DNA of 64,000 bases from Kiritimatiellia bacterium (GTDB lineage Bacteria; Verrucomicrobiota; Kiritimatiellia; RFP12; UBA1067). The notes beneath the pieces are model-generated. The model searched no databases, was not told the origin of the DNA, and worked only from the letters and a program-made list of their open reading frames with translations. Each line of letters opens with the position of its first letter. Positions within the stretch are counted from its first letter, which is position 1. The position numbers and the translations under genes were made by a program. Of the stretch, positions 1 through 64,000 are shown piece by piece. The stretch is from positions 17,498 to 81,497 of the forward strand of contig JAKSOZ010000003.1 in NCBI GenBank assembly GCA_024405265.1, read 5' to 3'.

Positions 1-3000
1 ATGAACTGAACACGGGCAAGCGAAAGCACCATACGAATATCTTCTTCGTGTCCATTGACCTTCGAAAGATCGCAGGCCTTCTTGATCGATTCTTCGGCTT
101 CGTCAAGATTGCGCTTCGCGTCCATCAACACCGAACCGAGCGTCTCCCAAGCGACATAAAGCTTAGGATTGGTCTTAACCGCCATACGCGCATAGCGCTC
201 GGCCTCATCAAAATTCTTTTTGCGACGATAGACTTCGGCGAGGTCGTTCATCGCCAATACCACCGGGCGCGTCGCATCCGCGCTACGGCGAAGGAACGCT
301 TCCGCTTCATCATAATTGCCGCGACGCAAGGCCAACGATCCCATCACGTAGTTCGCAAGCGGAGCGCGACGATTCTTGCGAAGAATATCTTTCGCATGCG
401 CTTCTGCGCTTTCGACATCATCGAGCGAGATATCAAGTCCGAGAACAAGATCCTGCGTCGCCGTGATATCGGGGCGAGATTTCGCAGCCGCGATAAACGC
501 GTCACGCGCTTCGCGGCGCTTCTCTTCGCCCTTACGCATAAGGAGGAACGCTTTCGTCGTCTGAACATAGTAATCGTAAGCATCGCGAGACTGCCCCTCC
601 ATCGCAGGAAGAATCGAGTTCTCAAGCTCCTTCTCCAGCGCCGTCTTGGCGGCTTTATCCTTCGCGCTATCACACTGCTGCATCGTAACCGCGGCAAGAA
701 GGCTCCACGCCTGCATATCCTGAGGATTTTCGCGAGTCACTTCGCTAAGAATACGCTTGGCTTCGTCAAGCTGGTTCTTCATCAAGGCAACCATCGAAAG
801 TTCGATCTTCGCGCGAGCACCTTCTCCGACCTTCGCGGCACGCTCTAGATATTGAAGCGCTTTCTGACTGTCACCTTCAATAAGCTCAAGGCGCATAAGG
901 CCGATCAAGGCGTCGTGGTCGTCGGCGTTATTCGCCAAAACCTGTTCGTAAACCTGACGCGACTTACGAGTATTGTCGTCGTTGGCATACAACGCAGCCA
1001 TCATATTCATAATCGCGCCACGACGATCCGAGGGGACGAATTCGATCGCGCGACGAATTTGCGACAGCGCGTCACCGGGGCGCCCGGAACGAGCCCAAGT
1101 AAAACCGAGGCGAATGAAAATCTCAGGGGAACGAATATACCCGTAATAGTTGCCGAGGCGATAAACGTAATAGCGGCGATCCTTGTCGGCGATAATACCC
1201 TTAAGCTCCTTTTCCAACTGCTGACGCTTCGCCGCGGCCTCGGAATAACCGACGCGCGCCATTTCGAATTCGTTGAAGAGCGCGCAGACGTTATCGGCGT
1301 CAATCTCGTTCATTACAAGCTCATAAAACTTGAAAGCGTTCACGTTGTCGGCCTTATCCTGAAGATATACGCCGCGATTGTTGGCGACGAATCCGAGGTG
1401 GCGACGAATGTTAAGACGCATGCGGTCCACGGGGTTCTTGACGCGGTGGAGACGATAGCTTCCCCAGCCCTTCGGAGCTTTTAAGATCGTATCGAACTCC
1501 TTCCAACAACTCCAATCGCACTGAATAGTTTCTTTCGCGCCGAAGAACGCGAACTCAGGAACGGACTTGAAACCGGCCGAATACCAAAGATCCGGAGCTC
1601 CGTAAATAGCCACATGGTCAGCGACATTGGGATCCGCGGCGAACCAATCTTGAACAAACGGCAACACACCGAGCGAGAGCGATAAAACCAGCTCCTCATT
1701 CTTCGATCCTCCGAGATTCTTCGCCTTAACAAGTTCGGATAGATGCTTCAAATAAAGGTCATCAAGGTCGCGATTAAGGCAAATGAGATTAAGTTCCTTG
1801 CCGCGAGATTTCGCTTTTAGGCGAAGATGGTCATCAAGAGTTCCATCGGAAACGAACCACGTTCTATCGCCGAGATCGTCAAGAATCTTGTCGGCCATTT
1901 TATCGGCGAAATCGCCCTTCGCGCCATCAAAGGAGAAAAGCTGAATTATTAGCGTAATCGTTATCACAACGGCATAAACGCCTCCGGAAACCATCGCGAC
2001 GAGCTTACCCTTAGTAGCAACCGAAACCGTATCCTGACTTTCGTTTTTACGCGTCGGCGCGACATACAAAAGCGCCCAATAAGAAGCTACATAGCCCGCG
2101 ACAAAAGCGGCGAACGCACTCGTTACGACCGGGAGAACACCGAAGGGCTCAAGATAAGCGCTGGGAGCAAAAGGAGTCGAAATGGCGACGATCGAAAGAA
2201 TCGTCATGCAGATATGGAAGAACCACTGCGTGAACTTGCTCTCCTCGTTATACGCGTTATAGCTCGAGAAAAGCGCCACCACGAACGGAAGCGTCGAAAC
2301 GACGGCAACGGCGAGCCAACCTTCGGAAGTGAAGTAGCCCTTGAATTCCTTCGCTATATCACGGGCGAAAACGAGGAAATCTCCGACGTTATTCCCGGCG
2401 AAAATCGAAAACGCCAGCAAATAAGACATTATGAACAGGAAGATATCAAGATAGGGTTTCTTACCGCGCTTCAAATCAACTACGGCGACAGCAACGATAT
2501 AAAGCGGAATAAGCGCAATGAACAGCGCGGAATCGGCAAGGCCGAGGCCCGAGAGAGCACCGATCAAAAGCGCGAATAGCGGCGTGAACTTCTTCGACAA
2601 ACGAGAAGCCGGAATCATGAGCGAAGCGATGACGAGAGCCCAAGCCGCGTCGAACATTCTCGCGGAAAGATGAGTCGCAGCTCCGCGAACCGCTGGCGTC
2701 AACATGAAGACCACTGCCGCGACGACACCGGCGAATCGGCTGGCCGGGACTGACCACTTTTCAACCATTTCTCCGCCGATACGCTCTCTTACGAAGAACG
2801 AAACGAGGTGATAGAGCGTAATGACCGCAACGACACCGATAACAGGCGAGATAATATCGAAGCCCAAGAAACGAGTGAAGATTTCCATTAGCGGGCTCGG
2901 ATTCACATTCGCGATATCGAGCTTGGACCAAAGAACTTGAAGCCTCGCAGCCTCGCCGGGGAAAACGTAATTCGCCATCGACGCGAAATAAAGAATCGCA

Positions 3001-3071
3001 GCCAAGACTCCAAGTCCTGCCGCGATAATCCAATCGGTCGATCTTCCAACGACTTTTTTGAACTTCTTCAT
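1..3071 (-). CDS. Multi-pass membrane protein with C-terminal TPR repeats (DUF2723/PMT-like, tentative); 3-prime end runs off the window
   Basis: Absent from the ORF track because it has no stop in the window. Manual translation from ATG 3071..3069 (MKKFKKVVGRSTDWIIAAGLGVLAAILYF...) stays open to position 1. N-terminal half is hydrophobic helices and the C-terminal half is TPR-like. GGGAGAG SD lies upstream. Confidence 0.75.
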   Translation of the reverse strand, partial: MKKFKKVVGRSTDWIIAAGLGVLAAILYFASMANYVFPGEAARLQVLWSKLDIANVNPSPLMEIFTRFLGFDIISPVIGVVAVITLYHLVSFFVRERIGGEMVEKWSVPASRFAGVVAAVVFMLTPAVRGAATHLSARMFDAAWALVIASLMIPASRLSKKFTPLFALLIGALSGLGLADSALFIALIPLYIVAVAVVDLKRGKKPYLDIFLFIMSYLLAFSIFAGNNVGDFLVFARDIAKEFKGYFTSEGWLAVAVVSTLPFVVALFSSYNAYNEESKFTQWFFHICMTILSIVAISTPFAPSAYLEPFGVLPVVTSAFAAFVAGYVASYWALLYVAPTRKNESQDTVSVATKGKLVAMVSGGVYAVVITITLIIQLFSFDGAKGDFADKMADKILDDLGDRTWFVSDGTLDDHLRLKAKSRGKELNLICLNRDLDDLYLKHLSELVKAKNLGGSKNEELVLSLSLGVLPFVQDWFAADPNVADHVAIYGAPDLWYSAGFKSVPEFAFFGAKETIQCDWSCWKEFDTILKAPKGWGSYRLHRVKNPVDRMRLNIRRHLGFVANNRGVYLQDKADNVNAFKFYELVMNEIDADNVCALFNEFEMARVGYSEAAAKRQQLEKELKGIIADKDRRYYVYRLGNYYGYIRSPEIFIRLGFTWARSGRPGDALSQIRRAIEFVPSDRRGAIMNMMAALYANDDNTRKSRQVYEQVLANNADDHDALIGLMRLELIEGDSQKALQYLERAAKVGEGARAKIELSMVALMKNQLDEAKRILSEVTRENPQDMQAWSLLAAVTMQQCDSAKDKAAKTALEKELENSILPAMEGQSRDAYDYYVQTTKAFLLMRKGEEKRREARDAFIAAAKSRPDITATQDLVLGLDISLDDVESAEAHAKDILRKNRRAPLANYVMGSLALRRGNYDEAEAFLRRSADATRPVVLAMNDLAEVYRRKKNFDEAERYARMAVKTNPKLYVAWETLGSVLMDAKRNLDEAEESIKKACDLSKVNGHEEDIRMVLSLARVQF

Positions 3072-3092
3072 ATCTTCTCTCCCTATGTCACT

Positions 3093-3839
3093 TTAAATGC
3101 TGCGAATTTCCGGAGCCGGAGGCTTGTTATAAACTCGAGAATTCGGCGGAACCGATTCCATCAACCAAACGTTTCCGCCGATTTCACTTCCCTTGCCGAT
3201 CGTCGTCTCGCCTCCGAGGATCGTGGCCCCGGAGTAAATCACGACATTATCTTCGACATTCGGATGGCGCTTTATACCTTTGATAAGCGCTCCGGTTTCG
3301 GGATCTTTAACGAAGCTCTTGGCACCGAGGGTAACGCCTTGATATAGCTTAACATTCTTTCCTATCACACAAGTCTCGCCGATGACGACACCGGTTCCGT
3401 GGTCAATGAAGAAATGTTCTCCGATAGCCGCGCCGGGATGAATATCGATACCTGTCTTGGAATGCGCGAGCTCGCTCATTATGCGAGGTATGATCGGCAC
3501 CTTCAAGAGATAGAGTTCATGAGCGATTCGATGAATCGTTACCGCCAAAAGGCCGGGATAGGCCATAACGATCTCCATGCGACTCGTCGCCGCGGGGTCT
3601 CCCTCGTAGGCCGCATCGATATCGGTTTCCACGAGACGTCGAATGTTCGCGAAGGATTTGACGAATTCCGTTTTCGCCGCCTTCGCCTTTTCAGCCCCGA
3701 TCAAAAACGCGATATCTTTTTCCAAATCTTCGACGATCTTTCCCAGACTGTCTTTCGAGCCGAGCTCCCCGTAAGCGCAAGGATGCAATAATGCAAGAAA
3801 ACGCTTGATCACGGTTCTTATACGTTCGGGAAGCGTCAT
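3093..3839 (-). CDS. cysE: Serine O-acetyltransferase
   Basis: 248 aa. Hexapeptide core [41 protein letters not shown] is typical of serine acetyltransferase. ATGA start/stop overlap with metX. Confidence 0.9.
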
Positions 3840-4840
3840 TTTAGAAATTCTCCAATGTATCTCGCGAGATCTTCAGGATGAGTCAAGAACTGATCGTGCC
3901 CGGAGCCGGTCGAAACGTGGTGATATTCAACGTCCTTCCCGCTCGCTCTCAAAGCTTCGTAAATCGCTTTCGACTGTTCTTCCGTAAAAAGGACGTCCTC
4001 ATCAAGCGAGAACACGCGCACTTTCGCCGCCACATTCGCCATCGCTTTTTCAAGCGAACCGAATTCCTTCGCAACATCGAAACGGTCCATCGCGTCGACT
4101 ATGTGAAGATAGCTGTTCGCGTCAAAGCGACCCACAAACTTCTTGCCCTGATACTGAAAATAGCTCTCGACTTGATAATCTTCACCGAAGGGAAGCGGAT
4201 TTACCCAGTTTTCCTGTTTCTCGCGATGGAATTTGTTCTCCAAATAATCGCGCGAAAGATAGGTGATATGAGCGATCTGCCGCGCAACGGAAAGGCCTTC
4301 CTTCGGCCCCTTCCCGTCCCCGATTTCGTAGTAATCGCCTCCATGATACTCCGGGTCGTTGACGATAACGCGCTTCTGCAGCGCATCATAGGCGAGAGCC
4401 TGAGTATTCATCGACGCCGAGGCTCCGATTATCACCGCGCGTTCCATCTCGTTCGGATAGCGGCACATCCACTCGACGACCTGCATACCTCCGTAGCTCC
4501 CGCCAACGAGCGCGTAAAGCTTGCCTACTCCGATCGTCTTCAGAAAAAGCCGGAAAACGTCGACCGCATCCGACATCGCATACTTCGGAAACTTAGAGCC
4601 ATAAGGTTTACCGGTATCGGGATTGATAGACGCAGGACCGGTCGTCCCCATGCAGCCGCCTAGCACGTTCGCACAAACGATATGAAAACGATTCAAATCG
4701 AAAGTCTTCCCCTCGCCTACCATCTTCGGCCACCACTCAGCGACTTTTGAGTCACCCGTAAGCGCATGGCAGATATAGATGACATTATCGCCAGTATTTT
4801 CGGCGCCGTATTCGTTATACGCGACCGTAATCTCCTTCAA
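3836..4840 (-). CDS. metX: Homoserine O-acetyltransferase (MetX family); start uncertain
   Basis: Alpha/beta hydrolase with [14 protein letters not shown] and nucleophile elbow [12 protein letters not shown]. The ORF-track start (4990) reads straight through tRNA-Leu. The first canonical start after the tRNA is TTG at 4840. The conserved N-terminal strand VSLPLPEGG begins right at the tRNA 3-prime end. Confidence 0.8.
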
Positions 4841-4893
4841 GACTCCACCCCATACCTTGAGGCCGCCCTCCGGAAGCGGAAGCGAAACGTACT

Positions 4894-4977
4894 TGGTGCA
4901 TCCGGTGGGACTCGAACCCACATGCCTTTCGGCACCGGAACCTAAATCCGGCGTGTCTGCCATTTCACCACGGATGC
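4894..4977 (-). tRNA. tRNA-Leu (anticodon UAG), CCA encoded
   Basis: Hand-folded 84-nt cloverleaf. Acceptor GCATCCG/CGGATGC; D stem GTG/CAC; anticodon stem CCGGA/TCCGG with loop TTTAGGT; long variable arm TGCC-GAAA-GGCA; T arm GTGGG-TTCGAGT-CCCAC; discriminator A plus CCA. Confidence 0.93.
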
Positions 4978-4986
4978 ATGAATCGC

Positions 4987-6180
4987 TCATTTACCAAGCT
5001 TTTCCTTATGCGAGAAGAAGACTTTGGTCTTGCGCGCGAAATCTTCCTGTTCGGGGAACGTCCCGCCCTTAACGGAGGAGGCGAATTCCTCCAAAATCTT
5101 AATTTGCTTCTTGTCAAGATTCGTAGGAACCTCGAAAACGATACGAGCGTCGAGATCACCGGCAACTCCGCCACGAAGCGAAGTCACACCCTTGCCGCGA
5201 AGACGGAATACCTTTCCGTTAGCGGTTCCGGCGGGGATTTTCAAAGTCGCTTCTCCCTGCGGTGTAGGGATCGAAACCGAGCCTCCGAGCGCGGCGGTTA
5301 TAGGCGAAATCGGAACATCGACGCCCAAATCGAGCCCGTCACGTTCGAAAATCTCGCTTTCCTTAACGCCGAGAATGACGTACAAATCGCCGTTCTCGCC
5401 GCCGCGGACACCTCCGCCGCCCTTCCCGGCCAAGCGAAGTCTCGAACCCGTGTCGACACCAGCGGGAATCTTGAGCTTGATTTTCTGATCCTTGGCGACC
5501 TGCCCGGAACCGTGGCACTTTCTACATGGTTTATCGATCTTCGTGCCTTCGCCTCCGCAGTGGGGGCAAGTCTGCCGAACTTGGAAGAAACCGGAGCCGC
5601 CGATAACCACGCCAGAGCCCCCGCAGGTTTTGCAGGTAACGCGTTGAGCTCCCGGCGCGAGTCCCGTCCCCTTGCACTCATCGCACTGAGACGGAAGCGT
5701 AAGTTCGATATCGCGCTCACTACCGAAAATGGCTTCATCGAAATCGATATCAAGACGAAACGTCATGTCCTCGCCGCGCTTGGGCGCGTTCGGATCGACT
5801 CGACGCTGACGACGCGCGCCTCCGAAGAAATCTCCGAAGCCGCCGAAGCTTCCACCTCCGCCACCTCCGAAGATAGAGCCTAAGATATCGCCTAAATCGA
5901 CGTCTTGGAAATGCGAGAAATCACGTCCGAAATCGAAGCCGCCGGGCCCGAAATTGACACCTTGATGACCGAACTGGTCATAGCGCTGACGCTTCTCCGC
6001 GTTAGAGAGGACTTCATACGCCTCGGAAATCTCGCTGAACTTCTCCTTCGCCTCGGGATTGTCGGGGTTACGGTCAGGATGGTACTTCATCGCGAGCTTA
6101 CGATAAGCGGACTTGATTTGATCCGCCGTCGCTGAACGCTCCACGCCGAGCACTTCGTAATAATCTCTCTTCTCTGCCAT
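4987..6180 (-). CDS. dnaJ: Molecular chaperone DnaJ
   Basis: J domain [35 protein letters not shown]-rich linker, and four CxxCxGxG zinc-finger motifs. Confidence 0.97.
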
Positions 6181-6209
6181 AACTTTACTTGAACCTTAAA
6201 CTTTTTCTC

Positions 6210-6737
6210 TTACGCGCTTTTACCGGCCGAAACGACGACCTGCGCGGCTCTAAGGACCTTGCCCTTCAGCGTCCAGCCCTTCTTGGACTCGATCGAAACC
6301 TTGCCCTCTTCCACTTCCTCCGAAGGAAGCGTAGCGATAGCTTCCATCTTTTCCGTATCGAGCTCGAGCCCGACCGAATCGAACGGCTTCGCATCATGGC
6401 CTTCAAGCGCTTTAAGAAGATTATCGTAGACGAGCTTAACGCCCTGAACGAATTTATCTTCTTTATCCTCGGCCTTCTCAAGCGCGAGACCTAAGTTATC
6501 AACCGTCGGAAGAATATCCTTCAAGATGTCGCTTTCGGCATAACGATAGACGTCCTCGCGATCACGCGCCGCGCGCTTCTTATAGTTATCGAAGTCAGCG
6601 AGCGTAATAGCATACAAGGTCTTCCAATCCGGGTCGGTCGGCTTTTCCGGTTCAGCGGCCTTTTCAGGTTCCTGAGCCGTCGACTCTTGACCTTCAACCT
6701 TAACCTCGGTCTCTTCTTTCTTCTCTTCTTCTGCCAT
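6210..6737 (-). CDS. grpE: Nucleotide exchange factor GrpE
   Basis: Acidic N-terminus MAEEEKKEETE... followed by GrpE-like DFDNYKKRAARDRED. Start moved to the internal ATG at 6737 because the track start (6863) overlaps argG by 92 nt. Confidence 0.88.
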   Translation of the reverse strand: MAEEEKKEETEVKVEGQESTAQEPEKAAEPEKPTDPDWKTLYAITLADFDNYKKRAARDREDVYRYAESDILKDILPTVDNLGLALEKAEDKEDKFVQGVKLVYDNLLKALEGHDAKPFDSVGLELDTEKMEAIATLPSEEVEEGKVSIESKKGWTLKGKVLRAAQVVVSAGKSA

Positions 6738-6771
6738 CTTTCTACACCTACAACCTACACCTTCACCTGAA

Positions 6772-8004
6772 TCAGGCCTTGATTTGGCCTGCCTTGGCGA
6801 GCATTTTCGCTTCAACCGACTGAATTTCGGCAAAGCCCTGAGAGCTATGCGGATTAAGTCCATTCGACGCCTCCATCGAGCTATCGGCTTCGTTGTAAAT
6901 GGTCGCCTTAAGACCAGTCATCAATTCGAAGAAGATATTGCCCTTGTAGAGCCCGAGCGTCACTTCCGCCGTCGCCTTATCAGCCCAAACCTGAATCGCG
7001 GCGCGAGCGGCCTGAGTCGCAGGATCGAACCAACGGCCATCATAAATCTGGTCGGAGACGAGCTGGGAAAGTTCCTTGAAGAGCTTCGTCGAGCGGCGAT
7101 CCATAAGACCTTCGTAGATATATTTAAGGCCCCACGAAAGGACTTCCATACCGGGAGCTTCATAAACGCCGCGGCTCTTCGTACCGATGATGCGGTTTTC
7201 GAGCGCGTGCTTCATGCCGATACCATTGCGACCACCGATCTTGTTGGCTTCGAGCATCACTTCATAGGGTGTCAGCTTCTTGCCGTTAATCGCGACGCAG
7301 CGGCCCTTCTCGAACTTGAGCGTGATCTTCTCAACCTTTGCAGGCGCCTTCTCTGGCCAAACACCCATCGTGGGCTTCACGATACGCATCGAAGTCTCCA
7401 TCGACTCGAGATCTTCCGCTTCATGCGAGAGGCCCGCGAGGTTCGCATCGGTCGAATATTTCTTCTTGGTGCCGACGAAAGCGACAATGCCGCGCTCGGC
7501 GAGGAAGTCGACCATCTGCGTGCGGCCGGGGAACTTCTTGAGAAGATCCGCGTCGCGCCAGGGCGCATAAACGCCGAACTTGGGATCGATGACGTTCGTA
7601 TAGCGTTCGAAGCGCATCTGGTCATTGCCACGGCCCGTCGCGCCATGAACAAGAACGGTGCAGCCCGCCTTCTTCATCGCAGGAAGGAGCTTCTGGACGG
7701 TAACCGCGCGAGCAATACCCGTCGAATTCCAATATCCTCCGTCATACATCGCTTGGCACTTAACGGTCTCGAAGCAGATTTCGGCCATTTCCTTCGTGAC
7801 GTCGACAATGGTCGTCTCGACGCCGGTCGGAGCCATCTTCTTCGCGATATCATTGATATCCTTTTCATCGGGCTGGCCGACATTCGCGGAGAACGCCTTT
7901 ACCTTAACGCCCGCGTCCTTCAAAACGCAGCAAATCGTCTTCGAGTCAAGACCGCCCGAAACGCAAACGCCAACGGTCTTACCCTGCAAATCTTCAAGTT
8001 TCAT
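6772..8004 (-). CDS. argG: Argininosuccinate synthase
   Basis: 410 aa. N-terminal ATP-PPase motif VGVCVSGGLDSKT and length fit ArgG. GGGAGG SD upstream. Confidence 0.93.
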   Translation of the reverse strand: MKLEDLQGKTVGVCVSGGLDSKTICCVLKDAGVKVKAFSANVGQPDEKDINDIAKKMAPTGVETTIVDVTKEMAEICFETVKCQAMYDGGYWNSTGIARAVTVQKLLPAMKKAGCTVLVHGATGRGNDQMRFERYTNVIDPKFGVYAPWRDADLLKKFPGRTQMVDFLAERGIVAFVGTKKKYSTDANLAGLSHEAEDLESMETSMRIVKPTMGVWPEKAPAKVEKITLKFEKGRCVAINGKKLTPYEVMLEANKIGGRNGIGMKHALENRIIGTKSRGVYEAPGMEVLSWGLKYIYEGLMDRRSTKLFKELSQLVSDQIYDGRWFDPATQAARAAIQVWADKATAEVTLGLYKGNIFFELMTGLKATIYNEADSSMEASNGLNPHSSQGFAEIQSVEAKMLAKAGQIKA

Positions 8005-8040
8005 AAGACTATAACCTCCCTATTCTGAAATTGTTGAGAT

Positions 8041-8049
8041 ATTATATCA
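8041..8049 (-). promoter_or_regulatory. Putative extended -10 promoter (TGATATAAT) for argG
   Basis: Minus-strand TGATATAAT in the 62-nt gap upstream of argG. TTGAGT lies about 18 nt upstream as a possible -35. Predicted leader is about 30 nt and contains the SD. Confidence 0.5.
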
Positions 8050-8066
8050 TATTTCCCCGTATTAAC

Positions 8067-9449
8067 TCAATATGCGCCCTTCATGAACAAAACCGAGGAA
8101 ACCGTACGGACCATTACCCAGATATCCATCCAAGGCGACCAATTGAGGATATAATAAACGTCGAGCGCGACGCGACTCGTATAGCTCGTATTCGATCTTC
8201 CCGAACATTGCCAAAGTCCGGTGATGCCCGGTCGAACACGCGAGAAGACTTCATAATCCTCACCATAATACTTCTTTTCTTCTTCGACGATTGGACGCGG
8301 CCCGATCAGCGACATCTCGCCGCAGAAAACGTTGAAAAGCTGAGGAATCTCGTCCAACGAGGTCTTTCTCATGAACCGTCCAAGCGGTGTCACGCGAGGA
8401 TCGTTCTTGATTTTGAAGCGAGCATTCCACTGGGCTCTCATCTTCGGATCTTGCTCTATCAAGGTTTTAAGACGCTCTTCGGCGTCCGCATACATCGTAC
8501 GGAATTTAAGGACCTTGAAAGGACGTCCGCTCTTACCTAAACGATCGGCGCGATAGAAAACGGGGCCTTTACTCGTGAGCTTGATTAAAAGCGGCAGAAT
8601 CAAGAAAAGCGGTGACGAAAGAATCAGCGCAATCGAGGAAAAGAGAAAATCGAGCAACTTCTTCTCCCACCTGAGCGCACGCATGCGTCCCTGATTCATC
8701 ATCTCCAAGCCTCCGATACCGTCGAGCGAAATCGCATGCGAGCCGATAATCGGGAAAACTTCAAGGCGCGGCAAATATTCGATGTAGTCGAACCAAGCCG
8801 AGAATTCGCGAAGCTGCGCCCTGAAAAAGCGCTCATCCTGACAGGCGAGCAATATCTTAATCCCCTGCTTCTGCGAGGAAGGGACGACTTCTCTTAAATG
8901 CGCATGATCGAATTTACGAACAATATCGAAACCGATATACGCGTTCCTACCTAAAATCGCTTCGACGCGACGCGCCGTCTCGCCTTCGCCCGCCAACGCC
9001 ACAGGGATTTGGCAAAGATTGAACCTGAAGAGAATTTGACGAACGAGATTTCTGAGCGACTGCGCAAGAAAGCCGACCGCGAGACCGGAAACGACGATTA
9101 CCAACCGCGAATAATCGGTATTGTGCCGCGCGAAACCCAAAAACGCCATCAAGAGAACATGCGAAAAAATCGCCGAGGCGATCAACCGCCTGAACTCCTC
9201 GACCGGCGAAAGCGGCATCGCGGGATACATGAAGTTCCCCTGATACGTTCTGGTAACGACGTTGAAGCCGAGATAAATCGGCAGGAGCGGCCAAAGATTC
9301 CAGTAATCCGACGCACCATAGCCTTCGAAGCCGAAAAACCGAGAATAAATCGCAACTATTACCGCCCAGATAGACACGAGCGCAATCGCATCGACAATCA
9401 TCAACGCGAGGACGCGGCAATTTCCGGAAACTCTCTTGAAAATCGTCAT
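8067..9449 (-). CDS. Polyprenyl-phosphate sugar phosphotransferase (WbaP/bacterial sugar transferase family)
   Basis: 460 aa. N-terminal TM helices. C-terminal domain KVLKFRTMYADAEERL...PRVTPLGRFMRKTSLDEIPQLFNVFCGEMSLIGPRP is the bacterial sugar transferase signature. Confidence 0.9.
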   Translation of the reverse strand: MTIFKRVSGNCRVLALMIVDAIALVSIWAVIVAIYSRFFGFEGYGASDYWNLWPLLPIYLGFNVVTRTYQGNFMYPAMPLSPVEEFRRLIASAIFSHVLLMAFLGFARHNTDYSRLVIVVSGLAVGFLAQSLRNLVRQILFRFNLCQIPVALAGEGETARRVEAILGRNAYIGFDIVRKFDHAHLREVVPSSQKQGIKILLACQDERFFRAQLREFSAWFDYIEYLPRLEVFPIIGSHAISLDGIGGLEMMNQGRMRALRWEKKLLDFLFSSIALILSSPLFLILPLLIKLTSKGPVFYRADRLGKSGRPFKVLKFRTMYADAEERLKTLIEQDPKMRAQWNARFKIKNDPRVTPLGRFMRKTSLDEIPQLFNVFCGEMSLIGPRPIVEEEKKYYGEDYEVFSRVRPGITGLWQCSGRSNTSYTSRVALDVYYILNWSPWMDIWVMVRTVSSVLFMKGAY

Positions 9450-10897
9450 TTACCGGTCTGCAGCACCTTAAATCCGAGCCCTTTGAGCGCAGCGGAGTCG
9501 AGACAATTGCGAGTGTCGAAGACGAGCGCGGGCTTGCGCATGGAGGCGTAGAGGCGCGCCCAATCGAGCGTCGGATAGTGGCACCAGTCGGTCATGACGA
9601 CGATGGCGTCAGCGTCACGTGCGGCGGCGTATTCATCCTCGGTGAATTCGATCGGCGCTTGCTTGAAGATGCGCGAGTCGCTACCGCCGGTCGAAATGTC
9701 CTCTTCGATCAAATCAGCGAGATCCTTCTTCGCATTTGCGAGCGCCTTCGGATCGGTGATTGCGAGGCGGACGTGCTCGTCGTGGAGAAGGCGGACGACG
9801 GTTCCGGCGGGAGTTTCGCGCGTGTCGCCGGTATCCGCCTTGAAGGCGAAGCCGAAGATCGCGATTTTCTTGTTCGCAAGGGTGTTGAACATCGCCTTGA
9901 AGAGGCGCGAGACGATGCGCTCTTGCTGGTGGTCGTTCATCTTGATGACCTCATGCCAATATTCCGCGGCAGTGTGAAGTCCGAACGATTCGCAGAGGTA
10001 GACGAGATTGAGGACGTCCTTCTTGAAGCAGCTGCCGCCGAAGCCGGGACCCGCCTTGAGGAACTTAGGTCCGATGCGATGATCTGCGCCCATCACCTTC
10101 GCGACCTCATCGACGTCCGCACCCGTCGCTTCGCAGAGCCCCGCAATCGCATTGATCGAGCTGACGCGCTGCGCGAGGAAAGCGTTGGCGGCAAGCTTGG
10201 TGAGCTCGGCGGACCAGACGTTGGTCGTCAGGATCTTCTCCCTGGGAACCCAGTTCTTCGCCGCGCCTTCGTAAATCTCAACCACGGCATCGACCGCCGC
10301 TTGGCCTTGGGCGTCTTGCGGACCGCCGATAAGCACGCGGTCGGGATTCATGAGATCCTTAATCGCCGTACCTTCGGCAAGAAATTCAGGATTCGAGAGG
10401 ACTGTAAAATTCCTTTGTTGACCTTGACCTTCAACCTTGACCTCAGAACGAGCATCCTGCGCGTTCAGTATCGCCTCCATTGCCGCGGCAGTTCTTACCG
10501 GAAGCGTCGACTTTTCGACGACAATCTTGGGTCCATTCGCCCACGCCTTGATGTTGCGTGCGGTCGATTCCCAATACTGGAGGTCGGATGCGCGTCCCGC
10601 TCCTTTGCCGAACATTTTGGTCGGGGTATTGACGCCGACGAAGATGATGTCGCACTCTTTCACCGCCGCTTCGATATCGGTTGAGAAGAAGAGATTTTTT
10701 CCACGTACTTCCCTCACGACATCCACGAGCCCGGGCTCGTAGATCGGGAGATCAAAGTCCGCGGAGTTCCACGCGGCGATGCGCTTTTCGTTGATGTCGA
10801 CGACGATGACTTTGCGGTCGGGATTCATCTTGGCAATCACCGCCATCGTCGGTCCGCCAATGTATCCCGCACCTATGCAAACGATATCTTTGTTCAT
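9446..10897 (-). CDS. ugd: UDP-glucose 6-dehydrogenase (long, eukaryote-like form)
   Basis: 483 aa. N-terminal Rossmann motif VCIGAGYIGGPTMAVIA, catalytic region GFGGSCFKKD, ATGA overlap with the downstream transferase. Confidence 0.92.
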   Translation of the reverse strand: MNKDIVCIGAGYIGGPTMAVIAKMNPDRKVIVVDINEKRIAAWNSADFDLPIYEPGLVDVVREVRGKNLFFSTDIEAAVKECDIIFVGVNTPTKMFGKGAGRASDLQYWESTARNIKAWANGPKIVVEKSTLPVRTAAAMEAILNAQDARSEVKVEGQGQQRNFTVLSNPEFLAEGTAIKDLMNPDRVLIGGPQDAQGQAAVDAVVEIYEGAAKNWVPREKILTTNVWSAELTKLAANAFLAQRVSSINAIAGLCEATGADVDEVAKVMGADHRIGPKFLKAGPGFGGSCFKKDVLNLVYLCESFGLHTAAEYWHEVIKMNDHQQERIVSRLFKAMFNTLANKKIAIFGFAFKADTGDTRETPAGTVVRLLHDEHVRLAITDPKALANAKKDLADLIEEDISTGGSDSRIFKQAPIEFTEDEYAAARDADAIVVMTDWCHYPTLDWARLYASMRKPALVFDTRNCLDSAALKGLGFKVLQTGK

Positions 10898-10904
10898 AAG
10901 GGTA

Positions 10905-10913
10905 ATTATACCA
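10905..10913 (-). promoter_or_regulatory. Putative extended -10 promoter (TGGTATAAT), leaderless ugd transcript
   Basis: Minus strand reads TTTGGTATAAT-TACCCTT-ATG. Only 7 nt separate the hexamer from the ugd ATG (10897) and there is no SD. Confidence 0.5.
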
Positions 10914-10936
10914 AATCACCGCCGTCTTTTCCACCG

Positions 10937-10970
10937 CAAAAAGAAAGACCCCGCTCCTTGGAGCGAGGCC
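10937..10970 (-). terminator. Rho-independent terminator after the 10996 gene
   Basis: Minus-strand RNA GGCCUCGCUCC-AA-GGAGCGGGGUC followed by UUUCUUUUUG, about 25 nt after the stop at 10996. Confidence 0.6.
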
Positions 10971-10995
10971 TTATCTCAAGCGTTCGACTTAGGAA

Positions 10996-11595
10996 TTATT
11001 CCTTTTCGCCGAAGAGCCAGGGACCATTGACGAACGGGAAGACCGGAACCTTCGAGTTGTCGCAGAAGTTGACGAGACCGATCTGGATACCCTTGCGCGA
11101 GTCAGCCTTCTTCGTGTGGGTGACGATACCGACCTGAACGCCCTTCGACTCGTCCGCGTCAACCGCGTAACCGGCCTGGCAACCGTTCTGAAGCGTCTTG
11201 CAACGAGCGGCGGCAGCGGCCTGGAAGCCCATAACCTTACCATCGACGCGGCTGGCACCAACCGCTCCGCAAGCGCCGATTACGCTGCCGTCGATCTTCG
11301 ACATGACGATCGTGCCCTGAGCACCGATGAGCGAACCTTCGATGCGAGTCTGGCCGAGGCCGATATTGACGCCGTGAACGGTCTTTGAAACGCCGCGGAT
11401 AGCGTCGGCGCGGAACTGCTGGACGCAGTTGTCAGTCGACTTGTCCTGCATATCAGGGCTGTTGAAGCACCAGAGGACCTTGACGCACTTGTTGTAATCG
11501 AGCTGCATGTTGCCGGCTTCACCGGGGAGTTCAACCTTAGCAGCCATAGCGGAAAGACCGGCAACGGCGGCGAGAGCGAAAACGAGTTTCTTCAT
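10996..11595 (-). CDS. Secreted repeat protein (LA_2272-like GxQxGxxN surface repeats, tentative)
   Basis: Start set at MKKLVFALAAVAGLSAMAA (signal peptide, AAGGA SD). Repeats GVNIGLG, GVQVGIV, GIQIGLVN and a C-terminal PVFPFVNGPW tail resemble the Leptospira LA_2272 repeat family as I remember it. Confidence 0.55.
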   Translation of the reverse strand: MKKLVFALAAVAGLSAMAAKVELPGEAGNMQLDYNKCVKVLWCFNSPDMQDKSTDNCVQQFRADAIRGVSKTVHGVNIGLGQTRIEGSLIGAQGTIVMSKIDGSVIGACGAVGASRVDGKVMGFQAAAAARCKTLQNGCQAGYAVDADESKGVQVGIVTHTKKADSRKGIQIGLVNFCDNSKVPVFPFVNGPWLFGEKE

Positions 11596-11653
11596 TTCTA
11601 TTGTATCCTTATCTTTTATTCGACCTCGGACCACCCGAAATCAATATGATGTT

Positions 11654-11662
11654 ATTATACCA
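11654..11662 (-). promoter_or_regulatory. Putative extended -10 promoter (TGGTATAAT)
   Basis: Minus-strand TTTGGTATAAT in the 116-nt gap upstream of the 11595 start. Predicted leader about 50 nt. Confidence 0.5.
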
Positions 11663-11711
11663 AATTCGACCGCCTCTTCGCAACCCCGAAACCGCATCAT
11701 CCCTCAACGAA

Positions 11712-12623
11712 TCAAGACCTCAAGGCATCAGCTATAGTGCGCTTGAGTTTCCACAAGCGGAATTTGGCCTTTAAAGGGAGCATTCGAGCAAGCTCGGGAT
11801 GTGCGCCCAGAAGTTTCATGAGCCTAAGCAGAAAGACTTTGGTAAGCGAAGGATCCCTCGTTTTCGTCACCTTACCGACGAGAGTCGCGAGGCCCTTTAC
11901 CACCTGACGGACGGGGATATCGCCGGCATAAGGAGAGTCTATCATAAGAATGGAATCGATACCGGAAAAAAGCCCCTTCATTCGCTTACTCGAGAATTTC
12001 GAACGAACGATGGTTTCGGTCCCGTTATTGATGTAAACGTACATCGGCTCTTCCACCGCGGCGAAATATTCGACATCGCAGAAAACGGAAGTCGTAACGG
12101 GATAGTCTTCATGAAGAGTCGCGGGGAAACGACGATCCTTGAAAAGGCTCGAGACATAGAGTTTATTGCACGCGGAATACTCTACTTTTTTACCGACTAT
12201 CCAAGCGTTTTTGCGCTTTGTCCACTTCACGCGAGCTTCGCGCTTCTCGGGAACGCTTCGTAAGAAATCCATCGACACCACAAGGGGCAAGGACGACTCT
12301 TCGGCGACTTGAGTGAGCTTAGCGATAGCGTCCTCGGGAATAACGTCATCCGAATCGACGAACATCACGTAATCGCCGGTCATGGCATCAAGACCCGTAT
12401 TGCGCGCCGGTCCAAGACCTTGATTTTCTTGGGTAATGACTTTAACGCGATCGGAATAACGCTCGAGAATCTCCGCGCAGTTATCGGGCGAACCGTCATT
12501 AACGCAAATGATCTCGACCTCAACCGATTTCGCCTTATCCTTCGCCGCCAAAATCGAGTCGAGGCAACGCTCGAGATATTTCTCGACGTTGTAAACGGGA
12601 ACGATAACCGAGACCTTCTTCAT
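11712..12623 (-). CDS. Glycosyltransferase family 2
   Basis: Start set at MKKVSVIVPVYNVEKYLERCLDSI (classic GT2 N-terminus), then CVNDGSPD and a DSDD motif. The track start 12743 overlaps glyA. Confidence 0.88.
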   Translation of the reverse strand: MKKVSVIVPVYNVEKYLERCLDSILAAKDKAKSVEVEIICVNDGSPDNCAEILERYSDRVKVITQENQGLGPARNTGLDAMTGDYVMFVDSDDVIPEDAIAKLTQVAEESSLPLVVSMDFLRSVPEKREARVKWTKRKNAWIVGKKVEYSACNKLYVSSLFKDRRFPATLHEDYPVTTSVFCDVEYFAAVEEPMYVYINNGTETIVRSKFSSKRMKGLFSGIDSILMIDSPYAGDIPVRQVVKGLATLVGKVTKTRDPSLTKVFLLRLMKLLGAHPELARMLPLKAKFRLWKLKRTIADALRS

Positions 12624-12648
12624 CGCCGAATCTTCCCCTTTCTCTTCT

Positions 12649-14325
12649 TTACGGAACGGGGAAGGCGCTGACGAGCGCTTTCGCTTCGGCCTTGACGCGA
12701 GCGATGATCTTATCATCAGCGATACAATCGAGGACATCCGCAATCATCGTACCGATTTTAATCATCTCGCCCTCTTTCATGCCACGCGTCGTGACCGAAG
12801 CCGTGCCGATACGGATACCGGAGGTCTTGAACGGACTTTCGGTGTCGTAGGGAATGGCGTTTTTATTGACGACGATACCCGCCGCATCGAGCGCGGCAGC
12901 AGCGTCCTTACCGGTCAAGCCCTTCTCCTTTACGTCGACTAGGAAGAGATGATTATCGGTTCCGCCGGAAACGATACGATAGCCTCGAGCCTTGATCGTC
13001 TCGCAAAGAACGCGGCAATTCTTGACGACCTGCGCGGCATAAGCTTTGAAATCATCCGACATCGCTTCCTTGAAGCAAATCGCTTTCGCCGCGATGATGT
13101 TCTCGAGAGGGCCGCCCTGCATACCCGGGAAGACGGCGCTATCGAGAGCCTTCGCCCATTTCTCCTTGCAGAGAACGAGGCCGCCGCGCGGACCGCGAAG
13201 CGTCTTATGGGTCGTGGTAGTAACGAAATCGGCGTAGGGAACGGGGCTTTCATGAGCACCGCCCGCGACCAAACCCGCGATATGCGCCATGTCGACCATC
13301 ATAATCGCGCCGACCTTATCGCAGATTTCACGAATACGCTTGAAATCGATCGCTCTCGGATAAGCGGAAGCGCCGGAAAGAAGAATCTTAGGCTTGATTT
13401 CGAGCGCCTTCTTCTCGAGCTCATCGTAATCGAGCGTTTCCGTCTTTTTATCGACGAAGTAAGGCACGATATTGTAAAGCTTACCGGAGAAATTGACCGA
13501 AGAACCGTGAGAAAGATGACCGCCCTGATCGAGCGACAAGGAAAGTATCGTCTCGCCCGGTTTGAGGCAAGCGAAATAAACCGCCATATTCGCCGCGCTA
13601 CCGCAGTGAGGCTGAACATTCGCGTGCTCGGCGCCGAAAAGCGCCTTCGCGCGTTCGATCGCGAGCGACTCCACTTTATCGACGGGGCCGCAGCCCGAAT
13701 ACCAACGCTTCGCGGGATAACCTTCGGCGTACTTGTTCATCAAGACCGAGCCCGCCGCCTCGCGGCAAGCGCGCGAAGAAAAATTCTCGGAAGCTATAAG
13801 ATTGATTTCTTCGTCTTCCTGGGTCGTTTGATCGACGATCGCCTCGTAGATTTCGCTATCGTACGCGGCTAGGCCCGAGCAATCGGAAAGACGAGCGGCG
13901 CGTTCCAACTTCGCGCGACGACGAGCATGGCGCTGATCGGCGTCAACCGGAGTCGAGATGAACGTCTTCGCGATTTCGACCGCGTATTCGCTCGAGACTA
14001 TATCCGCGCCGAGGCAGAGAACATTCGAGCCGTTGTGTTGACGAGTAAGAACCGCCGTTTCGGTCGTATGGCAAAGGCCCGCGCGCACATTCTGGAAACG
14101 ATTCGCCGCAATCGACATACCGATACCCGTGCGGCAAATGAGAATACCGAAATCGACTTCTCCCGACGAAACCTTACGCGCGACGGCGCCGGCGAAGTCC
14201 GGATAATCGCAGCTCTTCTTCTCGTTCGGGCCCATATCGATAACCGTCGCTATCGAAGAAAGCGCTTCGATCAAAATCGCTTTAAGCTCAAGTCCACCAT
14301 GGTCCGTTCCGATCGCAATTTTCAT
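12649..14325 (-). CDS. glyA: Fusion protein: ribose-5-phosphate isomerase B (N-terminal) and serine hydroxymethyltransferase (C-terminal)
   Basis: Residues 1-145 are RpiB/LacAB-like ([11 protein letters not shown]..., [14 protein letters not shown]). After a roughly 10-aa linker comes full-length SHMT (LIASENFSS..., [28 protein letters not shown] with the PLP lysine). Confidence 0.9.
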
Positions 14326-15530
14326 ATCTTCTCCTTTTTCGGTATATTATATAATTTGGCGCGGTACTTGGCAACCGTTCGACGCGCCATTTTGACGCCG
14401 CGCTTCTGAAGCTCCTCGGAAATCACGCGATCTCCCGGATAGTTTCCGCTCTCGGCGTACTCTTTCAAAATTTTCTTAAGCTCTTCGACCTCGGTCTTTT
14501 CGCCTTTAACGAAGAACGCTCTTAAAGGAACGACGCCGAAGGGAGTTCGGACGTACTTTCGAGCCGCCGCGCGAGAAACCGTCGCGACGTGACACTTAGC
14601 TTCTTTCGCAACATCGACCATCGTCTGGCGCTTGAGCGCGATTTTGCCGCGCTTCAAATATTCCTCCTGCCCGGCAATGGCGAGCGTCGCTATTTTCATG
14701 AGCGTCTGCTGACGACGAACGAGCGCCGCGCGGAATTCTCTCGCGTGATTCACCCTTTCCGCGGCATATTTGCGCGTCTCGGGCTCGATCGTCTTGTCCT
14801 TCGCCATCTGCAAATATTTAGGCGAGATATTGATCTCTGGGATATCTTTCGTTTCGATTTCCACGTTACCCGAGCGGTCGACTTTAATATCGGCATTAAC
14901 GAACTGAGGCTTCGTATGATCGAAGAGCTTACCGGGGAAAGGATCGAGTTTTTTCAATATCCTGATCGCCGCGGGGCTTAACTTCCCGCTCATAAGCGAA
15001 TCAAGCTCCTTATCCAAAACCGCCCTTTCGCCCTCGGAAAGCGTCTTCAACTGCGCGCGGAAACACTCCACGAGATCTTTCGCTCCGCAACCGAGCGGAT
15101 CAAGGCTCATCACGAACGCGCGCGAACGCTCAAGCGACTCTTCACTCGCGCCGGTAATCATCACCAGATCCGGCATCGAACCGACAAAACGTCCGTTCTC
15201 ATCAAGATTCTCGATTATCTTCGCACAAAGTTCTTTCGCGTCCGCAGGGATATCGCTCATTTCAAGCTCGCTCAAAAGATGCTCTTCGAGGCTCTCGGAG
15301 TCTTCCGCCGCCAGATTGTCGGTCAAAGCGGAAGAGGCGGCAATAAGCGAGCGATCGGTCACGAAAGTCGGGGAAAACTCAACGTCTTCAATAGCGGGGT
15401 TCGATTCCACTTCCTTTTTGACCGCGTCTCTAAGCTCTCCGATCGGAAGCTGCAAGAGATTGAGCCCCATCCACATCGCCGGGGTCATCGCTTGCTTTTG
15501 GACTTGGCTCGGACGTTGAGTAAGCTGCAT
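14322..15530 (-). CDS. rpoN: RNA polymerase sigma-54 factor (short form, 402 aa)
   Basis: Region I Q-rich N-terminus [24 protein letters not shown], and C-terminal RpoN box ARRTVAKYR. Confidence 0.9.
14346..14351 (-). promoter_or_regulatory. Possible internal -10 (TATAAT) upstream of rpiB-glyA
   Basis: Minus strand reads TATAAT-ATACC-GAAAAAGGAGAAGAT-ATG inside the rpoN 3-prime end. No TG extension, so this is weak. Confidence 0.3.
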
Positions 15531-17503
15531 TATTTAAGCATTTCCATTAGCTCGGCTTCGCCGATTACCGTCGTACCGAGAGCGCGCGCTTTCGACGTTT
15601 TCGATTCCCCGACGTTAGCGCCCGCAATCAAATACTTCGTTTTCGACGTTACCGAACTTTGTATGACGCCACCGGCGAGTTCAATGAGTTTCGCGTATTC
15701 ACCGCGAGGCCTCGATAAAGTCCCCGTGATCACGCACCCCATCCCGACGAGCGGCCCCGAAGTTTTGATCTCCGATTTCGCTTCACTCTTCGGATTGAGA
15801 TCAAGAGCTTTCATGGTGGAGACGAACTTTTGCCCGTAGTCGGAAGCGAAAAAGTCGATAATCGCCTTCGCGACGACTCGCTTATCCTCTTTCAAAACGG
15901 AAGAATCGACAAGATCGAAGAACGTTTCGTGTTTCGCGGCGATTTCTTTCGCGATCGTCTCACCGACGCCGGGAATTCCGATCGCGAAAAGCCAGCGGTG
16001 GAGCGGAAGCTTCTTCGCTTCATCTAGCGCGTCCAAAAGCTTTTCGCCGTTCTTTCCGAAGTAGCCGATCACCATAAGCTCATTCATCGTGAACAAGTCG
16101 AGAATATCTTCCGCGAGCTTCATTTCGACGATCGTATCGGCAACCTTCTCTCCGAGACACTTGATATCAAGAGCATTACGCGAAGCGAAGTGCTCGATTC
16201 TACGCTTGAGTTTCGCTCCGCAAGCCGGGTTAGCGCACCGAAGCGCGACTTCGCCCTCGTTTTTCACGATTTCGCCGCCGCAGACCGGGCAGACGCTCGG
16301 CATTTCAAAGACTTTTTCTTCACCGGTACGCTTCTCGGTAATCACGCTTTCGATCGCAGGAATAACGTCTCCCGCCTTCACGATATAAACGTGATCCAAG
16401 ACTCTCACGTCCTGACGCGCGATTTGATCGGCATTATGCAAAGTAGCGCGGGAGATCACACTGCCGGCGAGCTCGATAGGCTTAAGCTCCGCTACCGGCG
16501 TCAAAATCCCCGTGCGACCGACCTGAACCGTAATAGCTTCGACGATCGTTTCCGCGCGTTCAGGAGCGTACTTGTAGGCCCGCGCCCACCTAGGGCCGTG
16601 GGCCGTAGCGCCGAGGACATCATGAAACTTACGCTCGTCGATCTTGATTACCGCGCCGTCGATTTCAAAGCGGAAAGAATGCCTTAAACGCTGAAGTTCG
16701 TCGATCGCATCGAAAACTTCGCTCATCGTCGAGGCGCTCTTGAACCACGGCGCGATCGGGAAACCCCACCGCTTGAACGCGGCGACCATCTCGGAGTGAG
16801 AATTGAAACCGTCGCAACCGATTCCACCCGCGTTATAAATAACGATATCAAGCGGACGAGAAGCGACCACCTTCGGATCCAACTGCTTCAACGAGCCCGC
16901 GCAGGCATTTCGCGGATTCGCGAAAGGTTCCAAGCCCTCTTCCTCGGCGCGCTCGTTAAGCTTAACGAAGCCGTCGCGCGTCATATACACTTCGCCGCGC
17001 ACTTCAAGCGTCTCGGGCGCGTCTTCAGGGAGCGAAAGCGGAACCGATTTGATCGTGCGGATATGATTCGTGACGGCGTCGCCGACGAGAGCGTTACCAC
17101 GCGTCGCCGCACGAGCCAGAAGTCGATTTTCGTACCTTAACGAAAGCGAAACGCCGTCGACTTTCGGCTCGACGACATACGTGAAACCGCTCACTTCCTT
17201 ACGGATGAACCGATCGAAATCCTCAAGCTCTGACTTGGAGTGAGTCTTATCGAGGGATTGCATCGGCGGATCATGACGAACCGCGGCGAAAGCCGAAATC
17301 GGCTCACCCGAGACGCGTTGAGTCGGCGAATCGGCACGAACGAGCTCGGGATAGGCTTTCTCAAGCGAAACGAGCTCTTTTTCGAGCAAATCGTAGTCTC
17401 GATCTCCGATTATCGGGCGAGCTTCGACATAATAAAGGCGGTCGTGTTTTTTGATCTCGTCGATCAAGTGGGCGATACGCGACTGAGCCTCTTCTCTTTT
17501 CAT
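15530..17503 (-). CDS. ligA: NAD-dependent DNA ligase
   Basis: 657 aa. Adenylation motif VEPKVDGVS, Zn finger CPVCGGEIV...CANPAC, HhH region and C-terminal BRCT domain. Confidence 0.96.
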   Translation of the reverse strand: MKREEAQSRIAHLIDEIKKHDRLYYVEARPIIGDRDYDLLEKELVSLEKAYPELVRADSPTQRVSGEPISAFAAVRHDPPMQSLDKTHSKSELEDFDRFIRKEVSGFTYVVEPKVDGVSLSLRYENRLLARAATRGNALVGDAVTNHIRTIKSVPLSLPEDAPETLEVRGEVYMTRDGFVKLNERAEEEGLEPFANPRNACAGSLKQLDPKVVASRPLDIVIYNAGGIGCDGFNSHSEMVAAFKRWGFPIAPWFKSASTMSEVFDAIDELQRLRHSFRFEIDGAVIKIDERKFHDVLGATAHGPRWARAYKYAPERAETIVEAITVQVGRTGILTPVAELKPIELAGSVISRATLHNADQIARQDVRVLDHVYIVKAGDVIPAIESVITEKRTGEEKVFEMPSVCPVCGGEIVKNEGEVALRCANPACGAKLKRRIEHFASRNALDIKCLGEKVADTIVEMKLAEDILDLFTMNELMVIGYFGKNGEKLLDALDEAKKLPLHRWLFAIGIPGVGETIAKEIAAKHETFFDLVDSSVLKEDKRVVAKAIIDFFASDYGQKFVSTMKALDLNPKSEAKSEIKTSGPLVGMGCVITGTLSRPRGEYAKLIELAGGVIQSSVTSKTKYLIAGANVGESKTSKARALGTTVIGEAELMEMLK

Positions 17504-17940
17504 CGATTGGCCTTTTTATAACGAATCTGTTTCGGCTTCTTTTTCTCGCTCGCTTCTCCCGTAGAAACGGAGACGTTTTTGGATTCGACCTTACGATTGG
17601 CTTCGACTTCGGCATGACGCTTCGTCACGAGAACGGGCCGAGAATAACCGGCTTTCGCGAGATAGCCCATAAGCGTACGCGAAGTCTGAAGCTCCTGCAA
17701 ATCATCGTCAACCAGAATATGTATGACGCGGGACTTCGGAATATCGTTCTCCAGAAGCATTTGCGGCACTTCTTCGATCTCGACGAAGTTCTCATCGATT
17801 TTGACGCCGAGACGCGTGACATGAATCGAGGGGTCGTTCTTGTCGAGCGAGACGATTCTTTGAGACGCGCAGCCACAAAGAATCATAATCGTCATGCAAG
17901 CGATAACGCCGCCGATCGTAAGTAAAGACTTATCTTGCAA
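17500..17940 (-). CDS. Hypothetical lipoprotein
   Basis: 146 aa. Signal peptide with lipobox ILCGC. K-rich C-terminal tail. No family recognised. Confidence 0.6.
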   Translation of the reverse strand: MQDKSLLTIGGVIACMTIMILCGCASQRIVSLDKNDPSIHVTRLGVKIDENFVEIEEVPQMLLENDIPKSRVIHILVDDDLQELQTSRTLMGYLAKAGYSRPVLVTKRHAEVEANRKVESKNVSVSTGEASEKKKPKQIRYKKANR

Positions 17941-18670
17941 GAAGAATCTTCTCCACGCGAACGGCGTCTTCGGGAGTATCGACGCCGACGCCTTCGTCGT
18001 TCGTCTTCACGACCGCAATCTTCGCGCCCATATAGAGCGCACGAAGCTGTTCGAGCTTCTCGGTCTTCTCAAGCGCGCACGGCGGCTCTTTTATGTAGCG
18101 CTTAAGGAAAGCGCCGCGATAAGCGTAAATTCCGAGATGGCGAACGTAAAGACCGCCGGAAATGTCCGGCTCATTATCACGATCGCAAGGAATCGGACTA
18201 CGAGAGAAATACAAAGCTCCGTCATCACCATCAAGAACGACCTTAACGACCGTCTTCGCCATCAAATCTTCCTTCGACTTGATCGGAGTAACGGCGGTAG
18301 CCATTTCGTACTTATCGGAAGCGGTAAGCTTTTTGACGAGTTCGTCGATAAGACCGGGGTCGATCAACGGCTCATCACCTTGAATATTAACGAGGATATC
18401 ATCGTCGGCGAAATCGTCCGCGGCGACCGCGATGCGATCCGTGCCGCTGGGAAGCTCCGAGGGCGTCATGACGGCCTTGCCGCCGTGAGCTTCAACCGCC
18501 TGAACGATACGCTCGTCATCGGTAGCAACTAGAACCTCGTCGAGGCTTTTCGCTTTCTTGACTGCCTCGACGACCCAGGCGACGAGCGGCTTACCGGCAA
18601 GAATAGCGAGAGGCTTACCCGGGAAACGGGAAGAGCCGAAACGACTAGGAATCACTCCGTATATCTTCAT
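17930..18670 (-). CDS. kdsB: 3-deoxy-manno-octulosonate cytidylyltransferase (CMP-Kdo synthetase)
   Basis: 246 aa. N-terminus GVIPSRFGSSRFPGKPL and later IQGDEPL are KdsB signatures. Confidence 0.92.
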   Translation of the reverse strand: MKIYGVIPSRFGSSRFPGKPLAILAGKPLVAWVVEAVKKAKSLDEVLVATDDERIVQAVEAHGGKAVMTPSELPSGTDRIAVAADDFADDDILVNIQGDEPLIDPGLIDELVKKLTASDKYEMATAVTPIKSKEDLMAKTVVKVVLDGDDGALYFSRSPIPCDRDNEPDISGGLYVRHLGIYAYRGAFLKRYIKEPPCALEKTEKLEQLRALYMGAKIAVVKTNDEGVGVDTPEDAVRVEKILLAR

Positions 18671-20732
18671 TTTCGATTATCTCCACTTTTTTAAAGAACA
18701 TCTTTCGCAATAGCGCGAGACGGCGCTCCTGGCGCTCCAAACTCCACATCGCGAAGCGCCACTTTTCTTCGAAGCCGTAGTTCTTCGGAAGCGATGGCTT
18801 GAAGGACTCGAACTTATCGCGCATAACCGCGAGCTCCCAGGCCATCGCATGAGTACGATATTCGAAGCCATCCATGAATTTAGCCGCGACATCCCGCATC
18901 GGCACTCGGTGTTTCTTCTGATACTCCTTCAGCGCATGAGCGTAATGAAGAAGATAGAAGTTCGCGATATGAGTCAGATTTTCATCGGTATACTCGAGGT
19001 TCGGCCAAGCGAGACTGCCGCGGATCGAGCAAGTCGAAACTTTCTTCGGAATGATTTTGCGCGAAATGATATCGTATTCGAATTCGTATATCTCTTTGCC
19101 GATGCCGAAGCGCGGGCTGTGGCTCTCGGGATCGTACTTCTTCATCGCCATATTCTGAGCCGCCGCGTCGCCCATCAGCGCCGCAAGCGCGAGCACGACC
19201 GAACTCTCTTCGCGAGAAGAATCGTCGACATCGGAGAAGTAATTAGCGGGAATCGAACCGATCGGCTCGCCTTCACAACGACGACGAATGAAATAATCGA
19301 TGCGCTTTTTGCCTTTTAGCGAGTGACGTCGCAAGAGCCGATAATCGCTGAGCGCGATACCTAGCGCCTTGAACGATTCGACACGCGTAAGCATGTAGGA
19401 ACCATAATCCTTCAAAGACTTGGAGAGTCGTTTTTCAATAAAACTATGTTCAATAGGGCAACGATTCGTCTTGTAAACGATTTCGCGAGTAGAGCCCTTA
19501 CCGAGCGGGACATCACCGGTGACGCCTCTAAGCTCGTATACGTTCGCATACTCGATAACTTCGTCCTTAGAAGTCATCGCGCGAAGATTCGACAACAACA
19601 ACTCGCTACGATCGTCAGTTCCAAGATGGTAAATCGGCCGACCTTCTACAAAAGTCGCACCGGGAAGCGCTGTTCTTCGATCATCAAACGCGATCGTCGA
19701 ACCGTCGCCTATCACCGAATAAACTTCGCCGGTGATATGCATATAAAGCGTTTCGACGAAAGCTTTCGCCCCCTCATCAATAAATTCCGAATTAGTCAAT
19801 AGAGCTTCATAATGAGCGAGGATCGCAGCGGTCTTTTCAACGAGTCCTAACTGACCTATTCTCTCCAACGTAATATCCTCAAGCAAAGCCTCAATTTCGG
19901 GGATAATCGTCTCTAGCGCCTGCCCGCGTTTAATGCCGAAAAACTCGATCTCATGATGACCACGATACTTCGGCATACGTGTAAATGAAAAACGATTACC
20001 TTCAAAGACCGAGGCTAGCTCTTTTATACCCTGAATGAATATATCAGGCTCGCTACCAGCATATTCCGAAAAACGCTTGAACTCCGGGAAGGTCAAGAAA
20101 TGAACGCCCTTCGCGGAATGATAGTACGAAAGTTTGGAGCCGATTTTCTTCTTCGAAGCGCGCAGAGCAACGCGCATCTCGTTTTCTGTCCAAGCAAGAG
20201 GCTTGACGCGCCACTCCTGACCGAGGTGGCGAAAATATTCCAGCGTCGCGTCATTCCGCTCAGCCATAACCACTTCGTATAACTGGAGCGCCGCAACGGA
20301 TCTAAGCCATTCATCATAAATAACGAGATCGCGAGTCGTAATCTCGCGTTGAGAAAACTCAATCGTCCGCTTAACTACATTAGCACAAAGAATTTTCGAC
20401 ATCAACACATCGCCACGACGTTGAGCTGGGACATTTGACAAATGCCAGAAACGTCCGTCGAGCAACGGGAACGCAGCAACCGAGTGATTCCCGGTAGATA
20501 GCGTGAATATCTTACCTTTAGCGCGCGGCTTCAAATCGGATTTGTTCACAATCAAGACACTTGGACGAAGTTCAAGAGCGCGTTCTACCCCGCGCTCGAT
20601 AATGAAGGTGTCTTGGTTCAAATCATAAGCGGTGAAAACGCGCTCTTTACCCATCGACAAAGTCTTAACGCACGTCGAGCGTTTCTTACCCGAACGTTTA
20701 AGCCGTTGAAGAAATTGTTTGATGGAATTCAT
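18645..20732 (-). CDS. Uncharacterised 695-aa protein; C-terminal part has an atypical protein-kinase-like (AceK-like) signature (tentative)
   Basis: No family recognised overall. Residues about 405-560 contain PLGKGSTREIVYK (Gly-rich loop plus Lys), GDAAAQN (a D-x4-N catalytic-loop pattern) and EIYEFEYD. Overlaps kdsB by 26 nt and is ATGA-coupled to the upstream gene. Confidence 0.6.
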   Translation of the reverse strand: MNSIKQFLQRLKRSGKKRSTCVKTLSMGKERVFTAYDLNQDTFIIERGVERALELRPSVLIVNKSDLKPRAKGKIFTLSTGNHSVAAFPLLDGRFWHLSNVPAQRRGDVLMSKILCANVVKRTIEFSQREITTRDLVIYDEWLRSVAALQLYEVVMAERNDATLEYFRHLGQEWRVKPLAWTENEMRVALRASKKKIGSKLSYYHSAKGVHFLTFPEFKRFSEYAGSEPDIFIQGIKELASVFEGNRFSFTRMPKYRGHHEIEFFGIKRGQALETIIPEIEALLEDITLERIGQLGLVEKTAAILAHYEALLTNSEFIDEGAKAFVETLYMHITGEVYSVIGDGSTIAFDDRRTALPGATFVEGRPIYHLGTDDRSELLLSNLRAMTSKDEVIEYANVYELRGVTGDVPLGKGSTREIVYKTNRCPIEHSFIEKRLSKSLKDYGSYMLTRVESFKALGIALSDYRLLRRHSLKGKKRIDYFIRRRCEGEPIGSIPANYFSDVDDSSREESSVVLALAALMGDAAAQNMAMKKYDPESHSPRFGIGKEIYEFEYDIISRKIIPKKVSTCSIRGSLAWPNLEYTDENLTHIANFYLLHYAHALKEYQKKHRVPMRDVAAKFMDGFEYRTHAMAWELAVMRDKFESFKPSLPKNYGFEEKWRFAMWSLERQERRLALLRKMFFKKVEIIENEDIRSDS

Positions 20733-22279
20733 GCGTTAAGCAAATCCTCTGCCAACGTCGAAATCGCCTCCAGATTCGCTGAGTCAGCAACTTCCAGGAG
20801 GTTTTCCAGGGCCGGCTTCACGAACTTATCGAACTCCGTCTTGCCGACACTAACCAATCTTCCATAGGCGCCAAGGCACTGGATTAACCGCTCAACCGCA
20901 GCGAACGGAAGAATATCGATAATTTCTTTTCGCCCGACACGTTCGGCATAGAGTCCAATTAATGCACGACGTTGATCTTTCGAAAGCTTGACGTAAGGGT
21001 CATAGACCAGCGACGCAAGATCATAAACTGCCGGACCCGATCTCATACCCTGAAAATCGATAAAGGAAAGCTTATCGCCCTTCCAAAGCACGTTCGTGGA
21101 TTGGAAATCACGATGAACGAGCGCCTTCGGCTCTTTCTCGAGAATCTCGGCGACTTTTTCGAGCTCGAGAAGAACTTCGGTAGGCAGCTCACGATTAAAG
21201 CGTCCTTTAAGACAATGCTCGACGAAAAGTTCGCGTTCCCACTTCCACATCTTTTCATCCATCGGAGGCTCGAGGTCGAGCGACGGAGCATCAAGCGAAT
21301 TGAACTTCACCAATTCCTCAATAACTCGCACGTATCTTTCAAAAGACACGTTCTCTTTGCCCACGTCTTCCATCAGGAAGGACTTGAACGATTTATCTTC
21401 CTTATAAATCGCGGGAACACCGATTCCGTTCTCTTTCAGGAAGGCGGCATGAGAAACGAATTTGGCGTTTTCCTTACGCGCGGCATCATCGTAAATACAA
21501 ACTATACCCTCATTCGCTTTGAAAAACATACGCTCGCTGCCACGATGACAAAGGAACTTAAGTCCTGTCGCGCCCAAGGCCTTGATGTGCGGGATTTCTC
21601 CAAAGGCGTTATCTTCGCCGTCTTCGTTAAGCGAGATATAAGAATCGATCGTACCCGCGTCGCTCCAAAGCAAATCGAAATTCTTGACCGCGCGAATGAA
21701 CTTACCGTCCATCATCGCCTTTTCATAAACGGAAATAAGCGAGAACGACCCCTCCTGAGGAAAATACTCAAGGATTTCGTTTTTAAGAAGCGCGAGTCCG
21801 GCGTAAGTAGCGTTATCATACCAACCTGGATCAGGAGAGTGCCAACAAGTTACGAAGCTCGACTCGGGTTCGATCTCAATCGTTTTCGGCCCCTCGTCGG
21901 TGACAAGCGCCGCTCCGATCTCATCACCTCTGAATTCAAGCGGCATCACCCCCTCTAGAACGATATCACTGTTAACGACATAAAAATCGTCGCTACCGAT
22001 CCACGAACGAAGCGGATTCACGAAGCCGCCGGTACCGAGAATTTCGTTCTCGACGCTTACGCGGCAATCGTTTTCTTCGCACCACTTAACGATTTGATCG
22101 GAGAGATAATGCGCGTTGACCGCAATTTCTTCTACGCCCCAATCTCTTAGCATGGTGACGATGCGATCGATCATTCGCTCACCCCAAACGGTCATCAAAG
22201 GCTTCGGGACCGACGCGGTAAGAGGACGAAGTCTCGTCCCCATTCCGGCAGCAAGAACAATGGCTTTCTTGACTTTCAT
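20729..22279 (-). CDS. Fusion: sugar-1-phosphate nucleotidyltransferase (MurU-like) and anomeric sugar kinase (AmgK/APH-like)
   Basis: N-terminal AIVLAAGMGTRLRPLTASVPKPL is an NTP-transferase motif. C-terminal LVHRDFQSTNVLW...IDFQGMRSGPAVYDLASLVYDPY is an APH/AmgK-type kinase motif. Confidence 0.8.
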   Translation of the reverse strand: MKVKKAIVLAAGMGTRLRPLTASVPKPLMTVWGERMIDRIVTMLRDWGVEEIAVNAHYLSDQIVKWCEENDCRVSVENEILGTGGFVNPLRSWIGSDDFYVVNSDIVLEGVMPLEFRGDEIGAALVTDEGPKTIEIEPESSFVTCWHSPDPGWYDNATYAGLALLKNEILEYFPQEGSFSLISVYEKAMMDGKFIRAVKNFDLLWSDAGTIDSYISLNEDGEDNAFGEIPHIKALGATGLKFLCHRGSERMFFKANEGIVCIYDDAARKENAKFVSHAAFLKENGIGVPAIYKEDKSFKSFLMEDVGKENVSFERYVRVIEELVKFNSLDAPSLDLEPPMDEKMWKWERELFVEHCLKGRFNRELPTEVLLELEKVAEILEKEPKALVHRDFQSTNVLWKGDKLSFIDFQGMRSGPAVYDLASLVYDPYVKLSKDQRRALIGLYAERVGRKEIIDILPFAAVERLIQCLGAYGRLVSVGKTEFDKFVKPALENLLEVADSANLEAISTLAEDLLNA

Positions 22280-23085
22280 CGATAAACGCGGACCTGACGC
22301 TGAGCTCTGATTTTAGGCTCCTCAAGATAGAGAGAGTACCACTGATCCCCGACGCCGGAATTCGAGAAATGCGCAACGCGATTGTTCATAAGCTCGGTAT
22401 GATTGCGCTTAAGAGTTTCATTGTCGCTCGACTTAAGCGCCTGTGTAAGCGTCTTGAACGCGGCATCGACATCGCCACGCTTGACCTCGATCCAGCTCAT
22501 AGTCGCGGCCAGAAGCACGTTCTGGTTATATCTTAAACGACGCGACGACTTATCGAAAATCTTTTTGATCTCCTCTGTAGTCGCGCCGGTCATGTAAAGT
22601 CGCGCCATCTTCATCGCGCACATCGTCGGATCGATAAGCATGATTTTAGGCATGAGTTTGTCGACGACCTTGAACTCTTTGATCATCCAATTGAGCTGAA
22701 ACTGAGCGCTCGCGAGCTGACGATCGATCATCGGCACGAAAAGACGGAACTTCTTGAGTTCCTCGGTCGCGATAAGCGCCTCCTTGACGAATACCTTGGT
22801 ATCAGCGGCGATTTCTTTCTGAGCGGCCTGTATCGAGCTCGGCGGACGCATCTGCCAACGCTGAGTCTTCTGCTGAAGCTTCTTCTGCCCCTCGGTAAGA
22901 ATCATCTGAACCTTATCCATCACGCGTTTCACTTTACGCTGCACGAGATATCCGAGCCCTGCCTGGAAGATCGCGTACGAAATCGCTGCGAAAGTAAGAC
23001 TCCAACCATTTCCCATTTCAAAAAAGTTTCGCCCTATGAAGAAAATTCCCAACGAGGCGATAAGCGCCGTGATGATCGTTAACAT
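22276..23085 (-). CDS. Hypothetical membrane protein (2 N-terminal TM helices plus a helical cytoplasmic domain)
   Basis: 269 aa. MLTIITALIASLGIFFIG and LTFAAISYAIFQAGLGYLV are the hydrophobic segments. Tightly coupled to neighbours. No family recognised. Confidence 0.6.
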   Translation of the reverse strand: MLTIITALIASLGIFFIGRNFFEMGNGWSLTFAAISYAIFQAGLGYLVQRKVKRVMDKVQMILTEGQKKLQQKTQRWQMRPPSSIQAAQKEIAADTKVFVKEALIATEELKKFRLFVPMIDRQLASAQFQLNWMIKEFKVVDKLMPKIMLIDPTMCAMKMARLYMTGATTEEIKKIFDKSSRRLRYNQNVLLAATMSWIEVKRGDVDAAFKTLTQALKSSDNETLKRNHTELMNNRVAHFSNSGVGDQWYSLYLEEPKIRAQRQVRVYR

Positions 23086-23100
23086 TCTTCTTTCTCCTTA

Positions 23101-24237
23101 TTATTTCCCGGTGAATTGCCCGGCCACAATCAAAGCATCATGTTTCGCGCTGTATACGAAATACAAGAAAGAGCGATTGAAAAGCATCTTTTTGGTTTTC
23201 TGATCGACTTTTACCTCTTCATCCGAATTCTTCTTTTCTATCGCCGTACCAACGCCATTTTCATCCAAACGGAATCGAGTCGTCTGAATAATCGACGAGC
23301 TCGCCAAGTTATCACCCAACTCTTTGATATTACCGGTCTGAAACTTGAAACTGCGCATAACCGAAGTAAGATCAAACGAAGAAGTCAAATCGAACTTAGG
23401 GATCACGATAGCGACAGGGCCGCTAGTCACTCCTTGTTCGGTAACGCTGCGCATGATTGAAAGAACGATCGATATACGATCTGACGTAAGTTCTTTCTTC
23501 ACATCTTCAATCGTAGCTTTCCCGCGAGGTTTAAGCAAATACAAATCACAGCCATCCGCCATCGGAAGCTTCAAAACCGACATCCGAGAATTTTCCCACG
23601 TCGTAGCGATTCGGCTATCGCAAATCATGGGGAGCTTCAGCTTTTGTCCATCAATGGATTCGAAGACACGTTCTTTTGTGTTTTCACGCGGAAAAGGTTC
23701 TGCCCATGCAAGACAAATCGAAACCAAGTCGTAATATGCAAAACGATTTCTTACAGCAACGGATTCGGATATCGCAAAATCTTCCATATCTCCATCCATC
23801 ATCGCCCTAAACCAACATTCCGCACCTTCTTTAGGAAAGATCGGCAAAACATTCGAAGAATAGTCATCTTGCAAGCGCTGACGAAAAGAAGGCGCCACCA
23901 AACGAGGTTCCGGAACGCAAAAAGCCCGAGCGGAAACGAATGAACAGCCGTCGGTAATCGTATTATCATTCAAATCACGATAAATCGGAATATATGTCGC
24001 CGCCAAATCATTCAGAACGCCCATGGTCTCCGCCATATTCGCACGAGTAATCGTATCGGCGGCATTCGCGAACTGAACGGCATCAATTTCAAAAGAAATT
24101 GGAGAAAATGCCGCGCTCTTATCATAGCCGGACATCAATCGCGTGAATGCATCAGCCCCGAAGCCAACCGAACGACCGGCATAAGCGCAATATGCACTTG
24201 AAACCACAGCGAATGCCATTGCCAGCCTTCTGATCAC
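23101..24237 (-). CDS. Serpin-family protein (divergent, probably non-inhibitory hinge)
   Basis: 378 aa. Signal peptide, then FSPISFEIDAVQFANAA near the N-terminus and LFNRSFLYFVYSAKHDALIVAGQFTGK at the C-terminus match serpin framework motifs. The hinge is GVGTAIEKK instead of GTEAAAAT. Confidence 0.65.
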   Translation of the reverse strand: MIRRLAMAFAVVSSAYCAYAGRSVGFGADAFTRLMSGYDKSAAFSPISFEIDAVQFANAADTITRANMAETMGVLNDLAATYIPIYRDLNDNTITDGCSFVSARAFCVPEPRLVAPSFRQRLQDDYSSNVLPIFPKEGAECWFRAMMDGDMEDFAISESVAVRNRFAYYDLVSICLAWAEPFPRENTKERVFESIDGQKLKLPMICDSRIATTWENSRMSVLKLPMADGCDLYLLKPRGKATIEDVKKELTSDRISIVLSIMRSVTEQGVTSGPVAIVIPKFDLTSSFDLTSVMRSFKFQTGNIKELGDNLASSSIIQTTRFRLDENGVGTAIEKKNSDEEVKVDQKTKKMLFNRSFLYFVYSAKHDALIVAGQFTGK

Positions 24238-24968
24238 TCCCCGACCTCCAATCTCATAGCTAACCGCTCCGGCAAGCCGGCCATGCGGATTCGTTCCTGC
24301 GCGGATGCGACATCATAGTCTACCCGTCTATAGGTCACCATGCGTTCTTTCACATTATAAATGACATACGCGGCTCTAGGATCTCCATCGCGAGGCTGAC
24401 CAACGCTTCCGACATTAACGAAATATTTCCTACCGAATGGTAATTTGAAATCTTGAGGATCTATGCGATAAACCCCGGAAAGCTGCTTTTCGAATATCAT
24501 CGGTACGTGTGTATGACCGTGAAAGCAAATCGGGGTTATTTGCTTGATAAAATGAGCTTCCGCCTGAAGATGATCGAAGACGTAGCCGAAATTTTCGGGA
24601 TAATCCATCGTAGAATGCACAAGAGTCATCCCCATCGACGTGTAAACGAATGGCAAATCTCGTAAATACGTCATTTCTTCGTAGGACAACTGTTCACGCG
24701 TCCATTCAACAACCGCCGCCGCATGCGGATTGAAGTCAGAAAGATCTTGTACCGAGGCTACGTAATGATCATGATTCCCTTTCACGACCGGACAACCGAG
24801 TTCTCGAATGATTTTCAAGCACTCGGACGGACAAGCATTGTACCCGACAACGTCACCCGTGCAAAAGAAATCGGTCACACTCTGCGCACGACAGTCATCC
24901 AGAACCGCATTTAACGCCTCTAGATTCGCGTGAATATCGCCGATAATCGCTATCTTCCTATCCATCAC
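24234..24968 (-). CDS. Metallophosphoesterase family protein
   Basis: IAIIGDIHAN, GDVVGYNACP, KGNHDHY and HGHTH are calcineurin-like phosphoesterase motifs. Confidence 0.85.
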   Translation of the reverse strand: MMDRKIAIIGDIHANLEALNAVLDDCRAQSVTDFFCTGDVVGYNACPSECLKIIRELGCPVVKGNHDHYVASVQDLSDFNPHAAAVVEWTREQLSYEEMTYLRDLPFVYTSMGMTLVHSTMDYPENFGYVFDHLQAEAHFIKQITPICFHGHTHVPMIFEKQLSGVYRIDPQDFKLPFGRKYFVNVGSVGQPRDGDPRAAYVIYNVKERMVTYRRVDYDVASAQERIRMAGLPERLAMRLEVGE

Positions 24969-25630
24969 TTCATTATCTTACTGACAAGCTCAAAGTCTTC
25001 AATGGTGGTGATCTTGAAATTAGGCTTAAGCGACTGCACGATTTTAACGGTACCACCATTATCCTCAATCGCCTTGCAATCATCCGTAATTTCTCCGTCA
25101 ACATTCTTGTAAGCCGCTCTCAAATCCTTCAAGAGGAATGCCTGAGGAGTTTGCACAAGCCAAAGCTTATCACGGTCAACGGTTTCGGATACGATTGCCG
25201 CTTTAGCGCATTTCTTAACCGTATCGATCATCGGACGGCCAACTGTGACCGCGCCTGACTTTTTAACAGCCGCTACCACCTCGCTGATCAATTCAGGAGT
25301 TACCAGCGGTCGCGCACCGTCATGAATAACGATATGCTTCGTATCCAAATCACAGGCCGCGATACCGGCCAAAACGGAATCTTGGCGACGAGTTCCGCCT
25401 TGAACTATTGCTTGAATCTTGGAAATGCCGAACATCTTGACAACCGCCTTCGAAGCGTCAAGCTGATCCTTGCGAACAACAAGAACTATCTTATCAATTT
25501 CCGGGGTACGTTCAAAAGCCATAAGGCTCCACGCCACAACAGGCTTACCGATCAAACTCAAGAAAGCCTTATCGGCTTTAGCGCCCATGCGCGTCGATTT
25601 ACCGGCAGCCAAAATAATCGCAGTTGTCAT
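24965..25630 (-). CDS. ispD: 2-C-methyl-D-erythritol 4-phosphate cytidylyltransferase
   Basis: [16 protein letters not shown]...DKAFL is the IspD N-terminus. Start set at ATG 25630 (ATGA overlap with the secA stop) rather than the track start 25651. Confidence 0.9.
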
Positions 25631-28578
25631 ACCAAGGTCCTCCCACAACATTTTTTATATTTTTTACCCGAACCGCAAGGACACGGATCGTTACGCCCAG
25701 TTTCTCCGCTTGAAGGCTGCGCGGACTGTCCGCGCTGAACCATCATCTCCGCGAAGGAGTCTTTCTTATCGCCTTTCATTGACGACTTATTCTCCTTAAG
25801 CTCTTCGACGATCGATGTTGCGGCGGGATGTTGAGGCGCACGGCGCAAAAGGCCTTGAAGGCGACGCGCGGTAGCGGCGCGAAATTCGGAAGAGACAACC
25901 TTCGATTTTATCGTGGTCATCAACGTCTCGAACATCGAGAAAGCTTCTTTCTTATACTCGATCAATGGATCGCGCTGACCATAAGCGCGAAGATTCACGC
26001 CCTGGCGAAGATCGTCCATAGCTCTCAGATAATCCTGCCATTCACGATCGATAACGTTCAAGAATACACCGCGCTCCATAAACGGAAGCACTTCCGGGTC
26101 TTCACCTGCGCACTTCGTCTCGTAAGCTTCTTCGACGCGCTTCATCACAAGCTCGCCCGCCGCTTCAGGAGTACCCATCAAGGGACGAAGCTCTTCTTCG
26201 GAAACCATAATCGGGAACGAAACCGATAGCCACGCCATGAATTCTTCAAGATTCCCGTCTTTCGCATTGAAAAGATAGCGATCTGCCTGCGTCATGACGA
26301 GATCATTCATCACATCGAGGATGAGATTATGAACGCTGTCCTTATCACCGGTCAGAACTTTCCCACGCAAACCATAAACGACAGTACGTTGCTTGTTCAT
26401 CACATCATCGTACTCAAGCGTGCGCTTACGAATGGCGAAATGCTGCTGTTCGACACGACGTTGAGCGGTCTCGACGGAGCGATTGAGCCATTTGTGCTCC
26501 ATCACTTCGCCTTCTTTCATTCCGAGACGCTGCATAATGCCGGAAATCTTCTGCGACCCGAAAAGACGCATAAGCTGATCTTCGAGCGAAATGAAGAACT
26601 GGCTGGAACCGGGATCGCCCTGGCGAGAACAACGACCACGAAGCTGTCGATCGATACGACGCGATTCATGACGCTCCGAACCGATCACGTGAAGGCCGCC
26701 GAGTTCGGTTACGCCGGGCCCGAGCTTGATATCGGTTCCTCGACCGGCCATATTCGTAGCGATGGTAACCGCGCCCGGCATACCGGCAAGCGAGACGATC
26801 TCCGCCTCGCGAGCATGATTCTTCGCATTCAAGACTTCGTGAGGAATATGCGCGATCTTAAGCATTCGAGAGAGGACCTCGGACGTATCTACCGTAACCG
26901 TTCCCAACAGGATCGGTTGACCTTTGGCATGACGCTTCTCGACATCGGCAATAATCGCTTTAAACTTCTCTCGCTGAGTGCGATAAATCTGATCGTTCGA
27001 ATCCACCCGATTAACCGGCTTATTAGTCGGAATCGATACGACATCAAGCTTATAAATCGACTTGAACTCACTCGCTTCAGTCTCGGCCGTACCGGTCATA
27101 CCGGCGAGTTTCGTATAGAGACGGAAGTAATTCTGAATCGTGATCGTCGCAAGAGTCTGAGACTCCTTCTCGATCTCAACTCCTTCCTTGGCCTCGACCG
27201 CCTGATGAAGGCCATCCGACCAGCGACGACCGGGAAGAACACGCCCCGTAAACTCGTCAACGATATAAACGTGATTATCCTGAACGACATAATCGACGTC
27301 TTTTTCATAAAGGCAGTAGGCCCTCAAAAGTTGGTCAACGACATGGACGCGATCGCTCTTTTCCATAAACGTCGACTGAACCGCGCGACGACGCTCAACG
27401 CGCTCAGCATCGTCAATCGAGGCGTCGCCGTCAATCGCCGACATCTGCGCGGCAAGATCCGGAAGCACAAAGAGCTCGGGATCCTGAGGACTGATTTTCT
27501 CGCAACCTTTATCGGTAAGAGAAACTTCACGCGTGCGCTCATCTATCGTAAAATAAAGTTCGTCCTTAAGCTCGCCGGCATGAGCTTTGTACATCTCGGA
27601 GAGCATCTGCATTTCAACATCTTCGTGGAGCTTACGTATATCCGCGTTCTCCAACAGATGCATAAGTTGCTTATGTTTCGGCATCGAATGATAAACCTGA
27701 TAAAGCTTATCTTTAACCGCCAAAACATCTCCGGACTCATACGCTTTCTTGGCTTGAGCAATAAGATCATTGCACATCGCCGTCTGAACGCGAACAATCG
27801 AAGAAACCATGGGATTGACATCTTGATAGATGTGACTCGTGGAAATCGTCGCAGGGCCGGAGATAATGAGCGGCGTACGAGCCTCATCGATCAAAATGGA
27901 GTCCACTTCGTCGACAATCGCAAAATGGTGCCCTCTCTGAACGATTTGCTCAGGAACTTGCGCCATGCCGTTATCGCGCAGATAGTCGAAACCGAACTCG
28001 GAATTGGTTCCATAAGTGATATCGCAGGCATACTGTTCACGGCGCTGCGCCGAATCCATGTGATTCTGTATACAGCCGACAGTAAGACCAAGATACTTGA
28101 AAAGATGGCCCATCCAAGTCGCGTCACGCAAGGCAAGATAATCGTTAACCGTAACAAGCTGAACGTTCTTACCCGCAAGAGCATTTAAATAAAGCGGCAA
28201 AGTAGCGACCAAGGTCTTGCCTTCGCCGGTTTGCATTTCGGAAATCTTGCCTTGATGCAAGACGATACCGCCGATAAGCTGAACATCGAACGGAATCATA
28301 TTCCAAGTAAGAGTGTGACCGCAGACCTCTTCAGTCGTCCCAACTAAATGACGGCAAGCATTCTTAACGAGCGCGAAAGCCTCGGGAAGAAGCTTGTCCA
28401 GGTTTTCACCCTTTTGATAGCGATCCTTGAGTTCCTGCGTGAATTTAGGGAAGTCCTCATCGGTCAGATTTTTCGCCTGAAGCGCAGCTTCAAGTTCGTT
28501 GATCTTATGAACGATGGGCCAAAGCTTCTTGAGCTCGCGATCGTTCTTCGTGCCTAGGATTAACTTTAACAGATTCAT
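25627..28578 (-). CDS. secA: Preprotein translocase ATPase SecA
   Basis: 983 aa. [14 protein letters not shown] Walker [20 protein letters not shown], and C-terminal zinc motif [14 protein letters not shown]. Confidence 0.98.
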
Positions 28579-28587
28579 ACTATTGAA

Positions 28588-28596
28588 ATTATACCA
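28588..28596 (-). promoter_or_regulatory. Putative extended -10 promoter (TGGTATAAT), near-leaderless secA
   Basis: Minus strand reads ATATGGTATAAT-TTCAATAGT-ATG. Nine nt separate the hexamer from the ATG (28578) and there is no SD. Confidence 0.5.
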
Positions 28597-28602
28597 TATT
28601 TC

Positions 28603-29091
28603 TCAAAAGGTTGCACGCGTCATTGCGATTTCAGGGCAAGTATAGGGATCCGTATGCTTCGTGCAATTCATGCATCCGGTATACAGTTTGTGCATTATCT
28701 TGGTTTTAGGAACCTCATGAAAGCCTAGCTTTTCGAAGAATTCCGGTGTAAAAGTCAAAACGACAATCTCTCTTGGCTTGAAACATTTGACTTTGGAAGC
28801 AATCGTTTCTACAAGCGCTCTACCGATTCCTCGAGTTCTGAAAGCCGATTTGACCGCCAAGGACTGAATCTCTACCGTCGCGTTTTCAGGCGCTCCGATT
28901 TCTGGGTGGATCTGAAAGGTCGCGATACCGACCATTTCACCATCGGATTGAGCGACGATGAAACGATCGATATTGCTTACGATATTACCCATTGAACGCG
29001 GCACCAAAAGATCGTCATTCAGATCGATCATCGCGAAGATTTTCTCCGCGTCATCAAGCGTCGCGCCTCGAATAATCGTCTCGGAGTTCAT
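28603..29091 (-). CDS. GNAT family N-acetyltransferase
   Basis: 162 aa. Acetyl-CoA binding motif LAVKSAFRTRGIGRALV. Cys-rich C-terminal tail CMNCTKHTDPYTCP. Confidence 0.85.
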   Translation of the reverse strand: MNSETIIRGATLDDAEKIFAMIDLNDDLLVPRSMGNIVSNIDRFIVAQSDGEMVGIATFQIHPEIGAPENATVEIQSLAVKSAFRTRGIGRALVETIASKVKCFKPREIVVLTFTPEFFEKLGFHEVPKTKIMHKLYTGCMNCTKHTDPYTCPEIAMTRATF

Positions 29092-30282
29092 TCAGATCAA
29101 ATGCCCCATTTTTTCTTTCTTAGTCGAAAGATATCTGTGATCGTGTACATTCGCAGGGATCACAATCGGTACTCGTTCGGTGATTTCGATACCATAACCG
29201 TCAAGACCTGCGATCTTGCAAGGATTGTTCGTCATAAGGCGAACCTTTTTGATTCCTAGATCAACGAGCATCTGAGCGCCTTCACCATAGTCGCGGAGAT
29301 CGGGAGCGAAACCCAAGGCAACATTTGCTTCAACCGTATCGAGACCTTCTTCCTGCTTGCGATAAGCGTGAAGCTTATTCGCAAGTCCTATACCTCGACC
29401 TTCCTGACGCATGTAGAGTACCGCGCCACGACCTTCTTTCTCGATCATCTCCATTGCCGTATGAAGTTGCGGACCGCAGTCACAACGCTCGGATCCCAAA
29501 ACGTCTCCTGTGAAGCATTCTGAATGAACGCGTACGAGTACGCTTTCTCCGTCATCAACATTACCTTTGATAAGCGCAAGATGTTCGAGACCCGTCACGC
29601 GACTACGATACATCTTAAGGCGAAAATGTCCATGATCAGTCGGAAGATCAACTTCCTCGACTGCTTCGACGAGTTTATCATTCTTACGACGATACGCGAT
29701 CAAGTCCGCAATCGACATAAGCTTAAGACCATGCTTCTTCTTGAACTCGACGACATCATCAAGGCGCGCCATATTGCCGTCATCCTTCATGATTTCGCAA
29801 CAAAGCCCGACTTCCTTGAGCCCCGCGAGGCGGCAAAGGTCAACCGTCGCTTCGGTGTGACCGGCACGCTTAAGAACGCCGCCTTCACGCGCCTCCAAGG
29901 GGAACATGTGCCCTGGACGACGGAAGTCGTCCGGCTTAACGTTTTCTTCGACCGTCTTCAACGCCGTCATCGAACGTTCAGCGGCGGAAATGCCGGTAGT
30001 CGTATTAATGCCATCGATCGATACCGTGAATGCCGTCTGATGATTATCTGTATTCTGATGAACCATCTGAGGGAGGTCGAGCTTACGGCAATATTCACGC
30101 GACATAGGCATACAAATCAGCCCCCTCGCATACGTCGCCATGAAGTTCACATTCGCGGTGGTAGCGAATTCCGCCGCGCAGATGCAATCACCTTCGTTTT
30201 CGCGGTCTTCATCGTCAGTAACGAGAATCACCTCGCCCCGACGAAGCGCCGACAAGCAATCTTCTACTGAATCGAAAATCAT
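29092..30282 (-). CDS. ribBA: Bifunctional 3,4-dihydroxy-2-butanone-4-phosphate synthase / GTP cyclohydrolase II
   Basis: Start set at MIFDSVEDCLSALRRGEVILVTDDEDRENEGD (RibB). The C-terminal half carries VHSECFTGDVLGSERCDCGPQL (RibA). The track start 30450 overlaps pyrE. Confidence 0.93.
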   Translation of the reverse strand: MIFDSVEDCLSALRRGEVILVTDDEDRENEGDCICAAEFATTANVNFMATYARGLICMPMSREYCRKLDLPQMVHQNTDNHQTAFTVSIDGINTTTGISAAERSMTALKTVEENVKPDDFRRPGHMFPLEAREGGVLKRAGHTEATVDLCRLAGLKEVGLCCEIMKDDGNMARLDDVVEFKKKHGLKLMSIADLIAYRRKNDKLVEAVEEVDLPTDHGHFRLKMYRSRVTGLEHLALIKGNVDDGESVLVRVHSECFTGDVLGSERCDCGPQLHTAMEMIEKEGRGAVLYMRQEGRGIGLANKLHAYRKQEEGLDTVEANVALGFAPDLRDYGEGAQMLVDLGIKKVRLMTNNPCKIAGLDGYGIEITERVPIVIPANVHDHRYLSTKKEKMGHLI

Positions 30283-30284
30283 AA

Positions 30285-30896
30285 TTACGAACCGGGATGG
30301 ACGGGATGTCCGCCAGCCTTGCACATCGGGCACTCTTCTGCAGTCCAAGTTTCGGGCGTCATCTGCATAAGCGAGAACATCGGGATATCGCCAAATGTGA
30401 CCTTGCCGGACGAACGGTCGACGAGAAGAACGACTGCCGCGACTTCGCATCCCGCCGCCTTGACGAGGTCAATCGTTTCCTGAACACGGCCACCCTTCGT
30501 GACGACGTCTTCAGCGACTACATAACGTTCTCCGGGATTAAGTTTGAAACGGCGCATCGCGAGAACGGTATTGGGTTTACCCGTCGCGTCAACGCCATCA
30601 CCCTGAACCTTTTCGGCGAAAACACACTTCGTATCAAGCGCACGAGCGACTTCATGTCCGACAAGGATGCCGCCGACTGCGGGAGAAATGACTCCGTCGA
30701 TTCTGCCGATATCACATCCCGCCTTCATTTTTTCCACAACCGCGTCGCAAAGCTTCGCGGCAATACGCGGATAACGAAGGACATTCGCGCACTGGAAATA
30801 GCGATTCGAGTGAAGCTTCGAGCGGAGTTCGAAGTGCCCCTCCAAAAGAGCGTCAGTATCCTTGAAAGCCTGCAATACTTCTTCTTGCGTCATCAT
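30285..30896 (-). CDS. pyrE: Orotate phosphoribosyltransferase
   Basis: 203 aa. GHFELRSKLHSNRYFQ and PRPP-binding loop YVVAEDVVTKGG. Confidence 0.9.
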   Translation of the reverse strand: MMTQEEVLQAFKDTDALLEGHFELRSKLHSNRYFQCANVLRYPRIAAKLCDAVVEKMKAGCDIGRIDGVISPAVGGILVGHEVARALDTKCVFAEKVQGDGVDATGKPNTVLAMRRFKLNPGERYVVAEDVVTKGGRVQETIDLVKAAGCEVAAVVLLVDRSSGKVTFGDIPMFSLMQMTPETWTAEECPMCKAGGHPVHPGS

Positions 30897-30907
30897 ATTA
30901 ACTTTCC

Positions 30908-31369
30908 TTATTTGAGTTTCAATAAACCATCTTTTTCGAAAACATCAGTTCGCTCTCTCGCTCGCAGTTCAATTTTCTTGACCGGTTTCGCCGCTAGCGA
31001 AGGCGGTATCAAAGAGACTTTCCCCATATCTTTCGACTGTCGATCGAGCACATGAATAATGGGCAAATCAACTACACTTTTAGAATCCAATTCCGGAAGC
31101 CACTCAATCGTCATATCGATATTAAGCGAGTTTTCATCTCGCTGCCACGCATTACGCGATCGCGCTATCAAATCAGATTCTTCCTCTAAAGTAAGGAACA
31201 CGATCGAAGCCTTAGGAGTAAGTTCCGCTTCGCTACCGGAACTTTCGAATCCGATCGCACCATAAGGAAATACGAGCGCAAGCAACAAGGGGGTAATCAT
31301 AACCGCCATAAGCGAAAGGATTTCACTTTGCAAGCTGCGTTGAGCACCATATTTCACAGGCGAACTCAT
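30908..31369 (-). CDS. Hypothetical membrane-anchored protein (possible TonB/TolA-like partner of ExbBD)
   Basis: 153 aa with one TM helix (LSLMAVMITPLLLALVF). Start overlaps the exbD stop by 4 nt. No family recognised. Confidence 0.5.
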   Translation of the reverse strand: MSSPVKYGAQRSLQSEILSLMAVMITPLLLALVFPYGAIGFESSGSEAELTPKASIVFLTLEEESDLIARSRNAWQRDENSLNIDMTIEWLPELDSKSVVDLPIIHVLDRQSKDMGKVSLIPPSLAAKPVKKIELRARERTDVFEKDGLLKLK

Positions 31370-31779
31370 TCGTTGATATTCTCCGCCTTACGTTCCGCAA
31401 TCAATATTCGCACTATTCCGGCTCGTTTAGCCACAGAAGCGAGCTTCATCAATTCATCGGTAGGGACGCGCTTATCTACCATCAATATTAATGAACGATT
31501 CGCCTGTCTTGAGGCCACTTCTCTTAAATGACTCTCAAAACGCTCCAGCGAACTCTCGTCGTCAATCTGATAACGCGCATCATCGACAAATACGAGCGTT
31601 TCCCGAGCCGAAGGGAATACCACCGCAACTAACGCGGAGCTATCGCCTTCATTCGCACCGTACGCAGGCAAATCAAAAAGCACGCCCTTCGCGGAAGTGA
31701 ACGTTCCTCCTATCATCCAAATCATAACCAGAAGGAATACGACCGACAACCAGGCGGATATTATCGAAAGATTCTTCAC
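31366..31779 (-). CDS. exbD: Biopolymer transporter ExbD/TolR
   Basis: 137 aa. N-terminal TM helix followed by the periplasmic domain LILMVDKRVPTDELMKLASVAKRAGIVRILIA, typical of ExbD/TolR. Confidence 0.85.
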   Translation of the reverse strand: MKNLSIISAWLSVVFLLVMIWMIGGTFTSAKGVLFDLPAYGANEGDSSALVAVVFPSARETLVFVDDARYQIDDESSLERFESHLREVASRQANRSLILMVDKRVPTDELMKLASVAKRAGIVRILIAERKAENINE

Positions 31780-32396
31780 TTGGCTTCTCCCGAATGCAAG
31801 CTAGAGATGAATCCTACGATTTGACTGGCCGCCGCGTCCAAATCACTTACGATGCGATTCATTCTGTTTCGCAGATTGGTAGCCATGACGACGACAGGAA
31901 TCATTACCATCAGTCCAAGCGCCGCCGCTACCATAGCCTCCATGGCAGAATTCATAAGATCCGCGCGAGCCACAAGAGCTTCTGCATCCATCAGAAGAAT
32001 TGTTTTGATAAAACCGATAATCGTGCCTAAAAGTCCTAGAAGCGGGGCTATTTCGCCAATGACCGAAAGCACTGAGAGCCTACGTACCAGACGAGAGGCG
32101 TCAGCTCGTTTCTGAGAGTCAACGGCTTCTCGTAAAGAGCGTTCTCCCGCGTCACGATTGCGGATCGCCACAGCAACGACATTAGCCACCGGAACCATCG
32201 TATCTTCGCATATCGCGAGAGCTTCTTCTACGTTGCCTTGCTTTAGAATATTCTTCGCGCCGTTAACGAAGTCTTGCCAATCTATCTGACAACGGCGCAA
32301 CTCTATCAAGCGTTCGAAGTATACGACAATTGCCGCAACAGCCAAAATCAGTAGCAACCAAAATACGGGGCCTCCGGTAATCGTAAAGGACGTCAT
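31776..32396 (-). CDS. exbB: MotA/TolQ/ExbB proton channel protein
   Basis: 206 aa, three TM helices. Conserved LSVIGEIAPLLGLLGTIIGFI segment. Confidence 0.88.
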   Translation of the reverse strand: MTSFTITGGPVFWLLLILAVAAIVVYFERLIELRRCQIDWQDFVNGAKNILKQGNVEEALAICEDTMVPVANVVAVAIRNRDAGERSLREAVDSQKRADASRLVRRLSVLSVIGEIAPLLGLLGTIIGFIKTILLMDAEALVARADLMNSAMEAMVAAALGLMVMIPVVVMATNLRNRMNRIVSDLDAAASQIVGFISSLHSGEAK

Positions 32397-34399
32397 AAGA
32401 ATTTACCTTTCGCTTCTATGCGCTCGATTTGCTTTTCGGCTTCGAATTGAGCATTTACGCCGCTTGTTAAAATCAGCGTCAGGACTTTAATCGCTTGGAA
32501 GTCCCGGCCTCGGCTTTCGTATTCATTGGCAAGACGGAAGCCGGCCTTTGAAAACGATCCTCTTGCCTCATCATCATAGATTACACCTTTCTCGGCGCCA
32601 TCATGAAAAGCGAGAACGACATTCGAATAATATCGATCAATCGCTTCTTCAAGTCGTTTAAGTTTTTCCAAAGTACGAGCAATCTTGTATTCGACTACAA
32701 TTTTATCCGAGTCGGAAATAAGCGCATCGTCTCTTATATCGCGGTAAAGATTAAGTGCGTCTTCGTATCGCTTGGAATTATCCGCACCCAAAGCAAACAA
32801 CGCGTCAGCTCTTAGCGTCCTGGCCTTTAGATTCAAGCTTTCACTTACATCCCCCAGCATTACCACTCGTTCAAGCACAAGTATCGCCTCATCAAAACGC
32901 GCGAGTTGAATAAGAGCTTCGCCTTGAACGATAAGCGCCGCAGCAACAGCAGTCGACTCCGGATAATTTGCCGCGAGACTGGTAGCTAGCGAAATCGCTT
33001 TCGAAAAATCGCCGGCTGAAAAAGCTGCTCTCGCCGCCCACAATAAAGCATAAGGTGCTTCTCCGGCAAGAGGAATTTCCCTGACGTAGCGCGAGAATAG
33101 GCTCTCCGCCTCATCCCAATCTCCGCGATTATAAGCAACCTTCGCCAACCACAAAATGGAGTCCGTTCTAACCTTCTCGTCTCGCTTTTCTTCGGCGAGC
33201 TTTTTTGCCAGAGCCTCCGCCTCCGCATCACGCCCCTGTCCATAAAGACACAGCACCTTGAAGTATGACATTTTAAGCGTAAGATCATTATCCGCTTCCG
33301 CTATCTTATCGAACGCCTCTGCCGCGTCGGCAAAACGATACTCGTGAAACGCATCTCGGCCGATAACCTCAAGTTCTCTGAGCTTCAGATAGTTTCTAAG
33401 ACGCTTAGCGGCAACCGTATCCGGAAATTTATCCCGGATCACGTGGTATTGATTCATCGCCTCGCTACCTCTTCCTGATGCCGAAAGCGCGTCCGCAAGT
33501 TTAAGGAGCGCGAGTGACTTGGTTTCTTTATCATCGGAAAGATTATCAACTTGAGTGAAATCGGAAATAGCCTCTTCATATTTTCCGAGCTTCAAATTGG
33601 CCCACCCGCGTCCTTCCAGAAATTCAGTATCGGCAATCAGGTTAGGCCAAATTCCAAGCGCTTCCTCATATACGGCGATAGCCGAACTCCAAGCTCCCTC
33701 GTCAAGGTGCATCTTCGCGAGTTCCAAGTATGACGAAACCGCGCCATACGAATCCGGCGCGTCCTTAACGACTTCTTTTATCGTCTTCACCGCAACTTCG
33801 CGTTTTTCAGGATTTTTAAGGTCACTGATCGCGACTTTCAACGATGCGACTCGTTTGACGATTGCCGGCACTGTCGATGAAACGGCCAGTGTCTTATAAA
33901 TATCAAGCGCCGCATTCGCTTTATCCAATTTCGAAAGCAGTGATGCTTTGATCAATAAAGATCCCCAATCTTCTGCCTTTGATTCTTCCAAAAAAGCGAA
34001 TGCCTTATCATATTGAGCTTTGGTGATTTCGATTTCGCTCTTGATTCGCGCGGCGAAACGAGCATTAGCTTCTTCTGCGAAGTTCAAATCTCGCAACTGT
34101 TCCTCCGCGTTTATAATATCTCCGGTTCGTAGAAGCGCCGCGCTTTGATAAAGACGATACAACTCCCCCTCGGGATAATTCCAAGCCTCTAGGTTATCCA
34201 AGACTTTATGCCAATCGCCCTCCATGGCAAAAGACTCAAGGATAACCAACTTGGAGTTTTCGCCCTCGGATTTTTCGGCATGGTAACGAGCCAAGTCCCA
34301 CAGGCCATCTCTGAGTGCTGCCTGAGCGATTTCAAACTCATCGGCAAAGACGATAAGTGAAAATAGCGCGACAATCAAAAGAGAAACCGACTTTCTCAA
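32393..34399 (-). CDS. Secreted tetratricopeptide-repeat protein
   Basis: TPR-like repeats throughout. Start proposed at TTG 34399 (RKSVSLLIVALFSLIVFA signal peptide), which overlaps the era stop as TTGA. The track start 34453 would overlap era by 58 nt. Confidence 0.75.
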   Translation of the reverse strand: MRKSVSLLIVALFSLIVFADEFEIAQAALRDGLWDLARYHAEKSEGENSKLVILESFAMEGDWHKVLDNLEAWNYPEGELYRLYQSAALLRTGDIINAEEQLRDLNFAEEANARFAARIKSEIEITKAQYDKAFAFLEESKAEDWGSLLIKASLLSKLDKANAALDIYKTLAVSSTVPAIVKRVASLKVAISDLKNPEKREVAVKTIKEVVKDAPDSYGAVSSYLELAKMHLDEGAWSSAIAVYEEALGIWPNLIADTEFLEGRGWANLKLGKYEEAISDFTQVDNLSDDKETKSLALLKLADALSASGRGSEAMNQYHVIRDKFPDTVAAKRLRNYLKLRELEVIGRDAFHEYRFADAAEAFDKIAEADNDLTLKMSYFKVLCLYGQGRDAEAEALAKKLAEEKRDEKVRTDSILWLAKVAYNRGDWDEAESLFSRYVREIPLAGEAPYALLWAARAAFSAGDFSKAISLATSLAANYPESTAVAAALIVQGEALIQLARFDEAILVLERVVMLGDVSESLNLKARTLRADALFALGADNSKRYEDALNLYRDIRDDALISDSDKIVVEYKIARTLEKLKRLEEAIDRYYSNVVLAFHDGAEKGVIYDDEARGSFSKAGFRLANEYESRGRDFQAIKVLTLILTSGVNAQFEAEKQIERIEAKGKFL

Positions 34400-35334
34400 A
34401 TCTCGCCTCCCATATATCCCATATCGGTTAAAAGCCGCTTGTTCTTCATCCAATTAGGGATCACTTCAACCCAGAGCTCAAGCGCGATCTTCACTCCGAA
34501 AATATCTTTGAGCTCTCGCTCGGCGCACTTTCTGACATATTTGATCGTTTCCGCGCCCTTACCGATTACGATCGGTTTTTGGCTAGCGCGATTGACAATA
34601 ATCGATACCGTCACGTCCCAACGATTCGAATCTTCCTTAATGTCTTTAACCAGAATGCCCATTTCATGCGGAACTTCCTGATGCATCTTGGCAAGATACT
34701 TCTCGCGAATCGAGTCGGCAATCGTCATCTTCCTCGGATAGTCGGTTACGATATCTTCGTCGAAGAGCAATTCGCCTTCTTCCGCAAAATCGAAAAGCGT
34801 ATCAAGAACCTGATTTCCTCCGCCCTCGGTAGTGGAAATCGCCTTTACCCAAATGGGCTCAACGATCTTCACTTCACCTTCACCTTGGCTCTTCACCTGC
34901 AAAGCTTCATGCTTTGCTTCTTCCCACGCATCGCGAAACATCGACTCGAAGAACGGCGCCTTATCGGCCTTATTAAGGACAAAAACGACCTTCTCGCTAC
35001 GCTCCTTGGCAACGCGAGTCATCCACCCCATATCTTCCATTTGCGGCGCGGAAGCGGCATCGAAAACGACACAGAGGATATCGGTTCCCGCAGCGGACCT
35101 ACGCGCCATACGATTCAATATCTTACCGAGTTCGCCGACCGCTTTATGGAGTCCCGGAGTATCGAGCAAAACTAGCTGACCACGCTCGTCTGCCACAATA
35201 CCGCGAATCGTATTACGCGTCGTTTGCTCGACGGGAGAAACGATCGAGACCTTCTCGCCTACGAGACGGTTCATTAGAGTCGACTTACCTGCGTTAGTGC
35301 GCCCGACAATGCCTACTATAGCGACTTTCTTCAT
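34396..35334 (-). CDS. era: GTPase Era
   Basis: G1 GRTNAGKST, G3 DTPG, G4 NKAD, and a C-terminal KH domain. Confidence 0.95.
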   Translation of the reverse strand: MKKVAIVGIVGRTNAGKSTLMNRLVGEKVSIVSPVEQTTRNTIRGIVADERGQLVLLDTPGLHKAVGELGKILNRMARRSAAGTDILCVVFDAASAPQMEDMGWMTRVAKERSEKVVFVLNKADKAPFFESMFRDAWEEAKHEALQVKSQGEGEVKIVEPIWVKAISTTEGGGNQVLDTLFDFAEEGELLFDEDIVTDYPRKMTIADSIREKYLAKMHQEVPHEMGILVKDIKEDSNRWDVTVSIIVNRASQKPIVIGKGAETIKYVRKCAERELKDIFGVKIALELWVEVIPNWMKNKRLLTDMGYMGGEI

Positions 35335-35338
35335 AAAA

Positions 35339-35905
35339 TCACTTAGCGGAAATTACAAGCGATCGATTGGCGACATGAAAATGTTCGCTCTCCGGAGGCA
35401 AAGCGATACCCTCATAGGTGTCGCCGACCGAAGACGGAATCATAATCACTTTCCCGGCCCCTTTAACGACAATAGTCGGATTATTATCTCCGGCAATAAG
35501 GCGCGAAAGTATAATCGTATGATCGGTGTTGATTGTCAAAGTTCCATTAATTTTAATCTTCGAAGTATTGTAATATTTGAATGTACTATTGCTATCGCTA
35601 CCAAGACCGCCTACTTTCATATACTGAGCCCAATTGGCCGTCGACCCAAGCGTACAATTTTCCAATGTCAGCTCTGATTGGGCTGTGCGAACACGAATAC
35701 CCTTATCGCCTAACGACCAAGTGCCGCCGCTCAAGGTGACATAAACTGCAGTCTTATCAGTATACTCGATTCCGTCGTATGTTCCACCCGAGGTAATCGT
35801 CTGTCCGTTTTTACCATTCAGTGAAAGCACTTGCGCCTGCGCGACGAACATCGCCACAAACGCAATCGTAGCGCACAAACTTACCTTATAAAAACTATTT
35901 CTCAT
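35339..35905 (-). CDS. Hypothetical secreted protein (beta-rich)
   Basis: 188 aa. Signal peptide SLCATIAFVAMFVAQAQ. T/G/S-rich beta-strand-like body. No family recognised. Confidence 0.6.
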   Translation of the reverse strand: MRNSFYKVSLCATIAFVAMFVAQAQVLSLNGKNGQTITSGGTYDGIEYTDKTAVYVTLSGGTWSLGDKGIRVRTAQSELTLENCTLGSTANWAQYMKVGGLGSDSNSTFKYYNTSKIKINGTLTINTDHTIILSRLIAGDNNPTIVVKGAGKVIMIPSSVGDTYEGIALPPESEHFHVANRSLVISAK

Positions 35906-35914
35906 ATAGAGTGA

Positions 35915-35923
35915 ATTATATCA
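35915..35923 (-). promoter_or_regulatory. Putative extended -10 promoter (TGATATAAT), near-leaderless
   Basis: Minus strand reads TGATATAAT-TCACTCTAT-ATG (ATG at 35905). The element overlaps the rdgB stop codon. Confidence 0.45.
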
Positions 35924-36484
35924 TTTTTGTATGAGTGCGCGCAACTTCTCAAGCGCCCTTCCTCGATGAGAGATCGCATTCTTTTCATCCGCCGTCAAAT
36001 CGGCGAAGCTTACGTCGTAGCCATCAGGAATAAACAAGGGATCATAGCCGAAACCGGAAGCGCCCGAAGGCACATCGGCAATTACCCCGGGGCATAACCC
36101 TTCGACGATATGTTCTTTACCTTCTGGATCAACAATGGCACAAACGCAAGTAAACCTTGCGCGGCGATTCGTAACTCCCATCATATTCTTAAGTAACAGC
36201 GCATTGTTGGCGGGCGTCGACGAGGGCTCTCCTGCATAACGAGCGGAGTGAACGCCTGGCGCGCCGCCGAGAGCTTCGACTTCAAGTCCCGAATCGTCAG
36301 CCATTGCCCACGAGCCCTTATGCTTCGCGGAAATCGCGCGCACCTTGATAAGCGCATTTCCCGCGAAATCGGGAGCGTTTTCCTCAACCCCTTCGGGATC
36401 ATCCGGAATAATAGTGAAATTCGGGAGAATCTCAGAGATCTCCCGAATTTTGTGTGCGTTATGAGTCGCTACGTAGAGGTTCAT
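35921..36484 (-). CDS. rdgB: dITP/XTP pyrophosphatase (RdgB/HAM1 family)
   Basis: 187 aa. VATHNAHKIREI, GAPGVHSARYAG and FGYDPLFIP are HAM1 motifs. Confidence 0.92.
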   Translation of the reverse strand: MNLYVATHNAHKIREISEILPNFTIIPDDPEGVEENAPDFAGNALIKVRAISAKHKGSWAMADDSGLEVEALGGAPGVHSARYAGEPSSTPANNALLLKNMMGVTNRRARFTCVCAIVDPEGKEHIVEGLCPGVIADVPSGASGFGYDPLFIPDGYDVSFADLTADEKNAISHRGRALEKLRALIQK

Positions 36485-36490
36485 ATCTTA

Positions 36491-37768
36491 TCAGATATTG
36501 ATGCGGAGCGTCGTTTCACGCGCAGGACCGACCGAAAGGACGCCGAGCTTGCCGCCGACGAGGTCGAGAATGCGGTTGATGTACTTCTTCGCGTTCTCAG
36601 GGAGCGCCGCGTAATCGGTGATGTGCGAGGTTTCGCATTCCCAACCGGGCATCTCTTCGTAGACGGGCGTGCAATCCTTAAGAACATCGAGATCTGCGGG
36701 GAAGGTCTGATAGACGAACCCATCGGAGCGCTTGTAGCCCGTGCAAATCTTGACGACCTTGAACGTATCGAGAACGTCGAGCTTCGTCATCGCCCAGAAG
36801 TCAATACCGTTGACGCGCTGAGCATAGCGGGCAACGACGGCATCGAACCAACCGCAACGACGCGGACGACCGGTAGTAGCGCCGAATTCACCACCGCGCG
36901 AACGCAAGGTTTCGCCGTCTTCGTCGAAAAGTTCCGTGGGGAACGGGCCTTCGCCGACGCGAGTCGTGTAGAGCTTAAGTACGCCGATGACACGGTCGAT
37001 CGAGCGCGGCGAAACGCCGGAGCCCGTGCAAGCGCCACCCGCCGTCGGGTTCGAGCTCGTCACATAGGGGTAAGTTCCGAAGTCGATATCGAGCATCGTC
37101 GCCTGAGCGCCTTCGAAGAGGACCGACTTCTTCTGATCGAGATTCTCATGGAGGAACTGGATCGTGTCGGTAACATAAGGCATGAGCGCGGGAACCATCG
37201 GCGTATAGAGTTTGACCATCTCTTCCGCGTCGAGTTCCTGCGCGCCGAGGGTCTTCAAAGTGCGGTTAGCTTCAGCGACCTGATCGCGAATGAGATCGAG
37301 GAAGTTGGGCTTCAAGATATCGCCGACGCGCATACCATAGCGACCGACTTTCGCCGCGTAGGCGGGACCGATGCCGCGACCAGTCGTACCGATCTTCTTA
37401 CCCTCGGGACGAGCGGCCTCTTCGGCTTTATCGATCGCGCGGTGCCACTGCATAACCATCTGAGCACGCTCGGAGATGTGGAAGCGGCCCATAATGTCGA
37501 AGCCCCAGCTCTTCACTTCATCGAGTTCGCGCATAAGGTCGAACGGATCCATAACGACGCCGTTGCCGATAACGCAGTGCTTGCCGCCATGAAGAACGCC
37601 AGAAGGAACGAGGTGAAGGACATACTTCTTATCCCCGACGACGACCGTGTGACCGGCGTTCGAGCCGCCCTGGAAACGAACGACGACGTCCGCCTCTTCG
37701 GTCAAGAAGTCGATGACCTTACCCTTACCTTCATCACCCCACTGCGCACCGATAAGTACCGTATTCAT
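36491..37768 (-). CDS. purA: Adenylosuccinate synthase
   Basis: 425 aa. N-terminal GAQWGDEGKGKVID P-loop and GTTGRGIGPAY. Confidence 0.97.
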   Translation of the reverse strand: MNTVLIGAQWGDEGKGKVIDFLTEEADVVVRFQGGSNAGHTVVVGDKKYVLHLVPSGVLHGGKHCVIGNGVVMDPFDLMRELDEVKSWGFDIMGRFHISERAQMVMQWHRAIDKAEEAARPEGKKIGTTGRGIGPAYAAKVGRYGMRVGDILKPNFLDLIRDQVAEANRTLKTLGAQELDAEEMVKLYTPMVPALMPYVTDTIQFLHENLDQKKSVLFEGAQATMLDIDFGTYPYVTSSNPTAGGACTGSGVSPRSIDRVIGVLKLYTTRVGEGPFPTELFDEDGETLRSRGGEFGATTGRPRRCGWFDAVVARYAQRVNGIDFWAMTKLDVLDTFKVVKICTGYKRSDGFVYQTFPADLDVLKDCTPVYEEMPGWECETSHITDYAALPENAKKYINRILDLVGGKLGVLSVGPARETTLRINI

Positions 37769-37780
37769 TTTTACTTGTCC

Positions 37781-38026
37781 TTACATTTTACGGCTCGTCA
37801 CTTCAATGACGTTGACCTGATTTCTAAGTTGAAGAATGATTTGATTGACGACTTTCTGCGTCGCGAGAACGTCGATTTTCATGTGCGAGACAGTGCCGTC
37901 TTCGGTAGGTCCTACATGAAGTGCCTGAATATTGTAGCCTCGACCGGAGATAAGCCCGACCATACGCGCCAAGACGCCCGGCTTGTTTTCGACGTAACAG
38001 TTAAGACGATAGATTTCTTCGTTCAT
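37781..38026 (-). CDS. ilvN: Acetolactate synthase small (regulatory) subunit, short ACT-only form
   Basis: 81 aa. ACT domain VENKPGVLARMVGLISGRGYNIQAL. Immediately downstream of ilvB. Confidence 0.8.
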   Translation of the reverse strand: MNEEIYRLNCYVENKPGVLARMVGLISGRGYNIQALHVGPTEDGTVSHMKIDVLATQKVVNQIILQLRNQVNVIEVTSRKM

Positions 38027-38040
38027 AGTCGTTAAATCCT

Positions 38041-39771
38041 TTAGCCGAAGACCATGTCGGAAACGCTCTTGCCGGCGGGAATCATCGGATAGACGTTCGC
38101 ACGCGGCTCAACGATAACTTCGACGACGCAAGTCTTCTCGGAATCGATAGCTTCCTTCATCACAGCGTCGAGCTTCTTCGGGTCGATGACGCGATACGCC
38201 TTCGCACCATGCGCTTCGGCGAGCTTGCAGATATCGGGAAGATAGTCGTAATCGAGATCTTCGGGAATCTTCTCGTTTTTGCCGCGACCCTTCGGGGAAA
38301 GAATCGAGCCCGAATATTTCGCGTTATAGAAAAGTTCCTGCCACTGACGAACCATGCCGAGGCAGTTGTTGTTGATGACGACGAAAGTTACGGGGAGCTT
38401 ATGCTCGACCGCGACGATCACTTCTTCGAACGTCATCTGAGCGCCTCCGTCTCCACAGACCGCGACAACATCGAGATCGGGGCGACCGAACTGCGCACCG
38501 ATAGCAGCGGGGATACCGAAGCCCATCGTGCCCATACCGCCCGAAGAGAGGAAACGACGCGCGTGATTATGACGGAAATACTGAGCAGCCCACATCTGAT
38601 TCTGTCCGACGTCGGTAACGATTACCGCGTCACCATTCGAGGCCTTATCAATCGCTTCAATGACCTGCTGAGGCATGATGACGCCCTTGTGCATGATCGG
38701 GAACGTCATCGGCTGCTCTTTCTTCCAAGTTGCGATCTTTTCAACCCACTCCTTGTGCTCCGCGCGCTTGATGCGCGAATTGACGGTCGTGAGGACATCC
38801 TTCACATCGGCACAAATACCGAGATGCGCGACGACGTTCTTATCGATCGACGCGGGATCGAGATCGACATGGATGATCTTCGCGTTCGGCGCGTACTTCG
38901 CGACTTCGCCGATTACGCGGTCGGAGAAGCGAACACCTAGAGCGATTAAGACATCACACTCGTTAATCGCCCAGTTCGCGGCAGCAGAGCCGTGCATACC
39001 GGACATACCGAGCGAGAGCGGCGACTTTTCATCGAAGCTGCCTAAGCCCATAAGCGTCGTCGCAACGGGAATCTCGGCCTTCGCGGCGAGAGACGCGACA
39101 TCCTTCGCAGCGCCCGCAGCTATAACGCCGCCACCCGCGTAGATAACGGGCTTCTTCGCCTCGTTGATGAGCTTCGCCATCTTATTGAGCTCGCTCGTTC
39201 TCGCGGCCTGTTCGGGGTGATACGCGCGGAGAGAGACGCGCTCGGGATATTGAGCGTCGGTAAGCTCCTGCTGAACGTTCTTCGGGATATCGATAACGAC
39301 GGGACCGGGTTTACCATGAGTCGCGATGTAGAACGCCTGCGCAACGGTTTCCGGGATTTCCGCGGCGGATTTGACGAGGAAGCTGTGCTTCGTCACCGCG
39401 CGGCAGATTCCGCTCATGTCCGCTTCCTGGAAAGCGTCGGTACCGATCGCGGAGAGGGAAACCTGACCCGAGATAAGAACCATCGGGACGCCGTCCATGT
39501 TCGCGGTAGCGAGACCCGTAATCGTGTTCGTCGCGCCGGGACCCGAGGTAACGAGGCACACGCCGGGCTTACCGGTCGCGCGAGCATAACCGTCGGCCAT
39601 GTGCGCCGAACCCTGCTCATGACGACCTAAAACGAACTGGAACTTCGCCGTATCGAGCTCATTGAAAATATCGATAACCGTACCGCCCGGGTACCCGAAG
39701 AGCACCTCGACGCCGGCCTTTTCCAAACTTTCCACCAGGGCTTTCGCGCCCTTTCTCATCTGCCTTTTCAT
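38041..39771 (-). CDS. ilvB: Acetolactate synthase large subunit (biosynthetic type)
   Basis: 576 aa ThDP enzyme. VLFGYPGG, HEQGSAHMADGYAR, and ThDP-binding GDGGAQMTFEE...NN. Confidence 0.93.
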   Translation of the reverse strand: MKRQMRKGAKALVESLEKAGVEVLFGYPGGTVIDIFNELDTAKFQFVLGRHEQGSAHMADGYARATGKPGVCLVTSGPGATNTITGLATANMDGVPMVLISGQVSLSAIGTDAFQEADMSGICRAVTKHSFLVKSAAEIPETVAQAFYIATHGKPGPVVIDIPKNVQQELTDAQYPERVSLRAYHPEQAARTSELNKMAKLINEAKKPVIYAGGGVIAAGAAKDVASLAAKAEIPVATTLMGLGSFDEKSPLSLGMSGMHGSAAANWAINECDVLIALGVRFSDRVIGEVAKYAPNAKIIHVDLDPASIDKNVVAHLGICADVKDVLTTVNSRIKRAEHKEWVEKIATWKKEQPMTFPIMHKGVIMPQQVIEAIDKASNGDAVIVTDVGQNQMWAAQYFRHNHARRFLSSGGMGTMGFGIPAAIGAQFGRPDLDVVAVCGDGGAQMTFEEVIVAVEHKLPVTFVVINNNCLGMVRQWQELFYNAKYSGSILSPKGRGKNEKIPEDLDYDYLPDICKLAEAHGAKAYRVIDPKKLDAVMKEAIDSEKTCVVEVIVEPRANVYPMIPAGKSVSDMVFG

Positions 39772-39789
39772 TTTTGAATCTTTCTACCC

Positions 39790-41874
39790 TTAATAAATGA
39801 ACAGCATCTCGCGATATTTCGGGAGCGGCCAACGAGCATCATCGACCAAGTATTCGAGCTTGTCGACCGTCTTGCGCAAATCGCGCATCGCTTCGATCTG
39901 CTCCGCGTAGCTGCCCTTATCGAGAGCTTTTTCCATCTTCTCGCACTTTACGTGCAAATCGTCAAGACCCGCACCGAGCTTCAAGGAGAGCGCGGTAAGA
40001 CCACGAATGCCGACCTTAAGCCCGTCCTTCTTCGCCTGACCGATAGCGGTCGCAAGCCGCGAGAACTCGTCGGCGACTACCGGGCGAATCATCGAACGCG
40101 CAATCTCGAGCGTGATCGAGCCCTCAATACGAATGCGGCGCTCGTAATCTTCCATGCCGATCTCGTACCTCGCGTCCATTTCGGTTTCGGAAAGTACGCC
40201 GTACTTGACGAAGAGCGCCTTATTCGCCGCGTTCTTAAGCGGCTTAAGAGCTTCAATAGTATTCGCGAGATTCGGAAGTTTACGTTTCTTCGCTTCTTTC
40301 GGCCAGTCGGCGGAATATCCGTCACCCGAGAAGATGACGCGCTTGTGGGCCTTGATAAGACGCTGGAGAAGCGCTTGGAGATTCGTATTGAAGTCACCTT
40401 CCATCGCCTCCAACTTATCGCAAATCGCATCGATCGATTCGGCGACGATGGTGTTAAGAACCATCTGCGACTGCGCGCAGTTCTGCGAAGAGCCGGGCGC
40501 ACGGAACTCGAACTTATTACCCGTGAAAGCGAAAGGCGACGTGCGGTTACGATCGGTCGTATCGCGCGGCAAAACGGGAAGCGTATCGACGCCGATTTGC
40601 ATGCCCTTCCCACCTTCGCGCTTTTCGGCCTTGCCGGTTTCGATTTCCTTCATGACCGAGTTAAGCTCGTCACCGAGGAAGATCGAAATGATCGCGGGCG
40701 GCGCTTCGTTCGCGCCGAGACGATGATCGTTACCGGCCCCTGCCGTCGTCATGCGAAGAAGATCGGCGTGGAGATCGACGGCGCGGATAATCGCCGAGAG
40801 GAAGGTCAAAAAGAGCGCGTTCTCACGAGGATTGTTACCGGGCGAGAAGAGATTTTTGTCGCCATACGCGATCGACCAGTTGCAGTGCTTACCCGAGCCG
40901 TTGACGCCCTGGAACGGCTTTTCATGAAGAAGGCAAACTAGCCCGTTCTTCTCCGCCGTTTGGCGAAGAACTTCCATGATCAGCATATTGTGGTCAACGG
41001 CGAGATTAAGATCCTCGAACATCGGCGCAAGCTCGAACTGAGCGGGCGCGACTTCGTTGTGACGCGTCTTCGCGGGGATGCCGAGACGCCAGAGATTATC
41101 CTCGACCTCGGTCATGAACTTCAGAATGCGCGGACGAATCGAGCCGTAGTAGTGGTCGTCGAGCTGCTGATGCTTCGCAGGCGCGGCACCGAAAACCGTG
41201 CGACCGGTCTGAAGAAGATCGGGACGCTTCAAATAGAACGACTTGTCGATAAGGAAATATTCCTGCTCCGCGCCGAGCGTAATCGAGACATGTGCAGGCG
41301 GGACGCCGAACTTCTTCATGAGACGCTCGGTCGCTTTGGTGACGACCTGAATAGAGCGAAGAAGCGGAGTCTTCATATCGAGAGCGTCGCCGAGATACGA
41401 GCAGAACGCCGTCGGAATGCAAAGCGTCGCGCCGTTTTCGTGACGCTTGATGAAAGCGGGAGAGGTCGGATCCCAAGCGGTGTAGCCACGCGCTTCGAAA
41501 GTCGAGCGAAGACCGCCCGAGGGGAAGCTCGAAGCGTCCGCTTCGCCACCGATAAGATTCTTGCCCGAAAACTTGTAAATCGCCTCGGCGATACCGGCGG
41601 GCTCGAGGAACGCGTCGTGCTTTTCGGCCGTTCCGCCCGTAAGCGGCTGGAACCAGTGAGTGAAGTGCGTAGCGCCCTTCGCAAGCGCCCAGTTTTTAAG
41701 TCCTTCGGCGACCTTACCGGCAATCGAGGGATCGAGCGGCTTACCTTCGCGCATCGTCGCGAGAAGCTTCGTCGCTACCGTCTTCGGAAGATATTCCTTA
41801 ATCGCCTTTTCGGAAAAGACGTCTTCGCCGTACGAAGTTAAATCAGAGCTAATCATGTTGACGGAGGATTTCAT
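39790..41874 (-). CDS. glnN: Glutamine synthetase type III
   Basis: About 695 aa. THFTHWFQPLTGGTAEKHDAF and NGSGKHCNWS are GSIII signatures. Start ambiguous: ATG at 41874 or 41856. The track start 41943 overlaps rlmB by 95 nt. Confidence 0.88.
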   Translation of the reverse strand: MKSSVNMISSDLTSYGEDVFSEKAIKEYLPKTVATKLLATMREGKPLDPSIAGKVAEGLKNWALAKGATHFTHWFQPLTGGTAEKHDAFLEPAGIAEAIYKFSGKNLIGGEADASSFPSGGLRSTFEARGYTAWDPTSPAFIKRHENGATLCIPTAFCSYLGDALDMKTPLLRSIQVVTKATERLMKKFGVPPAHVSITLGAEQEYFLIDKSFYLKRPDLLQTGRTVFGAAPAKHQQLDDHYYGSIRPRILKFMTEVEDNLWRLGIPAKTRHNEVAPAQFELAPMFEDLNLAVDHNMLIMEVLRQTAEKNGLVCLLHEKPFQGVNGSGKHCNWSIAYGDKNLFSPGNNPRENALFLTFLSAIIRAVDLHADLLRMTTAGAGNDHRLGANEAPPAIISIFLGDELNSVMKEIETGKAEKREGGKGMQIGVDTLPVLPRDTTDRNRTSPFAFTGNKFEFRAPGSSQNCAQSQMVLNTIVAESIDAICDKLEAMEGDFNTNLQALLQRLIKAHKRVIFSGDGYSADWPKEAKKRKLPNLANTIEALKPLKNAANKALFVKYGVLSETEMDARYEIGMEDYERRIRIEGSITLEIARSMIRPVVADEFSRLATAIGQAKKDGLKVGIRGLTALSLKLGAGLDDLHVKCEKMEKALDKGSYAEQIEAMRDLRKTVDKLEYLVDDARWPLPKYREMLFIY

Positions 41875-42622
41875 ACATCGTGACCGCGGCAGCGACACCG
41901 GCATTAAGCGACTCGAAGCCGCCCGGCATCGGGAGTTCCGCAATAAAATCGCAGTTCCCGCGCACTAAACGCGAGATGCCGCTTCCTTCGGCGCCGACGA
42001 CGAGGCCGACGCGACCTTTAAAATCGATTTCGGTATACTTCTTCGCGTCCTTGCCCCAATCGAGGCCGGTCATCCAAAGTCCCGCTTCCTTGAGTTCTTC
42101 GATGGCACGAACGAGGTTGACGACATGAGCGACTTTGATATGCTCCGCGCCGCCCGCAGAAGCGCGAACTGCCGCGGGAGTAATACCGCAGGCACGATCT
42201 TCAGGGATGATTACGCCCTTCGCACCGATAGCGCAAGCCGTACGGAGAATCGAACCGACATTCTGAGGATCTTCGAGGTGATCGAGAATGATAACTATCG
42301 AGTTCTCATCTTCCTCGACATCGGCAATGATATCCTCGATTCCAACGTAAGGATAGCCGGTCGTTTTAAGTGCGACGCCCTGATGATGGCCGAAGCGAGT
42401 GAGCTTATCGAGTTGGTCGCGCTCCATCGTGCGAATGACAAGTCGACGAGCGCGCGCTTCGTCGCGAAGACGCTGAATCTGATCGTCTTCCTCGGGCATA
42501 TACGCGGGAAGGACGATTTCACTAGCCGTGCGACGACCCGCCGCGAGAGCTTCTTCGACGGGATTACGCCCGTAAATCCACTCGCCGCCGGTGACGAGTT
42601 CTCTAGGACCCTTACCGCGCAT
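41849..42622 (-). CDS. rlmB: 23S rRNA 2-prime-O-ribose methyltransferase (SpoU/TrmH group 3, RlmB-like)
   Basis: 257 aa. IYGRNPVEEAL substrate-binding N-domain, then LDHLEDPQNVGSILRTA and SLNAGVAAAV SPOUT motifs. Confidence 0.85.
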   Translation of the reverse strand: MRGKGPRELVTGGEWIYGRNPVEEALAAGRRTASEIVLPAYMPEEDDQIQRLRDEARARRLVIRTMERDQLDKLTRFGHHQGVALKTTGYPYVGIEDIIADVEEDENSIVIILDHLEDPQNVGSILRTACAIGAKGVIIPEDRACGITPAAVRASAGGAEHIKVAHVVNLVRAIEELKEAGLWMTGLDWGKDAKKYTEIDFKGRVGLVVGAEGSGISRLVRGNCDFIAELPMPGGFESLNAGVAAAVTMYEILRQHD

Positions 42623-43131
42623 TACATTCCACCTATACCGGGAATAACCCCTTTAGCACCCTTCGCCGGAGCTTCGATTTCCGCCTGAACGACCTCGACC
42701 TGCTCCTGATCTATCCAAAATTTGATCTTTTCGCCGCGAACCATTTGTGTCCCGTCGGACTTCTCGTCGCGAACTTCGGCCTTTATGTCATCACCGGAAT
42801 AAATGACCACGAGACCGTTATCCTTGTAATAAGAAACCTTGCCGCCGTAAGCGCGTCGAGTATCGTTTGTAAGCGCAACATGGCCTATCGCCACGATTCG
42901 ACTTAAGTCATTCGTTCCCTGAAGGAAGACATAGGCCTTATCGGCATGCATCTGATATTGCTCATCATCGACATGAACGTTTCCGGTAAGCTGAATGACG
43001 CCTTCCTTACGATCATAAAAGGTCGAATCCGAAGTGATTTTAGCGTTACGAACGACTTTCCCCGTCTCTTCGGCAGCGAATGCCACCAAGACGGAAAAAA
43101 GAGCGGAAATGACGAGTGTAGACTTTCTCAT
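42622..43131 (-). CDS. lptA: OstA-like periplasmic LPS transport protein (LptA-like)
   Basis: 169 aa. Signal peptide, then an OstA_N-like pattern ITSDSTFYDRKEGVIQLTGNVHVDDEQYQMHADKAYVF. Confidence 0.6.
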   Translation of the reverse strand: MRKSTLVISALFSVLVAFAAEETGKVVRNAKITSDSTFYDRKEGVIQLTGNVHVDDEQYQMHADKAYVFLQGTNDLSRIVAIGHVALTNDTRRAYGGKVSYYKDNGLVVIYSGDDIKAEVRDEKSDGTQMVRGEKIKFWIDQEQVEVVQAEIEAPAKGAKGVIPGIGGM

Positions 43132-43137
43132 ACGGTA

Positions 43138-43146
43138 ATTATATCA
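43138..43146 (-). promoter_or_regulatory. Putative extended -10 promoter (TGATATAAT) with -35 TTGAGC, leaderless lptA-like transcript
   Basis: Minus strand reads TTGAGC-17 nt-TATAAT-TACCGT-ATG. The A of the ATG (43131) is the 7th nt after the hexamer. Confidence 0.55.
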
Positions 43147-44268
43147 TATTTGTACTTTACGCTCAACCCTCGAGCCTAACGAACATATGATATCGTAGGC
43201 GTGAGTACCCTTGAATTGAGCCCAATCATCGGGAGTAATCGAATCATTCCCGAACTTACCGAAACAAATGACTTCATCACCCGGCTTCACGTCTTCGACA
43301 TCCGAGACGTCGACCGTCGTGTAATCCATCGAGATTCTTCCGATTATTTTACAACGCTTTCCGCCGATTACCACCTGTCCTCGATTAGTAAGCGCCAACG
43401 GCAGGCCATCAGCATAGCCGGCAGAAATCGTTGCTACCTTAGTCGGCGCGTTCAAGCACCAGGTACGTCCATAGCCGAGCGTTGTACCTGCCGGCAGCAT
43501 ACGGACCTGCGCAACGCGAGTCTTGAGCGTCAATGTCGGCTCGACTTCGAGTGCTTTAAGACCATAAGGATCGAAACTTCCATGAAGATTGATGCCGGTT
43601 CTGACCATATTGAAGGGCGCGGAAAACGCCTCCGGGAAATTATTGATCGCATCGGAAGCGGCGATATGTATCTTCTTGAAAATACAACCTCTTGCGTTGG
43701 CCTCCTCAACGATTGATTTGAAACGCGCTATTTGTTTGGCGGTAAAAGGATCTTTCGGATCGTAAGCCATCGGGCAATGCGAGAAGATTCCTTCTGTTTC
43801 AAGGTTACTCAACTTGCGAACCTTTTCAATCGTCTCAAGAGCTTCATCCGCTAGAATCCCAAGTCTTCCCATCCCGGTATCGAGTTTGAAATGGACCCGC
43901 GCTTTCTTTCCCAGTTTCTCTGCAGCTTGTGAAATCAACTGCGCGCTCGGTAGGTCTATTATCGGCAGTATTATATCCGCCTCTACCATCTCTTCGATTT
44001 CGTCGGGAAGTATACTGGAGAGAATCTGGATATTGGCGTTCTGATTCAAGACTTTCTTGAGTTCAAGCGCCTCGAACGGTTCCGCGACTCCGAAATCCCG
44101 CGCGCCCGCTTCATAAAGCGCTTTCGCATAAGGAGCGACTCCGAGTCCATAGGCATTCGCCTTAAGAACGACCAAGACTTTCAAGGGTTCGACGTGGGCT
44201 GCGATCTTTCGATAATTACGAACAAGCGCCTCCAAGTCGATAACGACTTCAACACGATGTTTCATCAA
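43144..44268 (-). CDS. alr: Alanine racemase
   Basis: 374 aa. PLP site VVLKANAYGLG plus C-terminal beta domain. Confidence 0.92.
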   Translation of the reverse strand: MMKHRVEVVIDLEALVRNYRKIAAHVEPLKVLVVLKANAYGLGVAPYAKALYEAGARDFGVAEPFEALELKKVLNQNANIQILSSILPDEIEEMVEADIILPIIDLPSAQLISQAAEKLGKKARVHFKLDTGMGRLGILADEALETIEKVRKLSNLETEGIFSHCPMAYDPKDPFTAKQIARFKSIVEEANARGCIFKKIHIAASDAINNFPEAFSAPFNMVRTGINLHGSFDPYGLKALEVEPTLTLKTRVAQVRMLPAGTTLGYGRTWCLNAPTKVATISAGYADGLPLALTNRGQVVIGGKRCKIIGRISMDYTTVDVSDVEDVKPGDEVICFGKFGNDSITPDDWAQFKGTHAYDIICSLGSRVERKVQI

Positions 44269-44865
44269 TCAAATCCTAACCGCCGCTATCGCGCGGCGAA
44301 AACGAATTTTAGCGGCCTCAGGATCTTTCTCGACCCCAAGACGCATGCGGAACGCGGCGGATTCCATTATCGAATAAAGAACGTCCGCCGTATTCTCGGG
44401 ATCAAGCGAACTCTTACACTCTTTATTCTCGATCGCTTCACGAATAAGTTCGGCGAAGACAACTCGCAACTTGCCGGTGAAGAGCTCTATACGCTCGCTC
44501 ATATCATGCCCCGCGTTAACCATTGAGAACACGTAATCGCAGACCGCAGCAAAAAACTCTTTGCGCTCATGGAAGGTCTCGGCGACGAGCGTGCAAACTT
44601 TATCGATTCTTTCGGTAGCCGGGATCCGCTGTTCGCATATAACACGGATATTGTCGCCTAGTCCCTGCGTAAGCTCGCTTATCGCCGCGTCGAAAATATC
44701 ACGTTTTGTAGTGAAGTACCTATAGAGCACGGTTCTGGCGACGCCGGTAGCTTCGGCGATCTCGCGAAACGAAACCTTGGAAAAACCGATTTGAGCGAAT
44801 AGGCGCATTGCCTTCATCACCACCATCCGCTTTCTTTCGGAATGGTCGATAGTCGTCTTAGCCAT
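44269..44865 (-). CDS. TetR/AcrR family transcriptional regulator
   Basis: 198 aa. N-terminal HTH FSKVSFREIAEATGVARTVLYRYFTTKRDIF. Confidence 0.9.
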   Translation of the reverse strand: MAKTTIDHSERKRMVVMKAMRLFAQIGFSKVSFREIAEATGVARTVLYRYFTTKRDIFDAAISELTQGLGDNIRVICEQRIPATERIDKVCTLVAETFHERKEFFAAVCDYVFSMVNAGHDMSERIELFTGKLRVVFAELIREAIENKECKSSLDPENTADVLYSIMESAAFRMRLGVEKDPEAAKIRFRRAIAAVRI

Positions 44866-45289
44866 GATTCACCGAGTATTCCATAGCTTCCGAGTAGGAC
44901 TGGAATTTCTTACCCGAAAAAGTCTTTTCGGCAACCATACCGACATAAGAGACGCGACGAAAATCTTCGCGCTCCTTCGGCTCGGTCAAGTGAACTTCAA
45001 TGACCCGCGCCTTAACCGCCTTGATCGCGTCAAGAATCGCGACCGACGTGTGAGTATAAGCGGCAGCATTCAGAATTATGGCATCGAAAACACCACGGGA
45101 CTGCTGAATCCAATCTACAAGCACTCCCTCATGATTCGTTTGTCTGCACTCGACCTCGCATCCTAGTCGCGAAGCGGTTTCGACAAGGAACCTTTTCAAA
45201 TCTTCGTATGTCTCTTTTCCGTAAAGTTCGGGCTCCCTCAATCCCAAGAGATTGAGGTTAGGCCCATTCAACACCAATATTTTTTTCAT
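44858..45289 (-). CDS. aroQ: Type II 3-dehydroquinate dehydratase
   Basis: 143 aa. ILVLNGPNLNLLGLREPELYG and QTNHEG. Confidence 0.95.
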   Translation of the reverse strand: MKKILVLNGPNLNLLGLREPELYGKETYEDLKRFLVETASRLGCEVECRQTNHEGVLVDWIQQSRGVFDAIILNAAAYTHTSVAILDAIKAVKARVIEVHLTEPKEREDFRRVSYVGMVAEKTFSGKKFQSYSEAMEYSVNHG

Positions 45290-45290
45290 T

Positions 45291-46634
45291 TCAGTAGACC
45301 GAGAGCCAAACGCCCATCTTCACGAGTTCCTCGGCATCAAGCGCATAAACCGGATCGATTTCGAGCGGTACGCCTTCCTTGACCGAAACTCCGGCCTTCT
45401 CCATCCACTTCGCCCACTTGGCGATCATATCGGCCTTGCAGGTCGCAGGAGAGTCGTTTCCTTCCGCGTTCTTGACGGGCGAGAACTCCTCTTTCTGGTC
45501 GAAGGCGAGAAACGCCGCGCGCTTCGCGTTCGGGAGGATATCGAAAATGAACTTCTCGAACTTATAACCGTTCGGCGCGTCGGGCTTGACGACCTTTCCG
45601 TCGACGACGGTCGGGATTTTCTTGAACGCGAGATGAAGCGGCATGTTCTTGGAAGCTTCGCGTTCGAGGAACGCGCGATCGAAAACGTGAATCGCTGGAG
45701 ACCCGTATAGGAAGTAGAGCTTACCCGACTTGTCCTTACGATTGCACTGCTCGTCGCTCATCTCGGTATATTCGACCATGCGATATTCGCCCGAGGGGAA
45801 CTTCATTGGCATACCGACCTTCTCGTAGGGATCGCGCTTCGCGCAGAGCTTGAGCGAATATTCCGACTTCTCCATGACGTGATAGCCGATAAACGCGGGG
45901 TCGGCGATCTCGACCAAAGGATTATCGACCTGAAAGAAGAACACGGACGAAATGCCGCGCTTCTTCATATCGGCGAGAGCGCCGGAGCGCTTGAGCGCGG
46001 CGAGAAGTCCGCCGTGCCCGTCGGGGCTCATGAAGACGTGACCGGGCTCGTCGAGGATGATCTTACCCTCGGCGGTCATTCCGGGCCACATTCCCTGCGT
46101 GAAGAAAAAGACGTCCTTCGGATCGAGCCCGAAGTAGTCGTTCTCCTCAAAGCACTTCACCGTCGCCGCGTTGTTCGCTTCCGAGGTCATCACGTAGAAC
46201 GGGATCGGCTTACCGTAACGAATCGAACGCGCGAGAATCTTGCGAGCATGGAAATAGAAAAGCGGCTCGCCGGTTATCGGTCCGATCGAATAGCAGCCCT
46301 TGGGGCCGTCATAGCCGAGACGCGAGCCCTGTCCGCCCGCGACGAGAAGCGCGGCGACCTTACCAGCTTTAAGTTCTTTCTCGCCCGCTTCGATCGCCTT
46401 CTTCAAAGCCGCGCCCTTCAGAACCGCGACTTTCGGAGCCTTACCCTTCGAGCTATCGATCTTATCTCCGCCCTTCTTGAGAGCCTCGGCGCAATACTTG
46501 ACGTTCTTGGGCTCGATAGTGGAAACCTGTTTCAACAGCTCACCCTGCGCCTTCTTGGAAAGCTTCTTATAGTAAGCGAGGACATGCTCCTGTCCGCAGC
46601 TCTTAAGCATTTTCTCAGCTTCTAAGTACGTCAT
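45291..46634 (-). CDS. UDP-sugar (UDP-N-acetylhexosamine-type) pyrophosphorylase, UDPGP type 1 family
   Basis: 447 aa. LLVAGGQGSRLGYDGPKGCY and SPDGHGG are eukaryote-type UAP/UGP motifs. Confidence 0.8.
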   Translation of the reverse strand: MTYLEAEKMLKSCGQEHVLAYYKKLSKKAQGELLKQVSTIEPKNVKYCAEALKKGGDKIDSSKGKAPKVAVLKGAALKKAIEAGEKELKAGKVAALLVAGGQGSRLGYDGPKGCYSIGPITGEPLFYFHARKILARSIRYGKPIPFYVMTSEANNAATVKCFEENDYFGLDPKDVFFFTQGMWPGMTAEGKIILDEPGHVFMSPDGHGGLLAALKRSGALADMKKRGISSVFFFQVDNPLVEIADPAFIGYHVMEKSEYSLKLCAKRDPYEKVGMPMKFPSGEYRMVEYTEMSDEQCNRKDKSGKLYFLYGSPAIHVFDRAFLEREASKNMPLHLAFKKIPTVVDGKVVKPDAPNGYKFEKFIFDILPNAKRAAFLAFDQKEEFSPVKNAEGNDSPATCKADMIAKWAKWMEKAGVSVKEGVPLEIDPVYALDAEELVKMGVWLSVY

Positions 46635-46638
46635 GTTT

Positions 46639-47526
46639 TTACTCCTTTACAGGTTCGAGAATCCAGCGTTTATTATACCAAAACCAATCTTCAGGACGCT
46701 TCTTGATTTCGCTGTCCAAGAGCGAGAGCGTTTCTTTCATAAGTTCTTCAGCCGTCTTACCTTCGGGTCTCAACGTCGCGAGATGATTGAAAACGTGCTT
46801 ATCGCCTTCGCGAGACATAATCGCGACCACGATAGGACACGAACACTTGATCGCGAACATCGCGCCCGCTCTACTCACGTTCGCCTTACCGTTCAGAAAA
46901 TCGACTTCGACATCTTTCTTCATCACGCGCAAATCCGGCAGAATCGCGAACGCGCGTCCGCTTTGAAGATTACGCTTGATCTTAACGAGCGTATCTCTTT
47001 CGTCGCGCTCCAAGACCTCGATATCGAGATACATTTTATTCATCCACGCGGTGATCTTCGGGTTACGCTGCTTAGCCGCGATAGCGAAAAGCGGCAGCCC
47101 GTATTTGGCCATCGACCACGCCGCCATATACCAGTTACCGGAATGAGGAACCATAATGACGACGCCGCGACCTTCATCGACATAACTTTGAAGTTTTTTC
47201 TTATACTCGAGGCCGTCCTTAACGTGTTTATCCATCCACTCCCGAGTAAGTTTCGGCGCTCTTATCATCTCGATGATGTTTTTCAAGAGATTCACGAGGC
47301 TACCGATAGCGATACGGCGGACTTCCGCGTCCGACTTCTCCGGAAAGACCGAACGGATACGCGCTTCGGTACGTTTGCGATGAAGCCCCACGCGATTTAC
47401 CAGGAACGCTCCGAGCCACTCGGCGATTCTCATGGCCTTCGAATAAGGAATCGCGTTCACGACCATGCACATGAAGCGCAAGGCGAAATACTCGACATTA
47501 ATCGTTAATTTTGATTTAGTTGCCAA
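46639..47526 (-). CDS. Lipid A late acyltransferase / lysophospholipid acyltransferase (LpxL/HtrB family)
   Basis: 295 aa. PHSGNWYMAAW (HxGNW acyltransferase motif). TTG start at 47526 with AAGGGAA SD. Confidence 0.72.
   Translation of the reverse strand: MATKSKLTINVEYFALRFMCMVVNAIPYSKAMRIAEWLGAFLVNRVGLHRKRTEARIRSVFPEKSDAEVRRIAIGSLVNLLKNIIEMIRAPKLTREWMDKHVKDGLEYKKKLQSYVDEGRGVVIMVPHSGNWYMAAWSMAKYGLPLFAIAAKQRNPKITAWMNKMYLDIEVLERDERDTLVKIKRNLQSGRAFAILPDLRVMKKDVEVDFLNGKANVSRAGAMFAIKCSCPIVVAIMSREGDKHVFNHLATLRPEGKTAEELMKETLSLLDSEIKKRPEDWFWYNKRWILEPVKE
46672..46680 (-). promoter_or_regulatory. Putative internal extended -10 promoter (TGGTATAAT) for the pyrophosphorylase gene
   Basis: Minus-strand TTTTGGTATAAT inside the 3-prime end of the acyltransferase gene, about 38 nt upstream of ATG 46634. 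The AAGGAG SD lies in the predicted leader. Confidence 0.4.
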
Positions 47527-47553
47527 TCTGAATCATTCCCTTAATCTACGTAT

Positions 47554-47562
47554 ATTATACCA
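47554..47562 (-). promoter_or_regulatory. Putative extended -10 promoter (TGGTATAAT) for the acyltransferase gene
   Basis: Minus-strand TTTGGTATAAT overlapping the dapF stop codon. Predicted leader about 21 nt containing the SD. Confidence 0.45.
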
Positions 47563-48364
47563 AATCCGATTCCATAAGAGAATCACAATCTATCTCGCCC
47601 TCGTAAACTTTTTTCACCGGTCCGGTCAAAGTAAGGTTATGAATCTTGTCTTGTTCGACTTCAGCATTGACGATAAGCTCATATCCCTGAATCGTGGTTA
47701 CGCGCACCGGGAACTCAAGTCCGTAATCCATGACTCCGATTACCGCCGAGGCGACCGCTCCGGTTCCGCAGGCTCCGGTTTCCGCTTCGACGCCCCGCTC
47801 GTAAGTGCGAATGGATACGCGCGAAGGCGCTCTGAACGAGACGAAATCGACGTTGGTACCTTCGGGCGCAAACTGCGGTGAGAGCCGAATACGCCGGCCT
47901 TCGCCTTCCACGTCCGTCTTGGCAAGGTTCTCCACGACCACGATCTTATGAGGAACTCCGACAACACAGAAATCGTCCGCCTTGTTTTGAGGATCCGGCA
48001 TCTTGACTCTGACGAGCTCTGCGGAGAGTATTTCCGCCTCGATAACTCCGGCTATCGTCTCAAAGCGCATCTTGTCTTGTTTGGCCGCGCCGATCGAGCG
48101 CGCGAACGCCGCGACGCACCTCGCGCCGTTTCCGCATAGCGCAACCTCGGAGCCATCAGGATTGAAGAAACGCATCTTGAAATCGGCGCTTTCGCTTTTT
48201 TGAACGAGGATGACTCCTTCCGAGCCGATTCCGATTCGTCTGGTGGCCATCGCTGCGATTTTGCGCCCTTCTTCGGGGAATTCGAGCGCTCGGTCATCGA
48301 CCAAAATGAAGTCGTTGCCGGCGCCATGCATTTTTACGAAATGAATCTTCTTCACATCCACCAC
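47555..48364 (-). CDS. dapF: Diaminopimelate epimerase
   Basis: 269 aa. KMHGAGNDFILVD, plus catalytic cysteines in LCGNGARC and ACGTGA. Confidence 0.95.
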   Translation of the reverse strand: MVDVKKIHFVKMHGAGNDFILVDDRALEFPEEGRKIAAMATRRIGIGSEGVILVQKSESADFKMRFFNPDGSEVALCGNGARCVAAFARSIGAAKQDKMRFETIAGVIEAEILSAELVRVKMPDPQNKADDFCVVGVPHKIVVVENLAKTDVEGEGRRIRLSPQFAPEGTNVDFVSFRAPSRVSIRTYERGVEAETGACGTGAVASAVIGVMDYGLEFPVRVTTIQGYELIVNAEVEQDKIHNLTLTGPVKKVYEGEIDCDSLMESDLV

Positions 48365-50394
48365 CCTCTCATAATCGGCATCTCGGAGCCTTTGCTTAGA
48401 CGAATCATATCCGAAAGTATCTTGAACGCTTCGTCTAAAACGACGTCATCTTTCTTACGCTGATTACGATGCAGCTTGGAGCTCTTCTTGCTTTCGCTAT
48501 CGTCCTCGTCATCCTCGTCATCAAGTTCTCGCAATTCACGATCTCTTAACTGCATCCGATAACGCTCCTTCCAGCTCAACGGAGCCGACTCTCTTTCCGA
48601 GAGTTCCAACATTCCGGCGACGTTCTCCAAATGTTTCAAATATCGTTCATCTTTCTCGAGTCGCGCAGCGGAAAGCTTCTTGAGTTCCGAGATATAATTA
48701 TGCGCGTCCCACGCGAGCGAATAGTCCGCTGCGAGAATACGGGTAAACGGCAGCGCGTTCGGAAGTTTATCCTCGCCGATATCAAGCGAATCAAGAAGCG
48801 AGGGTAAGTGGATGTCCGGTTTTACGCCGGCGACCTGTGTGGACCTACCGTCGATTCGATAGAATCTCGCGGTCGTGACCTTCATGGAACCGTACTTTTC
48901 CGGCCCTAACCCCATAACCGTTTGAACCGTGCCCTTACCGTGCGACTTCGAGTCTCCGACGATTATCGCGCGCCCGGTATCTTGAAGATGCGCGGCTACG
49001 ATCTCGGAAGCCGAAGCTGAAAGTCTATCGATCATCACGACGAGCGGCTTGCGGAAAGCTACGGGATTTCCGGGCGGAATCGGAAGCGGCGCGACCGTGC
49101 GAGAATCGCGGATTTGCACTACCGGACCTTGCGCGACGAAAAGCGCCGAAAGCATCACCGCTTCGCGAAGCGATCCGCCACCGTTTCCTCTCAGATCCAA
49201 AACGATTCCTTTCACCGCTTCGGAATTGAAATCGGCGATATACTTGGCGACGTCCATGGCCGCCGAACGATAGCCCTTCTGACCGGGACGTTTATCCATC
49301 GAACCATAGAATGCCGGAAGATAAATATAGCCGAGCTTGGTCGTCGTATTTCCGATCGTCACTCTCTCGACGCGTCCGGTAGCGGCTTGATCTTCGAGAT
49401 CGATTTCATCGCGAGTGAGCTCGTATAGCTTGCGAGTCATGCCGCTCGGATCGCTGCGAGGAATGATTTCCAAAGTGACCTTGCTGCCTTTCGGTCCGCG
49501 AATCTTACGAACCGATTTCTTCATCGGCTGCCACATGATATCTTCAAGTTCTCCATTACCCTCTTTCACGGCGGAGATCTTATCGCCTTCTTTGATTCTC
49601 CCGTCCTTGGCGAGGGGACTGCCGGGCATGATTTCCTCGATCTTAAGCGCTCCGTCATCCATTTGCAACACCGCGCCGATGCCGCAAAGTTTCAGATTCA
49701 TGTCCATATCGAAGTCTTCTTTCGACGCGGGCGAGAAATAGTCAGTATGCGGATCGTAAGTATGGGTAATGGCGCTCAAATACGCCTGAAGGACTTCCTC
49801 TTCATCTCCTTCGGTCATTGCGATCGCGAATTGACGATACTTCTTCACTAAGTTCTCGGCTACATCCACTTCATTTGTGGACTTGTCGATCTCACGATTG
49901 ATTTTCGCGACCAACAGTTCGTTCTTGATGCGCTTACGCCAGAGATCCTCGGCTTCCTCCTTCGTTTCGGGCCACGGCGCTTCCTTACGCTTGAGCCCGA
50001 TCGACTCCTCCACGTTGAAATCCCATACGGCATTAACCAAGAGATTGGTCGCGAAATCGATTCGTTCCTGCAGACGCTTCACATAAAGGTCGCGAACTTC
50101 ATACCCGAAATTCACGTTCCCTGCCAACACTTCATCGTCTATCGTTTTCAAGTGTTTCGAAAGTTCGTCGAGATCGCTCTTGAGGAAGACGCTTCTATCG
50201 AAATCATAATAGGAAACGAGGTTCGTCCAGGCCTTGGCAGAGGCGATATCGTCGAGCGGGGATTGAAGGACATGCGTCAGCGGAATATTCTCCGCCACGC
50301 GCTTGGCGATCTTGCCGTAATAAGGTTTGGGTTTGACTTCCGCCGACAACAGCGACGCTATCAAGCAGAGCGTAAAAGCGAATAATGTTCTCAT
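48352..50394 (-). CDS. Carboxy-terminal processing (tail-specific) protease, S41 family
   Basis: 680 aa. Signal peptide, PDZ domain (IMPGSPLAKDGRIKEGDKI), DLRGNGGGSL, catalytic SASASEI and GKGTVQ. Confidence 0.9.
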   Translation of the reverse strand: MRTLFAFTLCLIASLLSAEVKPKPYYGKIAKRVAENIPLTHVLQSPLDDIASAKAWTNLVSYYDFDRSVFLKSDLDELSKHLKTIDDEVLAGNVNFGYEVRDLYVKRLQERIDFATNLLVNAVWDFNVEESIGLKRKEAPWPETKEEAEDLWRKRIKNELLVAKINREIDKSTNEVDVAENLVKKYRQFAIAMTEGDEEEVLQAYLSAITHTYDPHTDYFSPASKEDFDMDMNLKLCGIGAVLQMDDGALKIEEIMPGSPLAKDGRIKEGDKISAVKEGNGELEDIMWQPMKKSVRKIRGPKGSKVTLEIIPRSDPSGMTRKLYELTRDEIDLEDQAATGRVERVTIGNTTTKLGYIYLPAFYGSMDKRPGQKGYRSAAMDVAKYIADFNSEAVKGIVLDLRGNGGGSLREAVMLSALFVAQGPVVQIRDSRTVAPLPIPPGNPVAFRKPLVVMIDRLSASASEIVAAHLQDTGRAIIVGDSKSHGKGTVQTVMGLGPEKYGSMKVTTARFYRIDGRSTQVAGVKPDIHLPSLLDSLDIGEDKLPNALPFTRILAADYSLAWDAHNYISELKKLSAARLEKDERYLKHLENVAGMLELSERESAPLSWKERYRMQLRDRELRELDDEDDEDDSESKKSSKLHRNQRKKDDVVLDEAFKILSDMIRLSKGSEMPIMRGWWM

Positions 50395-50395
50395 A

Positions 50396-51073
50396 TCAAC
50401 CTCTCAATTCGATTATCCTGACGAGACGTTCTTTTTCATCTTCGGGGAGGATGATGCGCTCGGATGAAAACGCAGACTTGATTTCACAAGAATTAAGCAC
50501 TACCGCTCCTTGAATCTCGGCGATCTTCGCGTTGAACGTATCGGAAGCGAAGACGAGAACCGGCGTGACATCGCCTTTCCAACCCTCCTTCAAGAGGGCG
50601 CTTTTGACATACTCGGCTTCGCGTTTCACTTGCGCGAGCGGAGAACGATCGGGGAGCTTGCCGTTTACGAGAACGAACCCGTCTTCGATCGTTACCTTCC
50701 CGGCCCAACATTTGGTCTCGACGGCGAAGACGCCCGAAGGACCTACGACGACGTGGTCGACATGCTTCCTACCGACGACGAAGTCATTGAATATATGATA
50801 GCTGTCGGGTAGCTTCATTAAAAGTCCGGAAACTCGTTCTTCACCTCTCGCGCCGATAAAGAAGCGCTCGACCTGCTTAAAGCCCCTCGACCAACTCCAA
50901 ATCGCAAATACAAAGGAAATCGCGAGCAGCAATAGCCCCGCTTCGACATTCTTCAAAACGATCGTGGCGATCGAGAATCCGCCTGCCGCGACAGCGAGAA
51001 AGAGCGGCCACAGACCTACCACCACTCCATAAACTCTTGCCCACTCTCCGGCTACTCCATGTACCTTAGCCAT
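50396..51073 (-). CDS. Membrane-anchored NERD (nuclease-related) domain protein
   Basis: 225 aa. Two N-terminal TM helices, then FNDFVVGRKHVDHVVVGPSGVFAVETKCWAGKV, the NERD core pattern. Confidence 0.75.
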   Translation of the reverse strand: MAKVHGVAGEWARVYGVVVGLWPLFLAVAAGGFSIATIVLKNVEAGLLLLAISFVFAIWSWSRGFKQVERFFIGARGEERVSGLLMKLPDSYHIFNDFVVGRKHVDHVVVGPSGVFAVETKCWAGKVTIEDGFVLVNGKLPDRSPLAQVKREAEYVKSALLKEGWKGDVTPVLVFASDTFNAKIAEIQGAVVLNSCEIKSAFSSERIILPEDEKERLVRIIELRG

Positions 51074-52772
51074 TTCTCAGCTCCTCCGTTATTTGTTCGG
51101 CCGAAAAAGAATATTTGATTTCCAGTTCCGCCTGCGAACCGTGAGGTATGTATTCGTCGGGCCATCCGAAACGCTTATCCGCTCCGATCAACTCGCCGAA
51201 GCCTCCGATTATCGAACCGTTTTCGATCGAGACGATGGTTTTACCGGCTTTACGTTGCGCGGCCAATCGCTCGGCATCGAAAGGCTTGATCGTACGCGCG
51301 AACACCACTCCGGCCTTGATCGACGCGGCGATTTCATTAGCCTTTGGAATTTGGTCTCCCGTAGCCCAAATCTGAAGTTTCGCGTTTTCGTCCTCATGCA
51401 CTTCGATCGTTTCGAGCGGAACTTTGCCGCGCGGGTAACGGATTACGGTAGGCCCTTCATAACGAAGCGCCTCTTTTATAAGCGCTCTTAAATCTTCCTT
51501 GTCCTTCGGCTGAACTATCTTGACGTTCGGCAAACACTTCAGCATGGCAATATCATAAAGCCCCTGATGAGTTTTACCGTCATTACCGACGACTCCCGCG
51601 CGATCGACTGCGATCACGACGGGAACGCGCGCTATCGCGAGGTCATGCATAACTTGATCGACGGCGCGTTGAAGGAAGGTCGAATATATCGCGACTACCG
51701 GTTTAAGGCCGCCTTGCGCGAGCCCCGCGGCGAACGCTACCATGTGCCCTTCGGCGATGCCGACGTCAAAGAAACGCTCCGGAAACTCCTTGGCGAAATC
51801 GACGAGCCCGGTTCCGTCCTTCATGGCAGCGGTCAAGGCGACGATACGTTTATCCTGCCGCGCTTCTTCGCTTATGATTTCACCGAACGCCGCCGACCAA
51901 TCTTCCGTCTTCGCCCCCTTGACCGCCTTTTGCTCGGGATCGAACGCGCCTACTCCGTGCCACTTCGTAGGATTCATTTCGGCCGGTTTATAGCCGTAGC
52001 CTTTCTTGGTAACGACATGCACGAGGACACTGCGCTTATCCTCTTTCGCGACCGTGAACGCTTCCTTCAAAGCTTCGAGATCATGACCGTCCACCGGCCC
52101 GATATATCTTAGACCGAAACGTTCGAAGAAGGACGAGCCCAAAAACAGCGACTTCACCCTACTTTCCCAACGATGATAAATATCTCTCAGGAAAGTAAGC
52201 TTGAGCTTGTGCCCGGCGTTTTCCGCGGCGGTTTTGATGCGATTGTACTTAACGCCCGTGATTAAGCGCCCGAGGAACTTGGAGATCGCTCCGGTAGGCT
52301 TGGAGATCGACATCTCGTTATCATTCAGCACGAGAATCACCTTGCGCTTTTCACTGTCACAGAAATTGAGCGCTTCGAAGCTCGTCCCGTTCACGATCGA
52401 ACTATCGCCGATAACCGCGACGACGTGCTCTTTCGTTCCCTTCAGGTCACGGGCAGCCGCGTAACCCTCGGCAATCGAAAGCGCCACGCCGGCGTGTCCG
52501 GCGATCGCGGCGTCCGCCTTCGATTCGAGCGGATTCGAAAACGGAGAAACTCCGCCTAGGGAACGAATCGTATCGAACTTCTCGGCACGATCGGTCAATA
52601 TCTTCCACGCATAAGCTTGATGACCGACGTCCCAAATTATTCTGTCGACATAAGGATCGAAGACTTCGCTTAAAGCCTTGGCGATCTCGACGGCTCCGAG
52701 CGATGAAGCGAGATGACCGCCGTTTTTAGCTACGGCTCCAATGATGATCTTTCTGATTTCTTCTGCGGTCAT
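51066..52772 (-). CDS. dxs: 1-deoxy-D-xylulose-5-phosphate synthase (short N-terminus)
   Basis: Start set at ATG 52772 (ATGA overlap with the upstream stop). GGHLASSLGAVE, GDSSIVNG and NDNEMSI are DXS motifs. About 25 aa shorter at the N-terminus than typical DXS. Confidence 0.9.
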   Translation of the reverse strand: MTAEEIRKIIIGAVAKNGGHLASSLGAVEIAKALSEVFDPYVDRIIWDVGHQAYAWKILTDRAEKFDTIRSLGGVSPFSNPLESKADAAIAGHAGVALSIAEGYAAARDLKGTKEHVVAVIGDSSIVNGTSFEALNFCDSEKRKVILVLNDNEMSISKPTGAISKFLGRLITGVKYNRIKTAAENAGHKLKLTFLRDIYHRWESRVKSLFLGSSFFERFGLRYIGPVDGHDLEALKEAFTVAKEDKRSVLVHVVTKKGYGYKPAEMNPTKWHGVGAFDPEQKAVKGAKTEDWSAAFGEIISEEARQDKRIVALTAAMKDGTGLVDFAKEFPERFFDVGIAEGHMVAFAAGLAQGGLKPVVAIYSTFLQRAVDQVMHDLAIARVPVVIAVDRAGVVGNDGKTHQGLYDIAMLKCLPNVKIVQPKDKEDLRALIKEALRYEGPTVIRYPRGKVPLETIEVHEDENAKLQIWATGDQIPKANEIAASIKAGVVFARTIKPFDAERLAAQRKAGKTIVSIENGSIIGGFGELIGADKRFGWPDEYIPHGSQAELEIKYSFSAEQITEELRNG

Positions 52773-54148
52773 TCTTTTTTCTTCAAAATGAGTAGCGTGG
52801 TGGAGTTCTGCCCGAAGCGTTCCTTCGTCGAGGCGAGAACATAACGATCTTTGACCAACTCCCAAGTTGCGAGTTGCTCTTCGAGCGAACGTTCATTCCC
52901 CTTCGGAACTTCGATCGCGAAAGCGTAACCGCTGAAAGCGGCCACTTTCGCCGTCTCTCCCTCCAGAAGTTCTTTCCAATACAGCAAATCGACATCGGAG
53001 AACGGTCCCATCGCGAGTCTTCTCGGTACATGGCGATTGGTCTCGACGGCGAGATAAGTATCCTCCGTCAAGAGTTCCGTTCCTTCCGGATCCAGAGCTT
53101 CGATTTCACGTGCCGCTTCTCGCAACATCGCGAGCTCACTCTTCGGCTTCATGATCGTCCAGAAGCGATCCTGCCCGTCGCTTGTCCACTTCTCCAAGAG
53201 CGGAGAGCCGAACGAAATCGCGAGCGCTAGGCCTAGCGTCATAAGCTCGGCGCGATCCGTTTTGATATTGATCGCGGCGAAAACGGCGAGTAGCGACATT
53301 ATCGGAACTTGATAATCTTCATACGGATGAGGAGCGAAAAGATGAATGAGGAAGACGACGGCGAACGCGAGCGCCAGGAAACGCGAGCGCTTGAAGTCTC
53401 CGAGCCCGAGAACTATGAAAATCGGAAGATAAAATCTCACGAGGCGACTCAAAGAGCCGACGATCATCACGGGGCTGAAACCCTCGCGCGCGGCATGATA
53501 ACCGATCGCCTTAAGTAGCCCCGGCTCAGCGGTGAAGTCGGTCATGAACCAGCCGAAAACCGCGCCCAGAGTAATGATCGCGCCGATAATGAACGCGTTG
53601 AATGACTCGATTCGGCGATGAATGAACAGGTAGATGGCGATTACGACGAGCAGCGCCGCGAGCGAAAATCTCGTCGCTCCCGCGAGTGCGAGCATAACGC
53701 CGGAAAGGAAATGGAATTTCTCGAACGTAAGAAGATAAAATCCCACGGCGATGAAAAGCGACGCGAGCGCGTAGGTCTTCGGGATCGTAAGATAATACAC
53801 GTGATAGAGATTTACCGCGAGCAACAAGAACGTAATCGAGAACGCGGATTTCTTTTGCCCTTCGTCCGCCAAACGACGCGCCGTCAAGGCCGAAAACATG
53901 ATACCGAGAGCTCCTAACGAGAGCGTGACGACGCGAGCTCCGAGAAGCCCGAAGTTCTTCCAAGCCGATGAAAACGCCGCGTAGACGTAAGGCATAATCG
54001 GACCCTGCGTGAAATCGAAATCCACGAACGGGACGAGCCCCTCGGATACGAGATTCGCCGCGTAAAGATACCACCCCTCGTCCTGGTTAAGTCCTCCGAA
54101 CCAGATAGCGGCCGCGCCGAGTATAAGGAAGGCAACGATTCCGATCAC
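52769..54148 (-). CDS. GT-C type membrane glycosyltransferase (ArnT/PMT_2-like, tentative)
   Basis: 459 aa, about 10 TM helices. N-terminal loop motif NQDEGWYLYAA is typical of ArnT/PMT-like enzymes. Soluble C-terminal domain. Confidence 0.55.
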   Translation of the reverse strand: MIGIVAFLILGAAAIWFGGLNQDEGWYLYAANLVSEGLVPFVDFDFTQGPIMPYVYAAFSSAWKNFGLLGARVVTLSLGALGIMFSALTARRLADEGQKKSAFSITFLLLAVNLYHVYYLTIPKTYALASLFIAVGFYLLTFEKFHFLSGVMLALAGATRFSLAALLVVIAIYLFIHRRIESFNAFIIGAIITLGAVFGWFMTDFTAEPGLLKAIGYHAAREGFSPVMIVGSLSRLVRFYLPIFIVLGLGDFKRSRFLALAFAVVFLIHLFAPHPYEDYQVPIMSLLAVFAAINIKTDRAELMTLGLALAISFGSPLLEKWTSDGQDRFWTIMKPKSELAMLREAAREIEALDPEGTELLTEDTYLAVETNRHVPRRLAMGPFSDVDLLYWKELLEGETAKVAAFSGYAFAIEVPKGNERSLEEQLATWELVKDRYVLASTKERFGQNSTTLLILKKKE

Positions 54149-55203
54149 TCGCCGACCTCCAAGCTGGGGTTCACGTCGATAGAGAACGCGCCTTCGACTT
54201 TATTTCGACGATAGTATCCTAAAGCCGCGATCATCGCGCCGTTGTCTCCGCAATACTTCGGCTTCGCCATCAAGATCGGAATTTTCGCTTTCGCGGCGAC
54301 CTCGGAAAGGACTTCGCGAAGACGCGAATTGAGCGAAACGCCCCCTCCGATCAAAAACGCTTTATAATCGCGAAGCTTCAGCGCGTTACGCGTACGGTCC
54401 GCAACCGCCTGAACGATCGCCTCTTGGTAAGAAGCGACGATTCGAGGAATTTCTCCCTCGTCAGTAAGCTTTTCCACGCCTCCGTTTTGTTGGACATAGC
54501 GCAAGAGCGCGGTCTTAAGGCCGGAGAAGCTGACGCAAAGCTCGGCTCTAAGCCCCGAAAGCGCGCTCACGCCTTCACGCGGGCGTCCCTTCGGGAACGG
54601 AATCATCTCCTTATCGCTATGATTTTCACGCCACTCTTTCGCGATTTTATCGACTTTCGGTCCGCCGGGATAGCCGAGTCCTAAGAGCTTAGCGGCTTTA
54701 TCGAAAGCTTCTCCCGCCGCGTCGTCCAAGGTCTGCCCGATAATTTCATATTTTCCGTAGCTCGGAATATCGATCCAGTTCGTATGCCCGCCGGAGATCG
54801 CGAGGCCTAAAATCGGGGTCATCGTCTCAGGCTCGATTTCCGCATCGAGAAACGGAGTATGCAAATGCGCTTCGATATGATTGATCGGAATTAGCGGAAC
54901 GCTCAAAGCTTTGGCGAGACCTTTCGCCGCGTTCAATCCGACGATCAAGGCAGGAGAGAGTCCCGGCCCGTAAGTTACCGCTACCGCGTCGATCTTCTTC
55001 TCACTCGACGATTCGATCGCCGCGCTTACGACTTCTCGAATCTTCTCGACATGCGCGCGAGAAGCCAGCTCCGGCACGACTCCTCCATAAGGAATATGAA
55101 GCGGGATTTGCGTGTAGACGATATTCGAGAGTACCAGATGACCGTCTTTAACGATCGCGGCCGCTGTCTCGTCACAGCTCGTCTCTATACCTAAGATATT
55201 CAT
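54145..55203 (-). CDS. tsaD: tRNA N6-adenosine threonylcarbamoyltransferase
   Basis: 352 aa. ILGIETSCDETAAA, HIEAH metal site and GGVSLN. Confidence 0.95.
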   Translation of the reverse strand: MNILGIETSCDETAAAIVKDGHLVLSNIVYTQIPLHIPYGGVVPELASRAHVEKIREVVSAAIESSSEKKIDAVAVTYGPGLSPALIVGLNAAKGLAKALSVPLIPINHIEAHLHTPFLDAEIEPETMTPILGLAISGGHTNWIDIPSYGKYEIIGQTLDDAAGEAFDKAAKLLGLGYPGGPKVDKIAKEWRENHSDKEMIPFPKGRPREGVSALSGLRAELCVSFSGLKTALLRYVQQNGGVEKLTDEGEIPRIVASYQEAIVQAVADRTRNALKLRDYKAFLIGGGVSLNSRLREVLSEVAAKAKIPILMAKPKYCGDNGAMIAALGYYRRNKVEGAFSIDVNPSLEVGE

Positions 55204-56027
55204 TACCAGAATTTATACCAAGGATTCTTCTTGGGGGCGACCGACTTTTCCTTGTAGAGCTCCCTGACTCTTTGAGTGCCGGCCGTCTCCGGATCTTGAA
55301 CGGCAGTACGCGTTCTGAACATAAGCTGATCGGGGATCGACCAGAATTCGCTACGAACGAACTGATCGGCGTTAAGACGATGAAGAATAATGACTTCGCC
55401 CGTTTTCAAGACGGAGATCGTCGGCTTGTCGATTCTTAAAATCGGTCCTAAATCGCGAGTCGCCCAGGCGCGGTCACTATCGCCCGAATCCTGCGCCCCA
55501 AGGAAGAGATGTTCCTGTCCGCAGCGCATCCAGTGATAAAGCGTAAGATCACGTCTCAAATTCGGGCGATTGGCAAAAAGTTGAGTAGCTTGGGCGACCT
55601 TGATTCCCTTAACGAGATCGAACGCGCGGAACATACCCTCGTAGCGAATGCCGCGGTGAACGAGAACCGGGCGAGCGAGATACTTGCTTTCATGTTTAAG
55701 CGCGTAGTGATCGGCGAGGAACGTCTCGAGCTTCTGTCCTTCTCCGCTTTCAAGCGAGAAGTCGGCGACGAAGACACGCTTCGAAATCGAATCCATCAAA
55801 TACATATCGCTCGCGCGGTACACTTCGATAAAGAAGCGATCGGTTTTGCTCGTCTTGCTGACGTCGATTTTATCGGAGGAGTAATTGGCGATATCGACGA
55901 CGCCGCGAATTCTTTCGCCGATAAGGAAATCGGTCGAATCGAGTCTTAAATCGACTTTGATTTCGCTCTCTTGTGCCATGACTGAGAGCGCGGCGAAAAG
56001 TGCGGCGAAAAGAATCTTGATTTTCAT
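55203..56027 (-). CDS. Hypothetical secreted protein
   Basis: Start set at MKIKILFAALFAALSVMAQE (signal peptide, ATGA overlap with the upstream stop). No family recognised. Confidence 0.6.
   Translation of the reverse strand: MKIKILFAALFAALSVMAQESEIKVDLRLDSTDFLIGERIRGVVDIANYSSDKIDVSKTSKTDRFFIEVYRASDMYLMDSISKRVFVADFSLESGEGQKLETFLADHYALKHESKYLARPVLVHRGIRYEGMFRAFDLVKGIKVAQATQLFANRPNLRRDLTLYHWMRCGQEHLFLGAQDSGDSDRAWATRDLGPILRIDKPTISVLKTGEVIILHRLNADQFVRSEFWSIPDQLMFRTRTAVQDPETAGTQRVRELYKEKSVAPKKNPWYKFW
55212..55220 (-). promoter_or_regulatory. Putative extended -10 promoter (TGGTATAAA), near-leaderless tsaD
   Basis: Minus strand reads TGGTATAAA-TTCTGGTA-ATG (ATG 55203). It lies inside the last codons of the upstream gene. 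Confidence 0.4.
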
Positions 56028-56785
56028 AATTCGATCTCCAATCCGTCGTATGCGGGCTCGACGCCCTCGGGTAATACCTTGAGCCACTCGGCGTGAGAGA
56101 CGTCGTGGCACATGTGAATCAAATACGCTTTCTTCGGCGCGATCTTTTCCAAATACTCAAGCGCCGCGTCCTTGTTGAGGTGAGTCGGATGAGGGCGAAA
56201 TCTGAGGCAATTGAGAATCATCACCTCGACGCCCTTGAAAGCTTCGATCGCCTCGTCCGACAATTCATGGCAATCCGAAACATAGCCGAGTTTCTCGTCG
56301 ATCACGTACCCGCTGCAAGGGAAATTATGCTCGACTTTCACGCGCTTGAGCGTCATATCGCCGATCTTGAACTCATCATCGGCGACGAAATTGATCATAG
56401 GCCTGAAGAGCCCCATCGTGTTTTGCTTATCGGAAATATACGGAAAGATACGATGCATCTGTTCGACCGTCTCTTCCGCAGCGAAACACCTCATCGCCGC
56501 GCCCCCGTTCAATGTATTGAACCGCCTCACGTCATCGAAGCCCGCGACGTGATCCATGTGGGCATGAGTAAGGACTACCGCGTCCACTTTATCGATACCG
56601 TATTCGAGCGCGGCGACGCGCATTTCGGGGGGAGTATCGAGCAAAAACGCAGCCGCGTCAGAACGCACGTAAGCGCCGCATCTGCGGCGCTTATCGCGCG
56701 GGTCGGTCGAGGTGCAAACGGGGCAGTCGCAACCGATTTGCGGGACCCCGACCGATGTTCCCGTTCCTAGGAACTTAAAGGTCAC
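56024..56785 (-). CDS. MBL-fold metallo-hydrolase (PhnP-like)
   Basis: 253 aa, GTG start. FLGTGTSVGVPQIGCDCPVC and LTHAHMDH (HxHxDH). Confidence 0.82.
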   Translation of the reverse strand: MTFKFLGTGTSVGVPQIGCDCPVCTSTDPRDKRRRCGAYVRSDAAAFLLDTPPEMRVAALEYGIDKVDAVVLTHAHMDHVAGFDDVRRFNTLNGGAAMRCFAAEETVEQMHRIFPYISDKQNTMGLFRPMINFVADDEFKIGDMTLKRVKVEHNFPCSGYVIDEKLGYVSDCHELSDEAIEAFKGVEVMILNCLRFRPHPTHLNKDAALEYLEKIAPKKAYLIHMCHDVSHAEWLKVLPEGVEPAYDGLEIEL

Positions 56786-56786
56786 T

Positions 56787-58190
56787 TTACTTTACCAACT
56801 CCTTGGCAGGTTCTTCCTTTTCTTCTTCCTTCGCCGCTTCCTTCGCTTTTTCCTTCGCATTCGAAGAGAAGAAAGCTTCGATTTCCTCGAGCGTCTTACC
56901 CTTCGTCTCCGGCATGAAGAAGGTCGCCGTGACGAAGTAGATCACCGTGAAGAACGCGAGCGTGAAGAAGACCCAAGCGTAACCGACGGCATTGACCCAA
57001 GGGTAGAAGACCGACGCGATGGTCGTGGAAACACCCTGGTTGATGAGAAGCGCGATCGCCATACCGTTCGCACGAATACGCGCGGGCATAAGTTCCGACA
57101 AGGCGAGCCAGACGCAAACGCCGGGGCCCGAAGCGAAGAAGCCGATGAAGACCATGAACGAAATCGCGGTCGCCCAGCCGGTTACCTGACTCGCGGCGCA
57201 AATACCGTGCTCAATTGCGAAGAACGAGCCGCCGACGCCCAAAAGACCGACGATAATGCCGAGAGTACCCATCTTAAGGAGGAACTTACGGCCCTTCATA
57301 TCGACGAGCGAAACGGCGACGATAGTCATAACGAGGTTGACGATCTTGATCGCGGTATCGGCATAGTTCGCGACGATGCCGGGAAGACCCGACTTATTGA
57401 AGATATCGACCGAGTAGTTGAGAACCGAGTTGATACCGGTAGCCTGCGTGCAAGCGAGAACGACAACCGCGAGGCAGAACGGCCAAATGTACTTCTTCTG
57501 GAAGAGGCTGTCCTTGGGTCCTTCAACTTTCGTTTCTTCACCCTCACCTTCAATCTTCACCCCGGCCTTCTTGGCGAGCCAAGTCGGAGATTCCTTGAGG
57601 CCGAAGATACCGGCGAGGAAGATGACGCCAGGAATCGCGGAGAGCCAGAAGACGGTCTTCCACGCGGTAACCTTGGTCGCGGCGGAAACGGTTTCAGCAT
57701 CCGCGGCGCCGAAGAACTTGGTGACGCCGACGCCCACGAGAGCCATGAAAACGAGACCGATCGTCAAAAAGAGTTGAAAGAGACCCGTGCCCTTGCCGCG
57801 CTGATCAGCGGGGAGACATTCCGCGAGGTACATCGGGATAACGACGCCGAGAAGACCCGCCGAAGCGCCCTGAACGAAGCGGCCGGCGACCATCACGCCG
57901 TAGTTACCGTCCGAGAAAACGATCATCGGAATCGAAGAAAGAAACACGATCGAGCCGATAAGAATCGTTTTCTTGCGACCTAACCAATCGGCAAAAACAC
58001 CGGCAGGAAGCGAACCGATAACCGAGCCGAAGAGAACCGCGCCGACGACCGTAGAAAGCGCCGCTTCGGAGAAGTAGTTAAGAGCTTTGATGTACGGAAG
58101 CGCGGAAGCGATCGCTCCGACGTCGATACCGTAAAGAAGACCACCGAGGCCAGCCATGCTCATCAAATAAATGATGTAACGCTTGTTCAT
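56787..58190 (-). CDS. MFS sugar porter family transporter
   Basis: 467 aa, 12 TM helices. DWLGRKK, PMYLAECLPADQRGKG and PETKGKTLEEIE are sugar-porter signatures. K/E-rich C-terminal tail. Confidence 0.9.
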   Translation of the reverse strand: MNKRYIIYLMSMAGLGGLLYGIDVGAIASALPYIKALNYFSEAALSTVVGAVLFGSVIGSLPAGVFADWLGRKKTILIGSIVFLSSIPMIVFSDGNYGVMVAGRFVQGASAGLLGVVIPMYLAECLPADQRGKGTGLFQLFLTIGLVFMALVGVGVTKFFGAADAETVSAATKVTAWKTVFWLSAIPGVIFLAGIFGLKESPTWLAKKAGVKIEGEGEETKVEGPKDSLFQKKYIWPFCLAVVVLACTQATGINSVLNYSVDIFNKSGLPGIVANYADTAIKIVNLVMTIVAVSLVDMKGRKFLLKMGTLGIIVGLLGVGGSFFAIEHGICAASQVTGWATAISFMVFIGFFASGPGVCVWLALSELMPARIRANGMAIALLINQGVSTTIASVFYPWVNAVGYAWVFFTLAFFTVIYFVTATFFMPETKGKTLEEIEAFFSSNAKEKAKEAAKEEEKEEPAKELVK

Positions 58191-58231
58191 TTTATGTTCG
58201 TTCCTTATTTTGGGATGAATATTTATTTTAT

Positions 58232-58240
58232 ATTATATCA
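58232..58240 (-). promoter_or_regulatory. Putative extended -10 promoter (TGATATAAT) for the MFS transporter
   Basis: Minus-strand TTTGATATAAT in an AT-rich gap. Predicted leader about 35 nt with AAGGAA SD. Confidence 0.5.
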
Positions 58241-58269
58241 AATTTTCGCGTTCTCGCCTATCCCCTTCG

Positions 58270-58593
58270 GTGGGCAATACGAAGATAGACCTATCCGGCC
58301 CGAACGAGGTACGTTCAGTCTATGCCGACCGGGAAGTCGAGAACATTCTTCAAGCTGAAGGTTCACCGCATTTACTGCCATACTTGCGGCAAGGAGTATC
58401 ACGAATCTTTTCCATTCCGGTCCTCAATGTGCATCTCGGATATCTCGCGTCTCTATTCAAAGAATGGATTTCCTTGGCTTCGGAGATTCCTGAGGTGATA
58501 GCAGCCGGGCAGATGGTCGAGAGACATCTCACGGGCATTCTCGGGTACTGGGAAGTTCAAGCGCTCGTCAAGTGCCTCAATAGAAGGATCTAA
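58270..58593 (+). pseudogene. ISL3-family transposase remnant (C-terminal fragment, decayed)
   Basis: The only plus-strand coding signal. ...KEWISLASEIPEVIAAGQMVERHLTGILGYWE...LVKCLN resembles the ISL3 C-terminus (...W.....I..F......R....GIL.YF...TN...EG.N.K). The downstream shifted frame reads GKVRWLMKQAY, like the KIK..KR.AYG tail. There is no N-terminal or DDE part. Confidence 0.5.
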
Positions 58594-58636
58594 CGGGAAA
58601 GTAAGATGGCTAATGAAGCAGGCCTATAGCTAAGCC

Positions 58637-58797
58637 TTACCTTAGGCAACCTCTACAACTCGCCTTAGGCGACACCTCCAAGTTGCCTTAGGCGACTTCA
58701 CAACTTCGCCTAAGGCGACTTCATCACTTCGCCTAAGGCGACATCGACAACTCGCCTAAGGCGACATTATAAACTCGACTAAGGCGACTTTCAGCCA
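58637..58797. repeat. Tandem array of 7 x 23 bp with palindromic core TCGCC-TWA-GGCGAC
   Basis: The CCTWAGG core recurs at 58640, 58663, 58686, 58709, 58732, 58755 and 58778, an exact 23-bp phase. Each unit has a 14-bp conserved core and a 9-bp semi-variable tail ending AAC(T). Non-coding. Confidence 0.9.
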
Positions 58798-58879
58798 CGT
58801 ACCGGCGCACACCGTCGTCTTACCCGCGAGACAGTCCCCAATAGTAATTATCATCTAGGACGCTGCCCTAGCTTCACAA

Positions 58880-59947
58880 TCAAAGTTGTTCTACTTTAAG
58901 TTTTCCTCTCTCATCAACCTTAAAGTATAGCGCGTAACAATTACGCTCGCAATGCTCGGGCATACACGAAGAAGCTTCCCGCTGATCGCGATGCTCGAGC
59001 GTAGGCGAAGGTTCTGGCGACTGATCGCGATGCTCGGGCAGTGCCCGAGCAATCTTAACGATCTCGTCATTAAGCTCCAAACACGCCCCCCGCGAGAAAT
59101 CGACCTCCTCATTACCCTCCGCTATCTCTAAATACCGATTCTCGAGGAACGCGTCGATATAGACGCTCTCTGGTTTATAATCTATCGGCATCCTATTAGG
59201 CAGTATTCTGATGAATTTCGCGCTCGAACTTTTCGCGAGCATATCTCTCACCGCTCGCTCTCCAGGGCTGATAAAACCACTTATTATGACAAAACCCTGT
59301 TCGACCGCGTTCTCCATTCGCGTGACAATCTCGTCAATCATCTTAGCCGTACATTTTCGCGATATTCTTAACGAAACGAACTTTTCTTCGTTCAACAGCG
59401 CCAGATTTCCCACCCCTTTCCAATAATCATCCCGATCCAAGCGGAATGAATCGATTGGTTCTTTGATCCGAAGCGCTTCCGGGCGATTATGCATTAGCTC
59501 ATACTTGGCCGGATTATACGCGATATATCGCGCAGTTGCTTCGATTTTCTTTCTCTTTAAGCAAAGATGATCGTGGTATCCCTGCTGCCATTTGAGCGGC
59601 GGATTTGCCGCGATATCTTTGGAATAGCGAATAAGATGGTTTTTGAAGCCCGCAATCGCCTTACCGAGGTTTTTCAACGGCTCCGGCAAGTTCGGGAGTA
59701 TTCGTATATTGAAATGGACGTGATCCGGCATGACGACTCGTTCAAATAGCTGCAAGCCATCCGTTTTTATCGGAAGTTGCGCTAGAGTACGCTCAACTTC
59801 TCGTCCAAGCTCGTTCAGAATCACCTTACCATCGACGATCTTTCCGAAATATTCGCCTCTTGGATTTGTGGTGATTGTAACGAAAAGCATCGCACCATTC
59901 GAATAATCCCACTTCTTAAATCGTCGATAGAAATGTATCTCGGCCAT
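58880..59947 (-). CDS. IS200/RAYT-like HUH (Y1) nuclease fused to a C-terminal DprA/SLOG-like domain (tentative); tail encoded by 39-bp repeats
   Basis: N-terminal LFVTITTNPR..., VVMPDHVHFNI (HUH), WQQGYHDHLCL and ARYIAYNP are COG1943-type transposase motifs. Residues about 185-300 (RISRKCT..., GFVIISGFISPGERAVRDML, FIRILPNRMPIDYKPES, LEIAE) resemble the DprA Rossmann core. Residues 303-340 are 13-aa repeats (EHRDQ...). Confidence 0.75.
   Translation of the reverse strand: MAEIHFYRRFKKWDYSNGAMLFVTITTNPRGEYFGKIVDGKVILNELGREVERTLAQLPIKTDGLQLFERVVMPDHVHFNIRILPNLPEPLKNLGKAIAGFKNHLIRYSKDIAANPPLKWQQGYHDHLCLKRKKIEATARYIAYNPAKYELMHNRPEALRIKEPIDSFRLDRDDYWKGVGNLALLNEEKFVSLRISRKCTAKMIDEIVTRMENAVEQGFVIISGFISPGERAVRDMLAKSSSAKFIRILPNRMPIDYKPESVYIDAFLENRYLEIAEGNEEVDFSRGACLELNDEIVKIARALPEHRDQSPEPSPTLEHRDQREASSCMPEHCERNCYALYFKVDERGKLKVEQL
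58943..59055 (+). repeat. 3 x 39-bp tandem REP-like repeat ending in a perfect hairpin (59032-59050)
   Basis: The GCTCGGGCA-type motif occurs at 58954, 58993 and 59032. The last unit, CTGATCGCGATGCTCGGGCA-G-TGCCCGAGC, is a 9-bp-stem palindrome. The array lies inside the 3-prime end of the HUH gene, in frame (13 codons per unit). Confidence 0.85.
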
Positions 59948-59956
59948 ATGTTAGAA

Positions 59957-59965
59957 ATTATATCA
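59957..59965 (-). promoter_or_regulatory. Putative extended -10 promoter (TGATATAAT), near-leaderless HUH gene
   Basis: Minus strand reads TGATATAAT-TTCTAACAT-ATG (ATG 59947). Confidence 0.45.
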
Positions 59966-60030
59966 TAAGCTCACACTTCCCGCAAACGAAACCTCTCGAG
60001 ACTCGCGGCTCGCAGACAGAGCTCATACCG

Positions 60031-60180
60031 CAGATTGCGATACTCGGTCGTACGCGAATGAGCTACCCTCAGATCGCGCTACTCGGGCGAAGCGTTAGTC
60101 TCGCCTCCCTGATCGCGCTGCTCGGGCGAAGCGTTAGTCCCCTCGCTCTGATCGTGATGCTCGGGCAATGCCCGAGCTAA
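60031..60180 (+). repeat. 4 x 39-bp tandem REP-like repeat ending in a perfect hairpin (60159-60177)
   Basis: Motif at 60042, 60081, 60120 and 60159, an exact 39-bp phase. The last unit, CTGATCGTGATGCTCGGGCA-A-TGCCCGAGC, has the same stem as the copy at 59032. Same orientation as the left array. Confidence 0.85.
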
Positions 60181-60209
60181 CAACAAGCGCCGCGGAGTGC
60201 GCGGCGCTT
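60178..60209 (-). terminator. Stem-loop terminator downstream of the giant surface-protein gene (possibly bidirectional)
   Basis: AAGCGCCGCG-GAGTG-CGCGGCGCTT is a perfect 10-bp GC-rich stem, 38 nt after the stop at 60247. The minus-strand tail is GUUGUUA. The plus-strand tail GUGUUGGUUUUGUU is more U-rich. Confidence 0.5.
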
Positions 60210-60246
60210 GTGTTGGTTTTGTTAGATTTCAGCCATTGACATTGAG

Positions 60247-63200
60247 TTACTTAGTCGCCTTGACGCTGACCTTGTAGTACTTCACCTTATTGTCTCCGGT
60301 GAAGGTCATCGGGATCGAGACCGTCTTCGCCTCGCCGCTCGTCGCCTGATCGCCAGAGCCGGTCGCGCTTTCAAACGTACCATCAGGCGTATCGCACGAC
60401 GAAACCGCGTAGAAGAGACCCGGAATCGGGTTCGTGATCGTGAACTGAACCTTATCCGTCGATTCCTCAGTCGGCGCGGCCATTGTCGTAACCGCCGGTT
60501 GGGTCGTCTGATCATCCTTCAGCGTCGTCGTGATCGTGCCATCTGCGGTCGTAACCGTGCAATAGTCCGTCACATCGTACGCCGAACCGCTTCCGGTCGC
60601 GCTCGGGATCTTGACGGTAATCGTTGTCGGCGCAGTGCCCGTATAGGTTGCTTCCTGTCCGGGAACGAGGGAAACCTCCGTCGTACCCTGCGGGATGACA
60701 ATCTCCGGCGGCACACCGCCGTTCTGCATCAGCTCATAGACCTTAGCCAAGCCAACCTCATTGTAAACGACGCTGTAGCCATCAACTGTGGTCGTAACCG
60801 TGCCAGTGGCAGATGCAACCGTTGCTTTCGACGCTGTAGCCGTCAGAACAAGATTACCAGCGATCGTACCCGAACCTGTAATCGTACCGGCGACTTCAAC
60901 GCCACCGACCGACGTCCAGATCTTGCCCGAGCCGATTGTAACCGTCTTGCCGCTATTAACGACAATCTTACCATCGTTCGCGGCAGTTCCGGAATCGCCG
61001 ATCGTAACGCGAAGATTCGCGGCATCGATATTACCAGTGAAGCCCTCGACACTCTTAAGGAGGATGTTCGCCGTAGAACCGGCACGCGAATTAACCTTGA
61101 GCGTACCCGAGCCGGTAACCTTGAGGCCATAGTTGTAGCCGTTGGAACTATCGCCGATCCATAGAGCCGGTTCATCATTGGCATCAACGAGTTCAACCGT
61201 CGGGCCGAAATCGCCGCCGTTAGCAAGCCAACCGACGTTGCCGGTAGTAATCACTGTCGAGCTGGCATTGCCGTAAGCATTAATGTTGAAGTTCGGGCAA
61301 GTATAGCCACCTGTCGCGCTTTCGCTGTCAGTCTTTCTGAAGGACTTCTTCAAATAAACGCTTCCGTTCCATGTATTCGCCTGGAGGCTCGTCTGAACAG
61401 CGTCAGAAGGAACGCGCTGATCATAAATGAGCTTACCATTACCCGTCAGCTTGGCCGTACCGCCAATTGTTCCTTCGATGCGAATACCTCCGGTCTTCTC
61501 GGCCTGTCCCCAGGTGCCTTCACCATTAAGAGTCAGATCGCCAAGAATGGCATTATCATGATGATCGTTATTCCAAAAGCCGAAGAGGACACGCGCACCG
61601 GAATCGATTGTAATCATCGATCCGTTCGGCATATTCTTGTTTCCGTTCGACTCCCAATCATCATGACCGAAAGTCACCGTCGCATTGTTCGTGACCTTAA
61701 TCTTTAAGGGATCAGCAGGAGCATAGTCCTTCGAGACATAAACCGCTGTTGTCTCGTTGAAAACAACAGTATCATCCGCCGTACGCGTCGTTGCGGCAGT
61801 CTTTGCCTCGTCGGCATAGAACGTCACATTAGCATCCCACGTGTTATTATTCGTGCCGGTACCTTCCTTCCAATAGATTTCGGTTGTATTGCGCTTCGCA
61901 CGGAAGTAATAGCTACCGCCCTCGTAAACAAGACCACCGGTAATATAAGACGGATAATCGGGCTTCAGAAGTTGAATCTTCTCATTGTTCGACGCAATAA
62001 CACCCGTCAACTGGAGATCGACCGGCTGATTCAAAATCAGCGCACCAGTCAGCGACGAGAAGTCAAAAATGATCTTACCATTATCACCAAGCTCCGTCGG
62101 ACCACCGGTAAAGTCAAGCGCTCCATGCTCAATCTTGACCGTCGTATTAACTTCGATCTGTCCAGCCTTGATCATATTGGCCGTCGTCTCGGCAACATCT
62201 GCTGTGAAGGTAACCGTACCCGTACCGTTAATCGTGAGCTTTTCGTACGAAGCGGGAGCCGTAAGGTTATTCGCAACCGTTACGTTCCCTTCGGTCGTCA
62301 ACACCACTGTCTGATTTTCATTCGGCTTGTCGGCCTGCGTCACCGTACCATCCTTCGATGTCAGCGTCCACGCATCCGTCTTGACCCAGTCATCATCCTC
62401 GGTAATCGTGCGCGTTGCCGTGCCATTCAGAGAGGTATACGGGAATTCATCCGCAAACGCCTTAATCGCCTTCTCGCTCAACTGGCAATCAAAGATACGA
62501 ACCGCCGAGATTGTCGAATTTGCCGCCGTCGTATCCGTCGGCTTCACAAGGCCCGTCGAGCCGACACCGCCATGCACCGAACCAACCTGCAAGCTCGAAC
62601 CGAACGACACATTCGAAACCGCCTGCTCGGCCCAATACTTGCCATCGAGATAAACGATAATCGATGTGGCAGTCTTCACAAAGCCATAAGTATGACGTGT
62701 CTCACGCGCATTCGTCACCGTCATCGGATTACCGATGACCGAATAAGCGCTGTTACCCGTCGTACGGACAAGAATAACCTCATTCGGTGAGGTGCCGGCT
62801 GCAAGGCCGATAAGTCCTCCATCTCTCGTACCAAAGGCAATCAATACGCCCTTATTCACATTCGGTACGACGCCGGCGACCAAGCAGGTCCAGGTTGTCG
62901 GATACGAGACCGTAAAGTCTGAATACGGCGTTGCCGGCGTCTTAATCGCCAAGTGATTGTCCGTAAAGCCATTGGATTGCGAGTAACCGGTATCCCAATG
63001 AAGACTATTCGTATTCTTACCCGTGCTCGCCAGATTGCGATCATAAAGGAACGTCCAATCGTAAAGCGCAGCCGTATTCTTAACAACGGGAGTAATCGGA
63101 GTCGTTCCGTTTCCGACCTGAATTTCCGTACCATCAGGCATCACGACAGGTATCTTCACATCGTCGCCAAGTCCCTGGATCGTAATCGAGCCCTGAATCA

Positions 63201-64000
63201 GGTTCTCATTATCGGTAATGGCCGTCTTCACATCACCCTCCTCAACCGTCAACTTGGAGAAGTCGCGGAGATTATGAATGACAAGCGTGCCGGCACCGGT
63301 CTTCTTAAGCGTGCCTGTACCGGTAAACGTCGCATTAAGTGTCATCGTCTTACCGGAAGCAACGTCAAGAGTCGTCTCCGTACCATCCTTCAACGTAATC
63401 GGATTGGCTGTGTCGATAATGAGGTTATTTTCGATGGAACGCACAGTACCGCCGGCCAAGGTCAGAGTCTTACCATCCTTGAAATAAAGGCCCCACTTAC
63501 CAAGTTCAAGGACACCATTTTCAAGTACCTTCAGGGACGAGGCATGGACGCGATTATTGTAGCTGATGCCCATCGCCTTGAAAGTCGCGGTAGCCGAACC
63601 GCCGCCAATCGTCATATCAACGCTGGAGTCGCGTCCGAAGCCGACAGTACCCGTATGCGCATCAATTTCACCACCGACGAAATTGTAGGTCGTCTTGGCA
63701 TTCGGCCAGTGCGCGAAAAGGACAGGCCCTTCCTGGTTATCCATTGTCGAAGGATCCCGATCAAGTTCCTTGGACAGCGTAATCGTTCCGCTCTTCTGAG
63801 TAATCGTCTGCACAGCGCCATTCGAGTTGCCCGTAAGAAGACGTGTAGCGGAGAAATTGCCTTCGAAAATATAATTCGCCTTCTTCTGAGACATACCGAT
63901 GACACCTGTCGCTGTCACCGGACGCGCAACTTCAACAGTTCCCTTCACCTCCGTTGTCTCATACGGAAGAGCCGAGAGCGCCGTCGTGCCTTCAAAGCGA
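60247..64000 (-). CDS. Giant surface protein with autotransporter-associated beta-strand repeats and a LamG/concanavalin-like domain; 5-prime end outside the window
   Basis: More than 1250 aa. The frame stays open upstream of the track start (GTG 63948) to position 64000. TGTGTLKKTGAGTLVIHNL-type repeats. Residues about 296-515 look like a LamG domain (...ILVRTTGNSAYSV...IVYLDGKYWAEQ...RIFDCQLSEKAIKAF). T/G/N-rich beta-helix-like remainder. Confidence 0.8.
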   Translation of the reverse strand, partial: RFEGTTALSALPYETTEVKGTVEVARPVTATGVIGMSQKKANYIFEGNFSATRLLTGNSNGAVQTITQKSGTITLSKELDRDPSTMDNQEGPVLFAHWPNAKTTYNFVGGEIDAHTGTVGFGRDSSVDMTIGGGSATATFKAMGISYNNRVHASSLKVLENGVLELGKWGLYFKDGKTLTLAGGTVRSIENNLIIDTANPITLKDGTETTLDVASGKTMTLNATFTGTGTLKKTGAGTLVIHNLRDFSKLTVEEGDVKTAITDNENLIQGSITIQGLGDDVKIPVVMPDGTEIQVGNGTTPITPVVKNTAALYDWTFLYDRNLASTGKNTNSLHWDTGYSQSNGFTDNHLAIKTPATPYSDFTVSYPTTWTCLVAGVVPNVNKGVLIAFGTRDGGLIGLAAGTSPNEVILVRTTGNSAYSVIGNPMTVTNARETRHTYGFVKTATSIIVYLDGKYWAEQAVSNVSFGSSLQVGSVHGGVGSTGLVKPTDTTAANSTISAVRIFDCQLSEKAIKAFADEFPYTSLNGTATRTITEDDDWVKTDAWTLTSKDGTVTQADKPNENQTVVLTTEGNVTVANNLTAPASYEKLTINGTGTVTFTADVAETTANMIKAGQIEVNTTVKIEHGALDFTGGPTELGDNGKIIFDFSSLTGALILNQPVDLQLTGVIASNNEKIQLLKPDYPSYITGGLVYEGGSYYFRAKRNTTEIYWKEGTGTNNNTWDANVTFYADEAKTAATTRTADDTVVFNETTAVYVSKDYAPADPLKIKVTNNATVTFGHDDWESNGNKNMPNGSMITIDSGARVLFGFWNNDHHDNAILGDLTLNGEGTWGQAEKTGGIRIEGTIGGTAKLTGNGKLIYDQRVPSDAVQTSLQANTWNGSVYLKKSFRKTDSESATGGYTCPNFNINAYGNASSTVITTGNVGWLANGGDFGPTVELVDANDEPALWIGDSSNGYNYGLKVTGSGTLKVNSRAGSTANILLKSVEGFTGNIDAANLRVTIGDSGTAANDGKIVVNSGKTVTIGSGKIWTSVGGVEVAGTITGSGTIAGNLVLTATASKATVASATGTVTTTVDGYSVVYNEVGLAKVYELMQNGGVPPEIVIPQGTTEVSLVPGQEATYTGTAPTTITVKIPSATGSGSAYDVTDYCTVTTADGTITTTLKDDQTTQPAVTTMAAPTEESTDKVQFTITNPIPGLFYAVSSCDTPDGTFESATGSGDQATSGEAKTVSIPMTFTGDNKVKYYKVSVKATK

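Follow-up and report, generated by a model that had tools for sequence, protein, structure and literature searches.

Two arrays of 39-bp tandem units in the same orientation, each ending in the same hairpin, lie around the gene of a Y1 HUH nuclease in a 64,000-nucleotide stretch of Kiritimatiellia bacterium contig JAKSOZ010000003.1 (the window), which raises the question of whether the repeats are transposon ends, repeats cognate to the nuclease, regulatory sites or a passive tandem duplication. We consider it likely that this is a REPtron-type locus, in which copies of a cognate REP-like hairpin element both surround and interrupt the gene of a single-copy RAYT/TnpAREP-class nuclease with a DprA-like domain. 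The 39-bp arrays are real, strain-variable amplifications of this short REP-like hairpin repeat. The features of the locus, in window coordinates and with covariance model (CM) scores, are as follows.

60148-60181, plus strand, upstream REP-like element: tag CTGATCGTGAT (60148-60158), hairpin (60159-60177), TAAC (60178-60181); CM 54.8 bits
60031-60158, plus strand, upstream 39-bp array: three further units, arms at 60042, 60081 and 60120, each of tag, tag-side arm and 20-nt spacer
59957-59965, minus strand, extended -10 promoter element TGATATAAT, read from the sequence, between the upstream array and the ATG
58880-59947, minus strand, nuclease gene, an ORF of 355 aa
59021-59059, plus strand, tail REP-like element: tag CTGATCGCGAT (59021-59031), hairpin (59032-59050), AATCT-TAAC to 59059; CM 50.1 bits
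58943-59020, plus strand, tail 39-bp array: two further units, arms at 58954 and 58993, in-frame 13-aa repeats SPEPSPTLEHRDQ and REASSCMPEHCER
58848-58885, minus strand, third REP-like copy, inverted: TTGATTGTGAA-GCTAGGGCAGCGTCCTAG; CM 44.3 bits; overlaps the stop codon

The arrays were reproduced base for base as the initial annotation had described them, with three units on the left (arm motif GCTCGGGC or a variant at 58954, 58993 and 59032) and four on the right (60042, 60081, 60120 and 60159) at a spacing of exactly 39 bp. TRF assigns both a period of 39, at 58947-59040 on the left (2.4 copies, 74%) and 60068-60166 on the right (2.5 copies, 85%), the outermost units being too degenerate for its detection. 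Each array is anchored on one complete hairpin, GCTCGGGCA-G-TGCCCGAGC at 59032-59050 and GCTCGGGCA-A-TGCCCGAGC at 60159-60177, and its 39-bp units consist of tag, tag-side arm and spacer. The two complete hairpins are on the same strand and 1127 bp apart, as had been claimed, with 0 matches expected from shuffles, and TAAC follows both (59056-59059 on the left). The reported leftward degradation from the best, right-most copy was also borne out, identity to the hairpin unit dropping with distance from 0.79 to 0.54 and 0.46 in the upstream array and from 0.72 to 0.46 in the tail array. Folding of the partial units revealed no strong alternative hairpins, and whole arrays fold modestly better than shuffles (z -1.3 to -3.4), an effect driven by the single full hairpin. 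The description of the gene as bracketed by two same-orientation hairpins holds for these two but is incomplete, as the third, inverted copy overlaps the stop codon, giving the order > ... > < at the gene. This copy is degenerate in the present genome, folds weakly and has a TGAT tag which includes the stop codon TGA (58880-58882); in the relatives L131-L133 it is a perfect hairpin.

The upstream array is non-coding here, its peptide-like frame containing a stop and being out of frame with the ATG. The upstream element sits just after the terminator hairpin of a giant surface-protein gene, a terminator-like hairpin at 60183-60211. The extended -10 element is kept in the close relatives L131-L133 and was not listed by a consensus promoter scan because it has no good -35. 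In contrast to the non-coding upstream array, the tail array is translated, the tail element reading IARALPEHRDQ on the gene strand. The initial annotation had placed this array inside the ORF, which is correct, and had taken the protein tail to be repeat-derived, which does not hold for the tail as a whole: the array adds ~32-35 aa in frame, after ...EIVKIARA and before the conserved last strands ...YALYFKV...EQL.

The gene encodes a class-2 Y1 HUH nuclease, RAYT/TnpAREP-like, fused to a DprA-like domain. Residues ~1-155 comprise the nuclease (H76-V-H78, W120-Q, Y141-IAYNP), residues ~160-301 the DprA-like Rossmann domain (SGFISPGE), residues ~303-337 the repeat-encoded insert, which is predicted to be disordered, and residues 338-354 the conserved terminal beta-hairpin. 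The PDH76VH78, W120QQGYHD and RY141IAYNP motifs are invariant in an alignment of 42 homologs, the Tyr motif being Y---NP (class 2, TnpAREP type) with a conserved W-Q motif. Profile matches are below threshold, the best NCBIfam match being REP_Tyr_transpos NF047646 (48.3 bits versus a cutoff of 80, E 9.5e-13) and those in Pfam being Y1_Tnp PF01797 (22 bits, cutoff 23) and DNA_processg_A PF02481 (12.9 bits, gathering score 29.6); a profile search against PDB sequences and PADLOC gave no match. The two-domain assignment of the initial annotation was upheld by structure, as an AF2 model (pLDDT 86.3, pTM 0.80) submitted to Foldseek matched E. coli RAYT 4er8_A (E 9e-5, TMt 0.56, rmsd 3.7 A, 151 columns) and also IS608/ISDra2 TnpA with its N-terminal half, and DprA 4ljl_A (TMt 0.50, rmsd 4.4), 3uqz and ShosA 8zva with its C-terminal half. 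The DprA-like domain is almost confined to the RAYT-DprA fusion, with 191 cluster representatives among 1.84 billion proteins. The gene is single-copy in the genome, where the best paralog has 25% identity and the other Y1-like matches are 22-36% identical. Kiritimatiellia of gut and rumen conserve the family, mostly as a single copy, and most relatives hold one good copy. The ORF list contains no tnpB-like ORF beside the gene, and none of the RNA runs clearly holds the gene.

A genome search for further hairpin copies, proposed in the initial annotation, was positive. Eight copies of the element are present in the metagenome-assembled genome (77% complete), three at the gene and five on other contigs, with a 38-nt consensus of YTGATYGYGAT-GCTNNNGCA-N-YGCNNNAGC-TAMC. 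In this element, a stem of 8-9 bp has at its foot an 11-nt tag that ends in YGAT, and is followed by TAMC. TAMC comes directly after the stem in five of the eight copies, and the TAAC noted previously belongs to this consensus; a GT[AG]G tag is absent, YGAT being found at the foot in this genome. The covariance model recovers exactly these eight copies (44-55 bits), with nothing else better than E 0.03. Pairing is maintained in 98.4% of stem cells, three pairs show compensatory changes, and the covariation score was reached in 0 of 500 shuffles. All five dispersed copies are in frame, in genes encoding UvrA, PriA, ABC-F, an efflux adaptor (MFP) and a glycosyltransferase-like protein; overall, six of the eight copies lie inside ORFs, where three different frames or orientations of the element are used. 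When compared with GC skew, the tag-5' strand is C-rich at 6/8 copies, a count which derives from few independent loci and is confounded by gene orientation. The UvrA and PriA copies sit in hypervariable linkers, where they replace sequence of similar length, and therefore clean insertion boundaries or target duplications are not readable. At PriA, a sister species lacking the element keeps GAGTTAGCT at the junction.

The strain comparison that had also been proposed was equally positive, unit number changing between strains in exact 39-bp steps. The upstream array contains 2, 3, 4, 5 or 6 units across strains (variants of -39, +39 and +78 bp, plus a 2-unit form) and the tail array 2, 3 or 5, with one unit fewer in L131 and two more in run X2.

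Comparison with relatives indicates that the element is lineage-specific: the exact hairpin pattern, sought in 40 relatives, matched only the sister species G009, in agreement with the covariance model. A single covariance-model match in G004 is probably spurious, as it lies within a conserved UDP-glucose-dehydrogenase-like motif. The UvrA and efflux-adaptor copies occupy the same sites in G009, as probably does the ABC-F copy, and the dispersed copies look old. A close ortholog of the gene was not found in the 93%-complete G009 assembly; recent mobility is consequently not demonstrated, and the hairpins persist there either without the enzyme or with the enzyme unassembled. Synteny with G009 ends at ~58245 of the window, where folD follows, so that it offers no clean empty site with which to compare the gene locus. 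L133 (74% identical) and L132 lack the upstream hairpin and array and keep the tail and inverted post-stop hairpins.

The pattern extends across the RAYT-DprA family, which shares its architecture and a TGA(T) tag while its hairpins are species-specific. Arrays with a period of at least 12 occur near the gene in 46/68 homolog loci, at 3.5 times the flank density, and hairpins are 2.7 times denser near the gene, neither ratio being corrected for phylogeny; the near-gene arrays bear hairpins and their units are species-specific. TGA is found at the foot of 43% of hairpins near the gene versus 9% of distant ones (Fisher 2e-17, likewise with no phylogenetic correction). L078, L089 and L073 have the same arrangement of a master hairpin and half-hairpin units, built from different sequences, both upstream and at the equivalent point of the tail; whatever its sequence, the tail hairpin stays at a fixed position in the protein (+876 to +923 nt). 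In relatives, TGGCC-type hairpins reach only 1-11 copies per genome. Translation of the arrays in other homologs yields N-terminal extensions or internal loops, and in-frame REP inserts occur in relatives precisely between the HUH and Tyr motifs. Periods that are multiples of three were considered as a sign of coding origin, an argument weakened by the flank arrays, which are also mostly 3n (26/40 clusters); the 3n period of upstream arrays (8/12, p 0.02) is retained as a weak point only.

In the REPtron-type reading that we favour, the nuclease would recognise tag and hairpin on single-stranded DNA, as does TnpAREP of E. coli, Stenotrophomonas and Marinomonas with GTAG-tagged REPs, and would act preferentially near its own gene. 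The arrays may then represent local polar amplification proceeding from the hairpin loop through the tag-side arm and the tag to ~20 nt beyond, either through slippage of replication stalled at the hairpin or through the nuclease, which would cleave and transfer strands at repeated CT/CA sites close to the tag. Inside the ORF, only stop-free units with a length that is a multiple of three would survive, encoding a tolerated disordered loop. The upstream array may share ancestry with the coding array, upstream unit UP3 being 77% identical to tail unit TL2, which would account for their common period. Counting against this reading are the lack of a GT[AG]G tag and the HMM scores below curated cutoffs, together with a total of only eight copies, versus hundreds in classical REP systems. 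The apparent age of the dispersed copies and the lack of a close ortholog in the G009 assembly weigh against it as well.

A stronger form of the mechanism, which we judge quite unlikely, would make the RAYT-DprA enzyme a hairpin-anchored array builder that adds stop-free 3n REP-derived cassettes singly at the loop side of the master hairpin. On single-stranded DNA, rounds of HUH cleavage and strand transfer would take place at CT/CA sites near the tag, and the DprA-like domain would hold the strand or recruit RecA. If true, the enzyme would remodel disordered loops of itself and of host proteins (UvrA, PriA, ABC-F and others), amounting to enzyme-driven in-frame linker variation and not to classical transposition.

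Copy-number variation alone does not implicate the nuclease, as tandem repeats change copy number by slippage anyway. The hairpin could be a REP-like or terminator-like sequence within a passive VNTR, its arrays varying by replication slippage or unequal exchange with the nuclease uninvolved and their recurrence near homologs reflecting repeat-prone islets only. The shift by whole units is that of any VNTR, a neighbouring unrelated 23-bp array varies too (-69 bp), the 3n periodicity of flank arrays makes such periods non-specific, and the dispersed copies are old and fixed. Such an account is nonetheless unlikely, given that distant homologs with unrelated hairpins show the same polarity, with the complete hairpin tag-distal and units composed of tag-side arm and tag, that the tail hairpin holds its position despite changing sequence, that the shared TGA(T) tag is specific to gene-proximal hairpins and that the stems covary. 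We regard it as very unlikely that the arrays are regulatory iterons or mRNA structures, serving as autoregulatory binding sites or as transcript stabilisers, attenuators or terminators, the latter roles having been suggested for REPs generally. One array does lie directly upstream of the promoter, with hairpins in and just past the mRNA 3' end, iterons beside a hairpin are used by HUH Rep proteins, and REPs located downstream of genes are presumed to function at the RNA level (PMC3733652). However, the upstream array is dispensable in close relatives, units decay with distance instead of being kept uniform, arrays are translated in other homologs, unlike operator sites, and the dispersed copies are within unrelated genes. 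A regulatory role and the REPtron-type reading are not mutually exclusive.

The initial annotation had read the same-strand hairpins by the LE/RE logic of IS200/IS605, which would imply an autonomous transposon that moves by peel-and-paste next to a TAAC-like target. The locus does share with IS608 and ISDra2 the Y1 HUH fold, subterminal same-strand hairpins and, next to the stem, a tetranucleotide (TAAC, or GTTA when read on the opposite strand) as a possible guide or target, and the sequence kept at the PriA junction in the element-free sister species is as expected for target-specific insertion. We nevertheless hold this origin to be very improbable. IS200/IS605 elements have a Y---Q motif, multiple near-identical copies and often tnpB, whereas here the motif is Y---NP (PMC6006769, Table 1), a single copy is present per genome with paralogs at most 36% identical, and tnpB is absent. 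In addition, the 3' copy is inverted, the upstream hairpin and array are missing from L133 and L132 while the tail and inverted post-stop hairpins are conserved, and one putative end lies inside the ORF, such that an excised gene would lose its conserved terminal strands. The whole unit was not found a second time in the genome, relatives or metagenome contigs, and there is no evidence of a gene-carrying unit moving.

Among domesticated single-strand transposases that coexist with short repeats of their own, those of REP/RAYT systems are the best known, and both the route by which REPs are copied and the benefit of RAYT enzymes to the cell are still debated. With the present family, the system reaches gut and rumen Kiritimatiellia, and differs there in its tag, in the DprA-like single-strand-DNA domain added to the enzyme, in hairpins at fixed positions in the enzyme's own frame and in short polar arrays that change by whole units. 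Being short, polymorphic and anchored on one hairpin, the arrays provide a tractable substrate on which to test whether a RAYT-type enzyme duplicates DNA beside its hairpin, and to what extent essential genes can accommodate REPs or put them to use.

Precedents are known for REPtrons, for clusters of REPs next to RAYT genes and for REPs within genes, including in-frame ones in tnpAREP; no description was found in the literature of the DprA-like fusion, a TGAT tag replacing GTAG, polar half-hairpin arrays or nearly all-intragenic copies. REPtrons are tnpAREP/RAYT genes flanked by cognate REP/BIME in E. coli, Stenotrophomonas and Marinomonas (PMC3333891, PMC8266576), with CT/CA cleavage guided by the tag (PMC8266576). 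The present locus resembles them in its single-copy class-2 Y1 HUH gene (Y---NP, WQ) with a fold like 4er8, in tagged, GC-rich short hairpins within a few hundred bp, including an inverted copy 3' of the gene, and in the dispersal of the same hairpin in the genome with a near-gene concentration as in Marinomonas; hairpin repeats lie within +/-1000 nt of the gene and also elsewhere in the genome. It differs in its tag (YGAT/TGAT versus GT[AG]G), in its eight, nearly all intragenic copies versus high-copy, mostly extragenic REPs, in its short polar arrays of half-hairpin units versus BIME-type alternating pairs, in HMM scores below family cutoffs and in its ~150-aa DprA-like C-terminal domain, which is absent from the additional domains of all 12 TnpA-Y1 subclasses (PMC6006769, Table 1). 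Atypical tags are reported for subclasses 2.6 and 3 (PMC6006769).

The closest precedent for the tail insert is TnpA-Y1 subclass 2.4 (Quentin et al. 2018), with REPs in frame inside the tnpAREP gene (PMC6006769). In both, REPs in a peripheral variable region of the nuclease gene keep the frame, and short DNA repeats explain length heterogeneity; the HUH motif is NH[IFV]H in subclass 2.4 and DH[VIL]H here, where the C-terminal tail holds the insert, the element lacks both GTAG and a double-foot structure and the lineage is Kiritimatiellia. The initial annotation knew of no tandem 39-mers decaying away from a master hairpin in REP/RAYT or IS200/IS605 systems, which is true of the polar half-hairpin form as far as descriptions were found but not of tandem arrangement itself, as P. 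fluorescens SBW25 contains ordered tandem REP/REPIN clusters, including beside RAYT genes (PMC3116915). There too, tandem REP-containing units include flanking sequence and higher-order clusters adjoin each RAYT gene; the SBW25 clusters have periods of 71-184 bp, complete REPs or REPINs and extragenic positions, as against a 39-bp period here, with both arms retained in the terminal unit alone and with translation of one array. REPs inside genes, many of these genes serving replication or genome repair, and Rickettsia palindromic elements have been described (PMC3733652 and references therein), and the in-frame copies here likewise include the replication and repair genes UvrA and PriA; intragenic placement is the exception among those elements and the rule in this genome (6/8 copies).

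Two tandem arrays, both on the + strand, accompany the gene for the Y1 HUH nuclease with a DprA-like domain. An arm motif, GCTCGGGC with variants, recurs every 39 bp, at 58954, 58993 and 59032 in the left (tail) array, within the ORF, and at 60042, 60081, 60120 and 60159 in the right array, upstream of the gene, and TRF detects the 39-bp period over 58947-59040 and 60068-60166. Each array has as its right-most unit a complete hairpin (59032-59050 and 60159-60177) with a 9-bp stem and 1-nt loop, a 22-nt pattern absent from 100 shuffles. Identity to the hairpin unit declines with distance, being 0.79, 0.54 and 0.46 upstream and 0.72 and 0.46 in the tail. The period, unit starts, leftward decay and terminal hairpins reported in the initial annotation are thus correct to the base. 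An upstream unit and a tail unit share 77% identity, which indicates common ancestry of the two arrays.

Further copies, proposed earlier as a check, were sought genome-wide with looser patterns and a covariance model, yielding a 38-nt consensus, YTGATYGYGAT-GCTNNNGCA-N-YGCNNNAGC-TAMC. Eight copies, five of them away from the gene, are present in the 1.71-Mb, 77%-complete MAG, with nothing further above noise. Three short contigs in the probable source metagenome match only 59021-59053 with other flanks, so eight is a minimum. Stem variants GCTCGGGCA, GCTCAGGCA, GCTTCGGCA, GCTCATGCA and GCTCGAGC are all complementary; pairing holds in 98.4% of stem alignment cells, double changes occur at three pairs, and the covariation score was reached by 0 of 500 shuffles.

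Copies of the REP-like element in the MAG
60159-60177 (hairpin), + strand: upstream copy at the gene, read from sequence
59032-59050 (hairpin), + strand: tail copy at the gene, read from sequence
58848-58885, - strand: third copy at the gene, inverted; TGAT tag includes the stop codon; degenerate in this genome
UvrA: dispersed, in frame, AQALPEHHDQ
PriA: dispersed, in frame, AQALPEHHNQ
ABC-F ATPase: dispersed, in frame, VDCDASAVPKLT, opposite orientation
Efflux adaptor (G000:C53:11833-11870): dispersed, in frame, VDRDAHAAHELH
Glycosyltransferase-like ORF: dispersed, KLEHGSSIAIG, another frame

The two same-strand hairpins said to bracket the gene both exist, but the inverted copy over the stop codon, whose hairpin is perfect in relatives with 91% and 74% identical proteins, had been overlooked. 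Read along the gene, the locus therefore runs > promoter-gene > <, the logic of a REPtron with its inverted partner. Nor is the bracketing pair the core, as the upstream array is missing from two close relatives, L132 and L133, the upstream terminator abutting the conserved TGATATAAT promoter in L133; this leaves the tail hairpin and the inverted one beyond the stop codon as the conserved core. In a 74%-identical relative (L132:1-300), other tandem palindromic arrays, of GTGTTGCGCAACAC and TATTCAAACGCAGTTTTGAAC units, replace the 39-bp array upstream of the gene.

Comparison with Logan contigs of related strains and with relatives L131-L133 bore out the suspected copy-number variation, both arrays differing by whole units. 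The upstream array lacks exactly 39 bp in X6, gains 39 bp in X3 and 78 bp in X4, and in X8, a 92%-identical relative, the hairpin is closed two units earlier. The tail array gains 78 bp in X2 and has one unit less in L131 (342 versus 355 aa). In one X6 contig 287 bp are deleted (window 58908-59196), a length not divisible by three, and with them the tail array and some of the DprA-like domain; in some strains the gene is decaying.

Homolog C-termini read ...EIVxIAxAGEGLAxYW..., while this protein reads ...EIVKIARA-[LPEHRDQSPEPSPT LEHRDQREASSCM PEHCERN]-CYALYFKVDERGKLKVEQL. Since homolog ends continue past the array position, the tail array is an in-frame insert; the claim of a repeat-derived protein tail holds for the insert, which is translated, but not for the conserved end that follows. 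In the AlphaFold model the array-encoded residues (~303-337) form a disordered loop (pLDDT 45-70) followed by two confident terminal strands. Within the ORF, survival would be limited to stop-free units of 3n length; a 3n period in upstream arrays carries little information, because flank arrays are mostly 3n too.

All five dispersed copies lie in frame within genes. The sister species G009, whose UvrA segment is 96% identical, shares the element's UvrA and efflux-adaptor sites and probably its ABC-F site; a degenerate copy also occurs elsewhere in G009. G009 PriA lacks it, its variable loop holding other sequence of similar length with GAGTTAGCT kept at the junction. These shared sites indicate that most dispersed copies predate the species split, with at most one newer. 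No close ortholog of the gene was seen in the G009 assembly, reflecting either true absence or an assembly gap. The UvrA linker between ATPase modules (G000:C19 ~14900-15100; loci L101-L130) is hypervariable in the genus, with 87-143 aa between fixed anchors and 50-aa low-complexity inserts in relatives G003 and G013, and seems to be a general insertion sink.

Synteny with G009 (L152, G009:C67) stops at ~58245, right after the sugar-transporter promoter, folD being next in G009; beyond it the window holds an ISL3-like relic, a 23-bp array, the RAYT-like locus and a giant surface-protein gene. The 23-bp array of TCGCCTAAGGCGA palindromes (58640-58788), just 3' of the gene, is shorter in X2 by exactly 69 bp, or three units, and a second lies at G000:C55:2785-2923. 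Each palindrome is followed by CATC/CTTC, as in the REP-like element, so the array may constitute another hairpin family that has a separate partner. The surface-protein gene ends in ~40-80 nt (60247-60300) that recur often, with several G009 matches and, in all metagenomes, depth spikes and many contigs with different flanks; they resemble a C-terminal sorting signal conserved across a large family of paralogs. In X5 one paralog end precedes another REP-like hairpin, GCTTGGGCACTGCCCAAGC-ATCAC.

At 46 of 68 homolog loci, arrays of period >=12 fall in the interval from -500 to +600 bp around the gene. Near the gene, arrays are 3.5x and perfect hairpins 2.7x denser than in flanks, and TGA stands at the foot of 43% of gene-proximal versus 9% of distant hairpins, statistics that ignore kinship. 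Hairpin sequences are species-specific (TGGCCRARC..., TGGCAGCGC..., TCGCAAGGGC..., CGCAGG...), but places recur: upstream, the HUH-Tyr interval as > < pairs, the tail (+876 to +923 nt) and, inverted, downstream. The first unit of the arrays at L073, L078 and L089 is a single complete hairpin, and the ones after it consist of loop, tag-side arm and tag only. A 39-bp array encoding PQRQALSLESRAK, with as many as 12 units (11.9; L058:2541-2996), runs in frame into the conserved N-terminus at L056, L058 and L061 without an intervening start codon and is probably a translated N-terminal extension. Hairpin copies elsewhere in those genomes are few (1-11).

The ORF (58880-59947, - strand) encodes 355 aa, for which sequence libraries gave only sub-threshold matches, the top being NCBIfam 'REP-associated tyrosine transposase' (E 9.5e-13, 48 bits versus a cutoff of 80). 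The family comprises 768 hits of 320-450 aa, from rumen and gut Kiritimatiellia MAGs by record title, with one good copy per genome in most relatives. H76 and H78 (HUH), W120-Q and Y141 within RYIAYNP are invariant. Y---NP/WQ marks class-2 TnpA-Y1 (TnpAREP-like) and Y---Q IS200 transposases (PMC6006769, Table 1); the product carries the class-2 signature, and the IS200/IS605 left end/right end logic invoked for the same-strand hairpins is unsupported. In a confident model from 42 homologs (pLDDT 86.3, pTM 0.80), Foldseek matches the N-terminal half to the E. coli RAYT-REP complex 4er8, IS608 TnpA and ISDra2 TnpA, and the C-terminal half to DprA (4ljl, 3uqz) and DprA-like ShosA. Few proteins have this C-terminal domain (191 cluster representatives among 1.84 billion proteins); it nearly always follows a Y1 domain and is listed for no subclass in the 2018 classification (PMC6006769). 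A distant Y1-DprA-like paralog (25% identity; G000:C53:9797-10702) lies ~1.1 kb from the efflux-adaptor copy.

Anatomy, covariation, family-wide association and unit-wise polymorphism are direct observations. The TnpAREP enzymes known from E. coli, Stenotrophomonas and Marinomonas act on single-stranded DNA, where they recognise the tag together with the hairpin and cut at CT or CA dinucleotides that the tag helps to select; Marinomonas REPs cluster close to the tnpAREP gene (PMC8266576). By analogy, this enzyme would recognise its own YGAT-tagged hairpin, acting mostly in cis. Array units start with CT or CA ahead of GATCG. Without exception, arrays run from a complete hairpin towards its tag side, with the freshest units closest to it, which fits polar duplication at the hairpin, either enzyme-catalysed or via hairpin-stalled slippage.

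REP clusters adjoining RAYT genes (PMC3116915) and in-frame REPs inside tnpAREP of subclass 2.4 (PMC6006769) are precedents. The literature searched yielded no description of a DprA-like fusion with a RAYT-type nuclease, a TGAT tag, polar half-hairpin arrays or almost exclusively intragenic copies. The locus has most structural features of a REPtron, a RAYT gene flanked by its own REP hairpins, but differs in its YGAT/TGAT rather than canonical GTAG tag, in lacking a high-copy extragenic REP population and in a protein below the curated TnpAREP HMM cutoffs. These differences place it as a REPtron variant outside the described subclasses: the locus appears to work like a REPtron, and its gene probably represents a new TnpA-Y1 subclass.
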